The notes beneath the pieces are model-generated. The model was not told the origin of the DNA, did not search any database, and saw only the letters and a program-made list of their open reading frames with translations. The translations under genes were made by a program, and so were the position numbers. Positions 1-64,000 of a stretch of DNA of 64,000 nt are shown in pieces (positions within the stretch are counted from its first letter, which is position 1; each line of letters starts with the position of its first letter). Source of the stretch: an uncultured bacterium. GTDB taxonomy: Bacteria; Fidelibacterota; Marinisomatia; Marinisomatales; TCS56. The stretch lies in NCBI GenBank assembly GCA_964628055.1, contig CAZVNL010000004.1, forward strand, positions 7,209 through 71,208, written 5' to 3'.

Positions 1-135
1 ACCGTAGCCGCTGCTCGAGCCTCTTCTTCCCCGGGGAAATCGAAGAAAAAATCAATTCCGTGCACCTGGTCCATCTTCGATCCCAAGGCTTCCAATTGGA
101 ATAAGACTCTGAAATCGGGATCGAATTTTTTCACC
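1..135 (-). CDS. partial CDS, 5' end only (runs off the window start); small acidic protein, family uncertain
   Basis: GTG at 135-133 follows a G-rich RBS-like run. The frame stays open to position 1 (VKKFDPDFRVLFQLEALGSKMDQVHGIDFFFDFPGEEEARAAAT). It is absent from the ORF track because there is no stop in the window. Confidence 0.3.
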
Positions 136-184
136 TGATAACCCCCTTTTGGTTTCCCGGATTTATGTTTTTAACTCTACAGGC

Positions 185-1870
185 CTATTTTATCACTAGC
201 AGTTTGCGCACGGCACTCCCGGAGGAGGTGATCATTCGATAGAAATAGATTCCTGAGCTCACTGCCTGGCTATCCCAGACCACCTGGTACTTCCCGGGTG
301 GATAATATCCTTGAAGGAGCGCCTCCACTTGTTCACCCTTAAGGTTGTAGATGACAATCTTGGTGGTTGTAGCTTGTGTTAGCCTAAAGGGGATGACTGT
401 CGTTGCGTTGCAGGGGTTGGGGTAGTTCTGGTCCAGGTGGAAAAAATCGGGGAGGGTAATGACTGACTGGGGAGTTACTAAGGTCGACCGAACCTCGAAG
501 ATGAGCACTCCCACGGGACCGGCGGTGTTTTCATCATCAACGGCATGAAACCATAGGGTATCCGATCCCGTGAAACCTGCAGTGGGAGTGTAGCGGAATT
601 TTCGTTTTCGGGCGCCATATTGGTGAAACGTCCCGTGCTGAGGTATGGTGTCAAGCACGAACCAGAAAATAGCTCCATCGGAATCCTGACCAGTAAATTC
701 CCCCCGGTAAAGGGAATCCTGGAGTACTTCGATTGTTTGGGTGTTGACCAGGGGGGCCTGGTTGGGAGTCCCGTCATAGAGAAAATCCTGCTGAGCAAGG
801 AGATCGTTGTTGCGGTAGATTTTTATTGTCCAATCACCATAATAGTTAGACGTGACTGGTAAGACCCACCAAATATACCACCAGCTACTGGGATAGGTTG
901 TCCCTGGAGAAAAGGTATAGGAATTCCAGAGGCTTCCTTGATAGTAAAATTTCCAGGTCAACTGATCGTTGGTGTGAGCATTACGCAGACGTAACCAGGA
1001 GTACAGGGTGTCTCCCGCCGTAATATGGGTCTTGGTCGGAGGTCGTTCGCAAACCAAGGCCCAGGAAAGGGGCAATGTGGTAAGGCCGTGGGACATGAGT
1101 TGGAAGGGCAAGTTGAGGATGTAATCCGGTTGTTGGGCCCAGCGGGAAGAGTCTGTTTGGCACGGTCCCTGGTAGAGGTCCAGGATCGTGTTATGGTTTA
1201 CTTCAAAGTGTAGGTGAGGGCCGGAAGAGAAGCCTGAACTCCCCACCAGGCCCAGGGTATCTCCCACGGTGACTGAATCTCCCACGGCTACCCGGACAGA
1301 GTTCTTACGCATGTGCCAGTACCAGGCCTCCGAGCCGTCTGGATGCTGCACAATGACGCCATTGGCTTGGACACCGTTAACCCAGGCTGTCCTCCGGTCG
1401 AACTCCCCGTCGTGACGGTAAACCACGTAACCGGAAGCAGCGCTGAGAACGGGAATTCCTTCGTCCATGTCGTAGAAATCCAGAAGTTCAATGTCCGTAC
1501 CCTGATGGCCGTCGTAGGTAACGGATCCGCAGGTATAATCCAGAAGGTTATCACTAGGTGACCAGTCCACATAATTCACGGTGGTTTTACCGGGAGAGTT
1601 GATCCCCCCGCCCCCTAAAGGGTCTTCGAAGAGATAGTCTTGGCGTGGATTAGGTTCTATGGCGCCATAGGCGTGGATTTGTTGCCTCACCAGGTCGTAT
1701 TGGCTGGGGGAAATGCAGTGGTCATGTGGTGTCCGCCCCCCGCCATGGCCGCCTCCCACTACCAACGTTGGGAGCAATACCCCCGTCACCAAAAAGTGTA
1801 AAAAGCAACTCAAAGTCGAATATAGAAACCTACTTTTGGATGACCTTTTTAAACGAATTGTGAAATTCAT
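185..1870 (-). CDS. secreted M23 family metallopeptidase with Ig-like domain and T9SS C-terminal sorting domain
   Basis: 561-aa ORF with an N-terminal hydrophobic signal. M23 motifs are present (YDGHQGTDIE, GSSGFSSGPHLHFEV). An Ig/cadherin-like segment lies near aa 380-470. The C-terminal ~70 aa ends GIYFYRMITSSGSAVRKLLVIK, which is typical of T9SS type-A CTDs. Confidence 0.85.
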   Translation of the reverse strand: MNFTIRLKRSSKSRFLYSTLSCFLHFLVTGVLLPTLVVGGGHGGGRTPHDHCISPSQYDLVRQQIHAYGAIEPNPRQDYLFEDPLGGGGINSPGKTTVNYVDWSPSDNLLDYTCGSVTYDGHQGTDIELLDFYDMDEGIPVLSAASGYVVYRHDGEFDRRTAWVNGVQANGVIVQHPDGSEAWYWHMRKNSVRVAVGDSVTVGDTLGLVGSSGFSSGPHLHFEVNHNTILDLYQGPCQTDSSRWAQQPDYILNLPFQLMSHGLTTLPLSWALVCERPPTKTHITAGDTLYSWLRLRNAHTNDQLTWKFYYQGSLWNSYTFSPGTTYPSSWWYIWWVLPVTSNYYGDWTIKIYRNNDLLAQQDFLYDGTPNQAPLVNTQTIEVLQDSLYRGEFTGQDSDGAIFWFVLDTIPQHGTFHQYGARKRKFRYTPTAGFTGSDTLWFHAVDDENTAGPVGVLIFEVRSTLVTPQSVITLPDFFHLDQNYPNPCNATTVIPFRLTQATTTKIVIYNLKGEQVEALLQGYYPPGKYQVVWDSQAVSSGIYFYRMITSSGSAVRKLLVIK

Positions 1871-1979
1871 TGTTATATTATCACAAAGTGCAAGGAAGGT
1901 TTTTTTCAGCTTACCATTTTCATAGAATCTTTGTAGGTTTAATGGTTGTATCGTTCTCTATTTGAAGTTGGAGGTATGT

Positions 1980-2480
1980 ATGAAAAGAATCTTAAACATT
2001 ACGGCCCTGTTGAGCGGCGCCTTGTGGATGTCTTGTACTACCATGTCCTTTCTTCCCCGGGAAGGTACGGTTTCCAAGTTTAATTTGGCTACTGTAGAAT
2101 ATGTACAGACAGTGAACCAAACCCAACGGGAAACCATGGCACAGGAATTATTCGATCAACTTGATCCCATGCTGGACTCCCTGTTAGCAGGTGACCGGGA
2201 GACTGTGCAGCAATTAGCCACCCTGGTCTCGGAACAGGAAAAAAAGCTCACCACGCTCTCAGCCGAAATGGACAGTACTGAAGCTAATGTCCTTAAAGTC
2301 TCCAGCAAGATGCTTCGGGACCTGGCGGACTTGCGTTCGGCTAACACCAACATGCAACTATACATTGACCAGTTAAAAGGTAACCTGGAGAGCCTTCCGT
2401 TGAACATGTTGCGGGAGCTCAACACCGCCATTGAGCAGTATATCCAGGCCAACAACCCCTCTGAGACGACTACTGAATAA
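1980..2480 (+). CDS. hypothetical coiled-coil lipoprotein
   Basis: ATG at 1980 lies 5 nt after GGAGG (1970-1974). The signal peptide MKRILNITALLSGALWMSC has a lipobox-like Cys. The rest is helical and Gln/Leu-rich. The ORF-track start at 1962 (TTG) is less likely. Confidence 0.6.
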   Translation: MKRILNITALLSGALWMSCTTMSFLPREGTVSKFNLATVEYVQTVNQTQRETMAQELFDQLDPMLDSLLAGDRETVQQLATLVSEQEKKLTTLSAEMDSTEANVLKVSSKMLRDLADLRSANTNMQLYIDQLKGNLESLPLNMLRELNTAIEQYIQANNPSETTTE

Positions 2481-2679
2481 GACCTTTTACCACTTTTTTG
2501 CTGTACTGAGAATAACCGGCGGTACAGTTTTAAGCAGATTCGGTTTTCAGGGGGGAATCAAACGGTAGTTAGTTGTGGGGAACAGGTCATAACGCCATCA
2601 TTCCATTTTTCGTTCTTTTGTCATTAATACGACTTCCCCATTTCAACGGGTACTGTTAGGCGATATTCGTTTTCGTTTA

Positions 2680-3300
2680 GTGCGTAATGGAGATTCCCGG
2701 CGGCGCTACATCTGGATACACGGGGATGAAGACACGGCTCGACGGGCGCTCGATCACCATCTCCAAACCGCTAGAGGGTGGGCTTTTTATATCGAGAGTT
2801 CCACCCGCGAGGTATCCTTTGGTGATGGTCGGATTGACCCCAACCGCATGTTCAGTCGCTCGGGAGCGGTGAGTGATTTTCTCCGCTGTAACCCCCAGTG
2901 GACGCCTGCTTACTTAGCAACCCAACTGAATTTACTCGACGAGGCTCGAGAAACCTTTTTAAACCTTCTGTTGCCACCGCCGGGGGGACTTTTAGTCTCG
3001 GTTCATAACAATTCCCAGGGGTATTCGTTGGAGACCGAACGGGATAAAAGTCAGGCCCAGGTGGTGAGGAGCGGTGTCGATCTCCATGACTTCTTCCTTT
3101 GTGTGGCTGAAAAAGATTTCGCCATTTTACAGGATTCCCCTTACAATGTTATTCTCCAGGCGAAGAATATTGAGGATGACGGTTCCCTCTCCTGCCTGGC
3201 TGCCCGGCGAGGGGTTCGCTATGTGAATTGCGAAGTGTCTTTAGGGAATCTTGCCCGGCAACAGGCAATGTTGGCCTATCTTGATGAGCATTTAGACTAA
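2680..3300 (+). CDS. hypothetical protein, possible zinc-hydrolase-like (IHGDE ... DPNRMF ... SVHNN motifs)
   Basis: 206-aa ORF with a GTG start. The motif pattern loosely recalls AstE/AspA or M14-like hydrolases, but I cannot place it in a family. Confidence 0.45.
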   Translation: MRNGDSRRRYIWIHGDEDTARRALDHHLQTARGWAFYIESSTREVSFGDGRIDPNRMFSRSGAVSDFLRCNPQWTPAYLATQLNLLDEARETFLNLLLPPPGGLLVSVHNNSQGYSLETERDKSQAQVVRSGVDLHDFFLCVAEKDFAILQDSPYNVILQAKNIEDDGSLSCLAARRGVRYVNCEVSLGNLARQQAMLAYLDEHLD

Positions 3301-3316
3301 AACTTTAATCCTAAGC

Positions 3317-3799
3317 TCAGTTTCCCCTGGTTGCCTTTCTCTGAGAAGAGCGCCAGTAAAAGAGTAGAACCAGCCCGGCGAGATTAGGAAACCAGACCAA
3401 TGGATGTGACCAGGGAACCCCGGAGAAGGTGACGGAAGAGAGGGGCCAGAGGAATTTTGTGGGGAAAAAGGCCCGGGTGTGGAAGGGGAGATCTAACAGA
3501 ATGTGGAATGGCCAGGCCAACAGCGGAAAAACGAGCGGTTTTTTCCACCTCCACACGCACACTAACAGTAAAGAGACAACCAATAGACTATGGGTTAAAT
3601 CATAGACCCAAAGCAACCAGGTTGGCAATGTATCTAACGGGGGCGGTCCGAATTTTAAAGGTCCTTGAAACAACCGAAAAGGAAGGTAGAGACCAAAGGA
3701 GACTAAATCGGGGAAGGCGCCCCAAAAGGTTGCCCACCAGGGGTGTCCACGGTAGCCAAACAGACCCCGCCCCCATAAAGCGTGACTTAACGTATCCAC
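3317..3799 (-). CDS. membrane-bound metal-dependent hydrolase, YdjM/DUF457-like
   Basis: 160 aa and multi-TM. The N-terminus MDTLSHALWG and the His-rich C-terminal TM segment (PFHILLDLPFH) are typical of DUF457. Confidence 0.7.
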   Translation of the reverse strand: MDTLSHALWGRGLFGYRGHPWWATFWGAFPDLVSFGLYLPFRLFQGPLKFGPPPLDTLPTWLLWVYDLTHSLLVVSLLLVCVWRWKKPLVFPLLAWPFHILLDLPFHTRAFFPTKFLWPLSSVTFSGVPWSHPLVWFPNLAGLVLLFYWRSSQRKATRGN

Positions 3800-3949
3800 A
3801 AATGGTTACCCAGTCGCACAGGTTGTAGACTTAGTCAACGACAAAATAAGTCTTTTAACAGCGAATCGCCTAGAATATTTTTCCCCAGAAATTGAAATTC
3901 AATGTAGTTTTCTAATTGGTAAATACCTAAAAGACAGGAGGTGTTACGC

Positions 3950-4153
3950 ATGTTATCTGGTACCGTTAAAGAATGGGATCGTGATAAGGGTTACGGTTTC
4001 ATCGAAGGGGAGGATGGGAATGATTATTTTGTCCATATTTCGGGATTAAGACCACAATTGAAGCAACGGGGATTACTCCCGGGACAGAAGGTGTTGTTCG
4101 ATGTGGATTTTGATATGAAAGGGGACAAGGCCATTAATGTACGCCCTTCTTAG
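3950..4153 (+). CDS. csp: cold-shock domain protein (CspA family)
   Basis: AGGAGG at 3936-3941 lies 8 nt before ATG 3950. The sequence GTVKEWDRDKGYGFIEGEDGNDYFVHISGL contains the RNP1 and RNP2 motifs. A ~140-nt AT-rich leader lies upstream. Confidence 0.9.
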   Translation: MLSGTVKEWDRDKGYGFIEGEDGNDYFVHISGLRPQLKQRGLLPGQKVLFDVDFDMKGDKAINVRPS

Positions 4154-4203
4154 TGTCATTTACCGGTTTGGTAATATAACCGATCGTTACGGGTTTTAAG
4201 GCT

Positions 4204-5394
4204 TTAATAGAAGAACTGCTGTATATCATAGACGGCTACCTTCACACCGGGAGCGGAAACGTCACGAAAGGCGTGTTTTAATTCATTGGCCATGCGGCGA
4301 ATTTCCAGACGCGTAGGGGGTTGGATCTGCCGCTCCGTGAGGACTTGGACATATTCCGGGTTGGTCTCGTAGAATTCGGAGACGTAGATGATGTCTCCCT
4401 GAGTGAGGGGCATTTTGCTCACCAATTGCGTTGAGGCCTCCCGATGGTGTTTGTGGAACGCTTTCCCCCCCGCCCCTGCTAAAAAGATCACCCCGATGGC
4501 CAACCCGCCCGCTTTGAGTTTTTCCGTGAGCGTGAGGATTGCCTCCAATGATTGGGGCTTATTCAGCAGAGCCAGGAGGTCGGGATCACCAGACTCCACA
4601 CCTAAATAGACCCTTTTCACTCCCCACTCTTTCAACTGGGAGAAGTTATAGGCGCTTTTTTTGATTCCCGTGAATACGTCGATGAATGAAAATATAGGCC
4701 TGGCAGGTAGCTCTGCCCGGATTTGGCGGAGAATGGGAAGCAGTTTTCGCTGAGGGATTACTAGGGCATTGGCATCGGCCAGGAAAATGCTGCGGCGCAA
4801 ACGCACGCCGGCTCCTAAAAAGTCCTTTACTGCGTCTACGTGGTGGGCTACCTCCGCTAAAGGTTTGATGCGGAATGGGCGATCCCGGTAAAAGTTGCAG
4901 AAAGTGCACCGGTTGTAGTTACACCCCTCTGTGATCTGTAACACCAGGGCTAAATACTGGTCGGGCGGCAAGATGGAGATAGGACGGTAAAGGTCGTGGA
5001 AATGTTGTTCCTCTACTTGTAAACGTTCCGGTGTCCAGCGTAGGATTTGATCCACAGCGGACTTGAAAACTTCTGGCAGATGCGAGAATTCTTGCCGGAG
5101 TAGCCCTGCACAACGTTTGATCAGTTCCCAACCATCGCGTTCAGGTAAAGGTTCTACGGCGCGGAATGTTTCCCCCGCCTCACTCCAACGGGACTTCTTG
5201 AAAAAGCGATTGTCCAGGGTGCGGCGATAGTTCACCCCCTCCACGTACATCCCTACCAGACGCCCTTCCCAATCGAATGTCCACAGGTTGTTGGCTGGTG
5301 TATTAAAAATATTGATGACCTGTGCTTTCAAGGTGAGAAGTACTTCTCGCTGATGGTCTAAAGGGAATTTGTACTGCTGGATTGGCGGTTTCAT
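4204..5394 (-). CDS. radical SAM domain protein with non-canonical CX4CX2C cluster motif
   Basis: The motif LQITEGCNYNRCTFCNFY was verified by translating 4945-4880. A GVESG-type strand follows. I start the gene at ATG 5394 (MKPPIQQYKF). The 519-aa ORF-track version extends into the M48 gene and is rejected. Confidence 0.8.
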   Translation of the reverse strand: MKPPIQQYKFPLDHQREVLLTLKAQVINIFNTPANNLWTFDWEGRLVGMYVEGVNYRRTLDNRFFKKSRWSEAGETFRAVEPLPERDGWELIKRCAGLLRQEFSHLPEVFKSAVDQILRWTPERLQVEEQHFHDLYRPISILPPDQYLALVLQITEGCNYNRCTFCNFYRDRPFRIKPLAEVAHHVDAVKDFLGAGVRLRRSIFLADANALVIPQRKLLPILRQIRAELPARPIFSFIDVFTGIKKSAYNFSQLKEWGVKRVYLGVESGDPDLLALLNKPQSLEAILTLTEKLKAGGLAIGVIFLAGAGGKAFHKHHREASTQLVSKMPLTQGDIIYVSEFYETNPEYVQVLTERQIQPPTRLEIRRMANELKHAFRDVSAPGVKVAVYDIQQFFY

Positions 5395-5444
5395 TAGCAA
5401 AAAGCGTAGCTGGTTGTGGTCATAAAATGGTATGCGGGTTACTA

Positions 5445-6596
5445 TCAGACTTCCATCTGAGATTCGGCCAGGGCCAGGCGCTCCCCAATGGGTGGATGGG
5501 AGTAATACAACACTTTCACCCACCAGACAGGGTAGGCGTTGGAGAGGTTGCGATTGGCCAAGCCGGCTAAGGCTGCTTGGAAGGCTTCTTTCTGGGGAAT
5601 GAGTCGTAGGGCGGTTCGGTCGGCTTGGCGTTCCCAGTAGCGCGCCAGGGCGTGGCTGAGGGGACCCAACACGAACCCGGAAAGGAAACTGAACAGGAGA
5701 ATGAAGACGGGGAAGAGGGTGAGATTCCAGCGGGTATTTTCTAAGAAGTAGGGCCAACCCCAACGCAGGACCCGATCCAGGACGAAGAAAACCACCAGTT
5801 GTTGCAAAGACCCGATGAGGATTTGTTTGGTAAGGTGGTGGTGTTCATAATGCCCTACTTCGTGGGCGATGATGGATTCGATTTCCGGAATACTCATGTG
5901 CGCCAGGAGATTATCAGCTAGCACCACCCTCCGGGTTTCCCCCAGTCCCGCTAAAAAAGCGTTCTCCTTCTTTGTTTGGCGGCTCATATCCTCTTTGAAA
6001 AAGCCACTGGGTCGCAATCCCCCTTTCCTGAGGAGTTTTTCCAGGCGCTGGGTTAAATCTTGATCGTCGATTGGTTCGTATTTATTGAAAATGGGCAGGA
6101 TTACCACGGGGGCCAGGGTTGTCAATAGAACCCCAACGACGATAGAGGCTAAACTGGTGAGCCACCACCAGTGAAGGGGATAGACCGCCATGATCCAAAA
6201 CAACAATCCCACCAGCAAAAGCGATAGGACCAGTCCAACCAGGTAACCCTTGAGTTGTTCAAGTAGCCAGGAGGCCACGGTATGGTTGGAGAAATGCCAC
6301 TTGTGTTCATGGATATATCCGCTGTAGTACCTGAGCGGGAAAGTTACCAAAGTGGCCAGGGTTAGGAGAACGAGCAAGTAGAAAACCACGGTCATGGCCA
6401 TGGTGGAACCGAAACGGAGTTGGGTCAGGTAAGCGCTAAATCCGCTGGCGTAGAACATCAGTAAAAATAGTAACGACAAGAGAAAACCGGCGAGCCCCAG
6501 GAGACGTTTCTCTTTTTCATACTGCTGGGCCTGCCTTTGCTTCTCTTCGTCTAACAAGGGATGGATTGAAGGATTTTTCGTGGTTTTTTCGTGCAT
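5445..6596 (-). CDS. M48 family (Ste24/HtpX-like) integral membrane zinc metalloprotease
   Basis: 383 aa with multiple TM helices. The HEXXH motif is HEVGHYEHHH, and a C-terminal SHPPIGERL motif is present. Confidence 0.9.
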   Translation of the reverse strand: MHEKTTKNPSIHPLLDEEKQRQAQQYEKEKRLLGLAGFLLSLLFLLMFYASGFSAYLTQLRFGSTMAMTVVFYLLVLLTLATLVTFPLRYYSGYIHEHKWHFSNHTVASWLLEQLKGYLVGLVLSLLLVGLLFWIMAVYPLHWWWLTSLASIVVGVLLTTLAPVVILPIFNKYEPIDDQDLTQRLEKLLRKGGLRPSGFFKEDMSRQTKKENAFLAGLGETRRVVLADNLLAHMSIPEIESIIAHEVGHYEHHHLTKQILIGSLQQLVVFFVLDRVLRWGWPYFLENTRWNLTLFPVFILLFSFLSGFVLGPLSHALARYWERQADRTALRLIPQKEAFQAALAGLANRNLSNAYPVWWVKVLYYSHPPIGERLALAESQMEV

Positions 6597-6616
6597 GTTA
6601 CTGTCTATACTGAAGT

Positions 6617-7309
6617 TCAGGTGTGTTTTCTATCGTTAGCGTCAGGTGTGGGTTCCAGGAAATTCCGGATGATGCGGATAGCCGGTAAGGGAATCTTGTG
6701 GTTGGCTTCCACCCAGGCTAAAGTCACAGAATACCCGGAATTTTTTAAAAGGTTATAAACCACCTGACTTTCGTGTGGATCCACGATGGTGTCACGGGTT
6801 CCGTGAAGCATGAGGATGGGGGTTCCCCGGCTGGTGGGGGTGGCAGCAGTCTGAAGGTGGGCTTGATCTTTAACCATGCCCGCAAACCACACCACACCTC
6901 CCAGGGCGACCTTCAAGCGCAAGGCGAATTCCAGGGCCAGGCTGGCACCCATGGAAAACCCTACTAAGTAGAGGTTGGTAGGGGAGAACCCCCTATTTTG
7001 CAAATTAGCCAACAAGGTTCTCAAGAGGGTGAAAGAACGTTTGGTTTTCCAGCCTTCCGCGTCGGAACCGCTGAACCAGGTATAGTTCTTGCCGGTACTG
7101 GCCGGGTAAGGAGCGCGGGGGCAGAACCACACCGTAGAAGGGGCTCGTACGGCTTTAGCCACCGTGAGCATGGCGGATTCGTCCCCGGTCCAGCCGTGGA
7201 GGCCTATCACAGCCTGTGTCGGGTGCGCATGAACCTGAAAGGTAGCCAGAGGATGATTCTTTAAGAGTGTTTCGAAGGACTGGTCGGTTGTGGGGAAGTC
7301 GTTCACCAT
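6617..7309 (-). CDS. alpha/beta hydrolase, phospholipase/carboxylesterase family
   Basis: 230 aa. It has a GLHGWTGDE region, the nucleophile elbow GFSMGA, and HGTRDTIV near the C-terminus. Confidence 0.8.
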   Translation of the reverse strand: MVNDFPTTDQSFETLLKNHPLATFQVHAHPTQAVIGLHGWTGDESAMLTVAKAVRAPSTVWFCPRAPYPASTGKNYTWFSGSDAEGWKTKRSFTLLRTLLANLQNRGFSPTNLYLVGFSMGASLALEFALRLKVALGGVVWFAGMVKDQAHLQTAATPTSRGTPILMLHGTRDTIVDPHESQVVYNLLKNSGYSVTLAWVEANHKIPLPAIRIIRNFLEPTPDANDRKHT

Positions 7310-7354
7310 TCTTCCAGGGGTACAGATAGTGCCGTTAATCCATTTACGGGAAGG

Positions 7355-7618
7355 TTACTCGCAGCAGCAATTATCCACCACGGTAATGTTGTTCTTCTCC
7401 GCCCCGATTATTTGATAGCGCACGCAGGCACCGATTTGCAATTCCTCGAGCGTTGTATCGGCTACAAATTCTGCAATGTTCTCCGCAGCGACCTCCGTGA
7501 AAAGGTACCCTTCGGTGAGGTCGCCACAGTCAGCGCAATCATTGCCTTTATTGCAGGCCCCGGTAACAATTAGGATTGCCGTAAACAAACTGATTACGAT
7601 GGCGAAACGTCGTTTCAT
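7355..7618 (-). CDS. small Cys-rich lipoprotein, hypothetical
   Basis: 87 aa with signal plus lipobox (LIVTGAC). There are 7 Cys including a terminal CCCE. Confidence 0.55.
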   Translation of the reverse strand: MKRRFAIVISLFTAILIVTGACNKGNDCADCGDLTEGYLFTEVAAENIAEFVADTTLEELQIGACVRYQIIGAEKNNITVVDNCCCE

Positions 7619-7638
7619 AGAACCTCCGTTAAGTGATC

Positions 7639-7956
7639 TTATGGGGTTTTTGGGAAGTTAGCGGCGGCCGTCAGCACCCACTTGGCGTTAGCGGGGGTAC
7701 GGCTGGGTTCCAGGCGGTAGAGCTCCCCGGTTGCCGTGTCCAGGAGATAATGCCAGTGAGTACGGTCGATGGAGAAACTCTGGAGTTGGTAGCGGCCACT
7801 CTGGTTGCTTTTGGTCGTTTCCTGTTTAATATAGGTCTCCAGGCGTTTTAGGATTGCCCGTAGGGAATCGTCCTGAAGTTCGGTTGATCCCAGGAAGAAA
7901 AAGATGCCCATCATCAGGGCAATCCCCGAGATCAGACCCGTAAGGTACTGTTTCAT
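7639..7956 (-). CDS. hypothetical single-pass membrane protein
   Basis: 105 aa with an N-terminal TM helix (LISGIALMMGIFFFLG). No family recognised. Confidence 0.5.
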   Translation of the reverse strand: MKQYLTGLISGIALMMGIFFFLGSTELQDDSLRAILKRLETYIKQETTKSNQSGRYQLQSFSIDRTHWHYLLDTATGELYRLEPSRTPANAKWVLTAAANFPKTP

Positions 7957-7976
7957 AAACCCTCCTTTCTTGAGCG

Positions 7977-8630
7977 TTACGATCTTCTGCGGCTCGCCTC
8001 GTAAGCGGCCATGCGTTCAACGAAATCGGCTTCATTCTCAGCCTGTAAAAGGGGACTGAGGAGAATGTTTTCTTCCAGGGTGGCCGTGGGTTGCGGCCCA
8101 TAGTCGTGGCCCGGATAAATGGTTGTATTTCCCGGTAAAATAAGCACTTTCTGGTACACGGAATGATATAATTGGCAGACGTCGCTCCCGGGACTGACGG
8201 TTCGTCCGGTGCGCCCGATGAACAAGGTATCCCCGGTGAATAAGGCATCTTCCATGAGGAAACATACCGAATCGGGATAATGCCCTGGTGTGTATAACGC
8301 CTGGATCCGGACGTTACCCAGACTGATGATACTACCTTCTTGTAGGGGCATAAGGTGTTCAGTGCCGATTTTTCGGGCGCCAGACTCGTGAACGGCCACC
8401 CGAGCTTCCGGATAGCGGTGCAGGTAATCCCTCAAATAGACAAGGTGGTCCCCGTGGGTGTGGGTGATGCCGATGTATTTTAGGGTTTTCAAGTAGGATT
8501 GTAATCCCTGGAGGGGCAGGGCCGCGTCCACTAAAAATTGTTCCCTGGTGGTGGTCTCCGTGACCAGGTAGGTCAGGTTGTCATCGAAACCACCCTTAAA
8601 AGAACGGATGGAGAGTAGATTTTTTCGCAT
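7977..8630 (-). CDS. MBL-fold metallo-hydrolase (glyoxalase II-like)
   Basis: 217 aa with the ITHTHGDH motif and later TPGHYPDS and PGHDYG motifs. Confidence 0.85.
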   Translation of the reverse strand: MRKNLLSIRSFKGGFDDNLTYLVTETTTREQFLVDAALPLQGLQSYLKTLKYIGITHTHGDHLVYLRDYLHRYPEARVAVHESGARKIGTEHLMPLQEGSIISLGNVRIQALYTPGHYPDSVCFLMEDALFTGDTLFIGRTGRTVSPGSDVCQLYHSVYQKVLILPGNTTIYPGHDYGPQPTATLEENILLSPLLQAENEADFVERMAAYEASRRRS

Positions 8631-8728
8631 GTTTTAAGAAATGATGCTGACTCTAAAGGGGTTGTAGTTTATTTTTCCATAGGGATAAATGTACTACTTT
8701 CGTTCAATTAATAGCATAAGGAGTCGTT

Positions 8729-8941
8729 ATGAAGCAGACAGCGGTTTATTTAATCCTCATTGGCATTGCTGTCTTTATCCTGGCTTTCCTGGGAACCATC
8801 ATTAAATATGTTGTCAGTCATCCCCTATTGGGGTTGGCGTTATTGGCCATCTTGGTAGGCGTGGCGTTGTTGCTTTACAGCTTTTACCAGGAAGGGCAAT
8901 CCTCGGAAGAAGAGAAACCGTTAAAGAAGGTTGAGAAATGA
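8729..8941 (+). CDS. small two-TM membrane protein, hypothetical
   Basis: 70 aa with two hydrophobic helices. Its stop overlaps the ybjQ start (ATGA). Confidence 0.5.
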   Translation: MKQTAVYLILIGIAVFILAFLGTIIKYVVSHPLLGLALLAILVGVALLLYSFYQEGQSSEEEKPLKKVEK

Positions 8942-9261
8942 AGGTAGTGACCACGGAAACAGTAGTGGGTTTTACCATTAAGGAGCATTTGGGAACGGTA
9001 GTGGGGAACACCATTCGGGCGCGCCATATCGGTAAAGACGTGATGGCTGGTCTCAGGGCCGTGGCCGGCGGCGAAATCAAGGAATACACTAAGATGTTAG
9101 CCGAGTCCCGGGAACAGGCTCTACAGAGGATGATCGCCCAGGCAGAGGCTCTGGGAGCCAATGGGATCGTCAACGTTCGCTTTCAAACTTCCATGATTCT
9201 CTCAACCACGGCGGAATTGCTGGCTTATGGAACGGCCGTTATCCTGGAACCGATCACCTAA
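8938..9261 (+). CDS. ybjQ: YbjQ family protein (UPF0145)
   Basis: 107 aa. The segment GTVVGNTIRARHIGKDVMAGLRAVAGGEIKEYTKMLAESREQALQRM is the typical YbjQ pattern. Confidence 0.85.
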   Translation: MKVVTTETVVGFTIKEHLGTVVGNTIRARHIGKDVMAGLRAVAGGEIKEYTKMLAESREQALQRMIAQAEALGANGIVNVRFQTSMILSTTAELLAYGTAVILEPIT

Positions 9262-9590
9262 GGGTTAACCTCAACAAAACTTGGTCCGGTTCACTCCGGG
9301 GAAGCTGCTCCTGCCAGCGGCCGTTTTTCTCGACACCTCTATGTTTTAATTACCGTAACTTTGACCCTCCAGTCTACTCCTACTAACCTCAAGATCGTTT
9401 TCGGGCTGTTCAGCTCTCTGGTAGGGTTATCTGCCTTTATTACGTACGGGGATTTTAGTTTTGGTAATGGTGAATTGAGATAGTGGAGTTGTTGAACACC
9501 GTCGAAATACCCCCACTTTTATCAACTGGAAATCAGGAATGGAGTACGGAGAAGCAACCTATCAACAGATATATGGAAGAAAGGGATGAA

Positions 9591-10325
9591 ATGAAATACA
9601 TTGTTGGAATCATATTGGTGCTGTCCGTTACCATTTGGTCGTGCGGCAGCGACTCCAATCAGGGACAAACGGTGGCCATTAATACCGCTAAAGACTCGGT
9701 GAGTTATAGCATCGGTATGGACATTGGCAGTACCTTGAAAAGACAGTCTATAGAAGTGAATCAAGACGTTTTTATTCAGGGATTTAAAGATGCCTATGGT
9801 GGAGACACCACCCAGTTATCCCCGGATCAGATGAAAAATGTGCTGGTGGCCTTTCAGCAACAGCAACGTGCCCAACGGGAGGAACAGGCCAAGCAATTGG
9901 CTAAGAAGAATAAAGAAGAAGGCGAGGCATATTTGGAAGCTCACGCCCGGGAGCCCGGTGTGATTGCCCTACCCAGTGGTCTACAATACAAGGTTCTCCA
10001 GGCTGGTAACGGTCCCGTTCCCACTATTAACGACCGGGTTCGGGTTCATTACAAGGGGATGTTATTAGACGGGACGGTGTTTGACAGTTCGTATGATCGT
10101 GGCCAACCGGCCACTTTTGGTGTGGGTCGCGTGATCAAGGGTTGGACCGAGGCGTTGCAGCTCATGAACGTGGGTTCTAAATGGGAACTCACCATTCCAC
10201 CAGACTTAGCCTACGGTGAACGGGGTGCTGGTGAAAAGATTGAACCGAATAGCGTACTGGTCTTCGAGGTTGAGCTACTGGGAATTGAGAAGCCGGAACC
10301 CCTGCCCCAAAGCAGCGGAAAGTAA
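9591..10325 (+). CDS. FKBP-type peptidyl-prolyl cis-trans isomerase (FkpA/Mip-like lipoprotein)
   Basis: ATG 9591 gives the signal MKYIVGIILVLSVTIWSCG. An N-terminal dimerisation helix is followed by an FKBP core (VRVHYKGMLLDGTVFDSSYDRGQPATF ... VLVFEVELL). The ORF-track GTG at 9483 is probably too far upstream. Confidence 0.88.
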   Translation: MKYIVGIILVLSVTIWSCGSDSNQGQTVAINTAKDSVSYSIGMDIGSTLKRQSIEVNQDVFIQGFKDAYGGDTTQLSPDQMKNVLVAFQQQQRAQREEQAKQLAKKNKEEGEAYLEAHAREPGVIALPSGLQYKVLQAGNGPVPTINDRVRVHYKGMLLDGTVFDSSYDRGQPATFGVGRVIKGWTEALQLMNVGSKWELTIPPDLAYGERGAGEKIEPNSVLVFEVELLGIEKPEPLPQSSGK

Positions 10326-10391
10326 ACTCTGTGGTAGGTGCCGGGGCGCTTCCTCCAGTCCGCAACACTTTATAGCGATAAAAAGAAGTCC

Positions 10392-11933
10392 ATGAAGCCT
10401 ACCATTGATTTAGGGATAAAACGGTGGTGGTTGCCGCTCCTGGGATTATTAACCGTTTCCGTTTGGACGACTTCCTGTGCCCATTGGGGACCCCCACCCC
10501 CCACAAAAGAGGCTCGCGCCGTGTGGATCTCTCGCTTTGAATATTGCGAATATTCCCCAACCCGCGACCAGGATTCCATCCGTAGCTATATTGCTAATGC
10601 CATCGATAAAGCTGCCCAGGCCAATTTCAACATGGTCTTTTTCCAGGTCCGGGGTAACGGGGACGCCTACTACACGCCCGGTCGGGAACCGTGGGGCAGT
10701 TTGCTCACCGATACGTTGGGGAAAGATCCCGGCTGGGACCCCCTGGCCTTTGCCCTGGAGCGGGCCCACGCCCGGGGACTGGAATTACATGCCTGGATCA
10801 ACGCCTTCCCCGTCTGGCGCGGGAGTGAACCACCCCCAGAAACCAAGCCGCGCTCCCCTTACCTAAAGCATCCCGAATGGCTCGTCTGCGATATTGCCGG
10901 GACGCCCCAACCCCTGTCCGAGCATTATGTTTCGTTCTCACCGGGCATACCGGCTGTCCACGATTACATTATCGACGTAGTAAAAGACATTGTCCAACGG
11001 TACGACGTGGATGGCATTCATTTCGACTATGTTCGCTACCCGGAAAAGTCGCCGGAAAAAGGTTTTTCCCACGATTCCATCAGCGTGGCCCGCTTCAATT
11101 CCCAGGAAGGAAATCCCTATCGTTTAGAGTGGGAGGACTGGCAACGGGAACAGCTCAACCAGTTTGTCTATCGAGCCTATAATGAACTTACTACCCTGAA
11201 ACCGGAGTTGAAAGTCTCCGCAGCCGTCATTGGTAGTTACAACGAGGGAGGGTGGAACGCCTATTACAGTGTCTATCAGGATCCCCGGCGCTGGGTGGAA
11301 TTAGGCAAGCTGGATTTCATCACCCCCATGATGTACTGGCCCCGGCGGCATCCGGATTATCCCTTTGCTACGTTGGCCGAAAAATGGCAGGAGCAACTAC
11401 CCCCAGAACGCTACGTCTTCCCTGGAATTGGCACTTACCGCTACACCAGCCGGAAACGGAATTATAACTGGCGGGAAGCCCTGGCACAAGTTGACGTGGT
11501 ACGATCCCACCAGCTACCTGGGCTAGTCTTTTTTGGCTCCCGCAGCCTAACTGATCGGTGGGAAAATCTACGCGAACAGCGCTTTACTAATCGGGCTAAT
11601 ATCCCTGCCATGGCCTGGAAAGACAGTCTGCCTCCCGAACCACCTGCCAACTTGCGGATTGAACCGCAAAAAGCAGGGGTTGCTCTCATGTGGACTCCCT
11701 CGGCCAGTATTGATGTACGTCGTTATAATATTTACGTTGGCCAAGGACCTAAGGTAATGAACAAGACCAGGTGGCGTTTAGCGGCGGTTACGCCGGGACC
11801 CGTGTCTGCTTATACTTTATCCAGGACACAACTGGGCACAAGCCGGTACATCGCCATCTCGGCCCTGGATGCCGCCTGGAATGAAAGTGACTTGATCGGG
11901 GCTGTCTCGATTAGAGGGCAGACAAGAAAATAG
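10392..11933 (+). CDS. glycoside hydrolase-like family 10 (GHL10/YngK-like) lipoprotein with C-terminal FN3-like domain
   Basis: ATG 10392 (MKPTIDLG...) gives a signal with Cys (WTTSCAHW). Motifs FFQVRGNGDAYY, LELHAWINAF and GIHFDYVRYP are present. Confidence 0.8.
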   Translation: MKPTIDLGIKRWWLPLLGLLTVSVWTTSCAHWGPPPPTKEARAVWISRFEYCEYSPTRDQDSIRSYIANAIDKAAQANFNMVFFQVRGNGDAYYTPGREPWGSLLTDTLGKDPGWDPLAFALERAHARGLELHAWINAFPVWRGSEPPPETKPRSPYLKHPEWLVCDIAGTPQPLSEHYVSFSPGIPAVHDYIIDVVKDIVQRYDVDGIHFDYVRYPEKSPEKGFSHDSISVARFNSQEGNPYRLEWEDWQREQLNQFVYRAYNELTTLKPELKVSAAVIGSYNEGGWNAYYSVYQDPRRWVELGKLDFITPMMYWPRRHPDYPFATLAEKWQEQLPPERYVFPGIGTYRYTSRKRNYNWREALAQVDVVRSHQLPGLVFFGSRSLTDRWENLREQRFTNRANIPAMAWKDSLPPEPPANLRIEPQKAGVALMWTPSASIDVRRYNIYVGQGPKVMNKTRWRLAAVTPGPVSAYTLSRTQLGTSRYIAISALDAAWNESDLIGAVSIRGQTRK

Positions 11934-12091
11934 TACTTTAATTATCGTTACCATGCAAAGTATTAAAAGGTTATAGTCTATTTAATTGTCAGCTGGTAAA
12001 GTTCAAAAAGTACTGTAAAATGATTCAACCGGCACCCTTTCGGTTTTGGTACTCATTTTCCCAACGTTGACCGGTAAGTTCAAACTCCGGA

Positions 12092-12262
12092 TTAAGGTAC
12101 GGCTGATACAGTCGTTCCCATTTCGTAAGGATGTCGCTTACTATGGGAAAGAATGCAGCGCCGGATCCGATGGACATAAACCTGTTCGGCGTCCCGGCTG
12201 TAATGGTTGATACGAATTATATCGCCGACCTTGCTGAACAATTGGGGTGGATTTAGCCCACC
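12092..12262 (-). pseudogene. fragment of a tyrosine recombinase, integron-integrase-like N-terminal SAM-like domain
   Basis: My hand translation gives GGLNPPQLFSKVGDIIRINHYSRDAEQVYVHRIRRCILSHSKRHPYEMGTTVSAVP*. This matches the IntI/XerD-like N-terminal pattern as I recall it (..IR..[19 protein letters not shown]..LG). There is no start codon, it is truncated after ~55 codons, and no catalytic domain follows in any frame. Confidence 0.6.
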
Positions 12263-12476
12263 TTTTATTACATTATATTTTTACATTCTGATTCGTATGG
12301 TACTAACTTCCGCTGGGGTTTAATTTACGGGAGAATGTAACCAATATTAATAGTTAAGGGTAAAGAAGGGGTAAAGACAAAGCCAATAGCTGTATAATAC
12401 CGGAGGCGTATGAAGAGAAGGCGTGATATAGCGCAGCAATTAGGCAGCCTAATTGTAGTTAACGGGAATTCATCGC

Positions 12477-13063
12477 ATGGCCAATGAGATAATATCGTAT
12501 CTTGAGATGTGTCAACGAGAGGGTGCTAGCTTACAGCAAGGCATGAATTTCGGACTTGGAGGCAATCACTCCTTCCGAATGCACCCTACGAAGATGAGAT
12601 TCAAGATGGTGGCACCGTTCTCATCTATGAGGGCCACGACAAACCTCGAAGCCGGAGAGTGCCCGACCCGAAGCGTGTTGACCAACCACGACATTCTCCC
12701 ATTGGCTCCCTAACTCAAAATGGCCTCTTTTATGATGCTGCTATAGAGGCTAGGGCGGGTTCTCGTCCACCAGAACTTGTTCGAGTTTACGAAAAGATAA
12801 GACAGGGCATATGGTCGTATAACGGGGTCTTTCATCTTATTGACGCTTGGCAGCAGGTTTCTAATGGGCGCAAAGTATTTAAGTTCAAGCTTGTAGCGAT
12901 AGAAGGTGAGGAAGATCTCGACAGGCCTGTTCGTCGGGATGCCCTGCGAACATTTGGCTATTTGATTATTTCACCCGACGGGATCGGGGTTAGAAATTCA
13001 TTCATGGTTTTAATTAAAATTCATCCGGTATCCCCATCTTGCATCTATTTGACTATTATTTAA
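12477..13063 (+). pseudogene. frameshifted and 3'-truncated HNH-endonuclease-family gene (N-terminal domain only)
   Basis: Frame 1 reads MANEIISYLEMCQREGASLQQGMNFGLGGNHS. A shift near 12575 then continues as NAPYEDEIQDGGTVLIYEGHDKPRSRRVPDPKRVDQP...GSLTQNGLFYDAA...PPELVRVYEKIRQGIWSYNGVFHLIDAW...KVFKFKLV. Family-like sequence stops near 12945 and no HNH motif follows. Confidence 0.6.
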
Positions 13064-13157
13064 CTTCGTTTAACACTTTAAGCCATAAAGTAGTAAACGG
13101 TGAAGAACATATCATTCATTCTCAATAAATCCAGTTTACCGACGGTGGGTTGATTAG

Positions 13158-13231
13158 TACCCCCAGCAGGACTCGAACCTGCAACCTACGGCTTAGAAGG
13201 CCGTTGCTCTTTCCCGTTGAGCTATGGGGGC
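13158..13231 (-). tRNA. tRNA-Arg (anticodon UCU)
   Basis: Hand-folded 74-nt cloverleaf: GCCCCCA TA GCTC AACGGGAAA GAGC A ACGGC CTTCTAA GCCGT AGGTT GCAGG TTCGAGT CCTGC TGGGGGT A. The T-loop is GTTCGAGTC. CCA is not encoded. Pair 1:72 is G-U. Confidence 0.9.
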
Positions 13232-13320
13232 TTGAGGTAGAAAAAGGTGGTAGAAATTAGCGCATTAACACCGTGTAAGGGAATAAATGAATGGGCTTGA
13301 TGGTTTGTGGTCTATCCCTG

Positions 13321-13348
13321 TTTTCTCGACGGAAGATCGTCGAGAAAA
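13321..13348. promoter_or_regulatory. perfect 11-bp inverted repeat (TTTTCTCGACG-N6-CGTCGAGAAAA) abutting a sigma70-like promoter
   Basis: The palindrome lies 3 nt upstream of TTGACA (13352-13357). After 18 nt comes TACACT (13376-13381). A related half-site TCGACGAGA sits at 13384-13392. The palindrome lies in the divergent region between tRNA-Arg and the small ORF. It has no trailing U-run on either strand, so it is not a terminator. Confidence 0.45.
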
Positions 13349-13436
13349 ATCTTGACATTAAAGCCCTGCCGGTGGTACACTTGTCGACGAGAGACAAAGT
13401 TTATTTACAACCACACAACTATAAAGGAGGTCTTTA

Positions 13437-13664
13437 ATGGCTGAAGTTGTAAAAACCACAGGAATCACCAAAGAGAGTGGTTATCTATATTACCTCGGTA
13501 AAGACGGTAACGTCTGGCGTTCCAAGATGGCCCGCGCCGGTAAAGGCGGTGGGAATGCCGAAAAGGTCGCCTACGCTGGCGTCCAGCGGGAAGCCGGGTA
13601 TCTGTACTTCATCGATAAGAGTGGGAATGTCGCCCGCGCCAAGATGGCTCGCGGTCGGAAGTAA
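13437..13664 (+). CDS. small basic protein with two tandem ~30-aa repeats, uncharacterised
   Basis: AAAGGAGG lies 7 nt before the ATG. Repeat 1 is KESGYLYYLGKDGNVWRSKMARAGKGG and repeat 2 is REAGYLYFIDKSGNVARAKMARGRK. A terminator follows immediately. Confidence 0.7.
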   Translation: MAEVVKTTGITKESGYLYYLGKDGNVWRSKMARAGKGGGNAEKVAYAGVQREAGYLYFIDKSGNVARAKMARGRK

Positions 13665-13690
13665 CACTCCCTAATTTCCTGTAGTCCATT

Positions 13691-13722
13691 AAAAGTCCTC
13701 CCCTTTTGGAGAGGACTTTTTT
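13691..13722 (+). terminator. rho-independent terminator
   Basis: Stem AAAAGTCCTC (13691-13700) pairs with GAGGACTTTT (13711-20), with a 10-nt loop, and runs into a T-tract. Confidence 0.75.
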
Positions 13723-13865
13723 ACACCGTGACCCGTCACTCCCCTCGCAGTGGGCCAGGAAAAACACTGGCAGGGCGACCCTCGGTTTTACCATTAGGTG
13801 TTTTTTGGGCAAGCTGTGTTGAAAGTCTTACCCACAGAGCCCTAAAAAGCATTAATTTTATCCCG

Positions 13866-14585
13866 ATGATTGTCCGCTCCTGCCGGTTATTATTACTCCT
13901 CGGGGTCCTGGCCTGTTCTGCCCCCCCTGTTCCGTCTATTTCCCTGGAACGGTCTAACCTGCCTCCGCCCACAGAGACGCCAGCAAAACCGGTCTTACCG
14001 GTGAAATCGCTTCCCCGGGGCTGGATTCTCAACGGCGAGCCCATCGCTAATTGGTCCATAACTTTGACGGCTGTGTTGGGGCTGGGGCTCGATACCACTG
14101 CGGAAGTCGCTTACTGGGAAGACCCGCTAGAATTACCCACGGGAATGATGCTACCTCTAAAGCGGGCCAAGCTCGTTTACCAACACGATACACGCATCAC
14201 CGTGGAGCAGATCGAACTCCAGTTCATTAATGTGGACTACATCTACAGTATCACCAATTACGAGCCCTCCCACTATATCCTGGAACAGATTACAAAAACG
14301 GTGGAAATGAAGAAGACCGGCTTTCCCCAGCTAACCGCCGATGACGTCTTACGCCACAAAATACTCTTCGTCTATGGCACGCCCAAGGAATTCGATGGAA
14401 CCTGGCACACCTATGCCGATACGGAAACGGAAATGAAGGTTCGAGTAGTGGACGATTTCCATGTAACGGTCCAGATGCACAGCCTGAAAGTGGAACAAAA
14501 ACTCCGTCAAGCCATTGAGGACGTCTATTCAGAAGAGGGAATTGAAAACCGCAAGCAGGAACTGCTCCAGGGTATTGATTTATAG
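13866..14585 (+). CDS. hypothetical lipoprotein
   Basis: ATG 13866 gives MIVRSCRLLLLLGVLACSAPP, a signal plus lipobox. The ORF-track GTG at 13728 lies inside the terminator and is rejected. No family recognised. Confidence 0.6.
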   Translation: MIVRSCRLLLLLGVLACSAPPVPSISLERSNLPPPTETPAKPVLPVKSLPRGWILNGEPIANWSITLTAVLGLGLDTTAEVAYWEDPLELPTGMMLPLKRAKLVYQHDTRITVEQIELQFINVDYIYSITNYEPSHYILEQITKTVEMKKTGFPQLTADDVLRHKILFVYGTPKEFDGTWHTYADTETEMKVRVVDDFHVTVQMHSLKVEQKLRQAIEDVYSEEGIENRKQELLQGIDL

Positions 14586-14635
14586 AAATTTCCGCCCAAG
14601 GTTGTAGCAAGTCCCATCCCACCCCTTTTAGAAGT

Positions 14636-15907
14636 ATGAATTTCCTCAAGCTATCTTTGTATTGGGCGTTATGGTTTACCTTCTTGGGGGCGCGAACTCC
14701 CATTGTATCGGAAGTTGTTTTTTCCGGTCAAAAGATCACCAAGCCCTATGTCATCCAACGGGAATTACAGCATCCTGTGGGGGTTCCCCTGGATAGCGCC
14801 CTGGCCGCCGATGACCGGGACCGCCTGGAAAATTTAGGCATCTTTGCCGGGGTAACCTGGGAGGCCATTCCCCTCCCGGACGGGACCGTGCAGCTCCATT
14901 ACCGTGTAGTGGAATCCTTTCGCTTTGTGGGAGGCCCCTTGCCCGTTTACAACGAGGATACGGGTTGGTCCCTGCAATTCGGACTCATCATAAACAATTT
15001 TCGCGGCCGGGACGAAACCTTATCTACTGGGGGAAGTGTAGGGGGACAACGCATGTTTGGCCTGGAGTTTTACGATCCCTGGATTGTGGGGGATCATGTT
15101 TCTCTTGCCATTCAAACAGGGCGCAACGTACAGGCCCATCTTTTTCTACCTTATGATGTTAAAACCAATTCGTTTGAGGCCAACATTGGCCGCTATTTCG
15201 GCTACGAATGGAAAACTAGTTTGGGATTTGAATTAGAGGAAAAGGCGTTCGTCAATCCACACCGTCAACTGGATTATCGTTACTTTGCACCCCAGGGAAC
15301 GTTTCAATACGATACACGGGACATTTACCTGGAGCCCACTCGGGGGGTTCATTTTGTTCAATCATTTTATTCACTGCTTTATTTCACCGGTAGCCCCCAC
15401 GGTTCAACAACAATCTGGCGCCACTCTTACAGCCTGTTCCACACCCTGAAAAAGGGGTCGCGAAAACGTATTCTAGCCCTTAACTACTCTTCAAGGATTA
15501 CCCTAGGAGTGCAGGATTCCGTCTGGCTGGATTATATCGGCGGAGCCTTTACCGTCCGGGGATGGAGCATTCCCAGTCGGGCTTTATTTGCCGATGGCGG
15601 GCAACCCTATCGTTTTGGACAGCACTACGGCACCGCCTCGGTGGAAATTCGCCAGGTGATCATTCCCCGCTACGTGACGCGGTTCAAAACCGAGTTCGGA
15701 TTGACAATCGCCTTTTTTATAGATGCTGGTCTAGCCGGTAACACTGTCCGGGCAATACTCAAGGAAGCGCCCTTGATGGGAACCGGCTTCAGTTTTCAGA
15801 TTCCCTGGCCGGTTTTTGGGATTATTCGCTTCGATTACGGTTGGGGATTCCACAATGGCGCTTTCCGCGACCGCGCCTTTCATTTTTCCTTCCAGCAGAA
15901 GTTTTAA
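14636..15907 (+). CDS. Omp85/BamA-family outer membrane protein (one POTRA domain plus beta-barrel)
   Basis: 423 aa with a signal peptide. A POTRA-like segment is present (VVFSGQKITKPYVIQRELQHPVGVPLDSALAADDRDRLENLGIF). The barrel is aromatic-rich and ends in FQQKF, a terminal-Phe OMP signature. Confidence 0.8.
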   Translation: MNFLKLSLYWALWFTFLGARTPIVSEVVFSGQKITKPYVIQRELQHPVGVPLDSALAADDRDRLENLGIFAGVTWEAIPLPDGTVQLHYRVVESFRFVGGPLPVYNEDTGWSLQFGLIINNFRGRDETLSTGGSVGGQRMFGLEFYDPWIVGDHVSLAIQTGRNVQAHLFLPYDVKTNSFEANIGRYFGYEWKTSLGFELEEKAFVNPHRQLDYRYFAPQGTFQYDTRDIYLEPTRGVHFVQSFYSLLYFTGSPHGSTTIWRHSYSLFHTLKKGSRKRILALNYSSRITLGVQDSVWLDYIGGAFTVRGWSIPSRALFADGGQPYRFGQHYGTASVEIRQVIIPRYVTRFKTEFGLTIAFFIDAGLAGNTVRAILKEAPLMGTGFSFQIPWPVFGIIRFDYGWGFHNGAFRDRAFHFSFQQKF

Positions 15908-15908
15908 A

Positions 15909-16571
15909 CTATTTCCTCCTGCGCAGGACCATCGCCTTTTCGAAACGGTTTTCTGACCCCTCCCGCAGCCGGGCGATGTTACTGCGGTGTGTATAGACCA
16001 CGAACCAGGGGATCAGTAGGCTAAAGATGATTAGCGACATAGGAGCGGGCTGGAGAATCCCCAGGGGAGGCAACAGGAGCAGGAAAAGGGGCAGGGCCAC
16101 GGAGGCCATGATGGAACTGAGGGAGACATAGCCACTCATCATTAGGGTAATAACAAAAACTGTTAGGCATAAGGGAAACACGATGGGGTAAAGGGCCAGG
16201 AGCATCCCCGCCAGGGTTCCTACGCCTTTGCCCCCACGAAACCCGGCAAAGACCGTGTACGTGTGCCCCAGAACGGCGGCAAAGCCACAAAGGATCTGAA
16301 TAACTCCTTGATCTATGGTCAGTTGGCCCGGGAATAGATAAAGGGCGTACAAGAATGTGGCCAGCCAGCCTTTGAATACATCCACAATAACCACCACCAG
16401 GGCTGGTTTCCAACCCAGGACGCGGAAGACGTTGGTGCCGCCGGCGTTACCGCTTCCGTGCTCCCGGATGTCAATACCCCGGACGATTTTTCCCACGATG
16501 ATGCTGGTGGGGAAAGAGCCGGTGAGATAACTGGCTACTAAAAGTAATAAGAGCATGGTCATGGTATTCAT
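15909..16571 (-). CDS. plsY: glycerol-3-phosphate acyltransferase PlsY (acyl-phosphate dependent)
   Basis: 220 aa and multi-TM, with motifs GSGNAGGTNVFRVLG and FRGGKGV. Its start overlaps the upstream stop (ATGA at 16568-16571). Confidence 0.93.
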   Translation of the reverse strand: MNTMTMLLLLLVASYLTGSFPTSIIVGKIVRGIDIREHGSGNAGGTNVFRVLGWKPALVVVIVDVFKGWLATFLYALYLFPGQLTIDQGVIQILCGFAAVLGHTYTVFAGFRGGKGVGTLAGMLLALYPIVFPLCLTVFVITLMMSGYVSLSSIMASVALPLFLLLLPPLGILQPAPMSLIIFSLLIPWFVVYTHRSNIARLREGSENRFEKAMVLRRRK

Positions 16572-18355
16572 AAAGTTACCTCCTCCACTGTTTGAACGGC
16601 AATGGCGATGGAGTTTGGACCGGCATGGACCCCCAGGGCAGGCCCCACTTCGGTGAGGTACACGTTATCCGCGCCGACGATAGATTCCATAGCGGTGGCC
16701 ACTTCCTGAGCTTTATCTAAACATTGGGCATGGCCGACAGCAATGCGTACTTTTTTATCTTTTGGAATGCGCTTCAATACAAACTGTACAAACTTTTCGT
16801 GCTTCTTTTTTCCACCCCACAGGTACTTAACGGTTTTTACTCCCTGTTGCGCGACGGTTAAAATAGGGTGAATTCGGAAAAATTCCGCCACTATTTGTTT
16901 GGACCGGGAGATGCGTCCCCCTTTAACTAAGTATGAAAGGGTGTCCAGGCTGATGTACAACTTGGTCTGTTTCACGGCTTCTTTCGTGGTGGCTAATACC
17001 TCGGCAAACTTTTTCCCGGCCTGCACTGCTTCCGCGGCCCGGATAGCCACCAATCCCATCCCGATGGAAACGTTTTGGGAATCCACCACCGCGGCGGTGA
17101 AATTATCTAACGAACGGAGTGCCGTCCGCGCCGACTGACATGTGCCGCTGACGCTCTCCGGCAGGTGAATGGAGATGGCGTACCGGTAGTGGCTGGCCAG
17201 GAATTGGTACTGGCGGAGAAAGTCCCCCGGGGGCGGCTGGGAAGTTTGCGGGTGTATGGGATTGGTAACCAACTCCCGCCAGAACTCCTTACCGTTAATG
17301 GTCATTTTGTCAATGTAATGTTGCGGGCCGAAGTTCAAGCGCACCGGAATGACGTGAATGTTCAAGCGTTCCAGCACCGCATCCGGTAAGTCGCAACCGG
17401 AATCCACCACCACAGCAATGTCCCGGACTACGCGTCGGGCATCCTTCGCCTGGCGGTACATGTCATCGGCTTTTTCGTCGCTAATGGTACCGTACTGTTG
17501 GCAAATATTCAACACGGCCCGCGGATCATTGGTGTGGATATGAACGCGAACCTTGTTGGCCAGCCCGGCCACCACGATGCTGTTGCCTAAAGCGGCTAAA
17601 GAGCGCTGGATTTCCCGACGGTTGATCTTTTCCCCCCTTACCACGCACTCCATACAGAATTGGTACCGTTCCCCGTCAGTGGTCGTCTCGGGGATTTGTT
17701 TCGTTTCCGGGGAGGTGAGGGTAACGAGTTGAGTCGTGCCTTCACGGATGTAATCCTGAATCCCCCGCAGGAGGTCCACGAACCCCTGTCCCCCTGCGTC
17801 CACGACCCCGGCCTTGGCCAGGACACTTAACTTTTGAGGCGTCTCTAATAGGGCCTTCTGGGCAGACTCCAGGGCTTCCTGTAACAGGATTTTGAAGTCC
17901 ATTAAGGAATCACACGCTGTTTGTAGGGTTTTTACCCATTGGGAAATAACGGTGAGGATGGTTCCTTCTTGGGGTTGGACGAGGGCTTCGTAGGCTAAGG
18001 TTCGGGCAGTCTCCATGGCGGCTGCAAAGCCGTTTGTGTTTAACTGTTCCTGGTTGTTCACCCCTTTGGCAAAGCCCACTAAAAATTGCGCCAGGATTGC
18101 CCCCGAATTCCCCCGCGCCCCGTCCAAGGCAGCCGTAGCGAGGGTGGTGGACATGACACTTAGATCAGGGCTTACTTCTTGTTGAATTCGTTTTTTAATG
18201 GCCATGAGGGTATAGGCCAGGTTGGTCCCCGTGTCGCCATCGGGAACAGGAAAGACGTTGATTTTATTTAAATAATCTTCGCGGGCGAGTACCCGGTGCA
18301 ACCCCGCCTGGAAAGTCCGATAGAGGCGGATTCCGTCAAGATATTGAATGGCCAT
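16568..18355 (-). CDS. fusion protein: FakA-like Dak2 kinase plus middle domains (aa 1-310) joined to a DegV/FakB fatty-acid-binding domain (aa 311-595)
   Basis: The N-terminus has VFPVPDGDTGTNL, GARGNSGAILAQF and VVDAGGQGF (Dak2/DhaL). The middle region YQFCMECVV...VRVHIHTNDPRAVLNICQQYG resembles the YloV middle domain. The C-terminus has IAVVVDSGCDLP, HPQTSQPPPGDF, SIHLPESVSGTCQSA, LSYLVKGGRISRS and GPALGVHAGPNSIAIAV (DegV). Confidence 0.8.
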   Translation of the reverse strand: MAIQYLDGIRLYRTFQAGLHRVLAREDYLNKINVFPVPDGDTGTNLAYTLMAIKKRIQQEVSPDLSVMSTTLATAALDGARGNSGAILAQFLVGFAKGVNNQEQLNTNGFAAAMETARTLAYEALVQPQEGTILTVISQWVKTLQTACDSLMDFKILLQEALESAQKALLETPQKLSVLAKAGVVDAGGQGFVDLLRGIQDYIREGTTQLVTLTSPETKQIPETTTDGERYQFCMECVVRGEKINRREIQRSLAALGNSIVVAGLANKVRVHIHTNDPRAVLNICQQYGTISDEKADDMYRQAKDARRVVRDIAVVVDSGCDLPDAVLERLNIHVIPVRLNFGPQHYIDKMTINGKEFWRELVTNPIHPQTSQPPPGDFLRQYQFLASHYRYAISIHLPESVSGTCQSARTALRSLDNFTAAVVDSQNVSIGMGLVAIRAAEAVQAGKKFAEVLATTKEAVKQTKLYISLDTLSYLVKGGRISRSKQIVAEFFRIHPILTVAQQGVKTVKYLWGGKKKHEKFVQFVLKRIPKDKKVRIAVGHAQCLDKAQEVATAMESIVGADNVYLTEVGPALGVHAGPNSIAIAVQTVEEVTL

Positions 18356-18397
18356 GGCGGAGAAACGGTAAAATAATAGTCTGGTGGCGCCTCTTAA

Positions 18398-19012
18398 CTA
18401 AGGGTTTGGGGAGACTGATTTTTCCTGTTTTAAGGGATTTTTCGTCGGGGCTAACAGCCCTCCCGAAATGATCGCTTTCAGTCCTTCTTCCACGTTGACT
18501 TGGGCCTTGAGGGTATCCTTTTTAGGGACCACAATGAAAAATCCGGAGGTTGGATTGGGCGTGGTGGGCACGAAAACGTGGAAATATTCGGTCCCCTGGT
18601 CATCCTTTGATTCTCCAGTAACGAAGGCCATGGTCCACAGACCCAACCGGGGATACTGAATGTAGATCACCCGCTGAAAATTGCGGGAGGAGGCCGCTCC
18701 TGAAAAGGCGTGGGTAATTTGTTTGATGGCCTTGTAAATGGTGCTAACCAGGGGAATGGAGGTAATAATTTTCTCCGCCCATTGGAAAAGCCGTCTTCCT
18801 AACACGTTAGTTACGAACAGGCCCAGGAAATAAACCATGACTACGGTCAAGATGATCCCCAGGCCGGGAATTTGTACTTTTAGGGCTTTGAGAATGGGAG
18901 CCGTGAGTCTGTCCAATTGGCTTAGGATGACCTTCAGAATCCAAAGGGTCAGGGCCAGGGGAACGATTGCGATCAGGCCGGTAAAAATTGATCGTTTAAA
19001 GTGACTCCACAT
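18398..19012 (-). CDS. DUF502 domain membrane protein
   Basis: 204 aa. The N-terminus FTGLIAIVPLALTLWIL, two TM helices and the segment FVPTTPNPTSGFFIVVPK are typical of DUF502. Confidence 0.8.
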   Translation of the reverse strand: MWSHFKRSIFTGLIAIVPLALTLWILKVILSQLDRLTAPILKALKVQIPGLGIILTVVMVYFLGLFVTNVLGRRLFQWAEKIITSIPLVSTIYKAIKQITHAFSGAASSRNFQRVIYIQYPRLGLWTMAFVTGESKDDQGTEYFHVFVPTTPNPTSGFFIVVPKKDTLKAQVNVEEGLKAIISGGLLAPTKNPLKQEKSVSPNP

Positions 19013-19016
19013 GGAT

Positions 19017-19586
19017 TTAGATGGCGGCGTTCACGCTTGGTTTAAACTTGGGTTTACCCTGCCAGGGAAGGGTTGCTCCCTCTAATTCTAAGAGTGTCAC
19101 CTTGCGGTCCAGACGTCCCCCGTAGCCCCCTAAGCTGCCGTTGTGGCCCACCACCCGATGGCAAGGAATAATGATGGGTATGGGATTGCGGGCGTTGGCG
19201 CTCCCCACGGCGCGTACGGCCAGGGGATTGTTCACCCGTTGGGCAATTTCCTTGTAGGAGGCTGTGTTTCCATACGGAATCTTCCGGACCGCTTCTAAAA
19301 CCTTTTTGTAAAAGGGTGGCACATGGTAGTCCAATGCTAGGCCGAAACGCTTCCGTTCCCCGGCGAAATAGGCCTGGAGCTGGTCGATTGCCAACTGTAA
19401 GCTGGGGTTATCTTCCTGGATGGTTTCTCCCGGGAATTGAGCTTGTAAAGAGGCCGGTAACTGTGGTGTTGCTTCAGGAAAACAGAGTCGGCAGACACCC
19501 CTCTGTGTCCGGGCAATACCCAGGGGCCCAAACGGCGAGGTCAAAGTTGTGTAAGTTATCATGACTCCTGTTTCCATAAAGCGCAC
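19017..19586 (-). CDS. ogt: methylated-DNA--protein-cysteine methyltransferase
   Basis: The active site IIPCHRVVG and the helix-turn-wing segment YGNTASYKEIAQRV are present. The start is uncertain (GTG 19586, ATG 19577 or ATG 19562). Confidence 0.9.
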   Translation of the reverse strand: MRFMETGVMITYTTLTSPFGPLGIARTQRGVCRLCFPEATPQLPASLQAQFPGETIQEDNPSLQLAIDQLQAYFAGERKRFGLALDYHVPPFYKKVLEAVRKIPYGNTASYKEIAQRVNNPLAVRAVGSANARNPIPIIIPCHRVVGHNGSLGGYGGRLDRKVTLLELEGATLPWQGKPKFKPSVNAAI

Positions 19587-19590
19587 GAAT

Positions 19591-20513
19591 TTACGTCTCT
19601 CTTGAATTACAAGGTGAGACTATTTGCAGAAGCCGTGGTACTTGCCGTTTTATATTAATCAAAATCGCTCCTGCGATTACCAGCAGGGAGCCAAGAATGG
19701 CCGGGGGAGTGAGAATTTCTTGTAAGAAAATCCACCCGATGATCGTGGCGATAAGCAGCGGAAAGAGGCCACGTAGGAAATTTACCCCACGGATAGATGC
19801 GAAAAGAGCCACACATAAATCATCCAGTTAACGACTGGGCCCGGAATGGCTAAATAACCAACAGCGAAAATGTTATAGGGACTCTACACCATGGGTTGGT
19901 TCGGTTCTAAGACTACCGATAGCAACAGTAAAGCGACGGCCGCAAGGGTCTGGCTGACGGCGTTTAATTGGATGATGTTCACTTCGTCTTGATATTTTTT
20001 CAGTTGGCCGTTCGGCCAGGCTGAGGAAAGGACCGCTAGGACAACTACCAAGATTCCAATGAAGACCCTTTCGCCACCTAAATGTTGCCCCTGGCTCACA
20101 ATAATGATGACTCCCACCGTTCCCAAAAGAATGCTGATAATCCAGTAAAGGGTTAGCCGTTCGTTGGGAAGTCGGAAATGAGCCAATGCGCCTACCACGA
20201 GGGGAAAACCAGCCCAAATGATCGAAGCCACACTGGAGTAAATGTACTGGGTGGCCCAGTAGGTGAGGGCGTAGGCGATAGTGAAATTAAAGACGGCGAA
20301 TTGGAGGTATATTTGCCAGGCCCGTTTCGTCATGGGTAGGGATTCGTGCTGGAGGAAAAAGATGATTCATAGCACATTCCCGGCCAACAGGAAGCGGAGG
20401 CCAATACCGTAAATGGGTAGCACTCCCTCTGTTAGACTGGTCTTTAAAACGATCCAGGTCGTGCCCCAAATGAGGCACAGGAGCGTATAGCGGAGGGCAA
20501 CTTTATGTTTCAA
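19591..20513 (-). pseudogene. EamA/DMT-family transporter pseudogene (two nonsense codons plus one frameshift)
   Basis: A continuous EamA-like translation runs from TTG 20513. It reads LKHKVALRYTLLCLIWGTTWIV...LLAGNVL, then TGA (20369-20367), then IIFFLQHESLPMTKRAW...EPNQPMV. TAG (19886-19884) follows, then SPYNIFAVGYLAIPGPVVNWMIYV. A frameshift near 19815 leads into ALFASIRGVNFLRGLFPLL...VIAGAILINIKRQ. Confidence 0.8.
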
Positions 20514-20521
20514 GTGGCGGA

Positions 20522-20552
20522 ATAAAAAAACACCCCGTGTGAATGGAGTGTT
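20522..20552 (-). terminator. rho-independent terminator downstream of secF
   Basis: The minus-strand RNA is AACACUCC-AUUCACAC-GGGGUGUU, followed by U7. Confidence 0.75.
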
Positions 20553-20576
20553 TCGGTAAATAATGAGTGTGCAACG

Positions 20577-21509
20577 TTATTTTTTGGTGGCCCGTTTCTG
20601 CAAGAGAACCACCACCGGGCTGGCAATATAAATACTTGAATAGGTCCCCACTACCACACCGATAATCATGGCGAAGGCAAAGTAATGAATGACCTCACCC
20701 CCGAATAGCCACAGAACAAAAACCACAAAGAAAGTAGTTATCGAGGTAATGATAGTACGGCTAAGGGATTCGTTTATACTCCGCTCGATAACATCAGTGT
20801 AAGTAAGCCTTTTCAGGGATTTCACATTTTCCCGAATACGGTCAAAAATAACGATGGTGTCATTCAGCGAATACCCCACGATCGTCAAGAAGGCCGCGAT
20901 GATGGGGAGTGATATTTCGTAGTCCATGATGGAGAAGATGCCCAGGGTGACCAGAACGTCATGCATCAGGGCTACGATGGCTCCCAGGGCAAACTTGAAT
21001 TCAAATCGTACCGAAATGTACAGGAGAATCAACAGCAGAGCGGAGAGGATGGCCATAATGGCCTTGCCGCTAAGTTCCGCGCCGATCTTGGGCCCCACCT
21101 TTTCGAGAGAAAGAAGAAAAAGGGTTTCATCTTCGGGAACCTGGTCAGGGAAGGAATTATACAGGTAGTTTACCACGGCTTGGGGGAAGTTCTCCGGTTC
21201 ATTTTCTAAGTTGGGCAGGCGTACGGAAATGGTATTTAAGACACCGAAATGTTTGATTTCTTCTTTGCTAAAATTGTAATGATTCCCTTCGATTGTCACG
21301 TCGGAGAGGGCCTCGCGGATGTCCGTGATTTCCATATCCCGGGTAAATTGTACGGCGACTAACGTGCCCCCTTTGAAGTCGATGCTGAGTCGCGGGCCGC
21401 CCTGCCAGATTAAGGAGATGATCCCAGCTAAAATCAACACCCCGGAGAGGAAAAACCCGAAGCGAGTGTGATCCATGAATTTGATATTGGTATCTTTGAT
21501 GAGCTTCAT
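20577..21509 (-). CDS. secF: protein translocase subunit SecF
   Basis: 310 aa. The DFKGGT motif, six TM helices and the segment NDTIVIFDRIREN are present. Confidence 0.93.
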   Translation of the reverse strand: MKLIKDTNIKFMDHTRFGFFLSGVLILAGIISLIWQGGPRLSIDFKGGTLVAVQFTRDMEITDIREALSDVTIEGNHYNFSKEEIKHFGVLNTISVRLPNLENEPENFPQAVVNYLYNSFPDQVPEDETLFLLSLEKVGPKIGAELSGKAIMAILSALLLILLYISVRFEFKFALGAIVALMHDVLVTLGIFSIMDYEISLPIIAAFLTIVGYSLNDTIVIFDRIRENVKSLKRLTYTDVIERSINESLSRTIITSITTFFVVFVLWLFGGEVIHYFAFAMIIGVVVGTYSSIYIASPVVVLLQKRATKK

Positions 21510-23440
21510 ATGCTGAGTGTCCGCAATTTACGGTGTTCGGTAATGGTGTTAAAGACGGTGCGGGTTACAAAGACGGCGGTGAACATACTGATGACGATCC
21601 CCCAGAAGAGTACCGTTGCAAACCCCCGAATGGGACCGGTGCCAAATTGGTACAACACTAAGGCAGCTACCAGGGTTGTAAAGTTGGCGTCAATGATCGT
21701 CGTCAGGGCTCGGGCGTACCCGCTTTCAATGGCCGACCGGGGCGTCTTCCCCTTGTTCAGCTCCTCTCGGATGCGTTCAAAAATGATTACATTGGCATCG
21801 ATGGACATACCCGCGGTCAAGATGAGGGCAGCAATGCCGGGAAGGGTGAGGGTAGCTCCTAACATGGCCAGGATGGCAAGAACGAGGATGAGGTTCCAGA
21901 TCAGAGCAAAATCCGCAATAACCCCTGACCACTTGTAATAGATCACCATGAAGAACAAGACTGACACGAGCCCAATAACGACCGAGAAGGTGCCTTTCTT
22001 GATAGAGTCAGCCCCAAGGGAGGGTCCCACAATCCGTTCTTCGATGATTTTTACCGGTGCTGGTAACGCACCAGCCCGCAGCACAATGGCGATATCCTTG
22101 GCTTCCTCCATGTTGGCGAACCCTTCGATCTGGGTGCCGCCCCGGGTGATTTTCTCCCGAATTACCGGCGCCATGTGTACTTTCTTATCGAGAATAATGG
22201 CGATTCTGCGACCCACGTTGGCCCCCGTCACCCGCGCCCAGGTGCGGGAACCCTCGCTATTCATGCTCAACAGAACCACAGGCTGACCGGTGGCACTGCC
22301 CCCTTGGCCACCAATGGTGGCGTTGGCTTTTTCGATTACGCCTCCCGTTAGCTCCGGTTCGCGTTCCAAATAGTAAAGGCGGTAAAGTTTTTCCTCGTTT
22401 CTGGATGGGCCGGTGACCACTTCCGGTTTATCACTGTATAAAAAGCGACCATTATCGGCGTTGATCTTAGCCTGTACTTCCGGGAGGTTGAGGATTTTTT
22501 TGACGGCGTATAAATTCTTTTCGGGGACGCCAATATCGTTGCGTAAAGCCCGCAGCAGAGAGGAGAATGGACGCTCCTCAAACAGTTTTTCATCTACCAC
22601 CACGGAAGTGTCGGTTGTGTCACCAGCGACTTCTGTTTCCCCACTAAATAGCTCACTGATAGAGATGGTTTTATCTTCGCTTACCGGTGTCTCGGTGGGG
22701 GTGGGTGTTTTAGTCGTGTCTTCCGGGCCTGGGGCAGCTTGCGCTACTAAATCCTCAGCGGCTTTGTTGGCGGCCAGGATTTTATCAATACGCAGGAGCA
22801 GATCATTGGTGACGTCGGGACCCTTAACCAGGCCGAATTCCAATAAGGCCGTGCTCTGTAACAAAGCCCGCGCCCGCTCCGGGTCCTGAATGCCCGCTAA
22901 CTCCACGATAATACGCCGATTCCCCTGCTTCTGAATGGTTGGTTCGGAGACGCCGAACTGGTCAATTCGGTTTTGTAAAATCTCTAATACGCGGTTAATG
23001 GCGTCACTGGCCTCATCTTTCAAACGAGTGACGATGGCTTCCACCGTGGCTCCGTAGTCCACGTCGTAATAGCGTGGAAGACGCAAATTCGCTGCCGTGA
23101 CTTCCTGCTCAAATAAGGTGAAGAAGTCTGTTTCCTGGTCCTGTTTCATTTTGGAACGAACCCGTTCCATGAGGGCGTCGAATTTTTGGTCCTTGGTCAC
23201 GGCGAGGTTGGTGACCAACGTGGGAACGTCTACCTCTAAGACGATATAAATCCCCCCTTTTAAGTCCAGACCCTGCCTGATGGTTTTGCTTTCCAGGTCG
23301 GCGAGGGTCCCGGCCTCTCGCATCTGCTCTTTTTTTTCGGGGCTTAAAAGTTGATAGCGAACAGTGGGCCAGATGAGGGATAACGCTACCGCCAGAACAA
23401 CCGAAATAATTATATACCGAGGTGTTTGTTTTTTATTCAT
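21506..23440 (-). CDS. secD: protein translocase subunit SecD
   Basis: 644 aa with motifs GLDLKGGIYIVLEV, ELRAGALPAP-type VLRAGALPAPVKIIEE and DANVIIFERIREE. A low-complexity Thr/Pro/Glu insert lies in the periplasmic head. The gene overlaps secF by 4 nt. Confidence 0.93.
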   Translation of the reverse strand: MNKKQTPRYIIISVVLAVALSLIWPTVRYQLLSPEKKEQMREAGTLADLESKTIRQGLDLKGGIYIVLEVDVPTLVTNLAVTKDQKFDALMERVRSKMKQDQETDFFTLFEQEVTAANLRLPRYYDVDYGATVEAIVTRLKDEASDAINRVLEILQNRIDQFGVSEPTIQKQGNRRIIVELAGIQDPERARALLQSTALLEFGLVKGPDVTNDLLLRIDKILAANKAAEDLVAQAAPGPEDTTKTPTPTETPVSEDKTISISELFSGETEVAGDTTDTSVVVDEKLFEERPFSSLLRALRNDIGVPEKNLYAVKKILNLPEVQAKINADNGRFLYSDKPEVVTGPSRNEEKLYRLYYLEREPELTGGVIEKANATIGGQGGSATGQPVVLLSMNSEGSRTWARVTGANVGRRIAIILDKKVHMAPVIREKITRGGTQIEGFANMEEAKDIAIVLRAGALPAPVKIIEERIVGPSLGADSIKKGTFSVVIGLVSVLFFMVIYYKWSGVIADFALIWNLILVLAILAMLGATLTLPGIAALILTAGMSIDANVIIFERIREELNKGKTPRSAIESGYARALTTIIDANFTTLVAALVLYQFGTGPIRGFATVLFWGIVISMFTAVFVTRTVFNTITEHRKLRTLSI

Positions 23441-23540
23441 AGTTTGGTTTGATCAAAGAGATTCCGTCGAAAAAAGCGGGCGAATTTACCGAGGTGGCTT
23501 TCCAGGAGTCAAACTATATTCCTAAAATGGGGTGATGGGG

Positions 23541-24725
23541 CTAAGATAGGAGGTTTAATTCCCGCCCTACTTTTTTAAAGGCTGTGATAGCCCGGTCCAG
23601 ATGTTCCCGTTCCATGGCTGCGGAAATTTGCACCCGAATGCGAGCCTCTCCTTTGGGAACGACGGGGTAGAAAAAGCCAATCACGTAGATTCCCTCGGCC
23701 AACAGGGCGGCGGCCATTTTTTGGGCCAGGACGGCGTCATACAGCATGATGGGGACGATGGGGTGAATCCCCGGCGTGATGTCGAACCCGGCAGCTGTCA
23801 TCTGTTCCCGAAAATAGCGCGTGTTGACTTCTAATTTATCCCGCAGGTCGGTGGTGGCAGAGAGGAGTTCGAACACCTTAATTCCTGCGGCGACGATGGC
23901 CGGTGCCAGGGTATTGGAGAAGAGATAGGGGCGGGATCGTTGCCGTAAGAGGGCGATGATTTCTCCTCGACCGGTGGTAAAACCACCGGAAGCTCCCCCT
24001 AAAGCCTTGCCCAGGGTGGACGTAATAATATCGACCTGATCCAGGACTTCGTGGTATTCCGCTGATCCGCGCCCGGTCTTACCCACGAATCCGGTGGCGT
24101 GAGAGTCATCCACCATGACCATGGCATCGTATTTACGAGCCAGGGGAATGATCTCATCCAATTTGGCAATATCTCCGTCCATACTGAAAACGCCATCGGT
24201 GGCGATGAGTCGTAGCCGCGCTGAGGAGGCTTTCTCCAGGGCCTTCTCTAAAGCTCCCATATCCCCGTGGGCAAAACGGTAACGATGGGCCTTGCAGAGG
24301 CGAATCCCATCAATGATCGACGCGTGGTTCAAGGCATCACTGATGACGGCGTCCTCCGGCCCTAAGAGTGTTTCAAACAATCCCCCGTTGGCGTCAAAAC
24401 AACTCGTATACAGGATAGCATCATCCGCGCCAAAAAACCGAGCAATGGACTGCTCTAACTGTTTATGCAAATCCTGGGTACCGCAGATAAAACGCACCGA
24501 CGCCAGGCCGAAACCGTACCGGTCCAACGCTTCTTGCGCCGCGGCCTTGATGTACGGGTGATTGGCCAACCCCAGGTAGTTGTTGGCGCAAAAATTCAGC
24601 ACTTCACCCCCTTCCACCGTGGCGATGGCAACCCCCTGGGGTGTGGTGATCGTGCGTTCCTGTTTAAACAGGCCATCTGCCTTGATCTGGTTCAATTCCT
24701 TTTCGTAAATGGTTTTACTGCCCAT
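23541..24725 (-). CDS. kbl: glycine C-acetyltransferase (2-amino-3-ketobutyrate CoA ligase)
   Basis: 394 aa class-II aminotransferase fold, with [22 protein letters not shown] and STLGKALGG (PLP Lys). It is adjacent to tdh. Confidence 0.92.
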
Positions 24726-24785
24726 AAGTTGTTACTCTTTTGATTGGTTAATTAAAGGTTGTTCCCGCAGGGATCGCGGCTGTAT

Positions 24786-25808
24786 TTACCATTCCAGAAT
24801 GACTTTTCCGCACTGTCCTGATTCCATCACCTCGAATGCGGCCTGGTACTCGTCGATGGGGAAGCGGTGCGTCACCACTTGTGCAAGGTCTAACCCGCTG
24901 CGTAGCATTTGGGTCATCTTATACCAGGTTTCAAACATTTCCCGGCCGTAGATCCCTTTAATGTGAAGCCCTTTGAAAATCACCTGGTTCCAATCGATTT
25001 GGGTATGTTCTGGTAGTAGTCCCAGTAGGGCAATCCGTCCACCATGATACATGGTGCGCAGCATGTCCCGAAACGCGTCAGGACTTCCTGACATTTCCAG
25101 TCCGATATCAAAGCCGTGGGTGATGTTGAGTTCTTTAAAGGTGTCTTCTATTCTTTCCCGGGTGATATTGACGGTCCGCGAGGCGCCCATCTTCCGGGCC
25201 AGGTTGAGTCGATAATCGTTATGATCGGTAATGACCACGTGGCGTGCGCCGACGAATTTACAAATGGCCGTGGCGATGATCCCAATGGGTCCAGCCCCGG
25301 TGATGAGTACGTCTTCCGCCACCATGTCAAAGGAGAGGGCGCAGTGGGTGGCATTCCCGAAAGGGTCAAAAAAGGCGGCAATTTCAGCCGGGATGTCCGG
25401 ATGAACTGGCCACACATTGCGTTCAGGCAGCACTAGGTATTCCGCAAAGGCACCCGCCCGCTGGATGCCAATCCCCACCGCCTGGTGACATAGATGGCGT
25501 TTTCCGGCCCGGCAGTTTCGACAATAACCGCAGGTGATATGCCCTTCACCAGATACGCGTTGGCCCTTCTCATAATGCGTGACGCCGGGTCCCACCTCCA
25601 CGATCTCTCCCATGAACTCATGCCCGATGATTAACGGTGGGTGGATCGTTCTCTGGGCCCATTCATCCCATTGGTAAATGTGTAAATCCGTCCCACAAAT
25701 GGCGGTTTTTTCGATTTTGAGTACTACGTCGTTCGTCCCTATGATTGGGTCAGGTACGGTATCTAATACGATACCCCGGCGGGGTTCTTTTTTTACAAGG
25801 GCTTTCAT
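24786..25808 (-). CDS. tdh: L-threonine 3-dehydrogenase
   Basis: 340 aa zinc-ADH fold, with [32 protein letters not shown] and ITGAGPIGI. Confidence 0.92.
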
Positions 25809-26080
25809 GAAAAGGATTTCAAAACGATTGGTAAAAACTGAACGAATTTACAGGAAAGAAATTTACAGCGCGGGGATCAGGAGCACAATCCAAAACCCAG
25901 GAATTAAGTTCGGAATAATGAAGATCGAAAGTCCGGGGAAAGCTATCGCGATGGAGCGAGTCAGGGTGGTTAAGGCTCTTTACCCTGCCCGGATCCAGTC
26001 GGCATGGAACTTGTTTCCCCTGAACCCGTCCAGTAAATTCCCGGCGCTTAATGGAGCCAAAACAACCCGAATAATTTTCT

Positions 26081-26848
26081 ATGACCAGGATTATTGCCTT
26101 TACCAACCAGAAAGGCGGCGTGGGTAAAACCACCTCCGCCGTCAATGTTGCCGTGAGTCTCGCCGTGACGGAGGTCAAAACCTTGTTGGTGGACTTGGAC
26201 CCCCAGGCTAACGCCACCACAGGGATATCCGAACTCATGGATGGGGTTCCGCCTAAGACCATTTATGATATTCTCATTCGTGGCGCCGATGTCCATGAAG
26301 CGATTGCCGAAACCCAGTTTTCTTACTTTCACGTCATCACTTCCACGCACGACTTGGTCGGGGCGGAAATCGAGTTGGTAAGTATCATGGCCCGGGAATA
26401 CCAGGTACAGAAAACCCTGGCACCAATAACCGATCAATACGACTATATCTTGCTTGATTGCCCCCCATCCCTGGGATTGCTAACTATAAACGCCCTTACC
26501 ACCGCCAATTCCGTTATCATTCCCATCCAGTGTGAGTATTACGCCTTAGAGGGTTTAGGCCAACTGCTGAATACCATTCGCCTGGTACAAAAACATTTAA
26601 ATGCCGATTTAGCTATCGAGGGGGTTCTGTTAACTATGTACGATTCACGGTTAAATCTATCGAAGCAGGTGGCGGAAGAGGTTAAGAGTTATTTCGGAGA
26701 CAAATTGTTCCAAACCATTATTCATCGTAATGTTCGCCTGGGAGAGGCCCCCAGTTTTGGTAAACCGGCCTTGTTGTACGACGCCAACTCCACCGGGGCC
26801 CAGAATTACATGCAGTTAGTAGAGGAGATCTTGGAACGTGGCAACTAA
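26081..26848 (+). CDS. parA: chromosome partitioning ATPase ParA/Soj
   Basis: Deviant Walker A IIAFTNQKGGVGKTTSAV, then LLDCPPSLG, with a ParA-typical C-terminus. Confidence 0.95.
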   Translation: MTRIIAFTNQKGGVGKTTSAVNVAVSLAVTEVKTLLVDLDPQANATTGISELMDGVPPKTIYDILIRGADVHEAIAETQFSYFHVITSTHDLVGAEIELVSIMAREYQVQKTLAPITDQYDYILLDCPPSLGLLTINALTTANSVIIPIQCEYYALEGLGQLLNTIRLVQKHLNADLAIEGVLLTMYDSRLNLSKQVAEEVKSYFGDKLFQTIIHRNVRLGEAPSFGKPALLYDANSTGAQNYMQLVEEILERGN

Positions 26849-27704
26849 ACGTTTAGGTCGTGGATTAGAAGCCCTAATTCGTCCGTTGGAATCGGTGGAG
26901 ACGGTTCCTGGGGCCGGGGTAGTACCTTTACCCCTTTCAGCCATCAAGGTTAATCCCCATCAACCCCGGAAGAGTGGTTTCGATGAGCGGAGCCTGGAGG
27001 AATTGGCCAATTCCATTCGGTCCAAGGGAGTGGTCACCCCCATCACCGTACGGCAGGAGGGGAGTGCTTACATTTTGATCGCCGGTGAACGCCGGTGGCG
27101 TGCCGCCCAACTGGCCGGGTTGAAAGAAATTCCCGCCTACATCATCGAGGTGACTAATGAAGCCGAGATGGTGGAAATGGCCCTCATCGAGAACCTCCAG
27201 CGGGAAAACCTGAATCCTTTGGAAGAAGCCGAGGCCTATGCTCTGTTGCAAAGCAAGTTCAATCTCTCACAGCAGGCGATTGCGAAAGCCGTGGGGAAAA
27301 ATAGGGTAACGGTGACCAATGCCCTGCGGTTATTAAAACTGCCTGCGGAGATAAAGCAGAGTTTGCGTGACGGCACTCTCTCCGCCGGACATGGCCGGGC
27401 CCTTTTGGCATTGAAAACCAAGTCGGCGATGTTAAAATTGTGGCGTCGTATTCTGCGTGAAGATTTGAGCGTCCGGGCCGTGGAAGCTCTTGCTAGGAAA
27501 AAAGCGGTTACCGCTTCTCCCTCCCCTGCCAAAAAGCATTCCTCGGTAACGCCTGCTGTTCGCCGCATAGAAGATGAGTTGGTGACCCTCTTAGGAACAA
27601 AAGTAAAATTGAAACCCCACGGGAAACAGGGAACCATCGTAATTAATTACTATTCAGCAGAGGATCTGGAGCGTATCCTGGACTTACTGCGTTCCCTCCA
27701 GTGA
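26838..27704 (+). CDS. parB: chromosome partitioning protein ParB/Spo0J
   Basis: LGRGLEALI, the ParB box GERRWRAAQLAGL and an HTH segment (SQQAIAKAVGKNRVTVTNALRLLKL). The GTG start overlaps the parA end. Confidence 0.95.
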   Translation: MATKRLGRGLEALIRPLESVETVPGAGVVPLPLSAIKVNPHQPRKSGFDERSLEELANSIRSKGVVTPITVRQEGSAYILIAGERRWRAAQLAGLKEIPAYIIEVTNEAEMVEMALIENLQRENLNPLEEAEAYALLQSKFNLSQQAIAKAVGKNRVTVTNALRLLKLPAEIKQSLRDGTLSAGHGRALLALKTKSAMLKLWRRILREDLSVRAVEALARKKAVTASPSPAKKHSSVTPAVRRIEDELVTLLGTKVKLKPHGKQGTIVINYYSAEDLERILDLLRSLQ

Positions 27705-27714
27705 ATCCATCGTC

Positions 27715-28518
27715 ATGAGAAAGATAAAGCCCAAACGGTACACCATCCTGTTCATCCCGGATACTGATGATGAGAGTAAAAGCTATTCCCTCTCCCGGCG
27801 GTGGCTGCGCCTGGCGGTGGGTGTAGTCCTGCTGGTGGTTCTTGCTTTGGGAGGCCTGAACTGGTATTTCATTCCCCGGGCTCTGGAATATGCTGACCTC
27901 AGCAACCGATACGACAAGCTCCTTGCTGAACGGGTTAAAATGGCCAGCCTCTATCGTGACCTTCAGCGGCTCCAACAAATGAACGAACTGGTACGCGCCC
28001 GTTTAGGGGCGGATTCACCCAACACAACTCTTGCCGGGGGGGACACTACGGCTGAGGACTCGTCCCGGGACCAGAAGGAATTTTACCTTTCTTTCGTGGA
28101 GAATATTCCCTCCGTGACGCCTTTGGATGGCATCGTCACCCAACGCTTGGTGGTTCATTCCCCGGTATGGCAGAAGAACCATTACGGGATCGATATTGCC
28201 TGTAAGGAAGGGGAAGCTGTGAAAGCCACCGCTGCCGGCACCGTCGTTTTTTCCGGCTGGACTTACGATTTAGGGAATTTGATCATTCTCTATCACGGTA
28301 ATGGCTATTTCAGTCATTATGGCCATAATCAATTAAATTTAGTGGAGCAACACCAGGTTATTCAACGAGGTCAAGTGATTGCCAATGCTGGGAATACGGG
28401 GATCTCCTCCGGTCCCCATCTGCATTTTGAAATTTGGAAAGATGGCCAAGTTTTGGACCCTTTTCTCTTTTTCCCGGAATATAAACAAAAGGATCTGAGT
28501 AGTAGCGACAATGAGTAA
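27715..28518 (+). CDS. membrane-anchored M23 family peptidase (LytM/Csd-like)
   Basis: An N-terminal TM helix and a coiled coil precede the M23 motifs HYGIDIA and GNTGISSGPHLHFEIW. Confidence 0.88.
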   Translation: MRKIKPKRYTILFIPDTDDESKSYSLSRRWLRLAVGVVLLVVLALGGLNWYFIPRALEYADLSNRYDKLLAERVKMASLYRDLQRLQQMNELVRARLGADSPNTTLAGGDTTAEDSSRDQKEFYLSFVENIPSVTPLDGIVTQRLVVHSPVWQKNHYGIDIACKEGEAVKATAAGTVVFSGWTYDLGNLIILYHGNGYFSHYGHNQLNLVEQHQVIQRGQVIANAGNTGISSGPHLHFEIWKDGQVLDPFLFFPEYKQKDLSSSDNE

Positions 28519-28900
28519 GTTCAAAAGACAGCATGCCCATACCGTTATCGGAGTTGATGCAGTCATCAAAGGGGATATCACTTTAAAAGGCGGGCTGGTG
28601 GTGTATGGCAAAATATTCGGGGATGTCTCTACCGATGGACCGATACGCATTGCCCGAAGCGGGGCCGTCTACGGCCATATTCGCGGCAGTGATATTCATA
28701 TTGGGGGTCACGTAGAAGGCAAGGTAACTGTGGTCAATCGGGCGGTGTTGGGGAGCGAGTCGGTATTGAAAGGAGATCTGGTCTATCAGCGTTTGTTAAT
28801 TCAGGAGGGGGCTCGTTTTGAAGGCCAATGTGATCTTTCCGAAGTGTATGCTACCGAAGAAGTACAGCCTCAGGAAGCGACAGGTTCGGAACCCATTTAG
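28511..28900 (+). CDS. bactofilin family cytoskeletal protein
   Basis: 129 aa with repetitive beta-helix pattern (VIKGDITLKGGLVVYGKIFGDVSTDGPIRIARSGAVYGHIRGSDIHIGGHVEGKV). It overlaps the M23 gene by 8 nt. Confidence 0.88.
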   Translation: MSKFKRQHAHTVIGVDAVIKGDITLKGGLVVYGKIFGDVSTDGPIRIARSGAVYGHIRGSDIHIGGHVEGKVTVVNRAVLGSESVLKGDLVYQRLLIQEGARFEGQCDLSEVYATEEVQPQEATGSEPI

Positions 28901-28904
28901 ATGG

Positions 28905-29159
28905 ATGCGATCGGCTATGGGTGAGGAATCTTTTTTTACGCGTTCTTTGTCCTATTTTCAAAAAGTTGTTCGTGCTTCGGGACCGGCTGCAGCGGCTTCG
29001 TATACGCTGATCGGCGCCATTATTTTTTTTGGTGCTATTGGACTTTTATTTGATAAGAAATTTGGCACCTCTCCGGTGCTACTACTTCTAGGGATTCTAT
29101 TGGGTTTGATTGTGGGGTTTTATGAATTAGCCAAATTGGTGTGGCGCCCACCAAAGTAA
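28905..29159 (+). CDS. AtpZ/AtpI-family small membrane protein (ATP synthase operon leader gene)
   Basis: ATG 28905 lies just after the bactofilin stop. Two TM helices are present (AASYTLIGAIIFFGAIGLLFDKKFGTSPVLLLLGILLGLIVGFY), typical of the ATPase_gene1 family. The longer ORF-track start at 28818 overlaps bactofilin and is rejected. Confidence 0.65.
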   Translation: MRSAMGEESFFTRSLSYFQKVVRASGPAAAASYTLIGAIIFFGAIGLLFDKKFGTSPVLLLLGILLGLIVGFYELAKLVWRPPK

Positions 29160-29164
29160 TCCCC

Positions 29165-29512
29165 ATGATCTTAATTTATTTATCGCTCTTCTGCCTGGGA
29201 AGCTGGGGGCTCCTGGCTATCTTTTTTCCAGCCTACATAACCGAAATATTTTTAGGTTTGCTTATTCCCTGGCTCATGGGCTTGTTTACCCTGGGGACGG
29301 TAGAAAGAATCTATGAGCGGCACCCGGAAAAACTAACCGCTTTTATGATGAAGGCCTTTTTCGGTAAGATGGTTATCGTGGCCTTGTATATAATCCTGTT
29401 GTTTAGTTTTTATACTTTTCATGCATTGCCGTTTGTTATTAGCTTTGCCGGCTATTTTATTACGCTCCATACTCTGGAGGCGTTTTACTTACGATCCACA
29501 TTCAACAAATAG
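29165..29512 (+). CDS. ATP synthase subunit I-like membrane protein
   Basis: ~115 aa with 4 predicted TM helices. It lies immediately upstream of atpB. The call rests on position and topology only. Confidence 0.5.
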   Translation: MILIYLSLFCLGSWGLLAIFFPAYITEIFLGLLIPWLMGLFTLGTVERIYERHPEKLTAFMMKAFFGKMVIVALYIILLFSFYTFHALPFVISFAGYFITLHTLEAFYLRSTFNK

Positions 29513-29533
29513 GTAGGATTCTTTTACCCTTAC

Positions 29534-30460
29534 ATGAGTGTCAGCCAGCACAGTCCTGAATCTGGCAGCGTGATGGACCAGGTGAGCGATACTATTATTG
29601 AACACATCGCCAATAGTCCTGGAGAACACCCCATCATTAAATTACCCACCGTCTGGGGAATCGATTTCTCCGTCACTAAACATGTGTTTATGCTCTGGTT
29701 TGTGGCGGCCCTGGTGGCCCTGATTGTGATTCCCCCCGTGCAGCGTTACTTAAAACGGGGTACCAGTGAGGCGCCCACCGGTTTTATGAATGCCCTGGAA
29801 ACAATCCTCCTCTACATTCGGGACTCCGTTGTGCGTCCCAACGTAGGGAGCCGGTTTTTAAATACGTGGTCCCCCTTGGTGCTTACTTTCTTTTTCTTTA
29901 TCATTTTTGCCAACGGGATTGGACTCCTACCCATTTTCGATCTCTTAGGTTTGCTGGATCGGTTTGTGCTCCATACTTCAGCAGATTCTTTGCTTAACCG
30001 CTTGCTCCACGGAGGGCCGACGGCGACGGGGAATTTCAACGTGACAGCCGGACTCGCCTCGATCACTTTCTTTGCCATCATCGTTGCGGGAGCCAAGGCC
30101 CACGGTTTTCTAAAGCATTGGAAAAACATGATTCACCCCGGCTTACCTGGGTTTGTTTATCTGATACTGATTCCCATCGAAATTATGAGCATGTTCGTTA
30201 AGCCGTTTGCCCTTACCATGCGACTGGCGGCGAATATGACCGGGGGACACATTGCCATGTTAGTGGTCCTTTCCTTCATGGCCATTTTTGCCGAAATCTT
30301 CAGTAGCTTGCTGGCCGGAATTGGGGTGGCTTTCATATCGGTGCCCATGGCGGCGGGTATCTCGGCCCTGGAAATAATTGTTGTGATTGTGCAAGCGTAT
30401 GTCTTTACGCTGCTAACGGCTGTGTTTATCGGCATGGCTATCAATGTTCATCATGAATAA
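29534..30460 (+). CDS. atpB: F0F1 ATP synthase subunit a
   Basis: 308 aa polytopic protein. The conserved Arg helix is LTMRLAANMTGGH. Confidence 0.93.
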   Translation: MSVSQHSPESGSVMDQVSDTIIEHIANSPGEHPIIKLPTVWGIDFSVTKHVFMLWFVAALVALIVIPPVQRYLKRGTSEAPTGFMNALETILLYIRDSVVRPNVGSRFLNTWSPLVLTFFFFIIFANGIGLLPIFDLLGLLDRFVLHTSADSLLNRLLHGGPTATGNFNVTAGLASITFFAIIVAGAKAHGFLKHWKNMIHPGLPGFVYLILIPIEIMSMFVKPFALTMRLAANMTGGHIAMLVVLSFMAIFAEIFSSLLAGIGVAFISVPMAAGISALEIIVVIVQAYVFTLLTAVFIGMAINVHHE

Positions 30461-30463
30461 TAA

Positions 30464-30703
<240 letters not shown>

Positions 30704-30742
30704 AACACCCCGGAATTCTCTTTAACAATATGGGTACACGTT

Positions 30743-31255
30743 ATGGATAATCCCCTGACAAAATTAGATCCAGGTCTTTACATCTGGACCGTCCTTACCT
30801 TTCTACTCCTATTGGGTGTACTGACGAAATACGCCTGGAAACCCCTCCTCAAGATGCTGGAGCAGCGTGAGAACCGGATTCGCGATTCGCTGCGAGCAGC
30901 CCAGGAAGCCCGCCAGGAGACCGAGCGTCTCCAGGCCGATTCCAAGGCCCTTCTGGCGCAAGCCCATGCCCAAGCCCAGGACATCCTGGCCCAGGGTAAA
31001 GTGGCTGCTCGTAAATTGAAGGATGAAACCCTTCAGGAGGCGAAAACTAAGACCCAAGCCCTAATCCGCGAGGCCGAGACCCGGATCGAAACGGAAAAAC
31101 AAAAAGCCCTCCTCGAAGTGCGTACGGAGGTGGTGGATCTTTCCCTGCAGATTGCTCGGAAGTTAATTCAGAAAAACCTTACCACTGAGGACAACCTTAC
31201 TTTGATCAAAGAATCCCTGCGGGACTTGAACACGCTCCATGAGGCTCGATCGTAA
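30743..31255 (+). CDS. atpF: F0F1 ATP synthase subunit b
   Basis: 170 aa with an N-terminal TM helix followed by a long charged helix. Operon position supports the call. Confidence 0.88.
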   Translation: MDNPLTKLDPGLYIWTVLTFLLLLGVLTKYAWKPLLKMLEQRENRIRDSLRAAQEARQETERLQADSKALLAQAHAQAQDILAQGKVAARKLKDETLQEAKTKTQALIREAETRIETEKQKALLEVRTEVVDLSLQIARKLIQKNLTTEDNLTLIKESLRDLNTLHEARS

Positions 31256-31778
31256 ATCCAAGAATTACGCCCAGACGCTGTTTGAGGTAGCTCGGGAGAT
31301 GCACTGCGTTCAGGAAGTCCGGGAAAGCCTTCAAGTCCTGGCGTATTTGTTGAAAGCTGATAAGCTGTTCTTAGCCTTTTTTCAGTCCAGGAAAATAACA
31401 GGAACCCAGAAGGCTGGCATTGTCCAGACCCTTTTAAAGTCCCGTTGCCACCCCGTGGCGGCTGAATTCTTCGGCCTCCTGGCCGATGTTAGAGAGTGGT
31501 CACGGTTCCGGGCAATAGCCTCCATATATGAGAACGTGGCGCGTATTCACCTAAACGAAGTTGAGGTGACCGTCTACTCAGCCATGAAGCTACAACCCCA
31601 TGAGCAGGATCATATTCGCCAGGCTTTGGAAAAAGCCTTGGGGCGGAATACCAGCATGCAAAATGTCGTTGATCCCTCCTTGATAGCCGGTTTGAAGCTG
31701 CGCATGGGAAATCTTTTCTTGGATAGCTCGATTCAAAATCGGATGAACCAATTGCATTCAGCCCTTTTACAATCTTAA
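31239..31778 (+). CDS. atpH: F0F1 ATP synthase subunit delta (OSCP)
   Basis: 179 aa. The N-terminus YAQTLFEVA and the C-terminus DPSLIAGLKLRMGNLFLDSS are OSCP hallmarks. Confidence 0.88.
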   Translation: MRLDRKSKNYAQTLFEVAREMHCVQEVRESLQVLAYLLKADKLFLAFFQSRKITGTQKAGIVQTLLKSRCHPVAAEFFGLLADVREWSRFRAIASIYENVARIHLNEVEVTVYSAMKLQPHEQDHIRQALEKALGRNTSMQNVVDPSLIAGLKLRMGNLFLDSSIQNRMNQLHSALLQS

Positions 31779-31793
31779 CCAATAAGCGGAACT

Positions 31794-33323
31794 ATGGATA
31801 TTAATACAACTGAGATTAGGAAACTCCTACAGGAACGGGTTGACCAGTTTGAGATGCACTTGGATGTTGCCGAAGTGGGCGAGGTCCTGGAAGTGGGAGA
31901 CGGAATCGCTCGTGTCAGTGGTTTGGAAAACGTCATGGCCAATGAACTGGTGGAGCTCCCCAATGGTATTTATGGCATGGCCCTCAATTTAGAAGAAGAT
32001 AATGTAGGGCTGGTATTATTCGGGGAGAGCTACCTAGTAAGTGAAGGTGACTTAGCCAAACGAACGGGAGCGGTGGTGGAGATCGGTGTTGGCAAGGAGG
32101 TCCTGGGACGGGTTCTCAGTCCTTTAGGTCAACCTTTGGACGGTAAAGGGCCCTTAAAGGTGACCGAAAAGCGCCGTATCGAGCGGAAAGCACTGGGTGT
32201 TTTGGCCCGGCAACCCGTTAAAGAGCCTTTACAAACGGGTATTAAGGCGATTGATGCCATGATTCCTATTGGTTGCGGTCAGCGTGAACTGATTTTAGGG
32301 GACCGCCAGACGGGTAAAACGGCCATTGCCATCGATACCATCCTGAAACAGAAGGACACGCAGGAGACCGAGGCGCCGGTATATTGTATTTACGTGGCCA
32401 TTGGTCAAAAGGCCTCCACCGTAGCTCGTGTCATTGCCGAGCTAAATGCCCACGAGGCCATGGATTACACGACCGTTATCGCCGCCAATGCTTCCGACCC
32501 GGCCCCCCTGCAATTCCTGGCTCCCTACGCCGGGTGCACGATTGGTGAATATTTCCGCGATAATGGCCAACACGCCCTCATTGTTTACGATGACCTCTCC
32601 AAGCATGCAGTAGCTTACCGGCAAGTTTCCCTGTTGTTGCGACGTCCACCGGGGCGCGAAGCCTACCCGGGGGATATTTTTAACCTTCACAGCCGGTTAT
32701 TAGAACGGGCCTCCAAGTTGAATGATGAGTTGGGTGGGGGATCTCTCACGGCGCTCCCCATTATCGAAACCCAGGAAGGAGACGTGTCAGCCTATATTCC
32801 CACGAATGTTATCTCCATTACCGATGGGCAGATTTTCCTGGAGTCCGACCTTTTTTATTCGGGTGTGCGGCCAGCCATCAACGTGGGGATCTCTGTTTCT
32901 CGGGTAGGGGGAAACGCCCAGATTAAAGCCATGAAACAGATAGCCGGTTCCCTGCGCCTGGACCTTGCCCAATTCCGGGAATTGGAAGCCTTTGCGAAGT
33001 TCGGTTCTGATCTGGACAAGGCCACCCAGCAACAGCTTACCCGGGGCTACCGTCTGGTGGAAATTTTAAATCAGGATCAGTACGAACCCTTACCCGTGGA
33101 AAAACAAATTGCCGTGCTCTATGCGGGGGTCAACGGCTACCTCGATGACCTCACCATTGAAAAAACACGCCTTTTTAGTAAGGAGTATCTGGCTTTTATG
33201 GAAACGAGTGCCAGTACCGTCTTAGCCGACATTGCCGCTAAAAAGGAACTCACCGACGACATCCAGGCAGCCCTAAAGAAAACCCTAACAGATTTCCTGT
33301 CGGGTTTCAAAGAGCGCCCTTGA
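31794..33323 (+). CDS. atpA: F0F1 ATP synthase subunit alpha
   Basis: 509 aa with the P-loop GDRQTGKT and conserved motifs throughout. Confidence 0.97.
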
Positions 33324-33381
33324 TTTGATATGTTAAACTTCAATAACAACCCCTAGTCCCCGAAGGCGCTTTTCCCTTGCC

Positions 33382-34254
33382 ATGGCCAGTTTAAAAACCA
33401 TTCGTCATCGGATCGGCTCGGTCAAAAATATTCAGAAAGTCACCCGGGCCATGAAGATGGTGGCTGCTGTCCGGTTACGCCGCGCCCAGTTGAACATGGA
33501 ACAGGCGCGACCGTACGCCCATCGCTTGCAGGAGGTGTTGCGGGATTTACTCCCCGCCATTGATCGTCGCCTACACCGCTTGCTAGAAGTGCGCGAGCCA
33601 GTTCACGTGGGGGTGGTGGTGATCACGGGGGATCGAGGGTTATGTGGAAGTTTCAATTCCAATATTCTCCGGTGCGCAACGGCGATCCTGCAAGACTATC
33701 AAGACAAAGAGATCAAGATCATTTGCGTGGGTCGTAAAGGGCGCGATTTTTTCCGCAAACAACCCTATCCTATCATTGGGGAATATACCCGCTTTTGGAA
33801 GGAGCTGAATTTTGGCCACGCCATTTCCATCGTGGACCAAATTACCGAATTGTATCTACGCCTCGATTTAGACAAGGTGATTTTGATCTACAACGAGTTT
33901 AAAAATGTCGTACGCCAGGAAGTCATCACCCAACCCTTTTTGCCTTTGGTTCTGGGGGAAGAGGATCGTGAGTTGGGGGCTGTAGATTACGGAGAGTTTT
34001 TATTTGAGCCCTCCCAAGAACTGATTGTGAACTCCCTGATACCGCGGCATTTGAATGTGCAGATGTGGCAGGCCCTGTTGGAGTCCAACGCAGCCGAGCA
34101 AGCCGCCCGAATGACGGCCATGGGAGCCGCCACGGATAATGCCTCTGATATGCTCACGAATCTTACGCGCGAATACAACAAAGCCCGCCAGGCGTCCATC
34201 ACCAAAGAATTGTTGGACATCGTAGGTGGGGCCGAAGCTTTACGGAATACTTAA
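33382..34254 (+). CDS. atpG: F0F1 ATP synthase subunit gamma
   Basis: 290 aa. The N-terminus is IRHRIGSVKNIQKVTRAMKMVAA and the C-terminus is ITKELLDIVGGAEAL. Confidence 0.95.
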   Translation: MASLKTIRHRIGSVKNIQKVTRAMKMVAAVRLRRAQLNMEQARPYAHRLQEVLRDLLPAIDRRLHRLLEVREPVHVGVVVITGDRGLCGSFNSNILRCATAILQDYQDKEIKIICVGRKGRDFFRKQPYPIIGEYTRFWKELNFGHAISIVDQITELYLRLDLDKVILIYNEFKNVVRQEVITQPFLPLVLGEEDRELGAVDYGEFLFEPSQELIVNSLIPRHLNVQMWQALLESNAAEQAARMTAMGAATDNASDMLTNLTREYNKARQASITKELLDIVGGAEALRNT

Positions 34255-35661
<1,407 letters not shown>

Positions 35662-35681
35662 AGGAAGCGCTTTTCTGGCCC

Positions 35682-36077
35682 ATGGCGACGTTCCACTTAG
35701 AAATCATAACTCCCACCCGGGTCTATGACGAGGGGCAGGTCTCCTACGTGCGTTGCCCTGGTTTAAACGGTTCCTTTGGGGTGTTGGCCCATCACACGCG
35801 ATCTATCTTTGCCCTGGAAGTGGGTGTGGTAAAGGTCGTCCGTGGTGAGCAAACCCGCTATTTTGCCACCAGCGGGGGATACGCCGAGGTGTTGGGAGAT
35901 AAAGTCCGCCTCTTGCTGGAAACGGCAGAATATGCCGGTGACATTGACATAGAACGGGCCAATAAGGCGGTCCAGCGGGCCAAGGAACGATTACAGCAAA
36001 AGGCGCATATTGACGCCGCGCGAGCTCGGGCATCCTTGCAAAAGGCCTTGAATCGTCTCCAGGTGGCAAGACTATAA
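35682..36077 (+). CDS. atpC: F0F1 ATP synthase subunit epsilon
   Basis: 131 aa with a beta-sandwich N-terminus and a helical hairpin C-terminus. It is the last gene of the operon. Confidence 0.9.
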   Translation: MATFHLEIITPTRVYDEGQVSYVRCPGLNGSFGVLAHHTRSIFALEVGVVKVVRGEQTRYFATSGGYAEVLGDKVRLLLETAEYAGDIDIERANKAVQRAKERLQQKAHIDAARARASLQKALNRLQVARL

Positions 36078-36101
36078 ATTCGTCATACCTACTTGATACC
36101 C

Positions 36102-36129
36102 GCCGCTCGTAATTTCCGAGCGGCTTTTT
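36102..36129 (+). terminator. rho-independent terminator of the atp operon
   Basis: Stem GCCGCTCG (36102-09) pairs with CGAGCGGC (36117-24), with a 7-nt loop, followed by TTTTT. Confidence 0.8.
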
Positions 36130-36146
36130 ATTTCAACAGGGACACC

Positions 36147-37907
36147 ATGTTTCAAAGAACACACACTTGCGGGGAACTTCGCCTCGAACATAATCAACAG
36201 ACCGTTGTACTAAATGGATGGGTTCATACAGTACGGCTTCACGGACAGGTTATTTTTATCGACCTCCGGGATCGCTATGGAAAGACGCAATTGGTCTTTA
36301 ATCCGGACGCATTCCAGGGCGATTTTCAATTAGTTAAAAAACTTTCTGTTGAGGATGTAATCAGCATTACGGGTATGGTCCGGGCGCGTGCCAGCGGGGC
36401 CCAAAACCCCCGCTTGGCCACGGGCGAAGTCGAGGTCCTGGTAAAGCACCTAAAAGTGTTGAATGAAGCAGCGCCCCTGCCTTTTCAAATTACTAAACGG
36501 GAAAGCGCTACCGAGGAATTCCGCCTCAAATACCGTTACCTGGAGCTCAGAACCGAGGAATTACAGCGTAACCTGGCCCTTCGCCATGCGACCTATCAAG
36601 CGGTTCGCCGGTACCTGTCTGAGCATGATTTTCTAGAAGTGGAAACACCCGTATTGATGAAATCGACTCCGGAAGGCGCCCGGGATTATCTGGTCCCCAG
36701 CCGGATTCATAAGGGGAGATTCTACGCCCTTCCTCAGTCGCCCCAAACCTATAAACAACTCCTCATGGTCGCAGGGCTGGATCGCTATTTTCAAATCGTG
36801 AAATGTTTTCGCGACGAGGATTTACGGGCTGACCGTCAACCGGAGTTTACCCAAATCGACCTGGAAATGTCCTTTGTAGCAGAGGACCAGGTACGCGAGA
36901 TAAGTGAAGGACTGACGCGCACGGTTTTTTCCTCGGTGGCCGGTGTGGAGCTGCCAGATCCCTTTCCCATAATGAATTACCTCGAAGCGCTAGAAACTTT
37001 CGGCACCGATCGCCCGGACTTAAGGTTTGATTTACCCTTGTTGGACGTGAAACCATTTGCTGGTAAGAGCACTTTCAACGCCTTCCAGTCTGTGGAGGCT
37101 GTCCGGGGCTTGCGGTTGCCGGGTGGCGCCAAGTATTCGCGAAAAAAGATAGACGAGTTGAATACCTTCGTTCAACATCATCACGCCAAAGGTTTGACCT
37201 TTGTGAAACAGGTGGGAGGTGTATTAACGGGTGGCGTAGCCAAGTTTTTCCCTACTGACTTACAACATAGTATGATTGAAAAATTTGATCTCAAGGAGGG
37301 GGATATTCTATTCATGGTAGGGGATACCTGGAAAATGGCGCTCCACGCCCTGGGGGCCCTGCGAACGGAATTGGCCCGCCGGGAAAATCTTGTTAATAAG
37401 GATCAGTTTCGTCCAGTGTGGGTGATGGGTTTTCCCATGTTTGAGTGGGATCCTACCGAACAACGTTACGTGGCCATGCACCATCCTTTTACGGCTCCCC
37501 AGCCAGAAGACCTTTCGCTGTTAACCTCGGAACCTAAGAAAGTCCGGTCCCGAGGGTACGATTTGATAATCAACGGTTACGAAATTGCGGGCGGTTCGAT
37601 TCGTATCCATGATCCTGACGTTCAGCAACAAGTTTTCCGCGTGTTGGGGATTGAAGCGGAGGAGGCCAAGGAGAAATTCGGTTTTCTCTTAGAGGCTTTC
37701 ACTTATGGTGCCCCACCCCATGGCGGGATTGCTTTCGGTTTTGATCGCTTGGTCATGTTGTTGGCCGGGGCGGAAAACATCCGGGAAGTCATTGCCTTTC
37801 CCAAAACAACCAGCGCCTTGAACCTCATGGACGGCTCCCCCGGTACCATCTCGGAAAGCCAACTTCGCGAATTGGGACTCGCGCTGATTCCCAGGCCAAA
37901 ATCGTGA
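36147..37907 (+). CDS. aspS: aspartate--tRNA ligase
   Basis: The start MFQRTHTCGELR at ATG 36147 lies downstream of the atp terminator. Class II motifs FRDEDLRADRQPEFTQID and GGIAFGFDRLVML are present. Confidence 0.95.
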   Translation: MFQRTHTCGELRLEHNQQTVVLNGWVHTVRLHGQVIFIDLRDRYGKTQLVFNPDAFQGDFQLVKKLSVEDVISITGMVRARASGAQNPRLATGEVEVLVKHLKVLNEAAPLPFQITKRESATEEFRLKYRYLELRTEELQRNLALRHATYQAVRRYLSEHDFLEVETPVLMKSTPEGARDYLVPSRIHKGRFYALPQSPQTYKQLLMVAGLDRYFQIVKCFRDEDLRADRQPEFTQIDLEMSFVAEDQVREISEGLTRTVFSSVAGVELPDPFPIMNYLEALETFGTDRPDLRFDLPLLDVKPFAGKSTFNAFQSVEAVRGLRLPGGAKYSRKKIDELNTFVQHHHAKGLTFVKQVGGVLTGGVAKFFPTDLQHSMIEKFDLKEGDILFMVGDTWKMALHALGALRTELARRENLVNKDQFRPVWVMGFPMFEWDPTEQRYVAMHHPFTAPQPEDLSLLTSEPKKVRSRGYDLIINGYEIAGGSIRIHDPDVQQQVFRVLGIEAEEAKEKFGFLLEAFTYGAPPHGGIAFGFDRLVMLLAGAENIREVIAFPKTTSALNLMDGSPGTISESQLRELGLALIPRPKS

Positions 37908-38752
37908 CCTTAACAAGCCAAGTCATTTGTGTGACCGGGGCCACCGATGGCATCGGGAAAGTAACGGCGTTGGAACTGGCTCGTCAAGACGCTACCATCG
38001 CCATTGTGGGGCGCAACCCCGAGAAAGGCAAACGGGTCGTGGAAGAAATCCAAAGCGCTACCGGGAACGAGGCCATACGGTTTCACTGCGCAGATCTCAG
38101 TTTAATGGCCCATATTCGGAAACTTACTGACGAACTGGAATCCACGTATGCTCGTTTAGACGTGTTAGTCAATAACGCCGGCGCTTTTTTTCATGGCTTC
38201 CAGCGAACATCTGAAGGGTTTGAACAAACTTTTGCTTTGAACCATCTCAATTATTTCCTGTTAACTAATCGTCTCCTGGAGTTGCTCAAGGCTTCGGGGA
38301 AGGGACGTATTGTCAACGTGTCTTCGGAAGCACACCGGGGAGCCATACTTGACCTGGAGAACCTTAACGGAGAGAAAAACTATTCTGGCTGGAAGGCCTA
38401 TCAGCAGTCCAAGTTGACCAATATTCTTTTCACTTACCATCTGCATCGCCGTTTAGCTTCCGGTACCGTAACAGTAAACTGTTTACATCCCGGGTTCGTG
38501 GCTACCAAGTTTGGCCACAATAACCGCGGTTTGGTGGGCCTGGCCCTGCGGTGGTCGCAGAAATTAGGGGCTATTTCGGTGGTGGAAGGAGCCAAGACCA
38601 GCATTTACCTGGCTTCTTCCGAAGAAGTTGCCGGAGTTAGTGGAAAATATTTTGATCGGTGTAAACCGCGAGAAAGCTCCCCCGAGTCGTATGACCAGAC
38701 CCTGCAAGAAAAGCTATGGGAAGTAAGTGAAAGTATGGTTGCTCGAGTTTAA
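37904..38752 (+). CDS. SDR family oxidoreductase (retinol dehydrogenase-like)
   Basis: Motifs VTGATDGIGK, NNAG and YQQSK are present. The GTG start overlaps the aspS stop. Confidence 0.88.
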   Translation: MTLTSQVICVTGATDGIGKVTALELARQDATIAIVGRNPEKGKRVVEEIQSATGNEAIRFHCADLSLMAHIRKLTDELESTYARLDVLVNNAGAFFHGFQRTSEGFEQTFALNHLNYFLLTNRLLELLKASGKGRIVNVSSEAHRGAILDLENLNGEKNYSGWKAYQQSKLTNILFTYHLHRRLASGTVTVNCLHPGFVATKFGHNNRGLVGLALRWSQKLGAISVVEGAKTSIYLASSEEVAGVSGKYFDRCKPRESSPESYDQTLQEKLWEVSESMVARV

Positions 38753-38818
38753 GGGGGTTTATTTGTAGTCCGTGTCTTTTGTAGCCGAGGTTGTCCAGTC
38801 AAGATTGAAGGGGGATTT

Positions 38819-39889
38819 ATGGCGGCACGGGGTATTATTCATTTTGATTTAGACGCCTTTTTTTGCTCGGTTGAGGTACTGCAAAATCCCGCCTGGCGGA
38901 AAAAACCGCTGGTTGTGGGGGGTGCGTCTAACAAGCGTGGGGTGGTTGCCTCGGCTTCTTATCCGGCGCGAAAATACGGTATACATTCGGCCATGCCCAT
39001 GGCTCAAGCCCAACGCCTTTGCCCCCATCTTGTCATTGTACCACCCCATTTTAAACGCTACCGGGCCTATTCACGAATCGTAATAGGGATTTTGGAAAAA
39101 GCAGCTGACGCGTTTCAACAAGTCAGCATCGACGAAGCCTACCTGGATGTGACCGGTCAATTGACCCACTGGGAGGAGATTATCGAAATTGGGAAAGCTT
39201 TACAGACCAAGATTGCCCAACATGTGGGATTACCGGCCTCCCTTGGCTTGGCAAGCAATAAGTTAGTTGCCAAGATTGCCTCCGCCTCTGCAAAACCTGC
39301 GGGCTTTACGGTAGTTACACCGGGCACTGAACGGACGTTTTTAGCGCCTCTGCCCATAGGTAAAATTCCTGGAATCGGTCCTCGTACCGCGGCGCGTCTG
39401 AACGCTTTTGGGATCCAGACCATCCAACAATTACAAACCTGTTCCTTGGATATTTTGAAACCCTTTGGCCGCTGGGGCGCCTTGATGATCCAATGGGCTC
39501 GCGGTGAGGATACCCGGCCGGTTCGTCAGGAACGCAGCCGCAAATCTCTCAGCCAGGAGCGCACTTTTCCCACGGACGTGACCGACCGGGAAGAGCTATT
39601 AAAATGCTTAACAGACTTGAGCGAGAAGGTGGCTGCGCGGCTTCAACAGAAAGAGCTATTTGCCCACACGGTTTTTATCAAAGTACGCTACTCCGATTTT
39701 ACGACCTTTACCCGCCAGAGGCGGTTGCTTCGACCGACCAATTCTATAGGGATGATTAACAAGATTGCCAGGGAATTACTGTTGCAGGTCTGGGATGGGC
39801 GACGACCCTTGCGACTTTTGGGTGTGGGGGGCCGGAAATTCGATTCGGGAGGGAATCAGCTCTCCTTTTCTTTCTCAAACAAGGAGTAA
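38819..39889 (+). CDS. dinB: DNA polymerase IV
   Basis: 356 aa with motifs IIHFDLDAFFCSVE, SIDEAYLDVT and the little-finger domain. Confidence 0.93.
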   Translation: MAARGIIHFDLDAFFCSVEVLQNPAWRKKPLVVGGASNKRGVVASASYPARKYGIHSAMPMAQAQRLCPHLVIVPPHFKRYRAYSRIVIGILEKAADAFQQVSIDEAYLDVTGQLTHWEEIIEIGKALQTKIAQHVGLPASLGLASNKLVAKIASASAKPAGFTVVTPGTERTFLAPLPIGKIPGIGPRTAARLNAFGIQTIQQLQTCSLDILKPFGRWGALMIQWARGEDTRPVRQERSRKSLSQERTFPTDVTDREELLKCLTDLSEKVAARLQQKELFAHTVFIKVRYSDFTTFTRQRRLLRPTNSIGMINKIARELLLQVWDGRRPLRLLGVGGRKFDSGGNQLSFSFSNKE

Positions 39890-39892
39890 CGG

Positions 39893-40429
39893 TTAGCCTT
39901 CTTGCTCAGCAGGTGAAATAAGCGACAATAGTTCCTGGTAGATTTGGTAATTTTCCCCGTCAAAACAGCAAAAGATGACGGTTTCCGGTAGGGGGTGTTG
40001 ATCTAAGAATTGTTTCACGGTAGTGAAGGCAATCCGGGCGGCTTTTGTTTTCGGAAAACCATAGACCCCGGTACTAATGTTCGGGAAAGCCAAGCTCTTG
40101 AGGCAATGTTTTTCCGCCAGTTTCAAGCTGGACAGGTAAGTCGACTCCAGCAAGGCTGGTTCCTGCCGATGACCTCCCCGCCACACGGGCCCTACGGTGT
40201 GAATGATAAAGCGCGCTGGTAGCTTATACCCCTTGGTAAGGCGAGCTTCTCCCCTGGAACAACCTCCGAGGGTTCGGCATTCTTCTAATAATTGTGGTCC
40301 TGCCGCCCGGTGAATGGCGCCATCCACCCCGCCCCCACCCAAAAGAGACGTATTGGCCGTATTCACGATAGCCTCCACGGGAAGCGTGGTAATGTCGCCC
40401 CGTAGCACCTGGATCCTGCCTTTTCCCAT
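39893..40429 (-). CDS. macro domain protein (O-acetyl-ADP-ribose deacetylase, YmdB-like)
   Basis: 178 aa with motifs [29 protein letters not shown] and ISTGVYGFP. Confidence 0.9.
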
Positions 40430-40557
40430 ACGGGGAAATTAATAAATTCCACCTTATTATTCTTCGGTTGGATTGCTGCCTCTTATCTCAACGACGGCGA
40501 AGAAAAAGGGTCGTGACTCTGGCTGAACTGTAGTAATTTTCTAAGAAGAGAGGGTTT

Positions 40558-40899
40558 ATGAAAAAAGCACTTTTCATCATTATTCTTTTAACCGGGTTTT
40601 TGTGGGCCCAGGAAGCGGTTCCCGATAGCCTCCTTACGGAAGATCAGTAGACCAGTTTTGATAAAGTGCAGCACCTGAGTTTCAGTTGCCTGTGGATGTT
40701 GAGCGTCCAGTACGTGTTGGTTAACAAAGGAGGGTTTCGTGAAGAAGCGGGCTATCCTGTGGCTCTATCCGCTGGGGTCCTATTAGGTTTAGAGAAGGAA
40801 TGGTATGATAAACGCCGTCCCCAGGGCTATTTCAGTCGGCGGGATTTAGTGGCCGGTGGCGTTGGACTGGCCCTGGCTTCCCTGATCATCCTGTTTTAA
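40558..40899 (+). pseudogene. small secreted or membrane protein interrupted by an in-frame TAG
   Basis: ATG 40558 encodes the signal peptide MKKALFIIILLTGFLWAQEAVPDSLLTEDQ. TAG lies at 40648-40650. The same frame continues as TSFDKVQHLSFSCLWML... to 40899, where the ORF track calls only 40666..40899 from a GTG. Confidence 0.55.
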
Positions 40900-40923
40900 C
40901 CCTCACTAGCAAGAGGAGCTACC

Positions 40924-41988
40924 ATGCCACCTATTACGATTGCTTTGGATGCCATGGGGGGCGATCACGCCCCTCAAGAAATTGTTGCCGGCGCTTTAGA
41001 GGCGATGCGCTCTCACCCGGTAAAAATCATTTTTGTAGGTGACCGCCAGGCTATCGAAGAACATGTTCAACAACGTGGTACTGAACCTGGCTCGTATGAA
41101 ATTCTCCACACTCCCCAGGTGATAACCATGGAAGAAGCCCCCAAGGAGGCCGTGGAGCAAAAGCCGGATGCCTCCATTGCCCTGGCGGCGCAATTGGTGG
41201 GCTCGGGGAAGGCCGACGCCCTGGTGTCGGCCGGGAGTACCGGATCGGTAGTGTTGTCGGCGGCGAAATATATCCCCCGGATTTATGGAGTACGGCGCAC
41301 CGCCATTGCTACCGTTTATCCCACGCTAAATGAGAGTAAACGGCAGGACAATCTCGCATTAATGGTTGACGTGGGGGCTAATGTGAAGTGCAGCGCCGAA
41401 GAACTGGTACAGTTTGCCATCATGGGGTCGGTTTACGTGGCGGATATTCGCGGGGTTACGGACCCGAAAGTGGCTCTGTTGAATATCGGGGAAGAGGCCA
41501 CTAAAGGGGGCAAAAAAATGCAGGAAGCCTACCGTTTGTTAAAGAAGGTGCCGGGCATTTCCTTTAGCGGAAACGTTGAGGGAAAAGACATCTTGCGGGG
41601 GATTGTGGACGTCATCGTTACCGAAGGATTTGTGGGGAATATTGTGGTGAAGACGTTGGAAGGGGCGGCCAAGACGGTAAGCCAGTTGGGAAAAATGGCT
41701 TTCAAAGCCCGATTGGGTTGGAAGGTTGGCTTGTTTTTCCTGCGTAAAGGCTTGGCTATCTTACGGGAAGTTACCGACTATACAGAATACGGCGGGGCAC
41801 CCCTATTGGGGTTCGATAAAATCGTGATTATTGCCCACGGTCGCTCCAACGCCAAAGCTGTGGCCAATGCCATTAAGTTGGCCAGTAAATGCGTACGGGA
41901 CGATGTCTGTGGGATCATTGCGAAAAAAATCCGTACTTTTGAGACCGAACCGGGACGTGAATATGGACGTCTGTCAGACGAGTATTGA
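40924..41988 (+). CDS. plsX: phosphate acyltransferase PlsX
   Basis: 354 aa with motifs IALDAMGGDHAP, SAGSTG and EGFVGN. Confidence 0.95.
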   Translation: MPPITIALDAMGGDHAPQEIVAGALEAMRSHPVKIIFVGDRQAIEEHVQQRGTEPGSYEILHTPQVITMEEAPKEAVEQKPDASIALAAQLVGSGKADALVSAGSTGSVVLSAAKYIPRIYGVRRTAIATVYPTLNESKRQDNLALMVDVGANVKCSAEELVQFAIMGSVYVADIRGVTDPKVALLNIGEEATKGGKKMQEAYRLLKKVPGISFSGNVEGKDILRGIVDVIVTEGFVGNIVVKTLEGAAKTVSQLGKMAFKARLGWKVGLFFLRKGLAILREVTDYTEYGGAPLLGFDKIVIIAHGRSNAKAVANAIKLASKCVRDDVCGIIAKKIRTFETEPGREYGRLSDEY

Positions 41989-42058
41989 GGGGGAGCAATT
42001 AGGACCAGATCAAAAAATTGATTTTGCACTAACCGGGTAAGATGTAGAGAGGATTTAC

Positions 42059-43057
42059 ATGGAGATGCAATACCGAACGTTGGGGAATTCAGGATTACGT
42101 TTGAGCGTTTTCTCTTACGGGTCGTGGATAACCTTTGGCAATCAGGTTGGTTTAGAAGAAGCCCAGAAGCTCATGAAGACGGCTTACGATGCTGGAGTGA
42201 ATTTTTTCGATAATGCCGAGGTTTACACCCAGGGGAAATCGGAAGAGATCATGGGGCAGGCGGTCCGTCGTTTGGGGTGGAGTCGGGATAGTTTTTGTGT
42301 GTCCAGTAAAGTGTTTTTTGGGGGGCAGCGTCCTACCCAGCGGGGGCTGCATCGTAAACACATCACCGAGGCCTGCCATGGGGCTTTACGGCGGCTTCAG
42401 GTGGAGTACCTGGACCTTTTTTTCTGTCATCGCCCCGACCACCATACCCCCATTGTAGAAACAGTGCGGGCCATGCATACCCTGGTTTTACAGGGGAAAA
42501 TATTGTATTGGGGGACTTCCGAATGGAGTGCCGATCAAATTCGTACGGCTTATGCCGTGGCCCGGGAGCATCATTTGACCCCTCCCACGATGGAACAACC
42601 AGAATATAACCTCTTCGAACGTCAGAAAATGGAACGGGAGTATCGGGACCTTTTCCGGGATGAACACCTAGGGACGACCGTTTGGTCTCCGTTGGCTTCG
42701 GGTATTTTAACAGGGAAATACAGCCGGGGGATACCTGAAAACACTCGCATGAAGGTGGAAGGTTATCAATGGTTACAGGAACGTTTGCTTTCCCCCGAAG
42801 GAAAGGAGCGAATTGCTAAGGTGCGGGAGCTGTCCCAATTGGCCGATGAAGTTGGGATTAAATTGGTCCATCTGGTGCTGGGGTGGTGTTTACAAAATCC
42901 CAACGTAAGCACGGTAATCTTAGGAGCCTCCAAAGTATCCCAATTGAAAGAGAACCTGAAAACCCTAAAAGTGTTAAACGTTTTCACCTCTGAGCTTATG
43001 GAGCAGATCGAGGGGATTGTCCAGACCAAACCGCAAATGCCCATGCAGTTTGAATGA
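42059..43057 (+). CDS. aldo/keto reductase (Kv-beta-like subfamily)
   Basis: 332 aa with motifs YRTLGNSGLRLS, FFDNAEVY, LDLFFCHRPD and WGTSEW. Confidence 0.9.
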   Translation: MEMQYRTLGNSGLRLSVFSYGSWITFGNQVGLEEAQKLMKTAYDAGVNFFDNAEVYTQGKSEEIMGQAVRRLGWSRDSFCVSSKVFFGGQRPTQRGLHRKHITEACHGALRRLQVEYLDLFFCHRPDHHTPIVETVRAMHTLVLQGKILYWGTSEWSADQIRTAYAVAREHHLTPPTMEQPEYNLFERQKMEREYRDLFRDEHLGTTVWSPLASGILTGKYSRGIPENTRMKVEGYQWLQERLLSPEGKERIAKVRELSQLADEVGIKLVHLVLGWCLQNPNVSTVILGASKVSQLKENLKTLKVLNVFTSELMEQIEGIVQTKPQMPMQFE

Positions 43058-43074
43058 AGGACTTTTAGACAATT

Positions 43075-43845
43075 ATGGGTGACTGGCGGGAATTTTCACC
43101 TACTGTTAGGACTTCTTTGCGATTATATCCCTGGAGTAGGATACGTCCCATTCCCTGGGCCACACTGCCCAAGCCCCTTTGCCAGTCGAAAGTGGCGGTT
43201 GTCTCTACGGCAGGCCTGGTATTACCCACCCAGGAGGAGTTCGATCCGAGCATTAAGGGCGGCGATTATACGCACCGGGTTATCCCTGCGAATGTTGATT
43301 TGGAAACGCTTCGGGACACCCACCGTAGCCGCGTGTTCGACCACGACGGCTACCGTTCAGATCCTAATTTGGCTTTTCCCCTGGACCGGTTGCGGGAACT
43401 CCAGGAAGACAAGGTCATTGGAGCCCTGGGCGAACATCACATTTCTCTTATGGGGTCGATTACGGCGCCTGGTAGATTGAAAAAAATGACCGCTCCCAAG
43501 GTTGCCAATCTTTTTCTTGAAGAGGGTGTTGATGCTGTGCTATTGTTTCCGGTGTGACCTTTTTGTAACCAGACCGTGAGCCTGGTTGCGGCAACCGTCG
43601 AACAGGTGGGAATTCCTACCGTTGTCATTCAGTTTATTTGGGAAATTGCCAGGAAAATAAAACCTCCCCGGGCGTTATTAGTCCCCTATTGTCACGGATA
43701 CCCCCTGGGAGAACCCCATAATATTCCTCTTCAAAAGGACATTTTGCAGCGAGCGTTGAATTTATTGAACCATCCAGGACCACCACCAGTTTTAGAAACA
43801 TTCTCCCCGTCGGCTACACCGGTGACCCCTGAGAAAGGAGATTAG
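43075..43845 (+). CDS. GrdB/PrdB-family selenoprotein (Sec encoded by TGA 43555-43557), short form
   Basis: ORFs 43075..43557 and 43576..43845 share one frame and are separated only by TGA plus 6 sense codons. The junction LLFPV-U-PFCNQTVSLVAATVEQVGIPTVV...PYCHGYPLGEP parallels the GrdB Sec region as I recall it. A candidate SECIS hairpin lies 7 nt downstream. Confidence 0.75.
43564..43590 (+). promoter_or_regulatory. candidate bacterial SECIS stem-loop
   Basis: UGUAACCAG (43564-72) pairs with CUGGUUGCG (43582-90), giving 7 Watson-Crick and 2 G-U pairs. The 9-nt loop ACCGUGAGC contains GU. The hairpin starts 7 nt after the UGA. Confidence 0.6.
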
Positions 43846-43875
43846 CTGTTTGGCTGCCAGAGAGGCTTTGTAGTC

Positions 43876-44097
43876 GTGAAATATTTTGGAAGGTATTTGA
43901 TTATAGTCGGGGTCATTTTACTTATTGTAGGTGGATTTATGTATTTTAGCGGGAGCAAGTTAAAGTGGATCGGTCATTTGCCAGGAGATATACGCATCGA
44001 ACGTGACTCTTTCCGGTTCTATTTTCCAATCACCACGATGGTTCTTTTTTCTCTACTGCTGACCTTGTTGATTCGTATCTATCAATGGTTTCGATAA
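43876..44097 (+). CDS. DUF2905 family small membrane protein
   Basis: 73 aa. The segment LPGDIRIERDSFRFYFPITT between two TM helices is the DUF2905 signature. Confidence 0.8.
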   Translation: MKYFGRYLIIVGVILLIVGGFMYFSGSKLKWIGHLPGDIRIERDSFRFYFPITTMVLFSLLLTLLIRIYQWFR

Positions 44098-44292
44098 AGT
44101 AACTGCCCCTAACGGTAATAGTCTACGACTCTTTTCCTAATTGTTCCCGTATTTGTCAAAAGGGCATACCCCTGGTGTATTAAACAGTTAATTTGTCCTA
44201 TTTTGCGCTGACAATACTCAAAAGTTCAGGGAAAAGGGAGTGGTACGGTGTTTGTGCCCTATTAAATGCCAGAGAACTGAAAAGGGAAGATT

Positions 44293-44475
44293 ATGAAAGA
44301 CAAGACGAAACATTTACAAACCTTACGAGTGCAGCAAAAAGTTGCCCGGTATATTCTGGAGCAGCAGAAAAAGAGTTTGGACGGTTGTGCATTGCCCGTA
44401 GTGAACTCCCAGGTTCTGCAGTTTGCACAACTCTTGCCCTTGTTAAAAAATCCAAACATAATGGCCCAAGCATGA
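44293..44475 (+). CDS. hypothetical 60-aa protein (uncertain)
   Basis: ATG follows AAGGGAAG. The product is helical and basic (MKDKTKHLQTLRVQQKVARYILEQQKK...). The stop overlaps the next mini-ORF (ATGA). A competing 129-aa TTG-initiated ORF exists in another frame. Confidence 0.3.
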   Translation: MKDKTKHLQTLRVQQKVARYILEQQKKSLDGCALPVVNSQVLQFAQLLPLLKNPNIMAQA

Positions 44476-44582
44476 GTGATATCATTAGATGGATTATAGG
44501 CAAGTTGTTAGGACCCTTTGTTCCAGAACCGGTTCCGGTACCGGTTGAGCCGGCGCCCCGCCCAAAGCCCAGAAGGTGTTAG
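44472..44582 (+). CDS. hypothetical 36-aa Pro-rich peptide (uncertain)
   Basis: The product is MSDIIRWIIGKLLGPFVPEPVPVPVEPAPRPKPRRC. Its start overlaps the upstream stop by 4 nt. A GC hairpin and T-run follow at about 44610-44636. Confidence 0.3.
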   Translation: MSDIIRWIIGKLLGPFVPEPVPVPVEPAPRPKPRRC

Positions 44583-44696
44583 TATGGCAGGTAATCTTTT
44601 CTGCTGAAGCCCCACCGGGGCACGACCCTTTTTTCAACCATTTTCTGTATAACTATTGAATCCCTACATTTCCAACCTCAGATTGTGTGAAATACA

Positions 44697-45584
44697 ATGG
44701 TTAACGCATTCCCTAAAGGAGATATAATTCTATTGGATGGCGCCCTGGGCACTGAACTCCAGCGTCATGGGGTGCCCTTACCGCTACCGTTGTGGTCTGC
44801 CGAGGCCAATTTGACTCACTCCGAGATCGTTGCTTCCCTCCATCAGGATTACGTGCAGGCGGGAGCCCAGGTATTAACGACCAACACTTTTCGGACCACA
44901 AGCTGGTCTTACGTCAAGGCCGGCTACACGCTAGCTTCGGCCCGACAACGTGCCCGGGAAAGTCTCTTACGGGCCGTGACCTTGGCTCGCAAGGCGGCGA
45001 CGCCAAATACGAGCGTTGCTGGTTCCCTGGCTCCCTTAGAGGATTGTTATCAACCCGACGCCTTTCCAGGGACGACCACCGCCCAGGAAATTTTCGAAGA
45101 AACCCTGAGCTGGTTCCAGGAAAAGGGTGTGGATTTATTGCTTTTAGAGACCATGGGAAATAAGGAGGAAATTGCGGCGGCGCTCCAGGTTGCGAAGAAG
45201 TTTCCCTTCCCTGTATGGCTGAGCCTGATTCTAAAAGACAGCAGCCATTTACTGGATAATTCCCCCTTGGAAATAGCAATATACTTGGCGAAAAAGAGCA
45301 ACGCCCAGGCAGTTTTACTGAATTGCAATAGTGTGAAACTTACTCAGGCAGGGATAACGACTTTACAAAGCCATTGGTCTGGGTTCTGGGGAGTTTATCC
45401 TAACGTGGGCGCTACTCCCGTCGAGCCGGATGGTACCATTGTGGCAACCATTCCAACGGATATTTTCCGGCGTTATGCTCGGGGATATATTGAAGCCGGG
45501 GCTAAGGTTGTAGGTTCCTGCTGCGGTTCTACCCCGGAACATACGCGGTTGTTGCGTCAGTTGATTGAGGAAGTGAAAAAGTGA
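44697..45584 (+). CDS. homocysteine S-methyltransferase family protein
   Basis: 295 aa with LLDGALGTEL and TNTF motifs. The zinc ligands include GSCCGSTPEH. Confidence 0.88.
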   Translation: MVNAFPKGDIILLDGALGTELQRHGVPLPLPLWSAEANLTHSEIVASLHQDYVQAGAQVLTTNTFRTTSWSYVKAGYTLASARQRARESLLRAVTLARKAATPNTSVAGSLAPLEDCYQPDAFPGTTTAQEIFEETLSWFQEKGVDLLLLETMGNKEEIAAALQVAKKFPFPVWLSLILKDSSHLLDNSPLEIAIYLAKKSNAQAVLLNCNSVKLTQAGITTLQSHWSGFWGVYPNVGATPVEPDGTIVATIPTDIFRRYARGYIEAGAKVVGSCCGSTPEHTRLLRQLIEEVKK

Positions 45585-45689
45585 CTTTACATCACCGAGC
45601 GAGAGGAGATAAAAAGGTAAGTTTTGCGCGGGCGAGATTATTGGAAAAGGGGAAATTGTGATTTCCGCGATAAATTTTGCTGGAGCAAT

Positions 45690-46427
45690 ATGAACCCGTT
45701 GGAATATAGTGGCTGGGGGATGTCCCACAAGGGGTATGTTCGACCGAAAAATGAGGATGCCTACCTTGTAGATAATCAATCCGGCTGTTATGCCGTAGCA
45801 GACGGGTTGGGAGGTCATCCAGGAGGGGAGATTGCCAGTCACCTCGCAGTGAACGCTTTTCAACAACAGGTTCTTGCTCGAAGGCATGCGGGAATATCGT
45901 TCAAGGAAGATGAGCTGATGGAATTGACGGAATCTCTCAACCGAACCGTATTGGTCTACGGACTTCAGCAACCGGAGGTGAGGGGGTTAGGGACCACCTT
46001 TTCTGGACTTGTGGTGGAGGGGGATGGCATCTGGATTCTGCACACGGGGGATAGTCGTATTTATGGGTTGACTGAAACAGGTAACCTCATCCAGTTGACC
46101 GAAGACCAGACCGTGGCCATGGATTTGGTCAACCAAGGTAAGTTAGATTTAGCGGAGGCCGAGCACCACGCCCATTGGCATATTCTTACCAGTTGCCTGG
46201 GAATGACCTCGTGCCGGCCGGAGGTTCTATCATTGAAAGCGAGGGGATATACCTATTTCTTTTTGTGCACCGATGGTTTGTCCAACCTCGTTAACGCTTC
46301 CGAAATACAAGCCGAATTGGCGGCCTCAGAGGACTCGCCTGAGGCTCTCTGTCGTCGGTTGGTTGATAAAGCACTGGTGCGCGGTGGGGTAGATAACGTG
46401 ACGGTAGTTCTGGTAACAATTAGATAA
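45690..46427 (+). CDS. PP2C-family Ser/Thr protein phosphatase
   Basis: ATG 45690 (MNPLEYSG...). Motifs NEDAY, AVADGLGGHPGGEIAS, GDSRIY and TDGL are present, with the C-terminal segment GGVDNVTVVLV. Confidence 0.9.
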   Translation: MNPLEYSGWGMSHKGYVRPKNEDAYLVDNQSGCYAVADGLGGHPGGEIASHLAVNAFQQQVLARRHAGISFKEDELMELTESLNRTVLVYGLQQPEVRGLGTTFSGLVVEGDGIWILHTGDSRIYGLTETGNLIQLTEDQTVAMDLVNQGKLDLAEAEHHAHWHILTSCLGMTSCRPEVLSLKARGYTYFFLCTDGLSNLVNASEIQAELAASEDSPEALCRRLVDKALVRGGVDNVTVVLVTIR

Positions 46428-46438
46428 TATCTATTGCT

Positions 46439-47182
46439 TTGGAGGGTAATGTCATACCGAACGTCACCATACAGCCTTTGGATTCTTCCCAGTATAGGAA
46501 GATTGTCTTTTTCACCGGCGCTGGAATATCCGTTGAATCGGGAATTCCCACTTATCGGGGCAAGGGAGGCATCTGGTGCAAATACAATTGGGAGGAATAT
46601 GCCTCTCAACAGGCTTTTAACGTCCATCCGGAAAAGGTGCTCAAGTTTCATGAAAAACGCCGGCGCACGGTTCGTAAGTGTGTTCCCAATCGGGGGCATG
46701 AGGTGATCGCCACCCTGGAACACCGACATCCCAGTGTTCATGTTGTTACTCAGAATATTGATGGATTACACCAACGGGCCGGGTCGGAAGAGGTCATCGA
46801 ATGGCACGGGAATATTTGGTATTTACGATGCGAGCGAGAAGGAATTCTTTACGAAGACTGGGGCAGGCAATATAAACGGCGGAAATGTGAGTGTGGTGCC
46901 TGGTTGCGACCTCATATTACCTGGTTTGGGGATTATTTGGATTCGGCGGTTACAAAAGCTGCAGAGGTGGTAATTTCCCAATCCGATTTGTTCATAAGCA
47001 TAGGTACTTTGGGAGTTGTGTGGCCGGCCTCCTTGTATCCTCAGTTAGCCCAGACAGTCCAGGCCTACTGCGTGGAAATCAATCCGGAACCCACAACCCA
47101 GAGTTATTTATTTCATGTTTGTTATCGCCAGCTAGCTAGTGTGGTTTTGCCACAGTTGTTTCCTGACACCATTCCATCATGA
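46439..47182 (+). CDS. cobB: NAD-dependent protein deacylase, Sir2/CobB family
   Basis: Motifs FFTGAGISVESGIPTYRG, TQNIDGLH and a HG..W..RC zinc-ribbon region are present. The start is uncertain (TTG 46439 or an in-frame TTG a few codons downstream). Confidence 0.88.
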   Translation: MEGNVIPNVTIQPLDSSQYRKIVFFTGAGISVESGIPTYRGKGGIWCKYNWEEYASQQAFNVHPEKVLKFHEKRRRTVRKCVPNRGHEVIATLEHRHPSVHVVTQNIDGLHQRAGSEEVIEWHGNIWYLRCEREGILYEDWGRQYKRRKCECGAWLRPHITWFGDYLDSAVTKAAEVVISQSDLFISIGTLGVVWPASLYPQLAQTVQAYCVEINPEPTTQSYLFHVCYRQLASVVLPQLFPDTIPS

Positions 47183-47227
47183 AATAGTTGACCTAACTTT
47201 AGTTAATGAGAAAGGGAGGTAAATCAA

Positions 47228-47497
47228 ATGAATAAAATCAGAGTCGAGTCGCTAACGAAAGCTGAATTAGAAGAACGGGGTGTGTTCCACTGGCCCATTT
47301 GGACCTGTGGTGTATCAGAGTTCCCCTGGGAGTACGATGTTCAGGAGTCGTGTTATCTTTTGGAAGGAGAGGTGGAAGTGAGCACGGTGGAGGAGTCCGT
47401 CCACTTTGGCGCCGGTGATTTTGTGGTCTTTCCCCAGGGTTGCCGCTGTACCTGGAAGGTGATTTCCCCGGTGAAAAAGCATTACACCTTCCATTGA
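47228..47497 (+). CDS. cupin domain protein (DUF861/cupin_3-like)
   Basis: 89 aa. The segment WPIWTCGVSEFPWEYDVQESCYLLEGEVEV is the typical pattern. Confidence 0.8.
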   Translation: MNKIRVESLTKAELEERGVFHWPIWTCGVSEFPWEYDVQESCYLLEGEVEVSTVEESVHFGAGDFVVFPQGCRCTWKVISPVKKHYTFH

Positions 47498-47614
47498 GAC
47501 TCTGGACAAGCGTCCGGAGAATAAATGGGACGCATTCTTTAATCGCTTGCTAAGTTTATCAAAGGATACCTTCGTGATGGGAGGCGTGGCAGTTGCCCGA
47601 ATGGAGGGGCTTAA

Positions 47615-48442
47615 TTGGTAGTTATCACTACGGCGCTCCGTTCTGAGGCCCGACCTATTATCCGGTCCCTTGCCCTGGTGCAGGATCGCACCTACCCCGT
47701 CCTTAGAATTTATGGCAATGAAGATTATACCCTATTGATTACCGGCGTTGGTAGCGTTAGCACTGAAAAAGCGTTAGAAAAATTCTTTCAACACTTTTCA
47801 GAAAGACGGCGACTATTTCTCATTAACGTGGGGATTGCAGGGGGAGATGAGCGACAGACAAAGGTTGGTCAAATGTACCTCATTAACAAAATCGTGGAAG
47901 CTAGTACGGGCAAAACCTATTTCCCTGATATTTTGCTCGATCACTCCTTGGAAGAGGCCGCTTTGCTTACCGTGGAGGAAGCTATCACTACGTCTTCCCG
48001 TATTAAATTACCATTGGTGGATATGGAGGCTGCTATTATCTGGAAGGTGGCTGGTGGATTTTTACCTCCCCACCACATATTGTTTTTAAAGATCGTTTCT
48101 GATTACCGCGATGGCGCTCCGATTTCCGCGCAGCAGATCCAGGCTCTGATCCAGAAGAACATACCAGGACTCCTCGATCTTCTACGCGGTTGCCAACGCG
48201 CAAGCTTCTTCGAACGTGAAATTTTGACGCCTGAAGAACATAGCCTGCTTACTGAATGCCGACAGGTTTTAAGGCTTACCCATACGCAATATTATCGGTT
48301 ACTGAATTTGGCGGAAGGATATAAAGTCGTTCGTGGAACAGATATTATTCCGGTCCTAAAACCCTATTGCACCCGCACCTTTACCCATAAGCGCGAGAGA
48401 AACCGTTTTTTTCAAACACTCTGTGAACAACTTGCTGCCTAA
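47615..48442 (+). CDS. phosphorylase-superfamily (MTA/SAH or futalosine nucleosidase-like) protein with ~90-aa unknown C-terminal extension
   Basis: TTG 47615 lies 5 nt after GGAGGGG. Motifs ITTALRSEARPI, LLITGVGSVS, NVGIAGG and VDMEAAI are present. The residues after about aa 185 match nothing I recognise. Confidence 0.7.
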   Translation: MVVITTALRSEARPIIRSLALVQDRTYPVLRIYGNEDYTLLITGVGSVSTEKALEKFFQHFSERRRLFLINVGIAGGDERQTKVGQMYLINKIVEASTGKTYFPDILLDHSLEEAALLTVEEAITTSSRIKLPLVDMEAAIIWKVAGGFLPPHHILFLKIVSDYRDGAPISAQQIQALIQKNIPGLLDLLRGCQRASFFEREILTPEEHSLLTECRQVLRLTHTQYYRLLNLAEGYKVVRGTDIIPVLKPYCTRTFTHKRERNRFFQTLCEQLAA

Positions 48443-49433
48443 TTTTTCGCACGTGTACGTCGAGGATCGAGCGCAACCGTTTTCCCTCACGGATACTATT
48501 CTGAACCGTTTCCCCAACGCCGTCCAAGTCCCTATTCGTCATTATAAGGATTTGTTCAACCGTCCCCGGCAGGACTATCAATTACAAAAACGGAGTCTAA
48601 AGTTAATCCTGGCGGTCAAACAACCGCCTTTTCTCTATCCCCTAACGGACGTCCACCATCCCAACCAGGATTGTGGTCAATATTACACTACCCCACTGCT
48701 GAATTGCCTTTACAACTGTGAGTACTGTTTTCTCCAGGGATTGTACCCCTCGGCGAACCTGGTAGCCTTTGTTAATCCAGCGGCTTTTTTCCAGGCAACT
48801 GATAGTATCATCGGCGATCTTTCTCCCCTAACGAAACCCATATGGCTTTCCGTAGCTTATCAAACGGACTTATTGGCGTTTGAAAGATTGATTCCCTTTT
48901 GCCGGGAGTGGATCGCGTATGCTGCAACGCGACCGGAATTGATCCTGGAAATCAGGACTAAGAGTGCCCTCCTGGACCCCTTGAAATCATTATTGCCCCC
49001 GGAGAATGTTTTGTTGGCCTGGTCTCTCTCCCCGGAAGCAATGGTGGCGCAGATAGAACACCGCACGCCTTCCCTGGAAAGACGTCTTCAGGCGATACAA
49101 GCAGCCCTTCGTTTAGGGTGGAAAGTGCGCCTCTGTATCGATCCGGTTATCACAATCCCCCGGTGGAAGATGGTTTACGGTTCCTTTATCAACTACTTGT
49201 TTGAACGCGTGTCTGGCGAGGAGCTCTATGACGTGGTGCTGGGCGTGTTCCGCATGAACCGGGAGTTCTTCCAGCACATACGAAAGCAAAAACCCGAGTC
49301 CCCTCTATATTATTACACTTACGCTGAAAATAATGGCGTTCTGACGCTTTCTCAATCCCGTCGAGAAGAGGTATTGCAATTCCTCAAGGAGCGCCTGGCG
49401 GCGTATATTGCTGAAGAGAAAATCATCGGTTAA
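48423..49433 (+). CDS. SPL (spore photoproduct lyase) family radical SAM protein
   Basis: 336 aa with the N-terminus FSHVYVEDRA. The CX3CX2C motif is in LLNCLYNCEYCFLQG. Overall layout parallels SplB. The gene overlaps the upstream gene by 20 nt. Confidence 0.8.
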   Translation: MNNLLPNFSHVYVEDRAQPFSLTDTILNRFPNAVQVPIRHYKDLFNRPRQDYQLQKRSLKLILAVKQPPFLYPLTDVHHPNQDCGQYYTTPLLNCLYNCEYCFLQGLYPSANLVAFVNPAAFFQATDSIIGDLSPLTKPIWLSVAYQTDLLAFERLIPFCREWIAYAATRPELILEIRTKSALLDPLKSLLPPENVLLAWSLSPEAMVAQIEHRTPSLERRLQAIQAALRLGWKVRLCIDPVITIPRWKMVYGSFINYLFERVSGEELYDVVLGVFRMNREFFQHIRKQKPESPLYYYTYAENNGVLTLSQSRREEVLQFLKERLAAYIAEEKIIG

Positions 49434-49443
49434 TAGCTAAAAA

Positions 49444-50127
49444 TTATTTTAAAAGTTGGGCCAGGGGTTTGACCGCCCCTGCAACGCATTTATCCACGGC
49501 ATTGGAAAGGCTCAACGCATTATACCAATAACTGTTTGACCAGATGACCTCTCCTGTGGTTTTGTCCAACATTTGTAGGGTAAGTCCTACGCGGGAGTCC
49601 ACATACTCTACTTGTTGGGTTTCGGTAATTGAGCCTTTCTTTACGGTGGTCGTTTCGGTGGTTGTGGTTGTGTGGGTGATTTCCTTTCCCCCCTCCTGGC
49701 TTGCAACAACCACCGGTTCTTCCACGGTTTCCACAGTCGTCACCGTGCTGCCTTTATCTTTGGTGACGATAGGAATGACGATGACATTTCCGTCGGTATA
49801 TTCGGTAATGGTCGCCAGGAGAAAAACATCACTGGTGGTAAGGTTCAGGGATTCTGAGTCCTTGAGCAATCCCGATTGAGTAAGGATGACTTCATTGGCA
49901 ATGACTCCCAAATCTTCACGCTCTACGACGTTAAACCCCATGCGCAGCAGATGGTGTATGATGCTACGGGTTACGATTTTCCCGGAACCTGGAAAAGAGT
50001 TAAAATCCGGTGTGTGGGCCACGGCTATAGATTTTAACTGGGAGAAGTCGTAACCAGGTTTAATAACTAAAGGTGGTTGGCAGGCTACCAATAAGAGGCT
50101 TAGCCCAAAAAGAGTAGACCGGCCCAT
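49444..50127 (-). CDS. CsgG/LpoB-like lipoprotein with Thr-rich insert
   Basis: Signal plus lipobox (LLLVACQ). The segment GKIVTRSIIHHLLRMGFNVVEREDLGVIANEVILTQSGLL recalls the CsgG-family core. An HTTTTTETTTV low-complexity insert is present. The C-terminus contains LDKTTGEVIWS. Confidence 0.55.
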   Translation of the reverse strand: MGRSTLFGLSLLLVACQPPLVIKPGYDFSQLKSIAVAHTPDFNSFPGSGKIVTRSIIHHLLRMGFNVVEREDLGVIANEVILTQSGLLKDSESLNLTTSDVFLLATITEYTDGNVIVIPIVTKDKGSTVTTVETVEEPVVVASQEGGKEITHTTTTTETTTVKKGSITETQQVEYVDSRVGLTLQMLDKTTGEVIWSNSYWYNALSLSNAVDKCVAGAVKPLAQLLK

Positions 50128-50130
50128 TTT

Positions 50131-50454
50131 CTATTCTTCCAGGCTTTGGAGATGGATGGTCGCCTCCTTCTTCAGTTCTTCATCAATTGCGTATTGTAGG
50201 CATAATTTCCAGGCGGTACGGGCAGCGTCGGGTTCATCCAACATTTCCAGAATCTGGCCCTGCAAGCGGTAGAACTCGGCATTTTCAGGATCTAACTCAA
50301 TGGCTTTTTGAACGGCAGTTAGGGCTTCGCTATACTTTTCCGCCGCCATAGCCGTAATCCCATCGCGGAGGTAATCGCCCGCCGCCTTTTGTTCCTCCTG
50401 AGCATAGAGAGCGCCTAAGCTTAGAACTATGAGTGTTACCAGGAATATATTCAT
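50131..50454 (-). CDS. secreted TPR-repeat protein
   Basis: ATG 50454 follows GGAGGGAG. The signal is MNIFLVTLIVLSLGALYAQ. TPR-like repeats are present (YSEALTAVQKAIELDPENAEFY). The stop lies 3 nt from the next gene. Confidence 0.7.
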   Translation of the reverse strand: MNIFLVTLIVLSLGALYAQEEQKAAGDYLRDGITAMAAEKYSEALTAVQKAIELDPENAEFYRLQGQILEMLDEPDAARTAWKLCLQYAIDEELKKEATIHLQSLEE

Positions 50455-50525
50455 GACTCCCTCCCTGAAGTGTGAGGTAATTAAATGAAGTTCTTGCATG
50501 TGGATTACAGTAAGGTACGACCTTG

Positions 50526-50927
50526 TTATTTGTCAGGTTCTGGTTCCCCTTTCTCCTCGGTTGTGGATTTCGCCGACTTTTTATCCACGTATTCTTTTAC
50601 CGTTTCCATGACTTTGGGAGCCAGATCAAAGAGTTTGGTGGTGACACTCTCTTTGCTCCCAATGGTAAGTAGTTTGACGCCTTCCTCTCCAATGATTACA
50701 AAAGCCACCGGTTCAATGGACCAGCCTCCGCCGATTCCTTCGCCATCTCCCTTGCTTTTTTTCGCTTCACTCCCGTGGCCACCGCCGCTCCCAAAACCGA
50801 ATACAACCTTGGACACCGGAATGACCGTGTGCTTCCCCGCATTAACGGGTTCCCCAACCACGGTTTTAGTAGCCATGAGATCTTGTAATTCCTGGAGTGT
50901 GCTTTTAACCAATTCGGCTATATTCAT
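50526..50927 (-). CDS. GerW/YtfJ family protein
   Basis: 133 aa. Segments GEPVNAGKHTVIPVSKVVFGFGSGGG and GGGWSIEPVAFVIIGEEGVKLL are hallmarks of the family. Confidence 0.8.
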   Translation of the reverse strand: MNIAELVKSTLQELQDLMATKTVVGEPVNAGKHTVIPVSKVVFGFGSGGGHGSEAKKSKGDGEGIGGGWSIEPVAFVIIGEEGVKLLTIGSKESVTTKLFDLAPKVMETVKEYVDKKSAKSTTEEKGEPEPDK

Positions 50928-50939
50928 GGGATTCCCTTC

Positions 50940-51533
50940 CTATTTGCGGCATTTAAAATAAGTTGTTCCTACACGCCAAGCAAGACGGGCCGGTTGCACC
51001 CGGAATCTTACCTGACCTTTTAAAGCGGTATTCAATTGACTCCGAAAATAAGGTTTAATTCCTAAGTCTACTCGCGGGGAGTGTATCATACTTGAAATCC
51101 AGTTCAAGCCCCCCATGATGAGACCCGTGTACATGGGGTTCTCCAATTCCAGGCGCCCCATGATGGCCAGGTATTCCCAATGTAATTCAGCCACCCCGGC
51201 CTGCCATACTTTGATTAGCGAAGAGAAATCACCCTTATGACGTTTTTTCTTTCCACGGGTTCCCATTCGTATCAGGGCTTTTTTAGTTCGAGCGGAGATA
51301 GGCACTGCAATCCACGGGCGGTCATGGGGGCCAAATACCAGGTATCTTTGCGGTAAAAGCTCCAACCCCAATCCAAATTTTTTACTGCCCACCCATAAAT
51401 GGCCGGTACCGTCTGATTGCTTTTCGCTTAGCATGATGGTAATAGTCGCAACGATCTGCACGGGGAGGCATAGCAGCAGGAGAATAAATCCTACGATGCC
51501 AATAATTACCCCTGCAATGGTAACTGCGGTCAT
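50940..51533 (-). CDS. DUF2953/YtfI-like membrane protein
   Basis: 197 aa with an N-terminal TM helix. The later segment ELHWEYLAIMGRLELENPMYTGLIMGGLNW parallels B. subtilis YtfI as I recall it. It sits directly upstream of a YtfJ homolog, as in Bacillus. Confidence 0.6.
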   Translation of the reverse strand: MTAVTIAGVIIGIVGFILLLLCLPVQIVATITIMLSEKQSDGTGHLWVGSKKFGLGLELLPQRYLVFGPHDRPWIAVPISARTKKALIRMGTRGKKKRHKGDFSSLIKVWQAGVAELHWEYLAIMGRLELENPMYTGLIMGGLNWISSMIHSPRVDLGIKPYFRSQLNTALKGQVRFRVQPARLAWRVGTTYFKCRK

Positions 51534-51581
51534 TAAAAACTCTAAACCATAGTAGTGTTAGACAACAATGGAAAAGGGCCC

Positions 51582-52526
51582 TTATTCAAATAGGTAAGGT
51601 TCTTGTTCAAGAAGCTTTTTAGCTAAGGTTTGTTCAAAAAGGTTTTCGGGAGTTACATCCGGCAACTGGGTGGGGTCTGCTTCAATAACATGGGTCAAGT
51701 CTTCATGGAATAGGTCCCGATTGCCAGCTTTGGTATGGTAATATTGGGCCCGAAGGGTGTAGGTACCCAGATAATTGGGATTTTCTTTGATTGCCTGTTC
51801 GAAGTACCCCGCCGAACGGTCCAGATCCACACCTGGCAACAGGGCAAAAAAAGCGCCGAAGAACCGGTAAGGTCCACCATGAAAATAGTTAGGTTCCAGA
51901 GCCAGGATTCGGTGCATCACGGTTTCCAATACGTCACGTTTTTCCAATCGTACTAATACTGGTTTGGTGGCTAAGTAACGCCCGAAGTTGGCGGCCCACC
52001 AGTAGAGAGTGGGTACGAGGGAGGCCGGGGCCGTGGCCAATTTATCCAGAACGGGGGGTAGCGAGTCCCCGGTAAGATTGGCAAAGTGCTCTGGCAGGCC
52101 TAAAGAATCTATGAGGATTTGTTCCGCGATGGCAGTCCCCGCCAGGAACAAACTATCTTGGCGGGCAGCGTCTTCCTCTAAAAAATGCCCCTCGAAGTGA
52201 TACGCCCGACTTAAAAGGACGGAGAGTTCCTGATCCTCGGGTTTTAAATCGTGAGCTTTAGCGAGGAAAAAGGTGGCCAATCTGGCATCCTGGGGATTGG
52301 AGCGGCGTTCCCAGTAGTAATTACCTTGTTGAAGCAGGTAGTCGGCATTTTGGGTTAGAATACGTTCGGGCGTCACCGCGGGCGAGGAGCCACAGCTAAC
52401 GCTCCATCCCCAGAGGAATAGTCCCAAAAGGCTAAGTAGAAATCTGGTCACACCGTTAAAGTGATTGCTTTGTGAGTGGAAGGATAATATCTTCCTCCTG
52501 TCTATACAGGGCTTGAAACTTAACAC
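51582..52526 (-). CDS. TatT-like (TRAP-T-associated TPR-like) lipoprotein
   Basis: Signal with Cys (LFLWGWSVSCG). The helical repeat body includes EPNYFHGGPYRFFGAFFALLPG...SAGYFEQAIKENPNYL, which is the TatT-family pattern. The GTG start is uncertain. Confidence 0.6.
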   Translation of the reverse strand: MLSFKPCIDRRKILSFHSQSNHFNGVTRFLLSLLGLFLWGWSVSCGSSPAVTPERILTQNADYLLQQGNYYWERRSNPQDARLATFFLAKAHDLKPEDQELSVLLSRAYHFEGHFLEEDAARQDSLFLAGTAIAEQILIDSLGLPEHFANLTGDSLPPVLDKLATAPASLVPTLYWWAANFGRYLATKPVLVRLEKRDVLETVMHRILALEPNYFHGGPYRFFGAFFALLPGVDLDRSAGYFEQAIKENPNYLGTYTLRAQYYHTKAGNRDLFHEDLTHVIEADPTQLPDVTPENLFEQTLAKKLLEQEPYLFE

Positions 52527-52540
52527 AATTTACGAGTGGA

Positions 52541-53494
52541 ATGGAAAAAGCAATTGAATTAAAAGGGGTTGACCTGGCGGCGCTTCTGGGGGTGGCCGAC
52601 GCGCACCTGCGAATTATTTCGGAAAGTTTCCCCACCCAGGTGGTTGTACGGGGGAATCAACTGCGCCTAAGGGGTGAAAATGAACAAGTGCAATTAGTCA
52701 GCCAAGTCATCCATGAGATGTTACAGACGCTCAGCCGCAAAGGGAGCCTTACCCCGAAGGATGTGCGTCAGCTCATCCAGATGGCGCACGTCGATAACGG
52801 GCATCCTCCTACGCCGGTTGAAAATGTCATTCATTACGGCCGCAAGGGGGCCATAGTAGCCCGGACAAAGGGCCAACAGGTTTACGCCGATGCCATTAAG
52901 GAAAACGATATTGTCTTTTCCGTTGGCCCGGCTGGAACGGGGAAAACCTATATTGCCGTTGCCTTTGCCATCGCCGCCCTGGAAAACCATGAAGTGGACC
53001 GTATTATCCTCTGTCGCCCAGCAGTGGAGGCGGGAGAAAACCTGGGCTTTTTGCCGGGTGATTTAAAAGAGAAAGTCAACCCTTACTTAACCCCCCTCTA
53101 TGACGCTCTGAACGACATCATTCCAGCCCCTCGATTAAAAACCCTCCTGGCCCACAACACCATTGAGATAATTCCCCTGGCTTACATGCGGGGACGAACC
53201 CTGAACAATGCCTTTCTCATTTTGGACGAAGCCCAGAATTCCACTCCCCTCCAGATGAAGATGTTCCTCACCCGCCTGGGAGTCAATTCCAAAACCGTCA
53301 TTACCGGTGATATAACCCAGATCGACCTACCCCGTTCCAGCGATTCGGGATTGGTGCAAGTCATGGAAATTTTAAAGGGCATTGACGGCATTGGTTTCGC
53401 CTTTCTCAACGAAACGGACGTGGTGCGGCATAAACTGGTGCGGGACATCATCCGGGCCTACGACCAGTCCCCGGGCAACCACGATGATTCCTGA
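52541..53494 (+). CDS. phoH: PhoH family ATPase
   Basis: 317 aa with Walker A GPAGTGKTY and Walker B ILDEAQN. An N-terminal KH-like region is present. Confidence 0.93.
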   Translation: MEKAIELKGVDLAALLGVADAHLRIISESFPTQVVVRGNQLRLRGENEQVQLVSQVIHEMLQTLSRKGSLTPKDVRQLIQMAHVDNGHPPTPVENVIHYGRKGAIVARTKGQQVYADAIKENDIVFSVGPAGTGKTYIAVAFAIAALENHEVDRIILCRPAVEAGENLGFLPGDLKEKVNPYLTPLYDALNDIIPAPRLKTLLAHNTIEIIPLAYMRGRTLNNAFLILDEAQNSTPLQMKMFLTRLGVNSKTVITGDITQIDLPRSSDSGLVQVMEILKGIDGIGFAFLNETDVVRHKLVRDIIRAYDQSPGNHDDS

Positions 53495-54722
53495 ACATGT
53501 TCGTTTTTATCCTTACTTTCTATCCCGGGAGTCTTTAGGCCAGGACCACTCCCAGGCTTTTCCTTCCTTAACTGATCATATAACCGCCGATCTCTGTATT
53601 ATTGGCGGCGGAATCGCAGGGCTGCTCTCTGCCTACTGGCTGGCGGAATTGGGTGTACAAGTGGTCTTACTAGAGAGAGGAATTCTTGGCCACGGGGCTA
53701 CGGGGCGCAATACTGGTTTCATCCTCACCGGTACCGCAGAACATTTTAGTCGTCTTGCAGGACTGGTTGGGAAAGACAAGGCCATCAGACTCTGGAATTT
53801 CACTGCCCGTAACCATGACTTACTGGAAGAGGTAATCACTACCGAGCACATAGAGTGTGACCATGAACGTTGCGGCAGCTTAATCCTGGCCATGTCCGAG
53901 GCCGAGTCTCAGGAACTGGCAACAACCTATCAAATGTTAGCGGAAATAGGACTTGATTGTACCTGGATCGCAACGGAGGACGTAAAGGATCTACTCGGGG
54001 AACCAATTGGCCACGGAGCGGTGCGCATGAATCGTGATGGCGCCTTACATCCCATAAAGTTTGTCAGCTGTCTCGCCACCCTGATGAAGAAACAAGCCGT
54101 GGCTATGTACGAAGAGACTTGTGTTTCCCTGATCCAGTCCCATCCCCACAGTAATGATATCCGGGTTCACACCCCCGATGGGTACGTGGATTGTGCCCTG
54201 GCTTTATTAACAACTAATGCTCATATTCGGGAGCTACTCCCCGATTATCAGGATATCGTTTTTCCTGTTCGTGGACAGGCCTTTGCCACGGAACCCTTTC
54301 AAAAACGCATGTTTCGCGAGGTTATTTATGCTAATTTCGGGTATGAATATTGGCGTCAACTCCCCGATGGTCGTTTAATTATCGGTGGGTTTCGCGAACA
54401 GGCAAAAGAGCAAGAATTAACTGACTCCGAGGACCTCAACGTTGATCTATTTCACGGTTTACATAACTATTTCGCCGACTTATTTCCACCACTTAAGGAG
54501 TGTAAAGTGACTCATACCTGGTCCGGTACGATGGGGTTTAGTCAGGACGGTTTACCGCTCCTGGGGAGTAGTCGGTCATTGCCCCATCTTTACCTCATGG
54601 GAGGTTTTACCGGACACGGTTTGGGATTTGTCGCCTTACTAAGCCAGATGGCCGCCCAACTGATGGTAAACGGAGAGGCTGAAGACGGTGATCTTTTCCA
54701 TACCCGACGTTTTCGCACTTAA
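53484..54722 (+). CDS. FAD-dependent oxidoreductase (DAO family)
   Basis: ATG 53484 overlaps the phoH end. The Rossmann motif DLCIIGGGIAGLLSAYWLAELG and a C-terminal GHG motif are present. The ORF-track start at 53382 lies inside phoH and is rejected. Confidence 0.85.
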   Translation: MIPEHVRFYPYFLSRESLGQDHSQAFPSLTDHITADLCIIGGGIAGLLSAYWLAELGVQVVLLERGILGHGATGRNTGFILTGTAEHFSRLAGLVGKDKAIRLWNFTARNHDLLEEVITTEHIECDHERCGSLILAMSEAESQELATTYQMLAEIGLDCTWIATEDVKDLLGEPIGHGAVRMNRDGALHPIKFVSCLATLMKKQAVAMYEETCVSLIQSHPHSNDIRVHTPDGYVDCALALLTTNAHIRELLPDYQDIVFPVRGQAFATEPFQKRMFREVIYANFGYEYWRQLPDGRLIIGGFREQAKEQELTDSEDLNVDLFHGLHNYFADLFPPLKECKVTHTWSGTMGFSQDGLPLLGSSRSLPHLYLMGGFTGHGLGFVALLSQMAAQLMVNGEAEDGDLFHTRRFRT

Positions 54723-54737
54723 AGGAGTCGCTGAAGA

Positions 54738-55916
54738 ATGATTGACGTTGTTATTACCGCCGCAAAACGCACCCCCATCGGGGCTTTTCAGGGTTCCCTG
54801 GCCCCCGTTTCCGCTCCCCAATTAGGGGCCATTGTACTCCGAGATTCGTTGGCTGAAAGTGGTGTTAAACCCCTGCAGGTGGAAGAAGTGATCATGGGTT
54901 GTGTGCTCACCGCTGGTTTGGGACAGGCGCCCGCTCGCCAGGCAGCCTTGAAGGCTGGTTTACCCAATACGGTGGAATGCCTCACCATCAATAAAATGTG
55001 TGGTTCCGGGTTAAAAGCGGTTATGTTGGCAATCCAAGCCATTCAAGCCGGGGATGTGGAAATCGTCCTCGCCGGAGGAATGGAGAATATGTCTCAAGCG
55101 CCGTATTTACTCCCGAAAGCCCGCGCCGGATACCGGTTGGGGCATGGAGTAGTGGTAGACAGTATGATCAAAGATGGGCTCTGGGACGTGTACAATGATT
55201 TTCATATGGGAAGCTGTGCGGAACTGTGCGCCCGCGAGCGACATTATACTCGCGAAGCTCAGGATGCTGTGGCCCAGGAGTCTTACCGTCGGGCGCTCCA
55301 GGCCCAGGAACAGGGGCTTTTTAAGGCCGAGTTGACTCCGGTAGAAGTTCCACAACGAAAAGGTGTGCCACTCCTCGTGGAGCAGGATGAGGAACCCGGG
55401 CGCGTAAATTTTGAAAAAATGCCTAACCTGAGACCTGCCTTCGAGCGGGAAGGAACGATCACCGCCGCCAATGCTTCCAAAATCAACGATGGTGCCGCGG
55501 CGGTGCTCATCATGTCAGCCGAAAGAGCGCAAACCCTGGGATTGAAACCCTTGGTCAGGGTAGTGGCGCAGGCTTCTGCGGCGCAAGCGCCGGAGTGGTT
55601 TACCACCGCCCCCGGGAAAGCCATCGAAAAAGTACTACGGAAAGCCAGCCTGGCTGTGTCCCAAATCGATTTATGGGAGATTAACGAAGCCTTCGCACCC
55701 GTTCTCATGGCGGCGGTGGAGGATAATAAGCTGCAGATGGAACGGGTGAACGTCCACGGGGGCGCCATCGCTTTAGGGCATCCGATCGGTGCCAGTGGAG
55801 CCCGTATCCTGACCACATTAATCCATGCCCTAAAGGCTCATTCAGCAAAGCGTGGCCTGGCAACCCTGTGTATTGGTGGGGGCGAGGCTTCCGCCCTGAT
55901 TGTAGAGCGCGTGTGA
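54738..55916 (+). CDS. acetyl-CoA C-acetyltransferase (thiolase II)
   Basis: 392 aa with the active-site segment NKMCGSGLKA. NVHGGAIALGHPIGASG and CIGGGEA follow. Confidence 0.95.
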   Translation: MIDVVITAAKRTPIGAFQGSLAPVSAPQLGAIVLRDSLAESGVKPLQVEEVIMGCVLTAGLGQAPARQAALKAGLPNTVECLTINKMCGSGLKAVMLAIQAIQAGDVEIVLAGGMENMSQAPYLLPKARAGYRLGHGVVVDSMIKDGLWDVYNDFHMGSCAELCARERHYTREAQDAVAQESYRRALQAQEQGLFKAELTPVEVPQRKGVPLLVEQDEEPGRVNFEKMPNLRPAFEREGTITAANASKINDGAAAVLIMSAERAQTLGLKPLVRVVAQASAAQAPEWFTTAPGKAIEKVLRKASLAVSQIDLWEINEAFAPVLMAAVEDNKLQMERVNVHGGAIALGHPIGASGARILTTLIHALKAHSAKRGLATLCIGGGEASALIVERV

Positions 55917-57061
55917 TGGATTTCCAGCTTACCGAAGAACAGCAATTAATCCAAAAAACTGCCCGTCAGTTTGCCGCCGAGCACCTGGCCCCGGGCGTCA
56001 TTGAACGGGATGAAAAAGCACAATTCCCGGCTGAACAGATTCGCCAGTTAGGCTCCCTGGGGTTTATGGGTATGATGGTCCCAGAGAAGTGGGGGGGCGC
56101 AGGTTTGGACACGGTGAGTTATGTGATCGCCATGGAAGAAATTGCCCGTGTTGACGCCTCCGCCGCTGTGGTCATGTCCGTGAATAACTCCCTCGTGTGT
56201 CAATTGCTGCTGGACTGGGGGAATTACACCCAGCGTGAACAGGTTCTCGCCAAATTAGCCTCCGGGGAATGGTTAGGGGCTTTTTCATTAAGCGAACCGC
56301 AGTCCGGTTCGGATGCCAGTAATATGCGGGCTTTCGCCCGGCGGGATGGATCGGAATATGTGCTTAACGGTAATAAAAACTGGGTAACGAATGGAATCAA
56401 TTCTGACATAGTGATTCTCTTTGCCCTTACTGAGAAGGGCATTGGACATCGGGGAATTTCAGCTTTCATTGTGGAAAAAGGACGGCCGGGATTTACTACC
56501 GGTAAAAAAGAGGACAAGCTGGGTATTCGCGCTTCAGATACCTGTGAACTTTTCTTGGAGGATTGTCGTATCCCTGTTACAAACCGTATTGGTGAGGAGG
56601 GACAGGGGTTTTATATTGCCCTAAAAACTTTGGATGGAGGGCGAGTTGGCATTGCCGCTCAGGCTCTGGGTATCGCTCAGGCAGCCCTGGATCGTTCCCG
56701 GGAATATGCCCAGGAACGTAAACAATTTGGTCGTCCCATAAGTACCTTTGGGGCCATCCAGAATAAAATTGCAACCATGGCCACGCAGATTGCGGCTTCC
56801 AGGTTATTAATTTACCAGGCGGCCGTGAAAAAAGATGCCCATGAACTATTTACCAAGGAAGCCGCCATGGCGAAGAGTTTCGCCTCCCAGACGGCGCTCT
56901 CCGCTGCGCGGGAATGTGTCCAGATTTTTGGGGGGTATGGCTATATGCGGGAGTTCGGGGTAGAACGCCTTATGCGGGATGCCAAAATTACCCAGATCTA
57001 TGAAGGAACTACAGAAATTCAACAACTGGTAATTGCCAGATCAGTCTTGGAGGAATCATGA
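55916..57061 (+). CDS. acyl-CoA dehydrogenase
   Basis: ATG 55916 overlaps the thiolase stop (TGATG). The product begins MDFQLTEEQQLI and has a catalytic-Glu C-terminal motif (IYEGTTEIQ). Confidence 0.93.
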   Translation: MDFQLTEEQQLIQKTARQFAAEHLAPGVIERDEKAQFPAEQIRQLGSLGFMGMMVPEKWGGAGLDTVSYVIAMEEIARVDASAAVVMSVNNSLVCQLLLDWGNYTQREQVLAKLASGEWLGAFSLSEPQSGSDASNMRAFARRDGSEYVLNGNKNWVTNGINSDIVILFALTEKGIGHRGISAFIVEKGRPGFTTGKKEDKLGIRASDTCELFLEDCRIPVTNRIGEEGQGFYIALKTLDGGRVGIAAQALGIAQAALDRSREYAQERKQFGRPISTFGAIQNKIATMATQIAASRLLIYQAAVKKDAHELFTKEAAMAKSFASQTALSAARECVQIFGGYGYMREFGVERLMRDAKITQIYEGTTEIQQLVIARSVLEES

Positions 57062-58092
57062 AATTCGATGACAATGCAGTCAATATTGACTGGGACTCCT
57101 TAACCTTTGATGTCTATCCAACGCGGAGTATGTATTTTGCCACATGTGAGGAAGAGGGTGAATGGAATACGGGGTCTTTAATTCCCTTTGGTCCTATTGA
57201 AATGTCGCCGGCGGCTGGGGCGTTGAATTATGGACAGGGCGTTTTTGAAGGAACGAAAGCCTATCGCACGGTTAGAGACCGCGTAGTCCTGTTTCGTCCG
57301 GAAATGAACGCTAAAAGAATGGCCCATTCCGCGAAGCGATTGTGTATTCCGCCTCCGCCAGAAGACTTTTTTATGGACGCGGTGGAACAAACTGTGCGTG
57401 ACAATATGGCCTACGTGCCTCCCCTGGGGAAAGGTAGCTTATATATCCGCCCCATCGTTTGGGGAACCGGGGCTGTTCTGGGCGTTAAACCAGCGCCTTC
57501 CTATACGTTCATCGTTTACGTTTCCCCCGTGGGCCCGTACTTCAAACACGGTTTAAAGCCCCTGCATCTTACCGTGACCCGCGAGTACCACCGGGCGGCA
57601 CCGAAGGGGATTGGGAATGCCAAAGCCGTTGGGAATTACTCGGCTTCCCTCTACCCGCTGAAATTAGCGAAAGAAAAGGCCTGTGACGAGGTCATCTATC
57701 TTAATGCTACTAATGACCATTATGTGGAAGAAGTGGGATCGGCCAATCTATTTGCACTCATTGGAAATACCTTAAAGACCCCTCAGCTGGCCGGGTCAAT
57801 CTTACCCGGTGTAACCCGGGATTCCGTCTTAACCCTTGCCAGGGAGTGTCTCCATCTAGATGTTCAAGAGACAGACCTTACTCTCGAGGAGCTATTGCAG
57901 GCGGACGAGGCTTTTTGTACTGGTACCGCAGTGGTCGTGACGCCTATTGGCAGGGTTACTTTGGAGAATGAAATCCATACTATCCAGTCCGGGGAAATTG
58001 GCCCGGTGACGGCTGAACTGCGAACCATGCTAATTGATATCCAGCGCGAACGGCGGGATGATCCCTATGGCTGGGTCTATCCCCTCACGTGA
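57058..58092 (+). CDS. ilvE: branched-chain amino acid aminotransferase
   Basis: 344 aa fold-type IV enzyme, with GQGVFEGTKAY, a PLP Lys region and EEVGSANLF. Confidence 0.9.
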   Translation: MKFDDNAVNIDWDSLTFDVYPTRSMYFATCEEEGEWNTGSLIPFGPIEMSPAAGALNYGQGVFEGTKAYRTVRDRVVLFRPEMNAKRMAHSAKRLCIPPPPEDFFMDAVEQTVRDNMAYVPPLGKGSLYIRPIVWGTGAVLGVKPAPSYTFIVYVSPVGPYFKHGLKPLHLTVTREYHRAAPKGIGNAKAVGNYSASLYPLKLAKEKACDEVIYLNATNDHYVEEVGSANLFALIGNTLKTPQLAGSILPGVTRDSVLTLARECLHLDVQETDLTLEELLQADEAFCTGTAVVVTPIGRVTLENEIHTIQSGEIGPVTAELRTMLIDIQRERRDDPYGWVYPLT

Positions 58093-58188
58093 TGATGGAG
58101 TGACTCTACTGATAGACGGCTGTATTTCTTGGCGCAAAGGGGATGAATGAAATGGTTAAAACTGCTCAACGGAGTGTCTCTTAACGGT

Positions 58189-58626
58189 ATGCATCCCCGT
58201 CGTATCGCTCGTGAGACCGTGCTAAAAGCGTTGTACGCCTACCATATCGCTAACGACGAAACAGAAAAGGTTTTACAAGACAGTATCCGTTGGGCTGATC
58301 TCGATCCCGAAACCGCTGACTATGTCCGGAAGCTCTTTAGCACTACCGTGGAACGCCGGGACTGGACTGAAAAGCTGATTAAAAAATACCTGGAAAATTG
58401 GGATTACGAGCGCGTTGCTTTATTAGATCGCTTGATATTAATGATGGCCATTAGTGAAATTTATTTCATGGATGAAATTCCCCCGAAGGTGTCCATTAGT
58501 GAAGCGATTGAGATTGCCAAAGTCTACAGCACCGAAGACAGTTCCGGTTTCGTGAACGGGATATTAGACACTATTTACAAACACAAGTTAGCAGAGAATC
58601 ATGCTGCGAAGGTAAAGGTATCATGA
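58189..58626 (+). CDS. nusB: transcription antitermination factor NusB
   Basis: The product begins RRIARETVLKALYAY and contains SISEAIEIAKVYSTEDSSGFVNGILD. ATG 58189 is preferred over 58147. Confidence 0.9.
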   Translation: MHPRRIARETVLKALYAYHIANDETEKVLQDSIRWADLDPETADYVRKLFSTTVERRDWTEKLIKKYLENWDYERVALLDRLILMMAISEIYFMDEIPPKVSISEAIEIAKVYSTEDSSGFVNGILDTIYKHKLAENHAAKVKVS

Positions 58627-61600
58627 TTACGGGTGTACTAAAACGGATTTTCGGAACCAAGTCGGAACGGGACATCAAGAAGATTCTGCCCCTGGTGGAG
58701 CAAATCAATGCGATTGCCGAAACGTTACATGATCGCTCGGATGAAGAATTAGTTCAGAGGACGGAAACATTTAAACAAGCGATAACTGCTGTGCGTGAGG
58801 CTGCCAAGGCGGAGATCGAAGGAAAGAATCTCGATCGGGAAGAGGCCCATAAATATGTTCATGCAGCAGAACAGAAAAAACTCAATGAGATCCTTCCTGA
58901 AGCTTTTGCCATGGTGAAGGAAACCTGTCGGCGACTGGTAGGAAAAACCTGGAAAGTGCTCGGGCATGAACAAACCTGGGATATGGTGCCGTATGACGTT
59001 CAACTTATCGGCGCCATTGTCCTCCATCAAGGTAAGGTGGCGGAAATGAAAACCGGGGAAGGGAAGACACTGGTAGCTACGATGCCCATGTATTTGAATG
59101 CCCTGACCGGTCGCGGGGTACACCTGGTAACGGTCAACGACTATCTGGCCCAGCGCGATGCGGAGTGGATGGGAGAAATCTACCGACGGTTAGGCCTTAC
59201 GGTTGGGTATATCCTGAATACCATGGACAACGTGGAGCGGCGGGCGGCCTACAACTGCGATATTACCTACGGGACCAACAACGAGTTTGGTTTTGACTAC
59301 TTACGGGATAACATGGCCCTGTCCGCCGAGGATCAGGTTCAACGCGGCCATGCTTATGCCATCGTGGATGAGGTGGATAGCGTCCTGATCGACGAAGCCC
59401 GGACCCCGCTCATAATCTCGGGTTCCGTAGATGCCCCGGTGGATGAGACCGCCATGGAATTAAAGCCCTTAGTCCAGAACCTGGTTCGTAAACAGAATGC
59501 TTTGGTGACCGAATTGGTGCGCGAAGCCTGGGCCTTGATGGAGAAAGGGGAAGGCCAGGAAGCAGGTTTGAAGTTGCTCCAGGCCAGTCGGGGAATGCCG
59601 AAGCACAAGCAGGTCATGAAGATTTTCCAGGAAGCGGGGACGAAGAAGTTGGCCCATAGTGTGGAGTCCGTTTTTCTCCGGGATAAGAAAATGCATGAAG
59701 TGGATGAAGACCTCTACTTCAGTGTCGATGAAAAGACCCATATCATTGATATCACGGAAAAGGGCCGGCAGGTTTTAGCCCCGGACAATCCAGAGACCTT
59801 TGTTATTCCAGACCTGGGTGAGATTCTACATGAAATAGATGCCCGTGAAGATTTATCGCCCCTGGAGAAACAACAGGAAAAGGAAAAAGCCCACCAGTTG
59901 CACGCCGAACGTAGCAGCAGAATCCATACAATGAATCAACTCCTGCGTGCCTACACACTCTATGAAAGGGATGTGGAGTACGTCGTTCAAGACGGCAAGG
60001 TCCTCATCGTGGACGAATTCACCGGGCGTGTTCTTCCCGGCCGCCGGTATAGTGACGGCTTGCACCAGGCTCTGGAAGCCAAAGAAAATGTCACCATCGA
60101 ACGGGAAACCCAGACCCTGGCCACCATCACCATTCAGAATTATTTTCGTCTTTATGACAAATTAGCCGGAATGACCGGTACCGCCGAGACCGAGGCGGAA
60201 GAATTAGGGGGGATTTATAACCTTGACGTGGTAGTCATCCCCACCAACGTACCGGTCATTCGGATCGATCATGAAGATTTAATCTACAAGACCATGCGAG
60301 AGAAATATAACGCCATCATCAATGAGATTGCGGATTGTTATCAGCGGACTCAACCGGCCCTGGTGGGAACCGTTTCCGTGGAGGTGTCAGAACTGTTGTC
60401 GCGAATGTTAAAGCGACGTGGTATTCCCCACAATGTCCTCAACGCAAAACATCACCGTCGCGAAGCGGAGATCGTCATGTGGGCCGGCCAGCGCGGTGCG
60501 GTAACCATCGCCACGAACATGGCGGGACGGGGTACAGACATTAAATTAGGTGAAGGCGTCAAGGAAGTGGGCGGCCTGCACATTATCGGTACGGAACGGC
60601 ACGAGTCCCGACGGATTGATCTCCAGTTGCGGGGGCGTGCGGGACGCCAGGGAGATCCCGGTTCCTCCCGCTTTTACCTTTCCCTTGAGGATGACCTCAT
60701 GCGCCTGTTCAACAGTGAACGGGTTGTCCGGATCATGGATCGCATGGGGGTCGAAGAAGGAGAGGTCATCACCCATCGCATGGTAACGCGGGCCGTGGAA
60801 CGCGCCCAACAGAAAGTAGAAGCCCGTAACTATAGTATCCGCAAGCGCCTTTTGGAATACGACGATGTGATGAATCAGCAACGCCAGGTCGTATACGACA
60901 TCCGCGATCAGGCGGTGAAAGGGGAAAACCTCCGTGGCACCGTGCCCGACCTTTTATCCGATTTTTTAGAAGACGAAATCGAAGCTCAGGAACATCAAGA
61001 TCCCCATCTCTGGAATTGGGAAACCTTACGTCAAAATATAGCTTCGGTACTCTTGGTGGATGTGACCTTCGACCAAATTGTGGAAGAATTAGGGGATGAT
61101 GACATCACCCCGGATCAGATCAAGGAGTTTATTCTCTCGAAGGCCATGGACTTGTACTCCGTTCGGGAGTCGCTGCTCCCGGAAGATGTCATGCGCAGTT
61201 TCGAACGGTTCATCATCTTACGGACCATCGACGAGAAGTGGAAGGATCACCTGTACGCCATGGATCAACTGCGTGAAGGGATTAACTTGCGGGCGTACGG
61301 CCAGAAGGATCCGCTTTTGGAATATAAATCAGAGGGCTTTCATCTCTTTCGAAGCATGATGCGGGATACCACTAAAACAACTTTACAGCGACTCTTCCGG
61401 ACTCAGATTCAGGGAATGGAACAACCTCCTCAATTAAAGACTCCCCAAGCGAGGAACGTCCGCCTACAGCATCAAGATTCGACGGGCATGGGGTTGGCTG
61501 GGCAGCCCCCAACAACCCCGGGCGCTACGGCCACCAACCAACCCCAGCAAGCCACCCGCAAGCCCATCAGGGTCGGGGCCAAGATTGGACGCAATGAGAA

Positions 61601-61694
61601 GATTACGGTGGTGAGCCCTAGTGGAGAAAAAATTCAAATAAAGTACAAAAAACTGCCTCAATTCTTAGAACGAGGTTATACCCAGGTTTCGTAA
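58623..61694 (+). CDS. secA: preprotein translocase ATPase SecA
   Basis: 1023 aa with MKTGEGKTL, DEVDSVLIDEARTPLIISG and TNMAGRGTDI motifs. The C-terminal tail lacks the usual Cys/His zinc ligands. Confidence 0.97.
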   Translation: MITGVLKRIFGTKSERDIKKILPLVEQINAIAETLHDRSDEELVQRTETFKQAITAVREAAKAEIEGKNLDREEAHKYVHAAEQKKLNEILPEAFAMVKETCRRLVGKTWKVLGHEQTWDMVPYDVQLIGAIVLHQGKVAEMKTGEGKTLVATMPMYLNALTGRGVHLVTVNDYLAQRDAEWMGEIYRRLGLTVGYILNTMDNVERRAAYNCDITYGTNNEFGFDYLRDNMALSAEDQVQRGHAYAIVDEVDSVLIDEARTPLIISGSVDAPVDETAMELKPLVQNLVRKQNALVTELVREAWALMEKGEGQEAGLKLLQASRGMPKHKQVMKIFQEAGTKKLAHSVESVFLRDKKMHEVDEDLYFSVDEKTHIIDITEKGRQVLAPDNPETFVIPDLGEILHEIDAREDLSPLEKQQEKEKAHQLHAERSSRIHTMNQLLRAYTLYERDVEYVVQDGKVLIVDEFTGRVLPGRRYSDGLHQALEAKENVTIERETQTLATITIQNYFRLYDKLAGMTGTAETEAEELGGIYNLDVVVIPTNVPVIRIDHEDLIYKTMREKYNAIINEIADCYQRTQPALVGTVSVEVSELLSRMLKRRGIPHNVLNAKHHRREAEIVMWAGQRGAVTIATNMAGRGTDIKLGEGVKEVGGLHIIGTERHESRRIDLQLRGRAGRQGDPGSSRFYLSLEDDLMRLFNSERVVRIMDRMGVEEGEVITHRMVTRAVERAQQKVEARNYSIRKRLLEYDDVMNQQRQVVYDIRDQAVKGENLRGTVPDLLSDFLEDEIEAQEHQDPHLWNWETLRQNIASVLLVDVTFDQIVEELGDDDITPDQIKEFILSKAMDLYSVRESLLPEDVMRSFERFIILRTIDEKWKDHLYAMDQLREGINLRAYGQKDPLLEYKSEGFHLFRSMMRDTTKTTLQRLFRTQIQGMEQPPQLKTPQARNVRLQHQDSTGMGLAGQPPTTPGATATNQPQQATRKPIRVGAKIGRNEKITVVSPSGEKIQIKYKKLPQFLERGYTQVS

Positions 61695-61730
61695 CCTTTC
61701 ATTTCAACCCAATCAGAAGGAGACGCAACG

Positions 61731-62879
61731 GTGAAATTTGATACGAAAGTTGTCCGGGCTGGTATTAAACCTGATCCTACCACCGGGGCCATTGTACCTC
61801 CCATGTACCAGACAGCCACCTATGTTTTGCCAGAAGTAGGGGTGGATTTGGGATATGACTATACCCGGTCGGCCAATCCCACCCGTCAACTATTAGAGGA
61901 AAACCTGGCTGCCATTGAAGGGGGCAGGTACGGTGTCTGTTTTGCCAGCGGTATGGCGACAGTGGATAGTTGCTTAAAACTGTTGCAAGCCGGCGATCAC
62001 TTAATCTGCTCCGACGATGTGTACGGCGGAGTCTCCCGCCTATTCAATAACATCCTGGTAAAATACGATTTGAGTTTTACTTACGTGGATACTTCGGATC
62101 CTGCTAAAGTGGAAGCGGCGGTACGCCCCGAGACAAAAATGCTCTGGGTAGAAACCCCCACCAATCCCCTGTTGAAAGTAACCGACCTGGAAGCCATGGG
62201 AACTATCGCCAAGCGACGAGGCATGTATTATGCCGTGGACTCGACTTTCGCCACACCGGTCTTATTAAACCCCCTGGAGTTCGGAGCCGATATGGTGGTC
62301 CATAGTACCACCAAGTATATCAGCGGCCACAACCAGTTGATTGGGGGGATCGTTATCACGAATCGCGAGGATATCTTTGAAGAAATGAAGTTCATGCAAA
62401 AAACCATCGGGGCCGTTCCCAGTCCTTTCGATTGTTGGTTAACCCTCTTGGGAGTGAAAACCCTCTCTTTGCGGATGATCCGTCATTCTGCGAATGCCCA
62501 GGCGGTGGCGGAATTTTTAGAGGCCCACCCCCAGGTTGACAAGGTGAATTATCCTGGTCTACTGTCACACCCCCAACATGAAGTGGCAGCCCGTCAGATG
62601 AGAGCGTTTAGCGGTATGATCTCTTTTGAATTGAAAGGAGGTATCAAGGCCGGGAAAATTGTAATGAATGGCGTACGCCTGTGCTCTTTAGCGGAAAGTT
62701 TGGGCGCGGTGGAAACCATGATTACCCATCCTGCCACGATGACCCACGTGGATGTTCCCCGGGAGGAACGCCTGGCGCGAGGCCTGAGCGATGGCTTGGT
62801 GCGCATCTCGGTGGGTATTGAAGATGTAGAGGATATTATTGAGGACCTAAAACAGGCTTTTGACCGAATCGAGGAATAG
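61731..62879 (+). CDS. Cys/Met-metabolism PLP enzyme (cystathionine gamma-synthase/beta-lyase family)
   Basis: 382 aa with a GTG start. The PLP-Lys motif is HSTTKYISGH and a C-terminal RISVGIED motif is present. Confidence 0.9.
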   Translation: MKFDTKVVRAGIKPDPTTGAIVPPMYQTATYVLPEVGVDLGYDYTRSANPTRQLLEENLAAIEGGRYGVCFASGMATVDSCLKLLQAGDHLICSDDVYGGVSRLFNNILVKYDLSFTYVDTSDPAKVEAAVRPETKMLWVETPTNPLLKVTDLEAMGTIAKRRGMYYAVDSTFATPVLLNPLEFGADMVVHSTTKYISGHNQLIGGIVITNREDIFEEMKFMQKTIGAVPSPFDCWLTLLGVKTLSLRMIRHSANAQAVAEFLEAHPQVDKVNYPGLLSHPQHEVAARQMRAFSGMISFELKGGIKAGKIVMNGVRLCSLAESLGAVETMITHPATMTHVDVPREERLARGLSDGLVRISVGIEDVEDIIEDLKQAFDRIEE

Positions 62880-63102
62880 TCCGGCGAAAAAATTTCCACC
62901 CAGGTTCCAGGCAATAGAAAAATTCAAAGACCGTTAAAAATTCGATGAATTATCCCCCTAAAAGCCTTACCTTTATCAACACGATTTGGAATCCTAACGT
63001 AGTGAAATGGGTAAAAGGAGCATCTTATTACTATTTGGTCTGGCGGAGGTTGGCGCTTACTCAGTCTACTAGTGAACATAATTTAAAAACCGGAGGTTAT
63101 TA

Positions 63103-64000
63103 ATGAAATTCACCTGGATCAAAAGAGCATTATCGCTCATTGTATTCACCGGGATTGTTACCTTGCAAGCGCAGGACGTCACGGTGACAATTGGTTCTGT
63201 TAATTATCCTGGTTATACGGCTGATGTGGGCGTACCAGTCATACTCGATAACCCCAATGACTATGTTTCGGGAATCCAATTTGACTTACTGGCCGATCCC
63301 AATATAATCAATCTGACGGGTGTCACCACGGTAGGTTCAGCCAGTGGTTTCATCGCCGATTTTAACACCTTGTCTGATGGCTCGAACCGGGTCATCTTTT
63401 ACAATGCCACCACAAATGATTCTCTACCCCTCTCCGCCGATACGGTAATGATTTTGCATTACGATGGCAGCGCCATTGTTTCGGCCGTTATCGATCTTTT
63501 AATTTCGAATGTTTTGGTGAGTGATCCCGGTGGTAATGCCTTAGCGGCGACGGGCGTAAATGGTGCTATAGAATTGGGGAACGTGGTCAGCCTCAGCCTG
63601 AGCGATACAACTGGCGATGCCAATGAGAATGTGGATTTGACCGTGAATATGGATAATGGTGGGGCGGTCGGCGGCCTCCAGTTCGATCTTTTTGATTTTC
63701 CTGATTATGTTACGGTGGATTCTCTCTGGACAACGCCGCGCACAACCGACTTCACGATTTCTTCCACGGAAATAGGTTCCGGCACCAGGATTCTGCTCTA
63801 TAGCACCACCAACAGCAATATTGCCCCTGGTAACGGGCCTATACTGAATATCCGCTATGCCATTAACCCCGATGCTTATGCCGACGATGTGGTTATCAAT
63901 TTTGCCAACGTCACCGTTACCGATAGCATCGGAGGGGTCTACTGGATCGCCGGGTTGGACTCGGGAGTCGTTACAGTTTATCCCGGTTACCTGGAGGAGC
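63103..64000 (+). CDS. partial CDS (3' end outside window): secreted protein with two tandem cohesin-like domains
   Basis: ATG 63103 follows GGAGG. The signal is MKFTWIKRALSLIVFTGIVTLQAQ. The two modules are marked by VSGIQFDLLADPNIINL and VGGLQFDLFDFPDYVTV. The frame is open to the window end. It is absent from the ORF track because no stop lies in the window. Confidence 0.7.
   Translation, partial: MKFTWIKRALSLIVFTGIVTLQAQDVTVTIGSVNYPGYTADVGVPVILDNPNDYVSGIQFDLLADPNIINLTGVTTVGSASGFIADFNTLSDGSNRVIFYNATTNDSLPLSADTVMILHYDGSAIVSAVIDLLISNVLVSDPGGNALAATGVNGAIELGNVVSLSLSDTTGDANENVDLTVNMDNGGAVGGLQFDLFDFPDYVTVDSLWTTPRTTDFTISSTEIGSGTRILLYSTTNSNIAPGNGPILNIRYAINPDAYADDVVINFANVTVTDSIGGVYWIAGLDSGVVTVYPGYLEE

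Follow-up and report, generated by a model that had tools for sequence, protein, structure and literature searches.

The 1.2 kb between the stop codon of a GHL10-family gene (11933; PF02638) and a minus-strand tRNA-Arg(TCT) gene (13157-13231) contains only short ORFs and no intact gene. Its G+C content (11934-13156) is 43.3%, compared with 50.7% for the window, by which we mean the whole 64,000-nucleotide stretch of DNA that was analysed, and ~53-54% for the flanking genes. Both the AT-richness and the lack of an intact gene had been pointed out in a first-pass annotation made from the letters alone, and the features it described were all present, at the positions given there or a few bases away. 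The DNA corresponds to contig KVRMV2_100036887 (81.7 kb) of JGI metagenome 3300002231. Two ORFs in the interval, of 37 aa and 134 aa, were called by JGI; both are products of wreckage. The GHL10 stop codon is followed by an AT-rich spacer (11934-12091) that separates it from an integrase stub. The spacer matched no Pfam or NCBIfam family and showed no DNA similarity to any of the fetched loci, and a 50-aa minus-strand ORF overlapping it (12025-12177) likewise had no Pfam or NCBIfam match. In Rfam searches the interval gave no match besides the tRNA.

The first recognizable element is the N-terminal stub of an intI pseudogene on the minus strand (12262-12092). Its translation, LFSKVGDIIRINHYSRDAEQVYVHRIRRCILSHSKRHPYEMG, is identical to the one quoted in the first-pass annotation and ends with ...LFSKVGDIIRINHYSRDAEQVYVHRIRRCILSHSKRHPYEMGTTVSAVP before the stop codon. 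The homologous part spans 12113-12247, of which 12113-12241 accounts for about 44 residues. The stub was matched by Pfam PF13495 (E = 3e-5) and by the NCBIfam integron integrase TIGR02249/PRK15417 (E ~1e-5; 1.2e-5), the latter at model positions 3-44 of 315. Integron-integrase models were the only recombinase models in NCBIfam to match the stub at E ≤ 1, a value that none of the XerC/XerD models reached. In a tblastn search with the full Aminiphilus-type IntI, residues 35-78 aligned to the stub with 43% identity, and no further integrase fragment was found in the 64-kb window. Run exhaustively with the stub against 1.84 billion representatives, phmmer yielded 2220 matches at E ≤ 1e-3. The top match, P0121 (E = 5.7e-13), was set aside as spurious, since this galectin-repeat protein owes its score to the addition of eight weak stretches. 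Once it had been excluded, TIGR02249 proved to be the best model for every relative tested (19/19), and the two that retain enough of the protein, P0122 and P0242, exceed the curated cut-off of this model. A word-index protein search with a 62-aa integrase fragment returned nothing, there being no three 5-residue words in common. The proposal that the fragment is an integrase N-terminal domain was thus confirmed by PF13495, TIGR02249 and the phmmer relatives.

The homology stops after ...RHPYEMG, and the stop codon is located at 12092-12094. No continuation of the integrase homology was found downstream of the stub in any frame, and the window encodes neither a catalytic domain of intI nor the additional domain specific to IntI, in agreement with the earlier remark that no catalytic domain follows. 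A start codon had also been described as missing. This is correct for ATG and GTG, neither of which occurs after the in-frame stop just upstream, but a TTG at 12241, the only possible start, had been overlooked. Based on the model and phmmer matches and the lack of a downstream continuation, the stub corresponds to the initial ~44 codons of intI and belongs to the integron-integrase lineage rather than to the Xer or phage type. Because the IntI-specific insertion and the catalytic residues are absent, the identification rests on ~44 residues of a SAM-like domain, which is carried by other tyrosine recombinases too.

The stub is oriented divergently from a plus-strand cassette gene that starts at 12477. 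The two are separated by 214 nt, close to the ~215 bp estimated previously. The former intI-to-cassette intergenic region (12263-12436; ~39% G+C), as assigned by position only, would have accommodated the intI promoter and attI. It contains one core-like box, GTTAAGG, at 12353. Scanning with the sigma-70 consensus, which may not be that of the lineage, revealed no plus-strand site between 12092 and 12476.

Next to this region lies a perfect 9+1+9 palindrome, CAATTAGGC-A-GCCTAATTG, at 12437-12455. Its existence had been recognized correctly in the first-pass annotation, its size less so, as it had been placed at 12438-12454. The left arm contains ATTAGGCAG (12439-12447), which corresponds to the cassette boundary GTTAGGCAG with one G-to-A change, and the right arm has GCCTAAT, which is similar to an inverse core site; that the half-sites are one base off the core sites had been noted before. 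Five 9+1+9 palindromes occur in the window, with 4.9 expected, and the chance of finding one in 1.2 kb is ~0.08. By itself the palindrome is therefore not beyond chance. For TTAGGCAG, we estimate a probability of ~0.002 of occurrence within 100 nt (100/4^8). The core-like boxes ATTAGGC (12439), GCCTAAT (12447) and GTTAACG (12458) each depart from the GTTRRRY consensus. ATTAGGCAG is positioned 31 nt before the ATG, compared with 15-16 nt for the boundary motif in homologues. The second core-like box on the plus strand, GTTAACG (12458-12464), is separated from the ATG by 12 nt. In MAFFT alignments this part of the sequence falls opposite the GTTAGGC region of two homologous loci (L002 and L007), and the box may mark an alternative position of the old recombination point. 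The 31-nt offset and this second candidate box render the old crossover point ambiguous.

The cassette gene itself (12477-12949) is a pseudogene of a modification-dependent SRA-HNH (type IV) restriction endonuclease. When the reading frame is repaired, the product is 79% identical (E ~1e-81) to 229-aa proteins with SAD_SRA and HNH domains, in support of the earlier assignment to the HNH-endonuclease family; the family of the 229-aa protein has 5418 database matches. The frameshift that had been located near 12575 was identified by DNA alignment as a 19-nt deletion between 12571 and 12572. Similarly, the loss of homology placed near 12945, before any HNH motif, was found to occur at 12949, which corresponds to residue 164 of 229; codons 165-229, and with them the HNH motif, are lost. 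Since the HNH domain is gone and the frame is shifted, the window copy cannot act as a nuclease. Comparison of its flanks with 85 loci at the DNA level revealed no similarity outside the coding region 12476-12942.

Intact homologues provide an indication of what the gene once encoded. They match the Pfam families PF01844 and PF14279; the HNH motif that is gone from the window copy scores 34 bits with PF01844, and SAD_SRA scores 29.4 bits, just below its cut-off of 30.7 bits. The predicted structure of the family has a pLDDT of 86.6. In Foldseek searches its best match in the PDB was TagI (6GHS; E = 1.2e-8, 246 aligned columns), followed by SRA domains bound to methylated DNA; TagI, the SRA domain of SUVH5 and UHRF1 were matched at E values from 1e-8 to 1e-4. 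TagI, a modification-dependent restriction endonuclease (Kisiala et al. 2018, cited in PMC12707154), has the same architecture, with an SRA-like N-terminal domain that binds modified cytosine and an HNH nuclease domain at the C-terminus. The family protein differs from it in length (229 aa, as against 285 residues in the 6GHS chain), and the window copy differs further in being frameshifted and devoid of HNH. Sequence similarity of the family to TagI was not found at E ≤ 1, even with the family profile, and PADLOC, which has no specific model for the SRA-HNH family, gave weak HNH matches only. The structural model points to an SRA-like domain in the family that is predicted to bind modified cytosine and that in the window copy is interrupted by the 19-nt deletion. 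Judging from the fold, the intact enzymes may cleave DNA in a 5mC- or 5hmC-dependent manner.

Outside the window, this gene has the hallmarks of an integron cassette. In the closest homologues GTTAGGC(AG) precedes the ATG by 15-16 nt. The 5' boundary reads GTTAGGCAG in L002-L005, L007, L011 and L037, with the variants GTGAGGCAG in L008 and GTCAGGCAG in L009. Located 5-12 nt after the stop codon of homologues are hairpin attC sites of the form GCCTAAC...55-110 nt...GTTRRRY. GTTAGGC and GCCTAAC, which the first-pass annotation had named as core sites, are exactly those that flank the homologues upstream and downstream. An alignment of 14 attC sites showed compensatory changes in the stems, and these 14 sites from homologous cassettes were used to train an attC covariance model. 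Across the 81 comparison loci the model recognized 44 sites, and 43 lie on the same strand as the gene. Many sites are outside the training set and occur in arrays, as in L025 (11 sites) and L063 (10 sites); further array sites were located in L054, L009, L083 and a Bathyarchaeia contig (L072). Contigs that were fetched independently at a later stage gave scores of 60-65 bits: L127 and L128 for a site to either side of the gene, L129 and L130 for one upstream. Altogether, the gene is flanked by attC in L006-L009, L011, L020, L025, L034, L054, L063, L065, L072, L083 and L127-L130. In a Sumerlaeia MAG the gene is situated downstream of a C-terminal IntI fragment, with attC sites between the two. 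Conversely, in ~65 of the 81 genomes the gene is present without a detectable attC or IntI and without a recurrent neighbour. Going by the flanking sites, the gene family qualifies as a bona fide integron cassette elsewhere; in the window copy, the 5' boundary motif is all that is left of these sites.

An attC was not detected in the window. With filters off, the best match of the covariance model had an E value of 1.5, and between 11800 and 13300 there was no RYYYAAC...GTTRRRY pair. An attC-like inverted repeat at 49564-49620 was dismissed as a chance occurrence; it resides inside a 227-aa ORF and has an E value of 3.2 with the model.

Between 12950 and 13110, AT-rich DNA for which no homology was found occupies the space where the last third of the cassette and the attC would have been. 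The tail of the 134-aa ORF (12659-13063), which is unrelated to the family, comes from this DNA. Next comes the native flank of the tRNA gene (13111-13156, with an approximate boundary), which can be aligned with that of a relative of 84% identity (L118). The tRNA gene is part of a conserved anchor, tRNA-Arg(TCT)-p75-p2xx-Omp85, which is shared with L118 and with a more distant relative, L122 (61% identity). By its BamA/Omp85 homologues the organism is placed near Marinimicrobia/Fidelibacterota, within the FCB group; the named relatives are only 45-50% identical. Similarity between the window and L118 fades ~25-45 nt past the 3' end of the tRNA. Beyond this end L118 contains the C-terminal part of HsdR, the R subunit of type I restriction enzymes (PF11867, E = 1.5e-23), and L122 contains a 229-aa gene of unknown kind and a mercury-resistance operon. 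The loss of similarity past the tRNA and the differing cargo identify the flank as a variable spot. Synteny had been recommended as a means of comparing relatives. On the GHL10 side it was uninformative, because none of 31 metagenome loci (≤62% identity) has any neighbour or a tRNA in common with the window; an exact-sequence look-up of the GHL10 product matched no record. Among the relatives, none closer was found with an intact version of the locus.

The remnant is not an assembly artefact, as an independent assembly (ERZ4201062 NODE_22) carries it in identical form. NODE_22 is 99.84% identical to the window over 12.4 kb and has a single difference, at 12040, within 11934-13231. Three further variants keep the same truncated 134-aa ORF. 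Together with NODE_22 they indicate that the remnant is real and inherited in the population. Assembly breaks at the tRNA in three contigs (L119-L121) were considered as a sign of strain variability and rejected. They are ordinary breaks, because two contigs from the same sample (L134 and L135) show the intact arrangement and a co-occurring relative has the same tRNA.

A close parallel to the locus is found in Aminiphilus circumscriptus (JAFY01000002.1; L002) and three related metagenome contigs (L003-L005), in which an SRA-HNH cassette 77% identical to the window copy is located 190-210 bp from an integrase. The Aminiphilus-type integrase scores 493 bits with TIGR02249, far above the cut-off of 265 bits. 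As in the window, the cassette adjoins intI, the ATG is preceded by GTTAGGCAG, of which the window keeps the altered form, and intI of the genome copy has been inactivated, in this case by a frameshift. Unlike in the window, where the two genes diverge, intI is co-oriented with the cassette and an HTH_17 gene precedes it; moreover, cassette and attC are intact there, in contrast to the broken, attC-less copy in the window.

The IntI-like stub, the cassette nature of the neighbouring gene and the Aminiphilus parallel support one of the two readings offered by the first-pass annotation, that of a dead integron platform. We consider it highly probable, at roughly 85%, that an integron platform and its first cassette have left a non-functional remnant here. 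In the original arrangement, a minus-strand intI would have been transcribed away from attI, and the SRA-HNH cassette would have been inserted at attI by IntI-mediated attI x attC recombination, so that its expression would have been driven by the platform promoter. Through one deletion, intI lost everything from about codon 59 onwards, including the entire catalytic domain and the insertion specific to IntI. Another took codons 165-229 of the cassette, its attC and anything beyond, and the 19-nt deletion shifted the frame within the SRA domain. The lesions are directly visible in the DNA; the order of the deletions we infer. Nothing that is competent in recombination or enzymatically active remains.

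Some observations count against a former platform: no attC survives in the window, the integrase is identified from ~44 residues of a widespread domain, the core-like site stands 31 nt instead of 15-16 nt from the ATG, the intI genes beside the cassette in L002-L005 are co-oriented rather than divergent, and most genomes with homologues of the gene are without detectable attC or IntI.

The other reading in the first-pass annotation was a decayed island whose own integrase had inserted it at the 3' end of tRNA-Arg, with the SRA-HNH gene as cargo. The relic is indeed situated on the 3' side of the tRNA gene, in a region that is AT-rich relative to the genome, and the flank varies in content between relatives, from the HsdR C-terminus in L118 to the mercury-resistance operon in L122. 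Arguing against the island, the 3' end of the tRNA does not recur as a direct repeat anywhere in the 64 kb (≤3 mismatches in 20-22 nt); other repeats were at chance level. Thus, although the flank is variable, the island gains no positive support of its own. In addition, the stub matches integron-integrase models and relatives and not phage or ICE-type integrases, it and the tRNA are ~900 bp apart and separated by the cassette, which is the layout of an integron and not the usual one of an integrase next to its att site, and the presumed cargo gene bears integron core sites elsewhere. We regard an island in place of an integron as improbable. The two are not mutually exclusive, as an integron could have arrived inside a tRNA island.

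A different objection concerns the state of the remnant rather than its origin. The 134-aa ORF (12659-13063), which comprises the C-terminal two thirds of the SRA domain and a new tail, might be expressed and have persisted as an autonomous protein that binds modified cytosine or serves as a decoy. This, if true, would amount to the domestication of a cassette fragment after the death of the integron. The ORF is open and of the same length in five variants or assemblies, which differ by two to three amino acids and contain no stops, and it was called as a gene by JGI. However, it begins at family residue 62 (12659) and therefore is without the first ~61 of the ~150 residues of the SRA fold, and the sequence of its final 37 residues is unrelated. 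Translation would have to start at a GTG with no evident ribosome-binding context, and the ORF matches no Pfam family at E ≤ 0.001; SAD_SRA is recognized weakly, with 16 bits against the 30.7-bit cut-off. As the variants have diverged by only 1-2%, an intact frame is expected by chance. A function of the ORF is accordingly quite unlikely.

Least credible of all is an accidental juxtaposition, in which a single cassette, integrated at a secondary site (an event that is documented; PMC4889954) or acquired otherwise, came to lie beside an unrelated recombinase scrap and was never part of a platform: although most SRA-HNH homologues are single genes in unrelated contexts with no IntI nearby, in the window both pieces are integron parts, they diverge at a distance of 214 nt with core-like boxes between them as in a platform, the stub represents the very N-terminal end of the integrase and faces the cassette, which is what a deletion of the distal part of intI would leave, and tblastn with the full IntI detected no other integrase fragment in the 64 kb.

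As the remnant of a platform, the locus has precedents. Degenerate chromosomal integrons and intI pseudogenes have been documented (Cury et al. 2016, PMC4889954; Xanthomonas preprint 10.1101/2025.06.18.660453). In these cases, in Xanthomonas and in the surroundings of CALINs, intI has likewise been inactivated by deletion with the cassette beside it decaying, and the elements are likewise chromosomal and vertically inherited within the population. Decay in the window has proceeded further, leaving no attC and only ~44 codons of intI. For this reason the locus fits none of the classes distinguished by IntegronFinder (complete integron, In0, CALIN). It would also have been missed by the pseudogene screen of Cury et al. 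(2016), which used a profile of the IntI C-terminus. The literature searched contained no report of integrons in Marinimicrobia. With regard to the cassette, a survey of metagenomes counts HNH endonucleases (PF01844/PF14279) as commonly associated with integrons (Buongermino Pereira et al. 2020, PMC7370490), and integron cassettes that confer phage defence are established (10.1101/2024.07.02.601719). The two Pfam families of the survey are those of the intact homologues, and the cassette has a predicted defence function as well; the cassettes in these two studies are intact and arranged in arrays, in contrast to the single, broken, attC-less copy in the window. Given these precedents both for the decay of integrons and for cassettes with HNH endonucleases, the relic is an ordinary one and leaves the current understanding of integrons unchanged.

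What the relic adds is an indication of how far the decay of an integron runs before standard tools miss it, with neither an attC nor the C-terminus of IntI remaining. The comparison that it entailed uncovered one SRA-HNH gene that circulates as an integron cassette among many bacterial phyla and a Bathyarchaeia MAG, with 60-90% protein identity. For the organism itself, an uncultured Marinimicrobia/Fidelibacterota-like bacterium, the remnant indicates the former presence of a chromosomal integron. In this lineage, the DNA on the 3' side of tRNA-Arg(UCU) presents itself as a variable, defence-rich spot, and it could be a hot spot for defence genes to which an integron contributed in one strain and type I restriction in another.

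In the genome of Aminiphilus circumscriptus (L002, JAFY01000002.1, 6574-9518), an HTH_17 gene is followed by an integron integrase gene, the SRA-HNH cassette with its attC site, and an IS fragment. The integrase gene and the cassette share the same orientation, and the intI copy of this genome is frameshifted relative to that of the related metagenome contig L003. SRA-HNH cassettes also occur in two long arrays, L025 (330-6364) and L063 (1392-11752), in which the covariance model, built from attC sites of homologous cassettes, found 11 and 10 matches, respectively. No integrase was detected within the fetched 6-kb flanks of either array, and each may be a CALIN element or a sedentary integron. 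A further array of three attC-like sites, holding an SRA-HNH gene, is located on a contig of a Bathyarchaeia MAG (L072, JAWBOR010000124.1, 1185-5795); this arrangement is either the result of a binning error or an integron cassette array of an archaeon. In the window itself, a 57-nt inverted repeat at 49564-49620, with the ends GTCCAAC...GTTGGGT, resembles attC by its pattern. Its identification as attC was rejected and the similarity attributed to chance, since the repeat lies inside a 227-aa ORF and the attC model gave it no better than E=3.2.

The 44-residue N-terminal integrase fragment of the window matches several integron-integrase relatives twice each (library proteins P0122-P0130), which suggests that the N-terminal SAM-like segment is duplicated in these integrases. 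In some of the library proteins tested, among them P0136, P0138 and P0146, the integrase model was matched over only its first ~42-53 positions.

The tRNA-Arg(TCT) flank that holds the remnant in the window is occupied by other genes in relatives. In the 84%-identity relative L118, it contains the end of a type I restriction HsdR gene (1-181), and in the 61%-identity relative L122, a merR-merT-merA-thioredoxin-DsbD cluster together with a 229-aa unknown protein (3286-8468). In every relative examined, tRNA-Arg(TCT) is adjoined by the gene for p75, a 75-aa protein (13437-13664 in the window) composed of two internal repeats of the type GYLY[YF].(G)KDGNVWRSKMARAGKGG, for which no Pfam family was found. 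Between the tRNA gene and the p75 gene, at 13321-13381, a perfect hairpin, TTTTCTCGACG-GAAGAT-CGTCGAGAAAA, is immediately followed by the promoter-like sequence TTGACA-18-TACACT. This stretch is almost unchanged in L118, whereas the neighboring spacer DNA is variable, and it may be a regulatory element of p75.

Follow-up and report, generated by a model that had tools for sequence, protein, structure and literature searches.

The closest described system is the fatty acid kinase (Fak) of Firmicutes, known from S. aureus, S. suis, E. faecalis and B. subtilis (YloV/DegV), in which the work is divided between two proteins. FakA carries an N-terminal Dak2 domain that binds ATP-Mg (FakA_N), a middle domain with a Zn-cluster that serves dimerisation, and a C-terminal domain (FakA_C). 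One FakA serves several FakBs of different selectivity, each a stand-alone soluble DegV-family protein of ~280-290 aa that moves back and forth from the membrane to FakA. The acyl-phosphate product is taken up downstream by PlsY and PlsX, the latter interconverting acyl-phosphate and acyl-ACP. FakA_C itself has a reduced DegV-like fold (PMC9136124, PMC10848957), which is without the fatty-acid inserts and the Arg of FakB and docks FakB (PMC10848957). [quoted passage not shown]

A second related system is DhaK-DhaL, a dimeric enzyme in which an EDD-fold substrate domain works together with a Dak2/DhaL nucleotide domain. Chains that join Dak2 directly to DegV have also been mentioned. A preprint of 2021 (10.1101/2021.02.16.431466) mentions their occurrence near the heliorhodopsin genes of Chloroflexi and Firmicutes and gives them as already reported, citing Erni et al. 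2006. Those earlier fusions (Erni 2006, Kinch 2005) may be YloV itself. In the passages that deal with Dak2-DegV fusions, the earlier mentions run to one line each, giving no residues, structure, distribution or function; Fidelibacterota members and linkage to plsY or patatin are absent from them.

Here, we describe a gene with the same domain combination, and thus of the same architecture class, in a marine member of the Fidelibacterota. It lies in a 64-kb window, by which we mean the whole stretch of DNA that was analysed. The gene and its domains are as follows.

16568..18355, minus strand: fused fatty acid kinase gene, 595 aa, ATG start; Dak2, FakA middle and DegV/FakB domains in one frame
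17741..18319, minus strand: Dak2/DhaL-type ATP-Mg binding domain, equivalent to FakA_N, aa 13-205; PF02734 match at aa 36-200, 131.1 bits
17435..17671, minus strand: FakA middle domain (dimerisation/Zn-cluster), aa 229-307; PF21645 (FakA-like_M) match at aa 231-304, 70.4 bits
16592..17419, minus strand: complete DegV/FakB fatty-acid-binding domain at the position of FakA_C, aa 313-588; PF02645 and TIGR00762

The first-pass annotation had read this ORF as a single-polypeptide fatty acid kinase in which DegV stands in place of the FakA C-terminal domain. The ORF is as claimed, and all eleven motifs quoted for it are found in the translation. They comprise DGDTGTN (39-45), GARGNSG (79-85) and VVDAGGQG (184-191) in Dak2, YQFCMECVV (231-239), VHIHTNDP (271-278) and QQYG (286-289) in the middle segment, and IAVVVDSGCDLP (313-324), TSQPPPGDF (371-379), SVSGTCQSA (401-409), LVKGGRISRS (476-485) and GVHAGPNSIAI (575-585) in DegV. 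The C-terminal part of the chain matches PF02645 almost end to end (227.8 bits, cut-off 27; positions 2-278 of the 280 in the profile) and the NCBIfam model TIGR00762 at 255.2 bits (cut-off 99.7), whereas FakA-like_C (PF13684) reaches 17-19 bits, under its cut-off of 23, beside 228-231 bits for DegV; free FakBs give similarly weak scores with that profile. Full-length FakA/YloV models are matched by their first ~300 positions only (aa 13-307 of the ORF), and their family cut-offs are not reached (NF038248 FakA, 181 bits against 975; TIGR03599 YloV, 299 against 396.1). Dak2, FakA_M and DegV thus follow each other in that order in one ORF, as in the fusion class of ~590-630 aa, and the reading as a single-chain kinase is supported by the domain models and by the residues, fold and operon described below. 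A protein that is 100% identical is present in NCBI, and relatives at 87-88% identity share the architecture.

The fusion resembles the Firmicute enzyme in its Dak2 domain, whose ATP-Mg ligands are the same, its Zn-cluster middle domain, its FakB fold with the Thr/Ser/Arg/His residues, its predicted acyl-phosphate product and the PlsY and PlsX downstream. It differs in being one polypeptide instead of two, with the substrate-carrying DegV domain replacing FakA_C, and in having one binding domain for each kinase domain (1:1). Its host phylum is diderm, and the gene stands in an operon with plsY. Since FakA_C is a degenerate DegV-like fold, the fusion carries the intact fatty-acid-binding version of that domain, not an unrelated one. 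With DhaK-DhaL it shares the pairing of an EDD-fold domain with a Dak2/DhaL domain, along with an expected active site that spans two chains, the one contributing its EDD domain and the other its Dak2 domain (PMC10848957). In the fusion, however, the order is reversed, with Dak2 first and the EDD-type domain last, an extra Zn-cluster domain lies between them, and the substrate domain is DegV, with its fatty acid tunnel, and not DhaK. The DhaK domain (PF02733) has no match in the fused ORF in the Pfam scan, and glycerone kinase models match its Dak2 part only, at 29-42 bits (TIGR02361, 32.5 against a cut-off of 575; NF011049, 41.6 against 492).

Functional residues were mapped using Fak residues that have been mutagenised in S. 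aureus and S. suis (PMC9136124, PMC10848957). The Dak2 half was aligned to S. suis FakA and S. aureus FakA_N. Its N33, D39, D41, T42, N83 and D186 correspond to the ATP-Mg ligands N32, D38, D40, T41, N82 and D185 of SaFakA, whose roles were defined in S. aureus (PMC9136124), and they are kept in 154-158 of 158 family members. The latter set consists of 158 diverse fused homologues at 32-52% identity. In the middle domain, C234, H272 and H274 match the Zn-cluster residues C240, H282 and H284 of SaFakA; C234 and H272 are kept in 156 of the 158 fusions and H274 in 155.

The DegV half aligns end to end with B. subtilis DegV, S. aureus FakB2, T. thermophilus DegV and S. suis FakB2. For FakB2 we presume the numbering of Broussard et al. 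2016 (PDB 4x9x), with Thr61, Ser93 and His266 forming the carboxylate network and Arg170 serving phosphotransfer. In the alignment to 4x9x these positions are occupied by T371, S403, H577 and R481, respectively; the role of the Arg in FakB phosphotransfer has been described (PMC9136124). D39, D41, D186, S403, G480 and R481 are present in all 158 fusions and position 371 is T or S in all of them, whereas the position of H577 is His in only 131. All mapped functional residues, T371, S403, R481 and H577 among them, are invariant in 24 close relatives. The near-invariance of catalytic residues across the 158 fusions indicates that both halves are under purifying selection for catalytic function. 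By these alignments, the Dak2 ATP-Mg site is intact, the Zn-cluster dimerisation domain of FakA is present and the FakB-type pocket is complete; the pocket retains the carboxylate network of Thr, Ser and His as well as the Arg on which phosphotransfer depends.

One FakB feature is not fixed in the family. In free FakB, Arg202/205 contacts FakA_C and the membrane. The equivalent position in the fusion is K517 when aligned to SaFakB2 and G514 when aligned to SsFakB2, in a loop rich in indels. G514-K521 is variable and Lys/Arg-rich, and loop 512-522 holds on average 3 Lys/Arg across the family, with no fixed Arg. The junction between the two halves is conserved. The linker from the middle domain to DegV is ~5 residues long and follows the helix that closes the middle domain. 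D297, D298 and Q302 are invariant and D305 and A306 nearly so among the 24 relatives, and the spacing from the HxH motif to the start of DegV is tightly constrained across the family (median 44 residues).

An AlphaFold model of the monomer (pLDDT 81.3, low in the linkers) places strands at 233-298 and a helix at 299-307 in the middle domain. In Foldseek comparisons the Dak2 domain of the model matches 7rzk, 7rm7 and 8vip (TM 0.85-0.90, rmsd 1.5-1.6 A), and the DegV domain matches ~45 free FakB/DegV chains (TM 0.80-0.87 over ~280 residues). Superposition of the model predicts for the latter the two-subdomain FakB fold with fatty-acid tunnel inserts. The halves thus match the FakA_N and free FakB folds as predicted structures. 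The inter-domain geometry of the model is not trustworthy, and its match as a whole to the S. suis FakA crystal (TM 0.31, rmsd 25 A) is uninformative on quaternary arrangement.

Downstream and upstream of the fused gene, and elsewhere in the window, the following features bear on its role.

15909..16571, minus strand: plsY (acyl-phosphate:glycerol-3-phosphate acyltransferase), 220 aa; PF02660 179.6 bits, TIGR00023 177 bits
16568..16586, minus strand: translational-coupling junction, with the Shine-Dalgarno GGAGGAGG at 16586-16579, a 7-nt spacer and an ATGA stop/start overlap at 16571-16568
18398..19012, minus strand: DUF502 membrane protein gene, 42 nt upstream of the fusion; PF04367 113.8 bits
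40924..41988, plus strand: plsX (acyl-ACP:phosphate transacylase), unlinked; PF02504 333.6 bits

The first-pass annotation had proposed that the stop codon of the fusion overlaps the start of plsY and that plsX lies apart at 40924. The overlap is read directly from the sequence, the downstream product is assigned to PlsY by PF02660 and by TIGR00023 (aa 6-210, above the equivalog cut-off of 137.2), and plsX is where it was placed. Codons 4 and 6 of plsY are in-frame ATGs; their use would turn the overlap into a gap of 6-12 nt and would leave the coupling tight. No terminator-like site was found between the two genes, which are predicted to be co-transcribed and translationally coupled. As in the usual PlsX/PlsY pathway both enzymes are present, above curated cut-offs, and the fused kinase would be a second entry point for acyl-phosphate, as Firmicute Fak is. 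Here, however, it is the kinase gene, not plsX, that is physically coupled to plsY.

Linkage to plsY was followed among relatives on contigs with flanks of 10 kb or less. In the Fidelibacterota all 22 informative loci, even at 36% identity, have plsY as the next gene downstream in the same orientation, mostly with an overlap or a gap of <=19 nt. plsY is also downstream in L030 and L031, which represent two more deep clades (4-nt overlap in L031), and it is missing in Mcinerneyibacterium, in Gammaproteobacteria-labelled contexts and in two further contexts. A patatin phospholipase gene directly precedes the fusion at six loci of one subclade, forming a patatin-fak-plsY cassette. Both the linkage in Fidelibacterota and the cassette appear to be previously undescribed. 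Neighbours in other clades include a PlsC-family acyltransferase with GDPD, and GPAT.

Taken with the residues and the fold, this neighbourhood makes it quite probable that the gene product is a working fatty acid kinase in a single chain, supplying PlsY with acyl-phosphate. The enzyme would dimerise via its middle domain, as FakA does, and its tethered DegV domain would draw free fatty acid out of the inner membrane. The exposed carboxylate would then be offered to the gamma-phosphate of ATP on a Dak2 domain, probably in the other protomer, as the FakA_C/FakA'_N and DhaK/DhaL pairs suggest. In such an arrangement the covalent tether would take over the FakB-docking job of FakA_C. The acyl-phosphate would be passed at the membrane to PlsY to make lysophosphatidate, and PlsX may turn part of it into acyl-ACP, which would serve the sn-2 position. 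Either an exogenous supply or the action of phospholipases on lipids may provide the fatty acid. The first-pass annotation had spoken of an 'exogenous' supply and a 'hard-wired channel'; both terms were inferred, and lipid turnover could be the source just as well, as suggested by the patatin phospholipase gene that precedes the fusion in one subclade. The literature searched contained no biochemical or genetic work on any fused member and nothing relevant on Fak in Marinimicrobia, spirochetes or Acidobacteria.

Other functions can be considered for the fused DegV domain. The kinase half might mainly serve free-standing FakBs, with the fused domain acting in docking or regulation as a look-alike of FakA_C and not as a substrate carrier. 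Canonical FakA does have a DegV-derived C-terminal domain that docks FakB. A tblastn search found no second degV, fakA or plsY within the 64-kb window, and a stand-alone degV may be present elsewhere in the genome. The fused domain, however, has full FakB length with the inserts, and the carboxylate Thr/Ser/His and phosphotransfer Arg that FakA_C lacks are near-invariant across the fusions. The FakB-binding residues of FakA_C have no counterpart in it, because FakA_C scores under the cut-off. We consider this docking role unlikely.

It is also conceivable, at a rather low probability, that the enzyme phosphorylates, or simply binds, a ligand that is not one of the common free fatty acids and yields no PlsY substrate, so that adjacency to plsY would reflect co-regulation only; an example would be sensing of lipid status, of the kind that links Fak to SaeRS in S. 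aureus. Outside the Fidelibacterota the neighbours do differ (DUF1295, T2SS genes, peptidases), and DegV has been tied to DUF1295/heliorhodopsin neighbourhoods without known function (10.1101/2021.02.16.431466). Against this stand the conserved carboxylate network and Arg, and the tight translational coupling to plsY that is maintained across deep divergence. To our knowledge, PlsY is the only consumer of acyl-phosphate. Every solved DegV protein in the list is, by its entry title, a fatty acid binder, and the phospholipase and acyltransferase neighbours are compatible with lipid salvage. A single-chain kinase feeding PlsY thus remains the preferred reading.

The fusion is a member of an architecture that is widespread across several diderm phyla and that earlier work mentions but has not characterised. 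Among 50%-identity clusters, the 150 best representatives are full-length fusions without exception, 146 of them of 560-680 aa, and the 120 best 90%-identity clusters all have the same precomputed Pfam architecture. Named carriers belong to Fidelibacterota, Gammaproteobacteria, Spirochaetales, Acidobacteriota and Mcinerneyibacteriota. An unusual architecture in a Gram-negative lineage had been implied at first; the host is indeed a diderm, but the architecture is less unusual than that, being abundant in several diderm phyla. That the single ORF arose from two adjacent genes, a truncated fakA and a degV, through sequencing or assembly error, a general possibility in metagenome-assembled genomes and one that probable indel errors in one related locus (L015) bring to mind, has next to no probability and is ruled out by the uninterrupted architecture of all 150 best 50%-identity representatives, which come from independent samples and phyla, as also of the 120 best 90%-identity clusters, and is opposed by the conserved junction and the constrained HxH-DegV spacing.

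How the fusion and the two-protein system are related can be answered only tentatively. The fusion could be a minimal and possibly ancestral Fak from which Firmicute FakA is derived, serving in SAR406 in a salvage operon with PlsY and in some members with patatin; we regard this as possible though somewhat doubtful. A fatty-acid-loaded DegV domain would then sit at the FakA_C site and form a DhaK/DhaL-like active site with the partner's Dak2, and in Firmicutes this cis-FakB would have decayed to a docking module once free FakB paralogues arose. FakA_C-profile scores do not differ between fused proteins (19, 45, 16, 17.5, none and 31 bits) and free FakBs (15, 33, 31 and none), and FakA_C-likeness is therefore uninformative on fusion versus fission. 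Average-linkage identity clustering, which is not a rooted phylogeny, gives many deep clades. If the ancestral or salvage-operon reading is true, scavenging of fatty acids through acyl-phosphate would be widespread in diderms and not a Gram-positive speciality.

Marinimicrobia/SAR406 are an abundant ocean clade. The fused form is common in several diderm phyla and is systematically named only 'DegV family EDD domain-containing protein' in databases, and reconstructions of metabolism in Marinimicrobia and other groups therefore probably miss fatty-acid salvage into phospholipid. We know of no structure of an active, fatty-acid-loaded Fak complex. The location of the Fak active site was stated to be in open dispute in 2024, the fatty acid being either phosphorylated while still within FakB docked on FakA_N, or first handed to FakA_C paired with the partner FakA_N (PMC11617999). 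A covalent FakA(N+M)-FakB without FakA_C would be a natural non-dissociating homodimer and so a tool for this dispute, and a structure solved with both fatty acid and nucleotide bound would directly reveal how DegV and Dak2 build the active site. Nothing is overturned by the fusion, as its chemistry and all its domains were already known; its interest is moderate and lies mainly in this use.

Some minor observations concern single loci. A weak Dak2-like match in the window (52891-53022, tblastn E=0.004) lies antisense inside a PhoH gene and is thus a chance match. In L015, a long-read assembly, the fak frame is open into plsY as in a Fak-PlsY triple fusion, but plsY is in two frames there, and the open frame is probably an indel error. 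The DUF502 gene is a possible operon partner of the fusion; it lies upstream of it in nine closer related loci, as confirmed in L005.

The fused kinase unites in one polypeptide domains that in Fak, the fatty acid kinase of Firmicutes, are divided between FakA (FakA_N, middle and FakA_C domains) and a separate DegV-family FakB. The features involved are:

16568-18355, minus strand, fused kinase ORF, 595 aa, ATG start
aa 36-200 of the fused kinase, Dak2 domain (Pfam, 131 bits, above cut-off)
aa 231-304 of the fused kinase, FakA-like_M domain (Pfam, 70 bits, above cut-off)
aa 313-588 of the fused kinase, DegV domain (Pfam, 228 bits, above cut-off, profile positions 2-278 of 280)
15909-16571, minus strand, plsY ORF, 220 aa (TIGR00023, 177 bits; cut-off 137)
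40924-41988, plsX (PF02504, 334 bits)

The Pfam/NCBIfam scan bears out the first-pass annotation, which had described a single ORF with Dak2, a FakA-like middle and a full DegV domain instead of the FakA C-terminal domain, and a plsX elsewhere in the window. Every motif it quoted is found in the 595-aa translation, and FakA-like_C (Pfam), with 17 bits, does not reach its cut-off of 23. Among NCBIfam models, TIGR00762 (DegV) reaches 255 bits, and those for YloV and FakA stay below their cut-offs, aligning over their first ~300 positions only. The fused-kinase stop indeed overlaps the plsY start, the two sharing ATGA at 16571-16568. GGAGGAGG lies 7 nt 5' of the plsY ATG, and no terminator-like structure was found between the two genes. 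As judged from the sequence, the fused gene is translationally coupled to plsY.

An origin by misassembly or frameshift is excluded by the uninterrupted architecture of the relatives: the same three Pfam domains occur in 120/120 best clusters at 90% identity, and all of the best 150 matches examined from an exhaustive HMMER scan with the fused kinase (1.84 billion cluster representatives) cover both halves, in one or two stretches, at 32-52% identity. The length is 560-680 aa in 146 of these 150, and the 150th-best match still scores 350 bits. The identical protein is present in NCBI on an 86-kb contig, and GC content near the fused kinase is unremarkable. The nearest named relative is from a Fidelibacterota bacterium (87% identity), and Neomarinimicrobiota or Marinimicrobia is the label of many others at 51-54% identity.

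Structure prediction on the monomer recovered FakA_N-like and FakB-like folds (AlphaFold, pLDDT 81.3). The model superposes on S. aureus FakA_N with a TM of 0.85-0.90 (rmsd about 1.5 A), and on about 45 free FakB/DegV chains with a TM of 0.80-0.87 over about 280 residues. This makes the C-terminal part a complete FakB-type domain that has the fatty-acid inserts, not a FakA_C. FakA_C too has a DegV/EDD fold, stripped down and without the FakB inserts and Arg (PMC9136124; PMC10848957). In the fused kinase the middle-domain helix spans residues 299-307 and the DegV strand starts at residue 313. Therefore, whereas canonical FakA carries a DegV-like domain in reduced form, the fusion keeps an intact version at the equivalent position after the middle-domain helix. 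FakA_C profile scores did not differ between fused and free DegV domains and gave no evolutionary direction.

In S. aureus FakA, ADP-(Mg)2 is held by Asn32, Asp38, Asp40, Thr41, Asn82 and Asp185, and Cys240, His282 and His284 are needed for activity or dimer stability; in FakB, phosphotransfer strictly requires Arg173 (Arg170 in FakB2), and binding to FakA and to the membrane involves Arg205/202 (PMC9136124; PMC10848957). Alignment to the solved proteins places the functional residues at N33, D39, D41, T42, N83 and D186, the metal-cluster equivalents at C234, H272 and H274, and the FakB equivalents at T371, S403, R481 and H577. Broussard et al. 2016, the publication for PDB 4x9x, reportedly described the FakB2 carboxylate network as Thr61-Ser93-His266. 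All 13 mapped residues are invariant among 24 relatives. Over 158 diverse fused proteins, D39, D41, D186, S403, G480 and R481 are each kept in 158, N33 and T42 each in 157, C234 and H272 each in 156, H274 in 155 and N83 in 154; position 371 is Thr or Ser in 158/158, and position 577 is His in 131/158. The Arg202/205 position of FakB falls in an indel-rich, Lys/Arg-rich loop with no fixed Arg. At the level of sequence and model, the fused protein has an intact ATP-Mg site, a Zn-cluster dimerisation domain and a complete FakB pocket including the phosphotransfer Arg.

The plsY linkage was followed in 26 related loci, taken from genomes that represent species; almost all bear the label Neomarinimicrobiota or Fidelibacterota. 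plsY comes next on the same strand in all 22 loci that extend past the fused kinase, down to 36% protein identity. Measured from the most upstream in-frame plsY start, the interval in most loci is between an 8-nt overlap and +19 nt; two loci have about +75 nt. One locus (L015, 4001-6544) has a kinase frame open into plsY and a plsY divided between two frames, which seems to reflect indel errors of a long-read assembly rather than a three-way Fak-PlsY fusion. Further loci with fused-kinase homologues, from other phyla or clades, carry:

L031, plsY downstream of the fused kinase, 4-nt overlap
L030, 1-380 and 5782-6429, plsY downstream, 476-nt gap; GPAT-type acyltransferase nearby
L029, 519-3409, divergent PlsC-family acyltransferase and GDPD (glycerophosphodiesterase)
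L027 (Ca. Mcinerneyibacterium), 5754-6533, DUF1295 membrane protein

No lipid genes were found around the fused kinase in L028 (a clade including a Gammaproteobacteria-labelled member) or L032. The L027 neighbour matches a DegV-DUF1295 association reported around heliorhodopsin genes (preprint 10.1101/2021.02.16.431466).

In six loci of one divergent Neomarinimicrobiota subclade, the fused kinase is directly preceded, at a distance of 75-85 nt on the same strand, by a gene for a patatin-like phospholipase (PF01734, 98 bits), giving the order patatin-fak-plsY-NUDIX:

L015, 3081-3920
L016, 1038-1877
L017, 2776-3633
L018, 3068-3925
L021 and L025, 3169-3915

It is absent upstream of the fused kinase in L010, L011, L013 and the window. 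The window has other neighbours:

18398-19012, minus strand, DUF502 membrane protein gene, 42-nt gap to the fused kinase
19017-19586, O6-methylguanine methyltransferase gene, upstream of the DUF502 gene; kept in L005
14636-15907, plus strand, Omp85/POTRA (BamA-like) gene, converging on plsY

The DUF502 gene is likewise kept next to the fused kinase, on its upstream side, in nine closer Fidelibacterota relatives: L002, L003, L005, L006, L007, L009, L019, L020 and L023. The BamA-like gene adjoining plsY is consistent with a diderm host.

The Dak2-DegV architecture is widespread. Named fused members are from Fidelibacterota, Ca. Mcinerneyibacterium (TYB31836.1) and Gammaproteobacteria (HKK02903.1), Spirochaetales (NCN05757.1) and Thermoanaerobaculia (HSB63039.1) MAGs. 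Dak2-DegV fusions were observed in Chloroflexi and Firmicutes in the heliorhodopsin preprint (10.1101/2021.02.16.431466), a passage of which credits an earlier mention to Erni et al. 2006. As the architecture class is widespread and was noted before, the fused kinase is not new in kind. A natural FakA-FakB fusion is unmentioned in the Fak structural, mechanistic and review papers examined, and the literature search found no characterised fused Fak enzyme. What appears undescribed so far is the dominance of the fusion in Fidelibacterota, the deeply conserved plsY operon and the phospholipase-kinase-acyltransferase cassette. In public databases the ~600-aa fused homologues are named just 'DegV family (EDD domain-containing) protein' or 'hypothetical'; because no NCBIfam model reaches its full-length cut-off, their kinase half is left without annotation.

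Domains, residues, predicted fold and plsY operon together favour the core interpretation of the first-pass annotation, a putative single-polypeptide fatty acid kinase, which is judged correct. The protein would dimerise through its middle domain, and the tethered DegV domain would take a free fatty acid from the inner membrane. The phosphate for its carboxylate would come from ATP on a Dak2 domain, probably that of the partner protomer by analogy with FakA_C/FakA'_N and DhaK/DhaL; the tether would render FakA_C docking needless. The acyl-phosphate may then go to PlsY, with exchange with acyl-ACP via PlsX. The patatin linkage hints that the fatty acid perhaps comes from lipid turnover or lipid scavenging, an exogenous source being the alternative. 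The fusion matters mainly as a naturally occurring single-chain model of the Fak active-site geometry, which is disputed (PMC11617999). It also corrects genome annotation and the 'Gram-positive only' view of FakAB, called a Gram-positive strategy in a 2023 review (PMC10146087).

Several minor observations concern the surroundings. One base separates the Omp85 gene and plsY in the window, leaving no terminator space on either strand; in L005 the two are likewise convergent, about 6 nt apart. A 285-aa ORF (13728-14585, plus strand) has an apparent N-terminal hydrophobic segment and no Pfam match at E<=0.001. In the stretch 40924-43057, an aldo/keto reductase gene comes after plsX, where other bacteria often have fabH/fabD/fabG/acpP. 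The next ORF (160 aa, 43075-43557) matches the C-terminal third only of glycine/sarcosine/betaine reductase selenoprotein B.

Follow-up and report, generated by a model that had tools for sequence, protein, structure and literature searches.

A predicted stand-alone PrdB-like selenoprotein encoded across an in-frame UGA codon

Two consecutive open reading frames on the plus strand of the analysed stretch of DNA (64 kb, hereafter the window) raise the question of whether they are two genes or the two halves of a single gene with a recoded codon. The first ORF starts with the ATG at position 43075, comprises 160 codons and is closed by the TGA at 43555-43557. Past this TGA the same frame continues with 95 sense codons up to the TAG at 43843-43845, and the ORF finder opened its second ORF at the GTG at 43576, six sense codons past the TGA. 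This arrangement (43075-43557 and 43576-43845 in one frame, parted by TGA and six codons) had been pointed out in the preliminary description of the locus, and its coordinates and frame check out. The read-through product has 256 residues. At the junction, with U for selenocysteine (Sec), it reads ...VDAVLLFPV-U-PFCNQTVSLVAATVEQVGIPTVVIQ...HGYPLGEP, or in the other notation ...VDAVLLFPV-U-PFC-NQTVSLVAATVEQVGIPTVVIQ...HGYPLGEP. The pre-Sec coding part (43075-43554, plus strand, residues 1-160) matches the GRDB/PrdB domain and harbours the family-invariant motifs STAG, THRSxxFDH, DPNLAFPLDRLRE, MGSITAPGR and VDAVLLFPV. The in-frame UGA (43555-43557, plus strand) corresponds to residue 161 and is read as Sec on the basis of the codon column in 81 loci. 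The post-Sec coding part (43558-43845, plus strand, residues 162-256 and the TAG), recognized by its codon-position variability and its open frame, contains the proposed resolving Cys164 (TGT, 43564-43566) in a U-P-F-C motif and further downstream the blocks EQVGIPTVVIQ, KPPRALLVP and HGYPLGEP. A scan of the window for further ORF pairs divided by an in-frame TGA left the gene at 43075-43845 as the only credible case. Our main reading, to which we assign a probability of roughly 0.85, treats 43075-43845 as one gene. In this reading, its product is a selenoprotein of 256 residues in which UGA is read as Sec; within the GrdB/PrdB superfamily, it falls into a stand-alone clade of PrdB size marked by PV-U-P-x-C-N-Q. 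That the product of the locus is one Sec-containing PrdB-like protein is highly probable.

The codon at the junction was compared across species-representative genomes. The scan detected a relative of the gene in 542 genomes, and the window together with the 80 best loci made up a set of 81 loci. The 80 best loci stem from at least eight phyla (Acidobacteriota, Verrucomicrobiota, Myxococcota, Planctomycetota, Desulfobacterota, Binatia, Gemmatimonadota and a Fidelibacterota-like lineage). Groups named among them are Thermoanaerobaculia and other Acidobacteriota, Brocadiaceae, Desulfobacterales and Binatia, and a close relative with 82% identity (L001) is included as well. The column of the putative Sec codon is TGA in 79 of the 81 loci and TGC in the remaining two (L044 and L068), Cys being the only amino acid with a sense codon at this position in the DNA of the set. 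A protein search retrieved 2608 homologue clusters at 90% identity. Among the 120 matches listed, nearly all were called as exactly 160 residues and about ten were full-length (245-271 residues). Eight of the full-length homologues (P0002-P0008 and P0012) carry Cys at the Sec column in the context CP(M/L)CNQ, and more distant Cys-form homologues were also retrieved.

The sequence downstream of the TGA was then considered as a coding region. At least 75 sense codons follow the TGA in 80 of the 81 loci, compared to 11 and 38 loci in the control frames. The variability at the first, second and third codon positions in the 81 loci is 0.13/0.08/0.42 after the TGA and 0.14/0.12/0.45 before it. With respect to the two closest relatives, L001 and L084, synonymous and non-synonymous differences amount to 30:16 and 26:16 in the post-UGA part and to 54:27 and 52:34 in the N-terminal part. 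Judged from these sequence comparisons, the approximately 86 codons after the TGA evolve as coding sequence under purifying selection, also in the lineage of the window. The preliminary description had considered that homologues could end at this position, that the column could lack Sec and Cys, or that the two halves could occur as separately conserved genes. In the DNA, the homologues continue beyond the UGA, as seen from the 80 loci with a long open frame; the column is occupied by TGA (79) or TGC (2), and by Cys in full-length homologues (CPMCNQ); and two separately conserved halves were never seen, the 160-residue entries being truncations made by gene callers. The UGA at 43555-43557 is almost certainly decoded as Sec, and for the source organism it is this conservation which points to Sec decoding.

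A SECIS-type hairpin is located inside the coding sequence at 43564-43590 (plus strand) and was delimited by its fold and by covariation in the 81 loci. Its stem (43564-43572 pairing with 43582-43590) has 9 bp including two G-U pairs, begins at the 7th nt past the UGA and carries a 9-nt loop containing GU, ACCGUGAGC, with a centroid energy of -11.1 kcal/mol; it is present exactly where it had originally been noticed. Above the 9-bp stem there is an A.C mismatch (43573/43581); a C-G pair (43574/43580) then closes the apical loop, CGUGA (43575-43579). Taken alone, the energy of the window hairpin is inconspicuous (z = 0.44; 129 of 200 shuffles fold equally well or better). The fold by itself is no better than chance, and its significance comes from the comparison across loci.

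In this comparison, the 54 nt around the Sec codon could be aligned without gaps in 81 of 81 loci. RNAalifold and a pair count both detected a helix formed by columns 17-26 and 32-41 of the alignment, with the loop CGUGN. The conserved helix core corresponds to 43565-43574 and 43580-43589 of the window, and the apical loop begins 17 nt past the UGA. Paired cells make up 87% of the conserved helix, a share that drops to 42% or less on shifting the partners by one to three columns, and the observed covariation score was reached by none of 500 shuffles. Compensatory double changes were found at four pairs (21:37, 25:33, 24:34 and 26:32). At pair 21:37, C-G occurs 48 times and U-A 21 times, while at pair 25:33 G-C (37), A-U (30) and G-U (10) are present. 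One of the compensatory links connects a synonymous third position (Asn AAC/AAU) with the first position of a Val/Ile codon, and another connects the first position of a Thr/Ala codon with the third position of a Ser/Gly/Cys codon; neither is predicted by protein constraints alone. Both states of pair 21:37 exist within each of the groups Thermoanaerobaculia, Myxococcota, Gemmatimonadota and Desulfobacterales, and U.G and C.A intermediates are present. Since both states and the intermediates are found within at least four phyla, the exchange must have taken place in several independent events. Thus, the preliminary interpretation of the hairpin as a SECIS gains support from a helix that covaries in 81 loci with a score unmatched by shuffling.

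The apical loop follows the same pattern. Its G is invariant, and over 90% of the loci have U as the next base (43576-43577 in the window). The Val codon which supplies the loop GU is replaced by Ala, Met or Ser codons in Cys forms, and the GU is lost only in the two loci of the set with a Cys codon, one of which (L068) also lacks a part of the stem. The copy in the window, with the A.C mismatch beneath the loop and an extra A-U pair gained at the base, is a weaker copy of the family element. According to the comparative sequence evidence, Sec decoding is directed by this short hairpin, which starts 7 nt past the UGA within the coding sequence. No SECIS or other RNA family of Rfam was found at the site (gathering scan of the window; scan of 43500-43660 at E<=10), which is weakly informative because SECIS elements in bacteria are short and specific to their families. 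A scan for promoters and terminators yielded counts at the level of shuffled sequences. In summary, features of bacterial selenoproteins found here are a conserved UGA with a selected downstream part, Cys homologues at the Sec column, and a 3' stem-loop with G/U in the apical loop and covariation.

To which family does the predicted selenoprotein belong? The Pfam model PF07355 (GRDB) matches residues 24-157 with 39.8 bits at a cut-off of 22, covering model positions 212-344 of 347. This score above the gathering threshold, together with Sec-x-x-Cys at the conserved position, places the protein in the GRDB/PrdB superfamily. The best NCBIfam model is that of PrdB (TIGR04483; 1e-35; model positions 19-219 of 238), with a score of 123.3 bits that stays below the equivalog cut-off of 300. 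The models of GrdF, GrdH and GrdB gave 66, 54 and 44 bits (GrdB, 1.4e-11), with matches confined to model positions of about 213-425 and cut-offs of 602-800 bits, and in length, score, motif and linkage the protein does not conform to GrdB, GrdF or GrdH. The original designation as a GrdB-family protein is consequently correct with regard to the superfamily, in which PF07355 scores above its cut-off, but not with regard to the closest family, which is PrdB (1e-35 versus 1.4e-11).

For a direct comparison we used annotated prdB genes of Terrisporobacter, Ligilactobacillus salivarius and Peptoclostridium, all retrieved from plasmid records. These three genes encode 237-241 residues and have an in-frame TGA in the context ...TAG-U-GTC-HR.... 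In the joint alignment with the three PrdB proteins, the UGA of the window falls into their TGA column and Cys164 is invariant. In line with the preliminary description, the Sec column and the U-x-x-C pair are lined up, the counterparts being the TGA and the Cys of annotated PrdB genes. The identity to annotated PrdB is 31-34%, with 34% to PrdB of Terrisporobacter, and the common core comprises D89, D96, F101-P102, G127, C164, E176, G179, P198-R199 and G208. Since members of the PrdB-sized branch have 238-242 residues, 256 residues is a normal length for it and not that of a shortened GrdB, so the earlier impression of an unusually short GrdB had to be given up. According to these alignments, the gene product is a stand-alone PrdB-like selenoprotein.

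The term stand-alone refers to the genomic context. Upstream, after a gap of 17 nt, lies the gene of an aldo/keto reductase (AKR; 42059-43057, plus strand), and downstream, after a gap of 30 nt, a gene for a DUF2905 protein of 73 residues (43876-44097, plus strand; PF11146, 3.3e-23). Both had been recognized beforehand and were borne out by the Pfam scan. The neighbours in the window are PlsX, the aldo/keto reductase, DUF2905, homocysteine S-methyltransferase, a PP2C phosphatase and Sir2. The order PlsX-AKR-PrdB-like-DUF2905 recurs only in the closest relatives (L001, L081 and L084-L086; 79-84% identity); the linkage to AKR and DUF2905 is lineage-level synteny only and is not kept in other phyla. 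All-against-all clustering of 3296 ORFs from the 80 other loci did not reveal any family with more than 15 loci in which it adjoins the gene; the few families recurring beside the gene reflect clade-level synteny. A Pfam census of the 121 immediate neighbours in the 80 loci gave 131 families, the commonest of which (GAF/LuxR) occurred six times. PrdA, Grd proteins, thioredoxin and proline racemase were found neither among these 121 neighbours nor in the window, and the observation that grd, prd and thioredoxin partners are missing nearby holds for the window and for the 80 other loci alike. Canonical prdA-CBO2463-prdB(-prdD-prdE-racemase) operons were seen in two loci (L090 and L091), while linkage to prdA or other prd genes was found neither in the window nor in the 80 loci. 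The gene is stand-alone and has no recurrent partner in the window and the 80 other loci. The initial view of an orphan reductase-family selenoprotein is supported by the conserved UGA column, the covarying hairpin and the lack of a recurrent neighbour.

For ideas about the function we turned to a predicted structure. No solved structure of any family member was found by sequence search or by Foldseek, and the fold was read from the AlphaFold2 model of the Cys homologue P0004 (54% identical to the window protein; pLDDT 89.7, pTM 0.90). The alternating strands and helices of this model were read as an alpha/beta, Rossmann-like fold, with a strand at 154-158, the Sec column at 161 and a helix at 164-177. 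Accordingly placed on the model, Sec161 would be positioned at the C-terminal end of a beta-strand and precede the helix bearing Cys164. A nucleophile at the end of a strand and a resolving Cys one helical turn further on is the usual arrangement of redox-active sites. The alignment and the secondary structure of the P0004 model further revealed about 40 additional residues that are invariant across phyla and mostly located just after beta-strands. The polar ones include H83, R84, S85, D89, H90, D96, N98, R105, H122, S128, R134, R199 and Y209. Their placement suggests a dedicated small-molecule pocket.

By analogy to PrdB and GrdB, the protein is probably a redox enzyme, namely a reductase with Sec as the nucleophile and Cys as the resolving residue. 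The selenol of Sec161 may attack a bound small-molecule substrate, Cys164 would then resolve the Se-substrate intermediate leading to a selenenylsulfide, and the latter could be recycled by an external dithiol or a thioredoxin-type reductant. We put forward this PrdB/GrdB-type chemistry, with selenol attack, resolution by Cys164 and recycling by an external dithiol, tentatively and at somewhat less than even odds. Since there is no genetically linked pyruvoyl subunit (PrdA/GrdE), the substrate is probably not D-proline. There is about an even chance that the U-P-x-C-N-Q clade represents a self-sufficient selenoenzyme, which works without a pyruvoyl subunit and with a chemistry or a substrate outside the Stickland reactions.

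Alternatively, the protein could be a general thiol/selenol-disulfide oxidoreductase similar to thioredoxin, in which U-x-x-C passes electrons to disulfides of proteins or of low molecular weight. The location of U-x-x-C at a strand-helix junction in the P0004 model would fit to this, as would the lack of an operon partner and the fact that selenoproteome surveys group PrdB with homologues of thiol-based oxidoreductases. However, the approximately 40 invariant residues, of which the polar ones lie after strands, suggest a small-molecule pocket and not a redox relay, and core residues of PrdB (D89, D96, FP, MG and PRA) are kept. We therefore regard a role as general oxidoreductase as unlikely, although it is the strongest competitor of the reductase with a dedicated substrate.

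Still less probable is that the gene encodes the selenoprotein subunit of a genuine reductase for D-proline or of another Stickland-type reductase, the PrdA or GrdE partner of which would be encoded elsewhere in the genome. It is true that PrdB is the best NCBIfam match, that the protein is colinear with an annotated PrdB at 34% identity, U-x-x-C included, and that databases label homologues as 'D-proline reductase PrdB'. But the score of 123 bits is far from the equivalog cut-off of 300, and the motifs differ: SHGGYDN is replaced by THRSxxFDH, MGGGG by MGSITAPGR, and AG-U-GTC-HR by PV-U-PxC-NQ. Moreover, canonical prdB genes reside in prdA operons, whereas none of the 121 neighbours in the 80 loci and none of the genes in the window is similar to PrdA, Grd proteins or a racemase. 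Nor does Stickland fermentation belong to the traits for which the phyla carrying the gene are known.

That the TGA is a true stop, closing a truncated gene or pseudogene or separating genes of 160 and 89 residues, with the hairpin being incidental, is very improbable. It agrees with the annotation, since gene callers and GenBank give the 160-residue product and some records add an ORF of 89 residues, and also with the unexceptional energy of the hairpin and with the lack of Sec machinery in the window: selA, selB and selD were not detected in the 64 kb (Pfam scans, 20 window ORFs), and a gene for tRNA-Sec was found neither there nor in 42 related loci scanned for tRNAs. The comparative data, however, already contradict a stop, as far as sequence conservation can be taken as a guide. 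TGA stands at the same codon in 79 loci of at least eight phyla and is replaced twice by TGC, purifying selection acts on the downstream frame, which stays open, and the peptide encoded past the TGA can be aligned with the C-terminal half of PrdB. In addition, the GTG at 43576, at which the second ORF supposedly starts, corresponds to the conserved Val codon which supplies the GU of the SECIS loop. Truncation at a UGA codon is a known annotation artefact. The weakest alternative, that a standard amino acid such as Trp or Gly is inserted at the TGA by code reassignment or leaky readthrough, could invoke the 'W' at the Sec column in two JGI homologues (P0010 and P0013), which we read as TGA translated as Trp, but is hardly credible, since 13 of the window's 41 long ORFs, among them the neighbouring AKR gene, are closed by TGA and the standard genetic code therefore applies, since Cys (TGC) is the only sense codon at the column in the DNA of 81 loci, and since a conserved, covarying hairpin downstream is the signature of SelB-dependent recoding.

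The reading as one selenoprotein gene has consequences for annotation. For the window, it means a corrected gene model with one selenoprotein of 256 residues instead of two fragments. The same truncation touches thousands of database entries (2608 clusters, with 160 residues in most of the 120 matches listed). In GenBank, the 160-residue entries of close relatives are named 'PrdB' or 'GrdB family', labels which invite wrong conclusions, e.g. that Acidobacteriota or Fidelibacterota perform proline reduction of the Stickland type. The existence of the clade will not surprise specialists. It is spread over at least 542 species-level genomes, mostly of non-fermentative phyla, and with Sec far commoner than Cys and no operon partner it is a reasonable target in the search for a new selenium-dependent activity. 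If the clade indeed represents a self-sufficient selenoenzyme, soil and marine bacteria would make a large, functionally uncharacterised use of selenium, which is hidden by annotation that cuts the protein at 160 residues.

PrdB, one of the closest known relatives, is the 26-kDa selenoprotein subunit of D-proline reductase of Clostridium sticklandii (Kabisch et al. 1999, as cited in PMC1088965 and PMC13188914). The window protein resembles it in length (256 versus 238-242 residues), in its colinearity and in its Sec, which occupies the same column and precedes x-x-Cys. The two have in common the blocks FP(L/I)DRL, MG, GVD, E-x-x-GIPT, PRA and G-x-x-x-GEP as well as a SECIS located within the coding sequence, just past the UGA. 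In contrast to PrdB, the family of the window protein lacks an operon with prdA, prdH, prdD, prdE and prdF, it remains below the equivalog cut-off, and its motifs around Sec and in the pocket are different. Furthermore, it occurs in Acidobacteriota, Verrucomicrobiota, Myxococcota, Fidelibacterota and others and not in Clostridia. With GrdB, GrdF and GrdH (PF07355; TIGR01917, NF040794 and NF040795), the protein shares the superfamily, the match to the GRDB model reaching up to the Sec position, and the Sec followed by x-x-Cys. However, GrdB has about 435 residues, and its N-terminal half of about 200 residues is missing in the window protein. The motif of GrdB is UxxCxxC (PMC13188914), whereas the motif U-P-F-C-N-Q-T of the window protein has no second Cys, and grdA, grdC, grdD, grdE and trx are not found nearby.

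A further close system is a group of environmental selenoproteins. A UxxC family named 'proline reductase (PrdB)' was found with 42 genes in the Sargasso Sea (Zhang, Fomenko & Gladyshev 2005, PMC1088965) and with 235 genes in the GOS data (Zhang & Gladyshev 2008, PMC2398784), and it belongs to the most abundant selenoprotein families of marine samples in both surveys. A 'proline reductase' selenoprotein was also catalogued for Anaeromyxobacter and Geobacter uraniireducens in a selenoproteome survey. The PrdB-like proteins from the Sargasso Sea and GOS are similar to the window protein in that they are stand-alone, have a U-P-x-C motif and stem from non-clostridial environmental bacteria, and the way of recognizing them was the same. 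Neither Anaeromyxobacter nor Geobacter uraniireducens is known to ferment amino acids via Stickland reactions. In the literature we found no separate description of a UPxCNQ sister clade and no study dedicated to 'PrdB-like' or 'GrdB-like' orphans. In the portion of the GOS supplement that was covered, U-P-V-C-H-Q occurs 86 times, and U-P-x-C-N-Q and UGTCHR do not occur among these sequences. One GOS read, which resembles Cys proteins of about 305 residues from alphaproteobacteria, is 29% identical to the window protein. Given the U-P-V-C-H-Q type of the GOS sequences and this identity, the window protein is to be placed in a sister clade. As a kind of object it is the same as the orphan UxxC 'proline reductase' selenoproteins, which are already known from surveys since 2005.

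The GTG at window positions 43576-43578, from which metagenome gene callers, like the mechanical ORF list, begin an 89-residue 'second gene', is a conserved Val codon of the PrdB-like selenoprotein, and its G and U provide the GU of the apical loop of the SECIS hairpin. The false ORF start at 43576 arises as a side effect of the recoding signal. Further, in the full-length gene calls P0010 and P0013 (JGI proteins) a 'W' is found at the Sec column, which suggests that some pipeline runs translated the contigs under a code with TGA=Trp. Such translation disguises selenoproteins as apparent Trp variants. In some distant relatives (the homologues P0234 and P0122), Ser is present in place of Sec/Cys (VAVSPVCN) or the resolving Cys is missing (SCPMSEQ). 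Judged from these sequences, the U/C-x-x-C pair is not retained in every branch of the superfamily.

The closest PrdB-like homologue of the window protein is MFQ6606061.1, a protein from a Fidelibacterota MAG, with 84% identity. On the minus strand of the window, the ORF at 185-1870 carries both an M23 peptidase domain and a Por_Secre_tail sorting domain (type IX secretion). This fits an origin of the window from the FCB group or Fidelibacterota, which in turn is consistent with the 84% identity to the Fidelibacterota homologue.

In a sister architecture, the PrdB-like domain (...TPTCPFCTHT...) is joined to a C-terminal extension of approximately 150 residues, which has no Pfam match and contains the motifs WACPVSFP, FYxEA and WFWxET. 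Cys forms of this architecture (P0159, P0186, P0204, P0207 and P0182) comprise 390-415 residues. The fragments P0149, P0163 and P0169 (about 232-254 residues), the first residue of which lies just past the Sec position, probably derive from Sec forms that gene callers truncated.

A complete prdA-CBO2463-prdB-prdD-prdE-racemase operon is located on a lactobacillus megaplasmid, the Ligilactobacillus salivarius plasmid NZ_CP123972.1 (locus L091, 839-12334). Its prdB contains an in-frame TGA, and the operon is flanked by genes for YeeE/YedE, TusA, a rhodanese and YedF, a protein of selenium metabolism. The region appears to be a plasmid-borne module uniting selenium-handling genes with proline reductase.

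Haematobacter (L088, 3093-6828) and a Roseomonas haemaphysalidis plasmid (L089, 5911-8296) each encode an orphan GRDB-family protein of the Cys type, about 305 residues long and with the motif VPNCP(I/V)CHQT. At the single Haematobacter locus the gene adjoins that of a large class-III aminotransferase, and at the single Roseomonas locus that of the adenylyltransferase SelO. When compared to the GOS 'proline reductase', the orphan marine UxxC selenoproteins of the Zhang and Gladyshev survey (PMC2398784), these Cys proteins share their type with one compared GOS read.
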